Positions 1-5,457 of a DNA stretch of 5,457 bases are shown here, one piece after another (the first letter of the stretch is position 1; the number at the start of each line of letters is the position of its first letter). The position numbers and the translations under genes were made by a program. Source of the stretch: a virus. Location: positions 1-5,457 of IMG/VR virus record IMGVR_UViG_3300045988_003073. One strand, written 5' to 3'. A model generated the notes under the pieces. The model was not told the DNA's origin and ran no database searches. It saw nothing but the letters and a program-made list of their open reading frames with translations.

Positions 1-55
1 TACAACGGCAAAAAGAAAAACGATTTGATGTACTACGCTGGCGGCGAGTACGGAG
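1..55. repeat. Terminal redundancy: 1-55 is identical to 5403-5457. This is an assembly overlap of a circular genome with a unit length of about 5402 nt.
   Basis: Direct comparison of the first and last 55 nt gives an exact match. An ORF reads continuously through the junction. Confidence 0.9.
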
Positions 56-690
56 GAAAAACACATAGACCGCACTATCATGCAATAGTATACGGCTTAA
101 AAATTGAAAAAGAGGAATTAAAAGAGTACAAGAGAGCAAAAGGCAAAGTATACTACACCTGTGAATGGCTCACGAAGCTATGGGGCAAAGGCTTTGTGAT
201 CATAGGTGCAGCAGAATGGCAAAGTATGGCATATACCGCAAGATACTGCACAAAAAAGAGCTATGGAGCAGGAGCAAAAGAATATTACAAGAATTTAGCG
301 ATACAACCGGAAGATAGCAGAATGTCAACCAATCCGGCAATTGGATGGAGGTATTACGAAGAACATAAAGAGGAAATCTATAAAGACGACAGAATACAGC
401 TCAAGAAAGGAAGGAGCTGCAAACCGCCTACATACTTTGATAAACTTTTTGACCTAGAACACTCAGAGGCCGAACCGCTGACGGAAGAAGAGTGCAAAGG
501 AATTGAAGATGTAATAATAAAAGCCGAATCCGAAGAACTGAAAGAAATAAAGCGAAAAAGGCGAAAACTTGCCAATGACGCACTATTTAATCAGCTCAAA
601 CAGACCGGCCTAACTATGCAAGAGTATTATAAGCTAAAAGACCAACGGAATCAAGAAAAATTTAAACAGCTGATCAGAACCGAGGTATAG
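1..690 (+). CDS. Rolling-circle replication initiator (Microviridae VP4/protein A-like), 3' portion. It is continuous in frame with 4944..5402 through the circular junction. The ORF-track 'start' at 25/28 is internal, not a true start.
   Basis: Codons 1-3, 4-6 and onward are in frame with 4944 after subtracting the 5402-nt unit. The translation carries motif II GEYGGKTHRPHYHAIVYG (HxH) and motif III AYTARYCTKKSY (YxxxY..KK, catalytic tyrosines). The C-terminus is charged and coiled-coil-like (EELKEIKRKRRKL). TAG stop at 688-690. Confidence 0.85.
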   Translation, partial: YNGKKKNDLMYYAGGEYGGKTHRPHYHAIVYGLKIEKEELKEYKRAKGKVYYTCEWLTKLWGKGFVIIGAAEWQSMAYTARYCTKKSYGAGAKEYYKNLAIQPEDSRMSTNPAIGWRYYEEHKEEIYKDDRIQLKKGRSCKPPTYFDKLFDLEHSEAEPLTEEECKGIEDVIIKAESEELKEIKRKRRKLANDALFNQLKQTGLTMQEYYKLKDQRNQEKFKQLIRTEV

Positions 691-708
691 CCAGATAGCT
701 GCAAACCA

Positions 709-745
709 GTCAAGGGTAAATAAACGCGCTGCGCGCGCCCTTGAC
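709..745. other. Compound GC-rich stem-loop. The outer 8-bp stem is GTCAAGGG/CCCTTGAC. It encloses an A-rich segment (TAAATAAAC) and an inner CGCGC-TGC-GCGCG hairpin.
   Basis: Perfect reverse complementarity between 709-716 and 738-745. The inner palindrome lies at about 726-737. The structure is intergenic, immediately after the Rep stop. Confidence 0.6.
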
Positions 746-777
746 TAGTCCGCAGCCATCCGGCGGGAGCCAATCAA

Positions 778-814
778 GGGGGTTCACCACAAAGTGGTGA
801 CCCCCTATTTTATT
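778..814 (+). terminator. Rho-independent terminator after Rep.
   Basis: The 12-bp GC-rich stem pairs GGGGGTTCACCAC (778-790) with GTGGTGACCCCC (794-805), with one bulged T and an AAA loop. It is followed by the U-rich run TATTTTATT (806-814). Confidence 0.7.
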
Positions 815-824
815 ATGAGAACGA

Positions 825-856
825 ACAATGGTAACCATTGTTTTTTTTTTTTTTTT
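825..856 (+). terminator. Second hairpin (ACAATGG-TAA-CCATTGT) running into a 16-nt T homopolymer. This looks like a back-up terminator or U-tract.
   Basis: A 7-bp stem spans 825-831 and 835-841. T16 lies at 841-856. Confidence 0.45.
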
Positions 857-864
857 GATAAAAT
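856..864 (+). promoter_or_regulatory. Candidate extended -10 promoter element (TGaTAAAAT), directly after the T tract and upstream of the late gene cluster.
   Basis: TG at 856-857 and TAAAAT at 859-864 give a 5/6 match to TATAAT, with AT-rich sequence upstream. The predicted TSS falls at about 871, right at the RBS, so the leader would be very short. This is a weak call. Confidence 0.25.
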
Positions 865-886
865 GTGAGAAAAGGAGGTGAAATTT

Positions 887-1006
887 ATGGGCTACCGTAA
901 AAGCGTAAATCCCAAGACGGACAAAAAGGTCTTTACCAACACCGCAAAAAAGACCAAGAAAATCAATGTGAATCCGAAACCGAGCCGGGGAGGTGTCAGA
1001 CTGTGA
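887..1006 (+). CDS. Small, highly basic DNA-binding/packaging peptide (phiX174 J / gokushovirus VP8-like), 39 aa: MGYRKSVNPKTDKKVFTNTAKKTKKINVNPKPSRGGVRL.
   Basis: The strong RBS AAGGAGGTG (872-880) sits 6 nt before ATG 887. About 12 of 39 residues are K/R. The size and composition match J/VP8 proteins. The gene is not in the ORF track because it is shorter than 60 aa. Its TGA stop overlaps the GTG start of the next gene (GTGA). Confidence 0.55.
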   Translation: MGYRKSVNPKTDKKVFTNTAKKTKKINVNPKPSRGGVRL

Positions 1007-1185
1007 AAGACGTAGTAAACATTTACATCGACCACGAATGCAAAGACGAACTGCTGGACTGGGCAGAAGAATTTAAGACCAGCAGAAGCAAAGCAGCAGC
1101 AGTGGCTGTAAAGATCGGGCTGAAACACAAAGAAGAGATGTACAAACAGCTGGACAAAGAATGGAGAGAAAAATATGCTTTTTGA
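1003..1185 (+). CDS. Ribbon-helix-helix (CopG/Arc/MetJ-like) DNA-binding protein, 60 aa, GTG start.
   Basis: The RBS GGGGAGGTG (986-994) sits 8 nt before GTG 1003, and there is no in-frame ATG upstream. The secondary-structure pattern is a β-strand VNIYID, helix A ECKDELLDWAEEF, a turn KT-SRS (the classic RHH helix-B N-cap) and helix B KAAAVAVKIGL. Confidence 0.5.
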   Translation: MKDVVNIYIDHECKDELLDWAEEFKTSRSKAAAVAVKIGLKHKEEMYKQLDKEWREKYAF

Positions 1186-1426
1186 AATCTACAGCATCAA
1201 AGACGAACTCGCAGGAACCTTCGGCAACCTGATGGTGGTCAACCCGAAGGTAGCAGCACGAACCTTCCGGTGGATGACCGAGGAGATGGAAAAGGCCGAC
1301 TGCGCAGACAAGCGCGTGTACAAGATGGCAGAATACGACAACGAAACCGGCAAGATCATGCCGATCATGCCGGAAATGGTGTACAACATCGAACAGGCGA
1401 AAAAGGAGATCACCGAAAATGGTTAA
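1175..1426 (+). CDS. Hypothetical 83-aa acidic protein, possibly VP5-like (ssDNA synthesis/packaging accessory protein of gokushoviruses).
   Basis: RBS GGAGAGAAAAAT precedes ATG 1175. The gene overlaps the previous gene by 11 nt and the next by 8 nt (ATGGTTAA). Size and position match VP5, and the N-terminus (LFEIYSIKDELAGTFGNL...AARTF) resembles VP5 proteins as I remember them. This resemblance is unverified. Confidence 0.35.
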   Translation: MLFEIYSIKDELAGTFGNLMVVNPKVAARTFRWMTEEMEKADCADKRVYKMAEYDNETGKIMPIMPEMVYNIEQAKKEITENG

Positions 1427-1916
1427 AATCTACAAGCCATACGGCGATGAGAAGCCGGAAGCCAAACCGAACAATCCCGGCAACCAGTACGAACCGGAGT
1501 ATAAAGAGCGGTACGATGAAAACGGGGAAGCATACCTCGAAAAAGTGGGCGAAGTGGACACATACGAAAAAATCCAGAGCTACCGAGACGAATGCGATGT
1601 GATGGCAATCCTCAGCCGGTACGCTGCCGGTGATGAAACGGCACTCGCAAGGCCGGGGTACTACATCGACACAACCAAACTGCCCGCAACGTACACCGAG
1701 TATATCAACATGATGCGCGACCAGCGCGAAAAGTTCGATCAGTTGCCACTGAGCATCCGTCAGGCATTCGGCATGAGCTTTGAGAAGTGGGCAGCAAGCG
1801 CCGGTGAACAGGAATGGTGCGAAAAAATGGGCATTTTGCCGAAAAATGAAACTGCAGCACAGCCTGATCAGAGCGGCGAAGATGACAAAGTGCACAAAAG
1901 AAAGGAACAAGCATGA
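1419..1916 (+). CDS. Putative internal scaffolding protein (VP3-like), 165 aa, acidic.
   Basis: RBS AAGGAG (1403-1408) precedes ATG 1419. The gene lies immediately upstream of the capsid gene with an ATGA stop/start overlap at 1913-1916. It is acidic, about 160 aa, and has a C-terminal LPLSIRQAF-type motif, consistent with gokushovirus VP3. Confidence 0.5.
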   Translation: MVKIYKPYGDEKPEAKPNNPGNQYEPEYKERYDENGEAYLEKVGEVDTYEKIQSYRDECDVMAILSRYAAGDETALARPGYYIDTTKLPATYTEYINMMRDQREKFDQLPLSIRQAFGMSFEKWAASAGEQEWCEKMGILPKNETAAQPDQSGEDDKVHKRKEQA

Positions 1917-3610
1917 ACCGCAACAGCGAACAGCATTATAGCCAAGTACCACGCGCAGAAATCCGGCGAGCCAAATTCAAGCGAGATTTCTCCCTGCTCA
2001 CAACCATCAACGAGGGCGATCTAGTACCGATCTACTGTGATGAGGTGCTTCCTGCAGATACCTTCAAAATCAATCTTAACAGTCTGGTGCGTATGGCAAC
2101 ACCGCTTTATCCTGTCATGGATAACGCGTACATGGATTTCTATTTCTTCTTTGTACCGGCACGTTTACTGTGGGAACACTTCGTAAACCTGATGGGCCAG
2201 AACGATAAAACGTTCTGGGCAGAAACAACCGAATACACGACGCCAGTAACCACTGCACCCACTGGAGGCTGGAAAGTGGGCACGATCGCGGACTATTGCT
2301 GCATTCCGACCGGAGTGGAAGGGCTGAAAGTCAACTCCATGCCGTTCCGCGCTTACGTCAAGATCTGGAACGAGTGGTTCAGGGACGAGAATCTGCAACA
2401 GCCGGCACAGATGAGCATGGGAGACGAAACGACCACCGGCAGCAACGGCGAAGCAACCGGCAGACAGAATATGCTGGGCGAAACCGCATTACCGCTGACG
2501 TTGGGCGGTGAAACCGACTATATCACCGAAGCGCAGAAAGGCGCAAAGCCGCTGAAAGTCTGCAAGTACAAGGACTACTTTACCAGCTGTCTGCCTTCTC
2601 CTTTGAAGGCAGCAGAACCGGTAAAAATTCCGATGACCGGTAACGCGCCGGTAGGCTTGTACAAAGACAACAAGTTAACAAATTTTGGGACGGTAACCGG
2701 AAGAGCCGGAATCTACTTCAACACAGACAACAGAGCATCAATCCTGAACAGCCAAAACGGAGACAGAACAAGCACAGTATCGGGCAGCACAAGCCCAAGC
2801 GGAGGAGCCGCCGACATTGCATACCTAGGCGCAAACTTAAGCACCGTAAACGCCACAACCATCAACGAGCTGCGCAACGCAATCGCGGTGCAGCACATAT
2901 TTGAGAGAGACGCCAGAACCGGCACGCGGTACAAAGAGATTTTAAACGGAGCGTGGGGGGTAATCAGCCCGGATGCGCGACTTGACCGGAGTGAATACAT
3001 CGGCGGTTACAGAATGCCGATCAATATCAATCAGGTCATTCAAACGTCCTCGTCCGACACGACCAGCCCGCAGGGCAACACAGCAGCGTACAGCATGACG
3101 ACCTTGAGCCGGGAAATGTGCACATACTCGGCAACCGAGCACGGCTATGTGATCGGACTGGCAGCCGCGCGAGTAGATCACAGCTACCAGCAAGGACTCT
3201 CGAGAATGTGGACAAGAAGCACCAGATTCTCGTACTACGACCCGATGCTGGCAAACCTCGGCGAACAGGCCGTACTGAATCAGGAAATCTATGCACAGGG
3301 CAACGAAGCCGACACGGAAGTGTTTGGCTACCAAGAAGCCTGGGCGGATTACCGCTACAGGACTAACATGGTAACCAGTGAAATGCGCAGCAGTTACGCG
3401 CAGACCTTGGACGCATGGCACTACGCCGACAAGTACAACGAGCTGCCGAAGCTGTCAAGCAGCTGGATAAAGGAAGGTACAGAGAACATCGACAGGACGC
3501 TGGCGGTAAAAAGCGGTCTGTCTCACCAATTTATCTGCAACTTCTTCTATGATCAGACATGGACGCGTCCCATGCCTATTTACAGCATACCGGGTCTGGA
3601 TACCATCTAA
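1913..3610 (+). CDS. Major capsid protein VP1 (Microviridae F/VP1 family), 565 aa.
   Basis: The N-terminus has FSLLTTINEGDLVPIYCDEVLPADTF...PVMDNAYMDFYFFFVPARLLW. Further in are the conserved INELRNAIAVQHIFERDARTGTRYKEILNGAWGV block and a long internal insertion typical of gokushovirus VP1. The length fits the family. Confidence 0.92.
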   Translation: MNRNSEQHYSQVPRAEIRRAKFKRDFSLLTTINEGDLVPIYCDEVLPADTFKINLNSLVRMATPLYPVMDNAYMDFYFFFVPARLLWEHFVNLMGQNDKTFWAETTEYTTPVTTAPTGGWKVGTIADYCCIPTGVEGLKVNSMPFRAYVKIWNEWFRDENLQQPAQMSMGDETTTGSNGEATGRQNMLGETALPLTLGGETDYITEAQKGAKPLKVCKYKDYFTSCLPSPLKAAEPVKIPMTGNAPVGLYKDNKLTNFGTVTGRAGIYFNTDNRASILNSQNGDRTSTVSGSTSPSGGAADIAYLGANLSTVNATTINELRNAIAVQHIFERDARTGTRYKEILNGAWGVISPDARLDRSEYIGGYRMPININQVIQTSSSDTTSPQGNTAAYSMTTLSREMCTYSATEHGYVIGLAAARVDHSYQQGLSRMWTRSTRFSYYDPMLANLGEQAVLNQEIYAQGNEADTEVFGYQEAWADYRYRTNMVTSEMRSSYAQTLDAWHYADKYNELPKLSSSWIKEGTENIDRTLAVKSGLSHQFICNFFYDQTWTRPMPIYSIPGLDTI

Positions 3611-3622
3611 TGAGGTGATAAT

Positions 3623-4522
3623 ATGGCACTAACCGAATTATTGCCGATCATTACAGGCACGTTGGAAATTGCTGGAAAAGCAGCCGGATTTATCAACAGC
3701 CTACGCGGGAGCACAAGCAGCAGCATGGGACAGAGCGGCATGAACCAGCAGATCAGCAGCGGAAGCCAAAGCGGGAGCATGAGCAGCGGAACACAAGCAG
3801 CGGGAAGCAGCACCCAGACAGGCAGCGTCTCGGGAATTGCAAACCTACTCAGCAACGCACTAGGAACAGCAACCGGCAACAACAGCCAAAGCGCGGCAAC
3901 CTTCAACCAAGGGAGCGCCCAGACAGCGAACAATCTGCAAGCGGGTATGTGGACATACGCAAACGGGCTGAATATGCTGAGCAACCTTATAAACAACGGC
4001 CTAAACTATGCAAGCATGACCAGCGCACGCCAGTACAACAGCCGAGAAGCTGCGGCACAGCGCGAATGGTCGGAAAGAATGAGCAGCACAGCATACCAAC
4101 GCGGAGTAAAAGACCTCCAAGCAGCAGGGCTTAACCCGATACTGGCAGCATACAACGGATTCGGGGCAAGCACTCCAAGCGGGGGAACAGCTTCAAGCGG
4201 CATACAGAGCTTTGCACAGACCAGTGCAGCAGCAATACCATCAGCACACACCGCAACCATGCAAGCTATGTACGACTACGGCAACAATACAAGCCAGTTT
4301 CTGCAGAACGCAATGGCAGCGATCAACACAGCAAGGCAGTCGAACGACTGGCAGAGCGCAGAACAAATGCAGCAAGTGACCAACCAAGTCATGAGCAGCA
4401 GCGCAAAGACCACAAGCCAGCTGAGCAAGAAGACAGCAAGCGAAACCAGCCAGACAGAAACCGGAAAGAGCCACGAGATAAGCGGGAAAGGGAGCTTGGA
4501 ATACCAGAGCAAGAAAAAATAA
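3623..4522 (+). CDS. DNA pilot / minor capsid protein VP2 (H-like), 299 aa.
   Basis: RBS GAGGTGA (3612-3618) precedes ATG 3623. The conserved core [31 protein letters not shown] is characteristic of Microviridae VP2. It is flanked by low-complexity S/G/Q/T/N-rich regions. Confidence 0.85.
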
Positions 4523-4525
4523 ATC

Positions 4526-4554
4526 TTGAAGAATGTAGAAAAGAGGTGTATAAT
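4526..4554 (+). promoter_or_regulatory. σ70-type promoter: -35 TTGAAG (4526-4531), 17-nt spacer, -10 TATAAT (4549-4554).
   Basis: A perfect -10 hexamer with a 4/6 -35 at optimal spacing, followed 44 nt downstream by an RBS and ATG. It is in the only sizable VP2-Rep intergenic segment. Confidence 0.6.
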
Positions 4555-4575
4555 ATGGGTGTATCAATCGTACAC
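4545..4575. promoter_or_regulatory. Operator-like repeat cluster. Direct repeats GGTGTAT (4545-4551 and 4558-4564) plus the inverted element GTGTA(n7)TACAC (4560-4575). It overlaps the -10 box and the TSS.
   Basis: Exact 7-mer direct repeat spaced 13 bp apart, and a 5-bp inverted repeat. This arrangement is typical of RHH repressor operators overlapping their own promoter. Confidence 0.4.
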
Positions 4576-4597
4576 TTTAAGTCAAAGGAGCAATAAA

Positions 4598-4789
4598 ATG
4601 AAAAGCCAAGTAGCAAAACGAATCAATATCAACCTAACCAAAGAAGAAATAGAAAACCTGAAAAGCATCAAAGAGTATTTCGGACAACAAGGCATGAACA
4701 CAAGTGACTGCATAAGACTGGCAATCAACAGTGTAGGCCAAAAAATAAAGTCAGGAAATTTTTTAGAAAACGGGAAGATCGTATACTAA
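4598..4789 (+). CDS. Ribbon-helix-helix DNA-binding protein (CopG/Arc family), 63 aa: MKSQVAKRININLTKEEIENLKSIKEYFGQQGMNTSDCIRLAINSVGQKIKSGNFLENGKIVY.
   Basis: RBS AAGGAG (4585-4590) sits 7 nt before ATG 4598. The pattern is a β-strand RININLT, helix A KEEIENLKSIKEYF, a turn ending NTSD and helix B CIRLAINSV (IRxAI consensus). The ORF-track extension back to the TTG at 4526 would begin upstream of the predicted TSS (about 4561) and is rejected. Confidence 0.6.
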   Translation: MKSQVAKRININLTKEEIENLKSIKEYFGQQGMNTSDCIRLAINSVGQKIKSGNFLENGKIVY

Positions 4790-4804
4790 AACGACATATC
4801 TTGA

Positions 4805-4819
4805 CGCGGTTACACCGCG
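4805..4819. other. Small GC hairpin CGCGGT-TAC-ACCGCG.
   Basis: Six-bp perfect stem 16 nt after the RHH stop, with no U-tract. Confidence 0.4.
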
Positions 4820-4875
4820 CCAATGAGAAACAAAAATCCATGGGCAAAAATAAGCGGGAGCTAAATTTTGTGTCA

Positions 4876-4914
4876 GTGGGGGGAATAGACATCAAGAGGG
4901 TCTATTCCCCCCAC
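4876..4914. other. Strong stem-loop with a 15-bp perfect stem GTGGGGGGAATAGAC / GTCTATTCCCCCCAC and a 9-nt loop, 30 nt upstream of the Rep start.
   Basis: Exact reverse complementarity 4876-4890 versus 4900-4914, with G6/C6 tracts. It is not followed by a T-run. Confidence 0.7.
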
Positions 4915-4943
4915 TCTCCCCGGGAAGGAGGAAACGTCCATAC

Positions 4944-5457
4944 ATGGCATGTGCAAGGCCGAACATAAGGATTTTTAGCGAAACCGACAAAGACTATTTT
5001 GCGCCGCTGGACTGGTACATACAGCACGGAAAAAAGAGAACCGGCAAGCCGGACATGATAACGACACAAAAAAGGCGCGAGCGAGAACTGAAAAAGATGA
5101 TCAAAACCGGCGAAGCAGTACTCTGTCCGTGCAAACGGTGCAATGGCTGCATCATGGACAGGGGAAAGAGTTGGGCAAACCGCATGGAAATGGAACTACC
5201 ATACCATGAACAAGCGTGGTTTTTGACACTGACATACGACAACGAACACGCACCAATGAGTTATGACCAAGGTCTGGGCGTGGATGAACTGACAGGTGAA
5301 GTGGTAACAGAAAACTTAACGCTTGACTATACAGACTTAGAAAAATTTTGGAAAAGGCTCAGGCGCTGGACAGAGTACAACAATAAAGCGATCTACATAG
5401 AGTACAACGGCAAAAAGAAAAACGATTTGATGTACTACGCTGGCGGCGAGTACGGAG
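4944..5457 (+). CDS. Replication initiator Rep/VP4, 5' portion. It runs off the window end and continues at 1..690 by circular wrap. Total length is about 382 aa.
   Basis: RBS GGAAGGAGG (4923-4931) precedes ATG 4944. An in-frame TAA at 4851-4853 lies upstream, with no earlier start codon. The N-terminus MACARPN matches the usual MAC..P start of gokushovirus VP4. A Cys cluster CPCKRCNGC is present. Motif I is FLTLTYD. Bases 5403-5457 duplicate 1-55. Confidence 0.85.
   Translation, partial: MACARPNIRIFSETDKDYFAPLDWYIQHGKKRTGKPDMITTQKRRERELKKMIKTGEAVLCPCKRCNGCIMDRGKSWANRMEMELPYHEQAWFLTLTYDNEHAPMSYDQGLGVDELTGEVVTENLTLDYTDLEKFWKRLRRWTEYNNKAIYIEYNGKKKNDLMYYAGGEYG

Follow-up and report, generated by a model that had tools for sequence, protein, structure and literature searches.

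Microviruses are usually seen as minimal phages in which expression is set by the strength of promoters and terminators alone. In plasmids, small ribbon-helix-helix (RHH) proteins can be encoded upstream of Rep, with CopG of pMV158 and ORF56 of the Sulfolobus plasmid pRN1 as similar cases. Another point of comparison is Aca14, an RHH-type Aca of Pasteurella multocida that was described only in July 2026 and has been shown experimentally to bind an inverted repeat over the -10 and to control both its own and a neighbouring operon (bioRxiv 10.64898/2026.07.27.740549). AcrIC5 has been validated by experiment as an inhibitor of type I-C CRISPR-Cas with a broad range, and homologs of it occur in gut Actinobacteria and Firmicutes (PMC7913775). 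Within the microviruses, a genome announcement (PMC9584320) gives Microvirus AZ-2020 (ON111452) a “putative transcription regulation protein” of 68 aa, for which DNA binding was proposed from HHpred and ColabFold and which its authors called a helix-turn-helix protein. A global survey of microviruses from 2022 lists only methyltransferases and lysis genes as accessory genes (PMC9239249), and an earlier sequence-only reading of the DNA studied here, which was not aware of any dedicated transcription factor in the recognised gokushovirus gene set, is consistent with this survey and with the rest of the literature searched. Our full-text searches likewise found no paper tying RHH proteins or anti-CRISPR genes specifically to Microviridae.

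We analyzed the whole stretch of IMG/VR record IMGVR_UViG_3300045988_003073 (positions 1 to 5,457; hereafter the window, 5,457 nt), which holds a circular genome of 5402 nt with a terminal redundancy of 55 nt. Pfam and PHROGs scans revealed a gokushovirus-type gene set of VP1, VP2, VP3, VP5, and Rep, with all genes on the + strand (Table 1), while an Rfam scan of the whole window gave no meaningful family match. The closest GenBank records are MG945373 and MT135351, two unverified Microviridae from pig faeces with approximately 89-90% nucleotide identity, and in neither record does the position of the RHH gene carry any annotation. Between VP2 and Rep, the sequence-only reading had described a 63-aa RHH protein with its own promoter and repeats, all of which we located in the sequence, and it had suggested an autorepressor gating Rep, a role that we infer and that fits the anatomy of the locus. 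We consider it probable, judging from sequence, that the 63-aa protein is a dimeric RHH autorepressor of an early promoter, which appears to serve Rep as well.

The locus resembles the copG-repB cassette of pMV158 in that a small RHH gene (45-63 aa) lies directly 5' of, and co-directional with, the gene for a HUH-type rolling-circle Rep, and in having a single upstream promoter that is overlapped by repeated or pseudo-symmetric sites. In the window this CopG (RepA)-type arrangement takes the form of an RHH gene ending at 4789, a Rep gene starting at 4944, and one upstream promoter from which both genes would be transcribed. Nevertheless, there are several differences from the CopG cassette: the carrier is a virus rather than a plasmid, the putative operator consists of three direct half-sites and one inverted half-site at a spacing of ~13 bp rather than of a 13-bp pseudo-symmetric element, a conserved hairpin stands between the regulator and Rep, and the promoter unit is duplicated in relatives, where it drives cargo genes. 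The relation to CopG is also remote in sequence, and the window protein itself has no Pfam match. The Omega repressor (pSM19035, inc18 plasmids), which we compared by fold only, differs in having another motif and contiguous heptads, as opposed to half-sites ~13 bp apart.

The likenesses to Aca14 are the position of the RHH gene downstream of an anti-defence gene, as is typical of aca genes (in the relative MG945373), repeats that overlap the -10, and a motif that recurs at a second promoter driving further small genes. However, the RHH domain of Aca14 lies in the C-terminal half of the protein after a helical extension, whereas that of the microvirus protein is N-terminal and followed by a variable C-terminal tail. 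The operator differs in sequence and layout (TGTATATGTAAGCATATACA), and the carrier here is a 5.4-kb ssDNA microvirus in which the gene is fixed beside Rep and, in the window, is present without an acr gene. One operon shared with an acr gene, the criterion for an Aca, is found in MG945373 and not in the window. Membership in the Aca14 family was rejected, as comparison with Aca14 (WP_005725436.1) gave an hhalign probability of 0.4% and a BLASTP E-value of 4.5. The AZ-2020 protein is likewise encoded by a small ORF directly 5' of Rep in a gokushovirus-type genome; it was rejected as a member of the same family because its sequence is unrelated (MAIEKADKVTGDLFDT...) and lacks the N-terminal strand as well as the KRININLT and SDIIR motifs. 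The locus in the window would be a new variant of CopG-Rep and acr-aca autorepressor cassettes, neither of which has been described in Microviridae in the literature searched.

Table 1. Features of the window, given in window positions.
Feature	Position	Strand	Remarks
Terminator-like hairpin and long T-run	823-859	+	Intrinsic type, 3' of Rep; terminator scan
Basic protein	878-1006	+	39-42 aa
Second RHH-like protein	1003-1185	+	60-aa ORF
VP5	1175-1426	+	
VP3	1419-1916	+	Scaffold protein
VP1	1913-3610	+	Capsid protein
VP2	3623-4522	+	Pilot protein
P1 -35 hexamer TTGAAG	4526-4531	+	Promoter scan; TTGACA in nearly all relatives (36 aligned)
Half-site 0, ATGTA, degenerate	4533-4537	+	13 bp upstream of half-site 1; GTGTA in MG945373 and in P2 copies
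Repeat 1, GGTGTAT, candidate operator half-site	4545-4551	+	Overlaps the -10; columns conserved at >=90% read AGGTGTATA
P1 -10 hexamer TATAAT	4549-4554	+	Promoter scan and alignment of 36 relatives
Repeat 2, GGTGTAT, candidate operator half-site	4558-4564	+	Spans predicted +1 at ~4561
Inverted copy AGTGTAC (+ strand GTACACT), candidate operator half-site	4570-4576	-	~+10 to +16
Shine-Dalgarno AAGGAG	4585-4590	+	7 nt 5' of ATG; position of the RBS kept in relatives
RHH-1 gene	4598-4789	+	63 aa; ATG 4598, TAA 4789
RHH-1 predicted secondary structure			Beta-strand at ~residues 7-13 (KRININL), helix A 15-29, helix B 35-52, short C-terminal hairpin (NFLENGKIVY)
Perfect 16-bp hairpin	4875-4915	+	AGTGGGGGGAATAGAC / loop ATCAAGAGG / GTCTATTCCCCCCACT; between RHH-1 gene and Rep, with conserved TTGTGTCA just before
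Rep/VP4	4944-5457 (5' part), crossing the circular junction to 690	+	382 aa in total; Pfam REP_ORF2-G2P and phrog_942 on the C-terminal part

The RHH protein and its family

The 63-aa protein (RHH-1) starts with MKSQVAKRININLT.... An 87-aa ORF with a TTG start at 4526 was dismissed as a mere mechanical extension of the same frame. The predicted fold has a strand-helix-helix topology, with alternating polar and hydrophobic residues in the N-terminal strand and a G-x-S/T/N turn before helix B. A search of Pfam, which the sequence-only reading had named as a check, gave a divided answer: the protein alone had no match at E<=1, whereas members of its family matched RHH_1 with a best E-value of 1e-4. 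Against PHROG, the protein alone gave a weak match to “transcriptional repressor” (E=2.5e-4).

To define the family, we searched 5.8 billion proteins and recovered 11 close homologs, every one of them on a contig of 3.1-5.6 kb. We then searched 1.8 billion representatives exhaustively with a profile and added a word-indexed search, which widened the family to approximately 252 clusters at 90% identity. The clusters have the motifs MKSQVAKRININLT and SDIIRDAI in common. The longest contigs listed for these clusters are nearly all 5.9 kb or shorter, the exceptions being one of 8778 nt and one locus of 6963 nt (L017). RHH_1 (PF01402) was matched by 14 of 27 family members, while each of the other Pfam families was matched by at most two of the 27, with single matches to RHH_3, RHH_9, 56B_RHH, and RepB-RCR_reg. 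In hhalign, the family profile matched CopG with a probability of 86%, and R8, N10, and N12 aligned with R4, T6, and T8 of CopG, which we take to be the base-contacting residues in the CopG-DNA structure. A sequence search of the PDB with the broader family profile had TTHA0139 as its top match (E=0.008) and ORF56 of plasmid pRN1 also among the matches; the same search with the narrow 11-sequence profile returned only noise. Many structural matches of the predicted monomer were RHH antitoxins (MazE, ParD, TacA, VapB), and relaxosome RHH proteins (TraM, ArtA, TraY) were found as well. The family also contains a natural protein of 125 aa with two RHH units in tandem (P0012), as would suit a unit that works as a dimer. 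Altogether, four independent lines support the RHH identity put forward in the sequence-only reading. The window protein has no Pfam match of its own, and the evidence for its membership comes from the family profile and the fold. We regard it as securely placed in the RHH superfamily, within a microvirus-specific family that was previously without annotation. In all relatives examined the RHH gene is unannotated or misnamed (e.g., “DsrC/TusE”), an annotation gap that should be fixed. The JGI name “DsrC/TusE sulfur relay protein” was itself rejected, as it scored 15 bits against a cutoff of 53.5.

An alignment of 56 family sequences showed that R8, N10, L13, and T14 are invariant and that conservation reaches 90% or more at K7 and N12, in contrast to helix A and the C-terminal tail, where residues vary freely. 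The residues predicted to read the bases (R8, N10, and N12) are thus invariant or nearly so.

The conserved promoter block

P1 (TTGAAG-17-TATAAT, 4526-4554) is a sigma70-type promoter that agrees with the consensus at 10 of 12 positions, and no match elsewhere on the + strand of the genome is better. The promoter scan of both strands found 10 sites, compared to 4.8 +/- 2.1 in shuffled sequences, and the scan alone is therefore weak evidence. A pattern search of the whole window found five copies of RGTGTAY where 1.44 were expected, and three of the five lie within 32 nt at 4545-4576, while none was found between 4790 and 4944. The copies came from this pattern search; a repeat search of 4490-4620 with a minimum length and seed of 6 found nothing. 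The half-sites are 13 bp apart, which is not a whole helical turn and is an unusual spacing.

The block from the -35 to approximately +20 is kept in 36 distinct upstream sequences of related genomes, with the consensus TTGACA-17-TATAWT within gAAAagAGGTGTATAwTATGrGTGTAy.AAtC.cACACtT. Conservation of the repeats among relatives, on which the sequence-only reading had staked its operator, is therefore borne out: mean pairwise identity is 80% over the 58-nt block but falls to 57% in the RHH coding DNA, 46% in the RHH protein, and 40% in the 58 nt directly upstream, making the promoter region the most conserved DNA of the neighbourhood. The -35 and -10 hexamers alone account for part of the conservation of the block.

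As a single strand, the block has a folding energy no better than that of shuffled sequences (z=-0.23). Since it does not fold beyond chance, the block is not explained as a structural element, and we rejected the reading of the inverted repeat as an RNA or ssDNA hairpin, as the predicted start site also falls within its left arm. Given these two results, the best reading of the promoter block is a candidate double-stranded protein-binding site. A role as a replication origin was considered unlikely, as the block comprises a canonical promoter followed by an RBS and is duplicated before cargo ORFs. An invariant reading head and an invariant site, with the rest drifting, form the pattern that would be expected of a regulator and its operator.

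Related genomes, cargo genes, and the transcription unit

We collected 38 related genomes from contig look-ups, IMG/VR, and GenBank, and rotated each to the start of the RHH gene. One further locus (L046) was left out, being a 9-kb contig with a weak RHH match and without the promoter block and microvirus genes. The order VP2, promoter, RHH, hairpin, Rep was found in 38/38 genomes, so that the small ORF noted in the window is conserved at the same position, between VP2 and Rep, in every relative. In 15 of the 38, a second copy of the block (P2) follows Rep; it reads CTTGACAAGTGTATnnnnnAGGTGTATAATAAAGGTGTA..., keeps the 13-bp half-site register of P1, and like P1 has the conserved repeats over its -10 and +1. 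Downstream of every P2 come an RBS, a single small ORF of variable sequence, and a T-run.

The small ORFs driven by these promoters include homologs of AcrIC5. In MG945373, the P1 block precedes an ORF of 61 aa, the stop codon of which overlaps the start codon of RHH in the sequence ATGA. Its product is an AcrIC5 homolog that aligns along the entire Pfam model (PF22147) at E=2e-25 and scores 89 bits, the cutoff being 27. In two other relatives (L034 and L035), an AcrIC5 homolog lies downstream of P2 (E=2.7e-26). The remaining P2 cargo falls into an acidic family of 52-54 aa starting with MKSYYEEEVENCAAALYDGGWRS..., with more divergent relatives of 56-72 aa in L022 and L036, a family starting with MTLKSYRIEMTNTKTGKK..., a cysteine-rich protein of 55 aa, and a family starting with MKNEIIDTHTDRNGNKW...; none of these four non-AcrIC5 families has a Pfam match. 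The signature of an acr-aca locus consists of a strong and conserved promoter that has repeats across its -10, a small protein that binds DNA, and small ORFs that are interchangeable. As the block drives anti-defence-type cargo in relatives, the closest functional analogue of the RHH protein would be an Aca-type repressor as much as CopG. The window genome has P1 only, with no P2, no ORF between P1 and RHH, and no AcrIC5-like gene anywhere, and because it is without a cargo gene, an Aca-type role is extrapolated to it from the relatives.

The hairpin between RHH and Rep shows compensatory double changes at 12 of 14 predicted pairs. It falls within the presumed P1 transcript and is a candidate for an origin or for a leader structure. 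Our scan found neither a promoter-like nor a terminator-like site on the + strand from 4789 to 4944, and the strong site at 823-859 is the only + strand terminator-like site adjoining the RHH and Rep genes. With no such sites in the gap and a terminator past Rep, P1, RHH, Rep, and the terminator most simply form one transcription unit, in which Rep is presumably co-transcribed from P1 and which presumably ends at 823-859. The long hairpin could block or process the transcript before Rep, and co-expression of Rep is therefore not certain. The scan also found no terminator-like site between the late genes (VP2) and P1, so that late transcripts, if they start at the candidate late promoter that we read near 848-856, may continue through RHH and Rep, which would limit the reach of repression at P1.

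Proposed mechanism and alternative explanations

We infer the following course of events. Once the incoming ssDNA genome has been converted to the double-stranded replicative form, the near-consensus P1 (4526-4554) would fire and transcribe RHH and then, reading through the conserved hairpin, Rep, as far as the terminator at 823-859. As RHH protein accumulates, the two-stranded beta-ribbon of its dimer (R8, N10, and N12) would bind the (A/G)TGTA half-sites, which are placed at intervals of ~13 bp from the promoter spacer through the -10 and the start site to ~+13. The bound protein would then occlude RNA polymerase and turn P1 off. Early expression would come in a burst and then be repressed, which is the logic of CopG-RepB and of Aca proteins at anti-CRISPR promoters. 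In relatives, the same promoter/operator unit (P1 or P2) also drives one variable small cargo gene, in some cases an AcrIC5 homolog.

The position of the gene would also suit a replication accessory factor, that is, an RHH protein that binds near the origin and helps the HUH-type Rep to nick or load, with any effect on transcription being secondary. TraY, TraM, PcfF, and NikA help relaxases, and TraM, ArtA, and TraY, all relaxosome RHH proteins, are among the structural matches of the predicted monomer. The RHH gene lies directly 5' of Rep and adjoins the strongly covarying hairpin, a plausible origin, and an acidic ...LPF C-terminal tip, which we take to resemble the C-terminal tip of SSB, is found in 11 of 56 family representatives and hints at contact with a host replication protein. 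However, the window protein is without this tip, and the conserved repeats are located inside a canonical -35/-10 promoter with an RBS and not at the hairpin, where the stretch from 4790 to 4944 lacks RGTGTAY altogether. The block is also duplicated before cargo ORFs that are far from the hairpin, and we consider a replication accessory factor to be quite unlikely. The protein may instead be an orphan Aca that only silences a strong anti-defence promoter, with the cargo lost in the window, mere autoregulation left behind, and Rep expressed independently. The order in MG945373 (promoter, AcrIC5 homolog, RHH) is that of a classic acr-aca locus, the P2 copies drive cargo alone, and the window has no cargo. 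Against this, RHH and P1 are present in 38/38 relatives with or without cargo and are always directly 5' of Rep, which fits a core function better than a leftover, and the interval between RHH and Rep has no promoter-like or terminator-like site. We therefore view an orphan Aca as unlikely.

Many of the structural matches are RHH antitoxins (MazE, ParD, TacA, and VapB among them), which raises the idea that the protein is the antitoxin of a toxin-antitoxin pair or a regulator of host genes. A toxin-like partner is absent, as the neighbours are VP2 and Rep and no toxin domain was found in any of the window ORFs scanned against Pfam or PHROGs. The host-directed regulator that the sequence-only reading had offered as its second option found no support. 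The strongly conserved candidate site is located in the phage's own promoter. The family is also essentially confined to contigs of microvirus size, and we consider both forms of this idea to be very improbable.

A conserved, virus-encoded repressor with a recognisable operator would mean that Rep is under trans-acting temporal control in at least one abundant gut clade, and a block that drives an AcrIC5 homolog and variable small ORFs suggests that phages with ssDNA genomes as small as 5 kb also have anti-CRISPR or anti-defence cargo under regulation. It is intriguing to consider a broader picture, which we put forward tentatively and at somewhat less than even chances, in which this gut microvirus clade has a small early regulon of one or two near-consensus promoters with GTGTA-type operators under an RHH repressor, with slots into which different anti-defence genes can be exchanged (AcrIC5 homologs and at least four families of small proteins without annotation, e.g., MKSYYEEEVENCAAALYDGGWRS... 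and MTLKSYRIEMTNTKTGKK...). Such a regulon would have no forerunner in the literature searched, either as an acr-aca-type locus or as a case of a dedicated transcription factor in Microviridae. The ORFs behind P2 would then be a ready list of candidate new anti-defence proteins. The conserved block is in itself a simple marker by which metagenomes can be searched for such cargo. Together with Aca14, this system would widen the search for Aca-type regulators past helix-turn-helix proteins.

The RHH gene itself is a recombination hot spot. One relative (L028) shares 96-99% identity with the window across Rep, VP5, and VP3, but its RHH protein is only ~53% identical over residues 1-43, and its operator is nearly the same as that of the window despite this divergence. 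Apart from RHH-1, the product of 1003-1185 is a second RHH-like protein, which could in principle be the one that binds the repeats of the block, but its reading strand is variable and its gene is missing from some of the relatives that keep the block. A homolog search for this ORF returned one cluster only, and we used positional homologs from the loci instead.

A second promoter copy and the genes behind it

Fifteen related loci carry, after the replication gene Rep, a duplicate (P2) of the promoter/operator block that lies upstream of the gene for RHH-1, the 63-aa ribbon-helix-helix (RHH) protein of the window. These loci are L009, L014, L015, L017, L022, L024, L026, L027, L030, L033-L037, and L039, and P2 is located about 1520-1660 nt past the RHH start (2951 in L017). 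Downstream of P2 we found one variable small ORF followed by a T-run in every P2-bearing locus other than L037, whose P2 is truncated and lacks a cargo ORF behind it. At least four of the cargo families are without a Pfam match, and we regard these as candidate new anti-defence proteins; one cargo family is also present in MZ821031.

Homologs of the anti-CRISPR protein AcrIC5, all unannotated, occur in three microvirus contexts (see table). Pfam PF22147 was matched with E-values of 2e-25 (MG945373) and 2.7e-26 (L034 and L035), and tblastn also located homologs in three gut tailed-phage contigs. In the KT264799 record, an RHH-1 family gene was not detected by tblastn, and the promoter block is absent from the stretch read.

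Coordinates of features in the window and in related genomes
Feature	Genome	Position	Strand	Details
AcrIC5 homolog	L011 (MG945373)	about 3757-3939		
AcrIC5 homolog	L034 and L035	about 1606-1789		rotated coordinates
AcrIC5 homolog	L047 (KT264799)	889-1089		after VP4
Hairpin of the pre-Rep type	L047	about 660-705		directly after VP4
Long hairpin	window	690-764		between Rep stop and terminator
Long hairpin	window	778-806		between Rep stop and terminator
Strong terminator	window	823-859		9-bp stem and T-run of about 17
Extended -10-like element	window	848-856		TGATAAAAT; directly follows terminator, just 5' of first late gene RBS
Second small RHH-like protein	window	1003-1185	+	60 aa (MKDVVNIYIDHECKDELLDWAEEFKTSRSKAAAVAVKIGL...), GTG start
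Mini-ORF	window	4555-4596		13 codons (MGVSIVHFKSKEQ, then stop); opened by conserved ATG directly 3' of -10
Pre-Rep hairpin	window	4875-4915		perfect, 16 bp; stem 4875-4890/4900-4915, loop ATCAAGAGG; RHH gene-Rep interval

Exchange and variation of RHH-1 beside its candidate operator

Lineages swap the stretch that runs from VP2 to the RHH gene, while the candidate operator stays unchanged. One relative (L028) is 96-99% identical to the window in Rep, VP5, and VP3, but only 66% identical in VP2 and about 53% in RHH (residues 1-43), and MG945373 shows the same mosaic pattern against the window, with RHH at 59%. The conserved ATG that opens the mini-ORF shares its reading frame with the RHH gene in some relatives, giving rise to the 77-aa gene call P0002. 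Because this ATG has no RBS and lies upstream of or right at the predicted start of transcription, the mini-ORF probably belongs to the operator and is not a coding sequence.

Among the RHH-1 family proteins, 11 of 56 representatives, belonging to several subtypes, have an acidic C-terminal tail whose tip reads ...(D/E)(D/E)LPF or DDFLYF (proteins P0009, P0016, P0018, P0032, P0059, P0061, P0063, P0064, P0067, P0074, and P0096; loci L019-L021, L023, and L025). This tip is similar to the C-terminal tip of SSB, DDDIPF, and may serve as a contact point for host proteins of replication or repair; the RHH-1 protein of the window is without it. Another variant, P0012 (125 aa, from a 5520-nt contig), is a tandem double RHH in which a profile search matched two stretches, making it effectively a single-chain dimer. 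A protein identical to that of the window (cluster P0001) bears the JGI name 'sulfur relay DsrC/TusE family protein', a spurious assignment whose score of 15 bits falls short of the 53.5-bit cutoff.

Hairpins and transcription signals around Rep

The hairpin between the RHH gene and Rep is preceded by TTGTGTCA at 4868-4875. Comparison of 13 diverse relatives revealed compensatory double changes at 12 of its 14 predicted pairs and conservation of at least 90% in the loop, ATCAAGA. A hairpin of the same type occurs in Gokushovirus WZ-2015a (L047), which is more distant. Rfam contains no family for the pre-Rep hairpin, a candidate for either the origin of replication or a leader structure of Rep.

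On the other side of Rep, the two long hairpins ahead of the terminator may form a complementary-strand origin. The first gave sub-threshold Rfam matches to miRNA precursors (32 bits, where the gathering score is 91), and the second reads GGGGGT(T)CACCAC-AAA-GTGGTGACCCCC, its left arm containing a single bulged T. The extended -10-like element, at whose position relatives have TGGTAAAAT, is without GTGTA sites and represents a candidate late promoter.

A second RHH-like protein

The gene for the second small RHH-like protein is flanked by VP5 and a gene for a basic protein of 39-42 aa. It is missing in some relatives (e.g. L014 and L019), and its reading strand differs from genome to genome. 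A profile built from six positional homologs matched the sequences of RHH proteins in the PDB, namely ORF56 of pRN1 (E=1.2e-4), TraM (0.014), CopG (0.055), and ArtA (0.22), and comparison with the RHH-1 family gave an hhalign probability of 46%.
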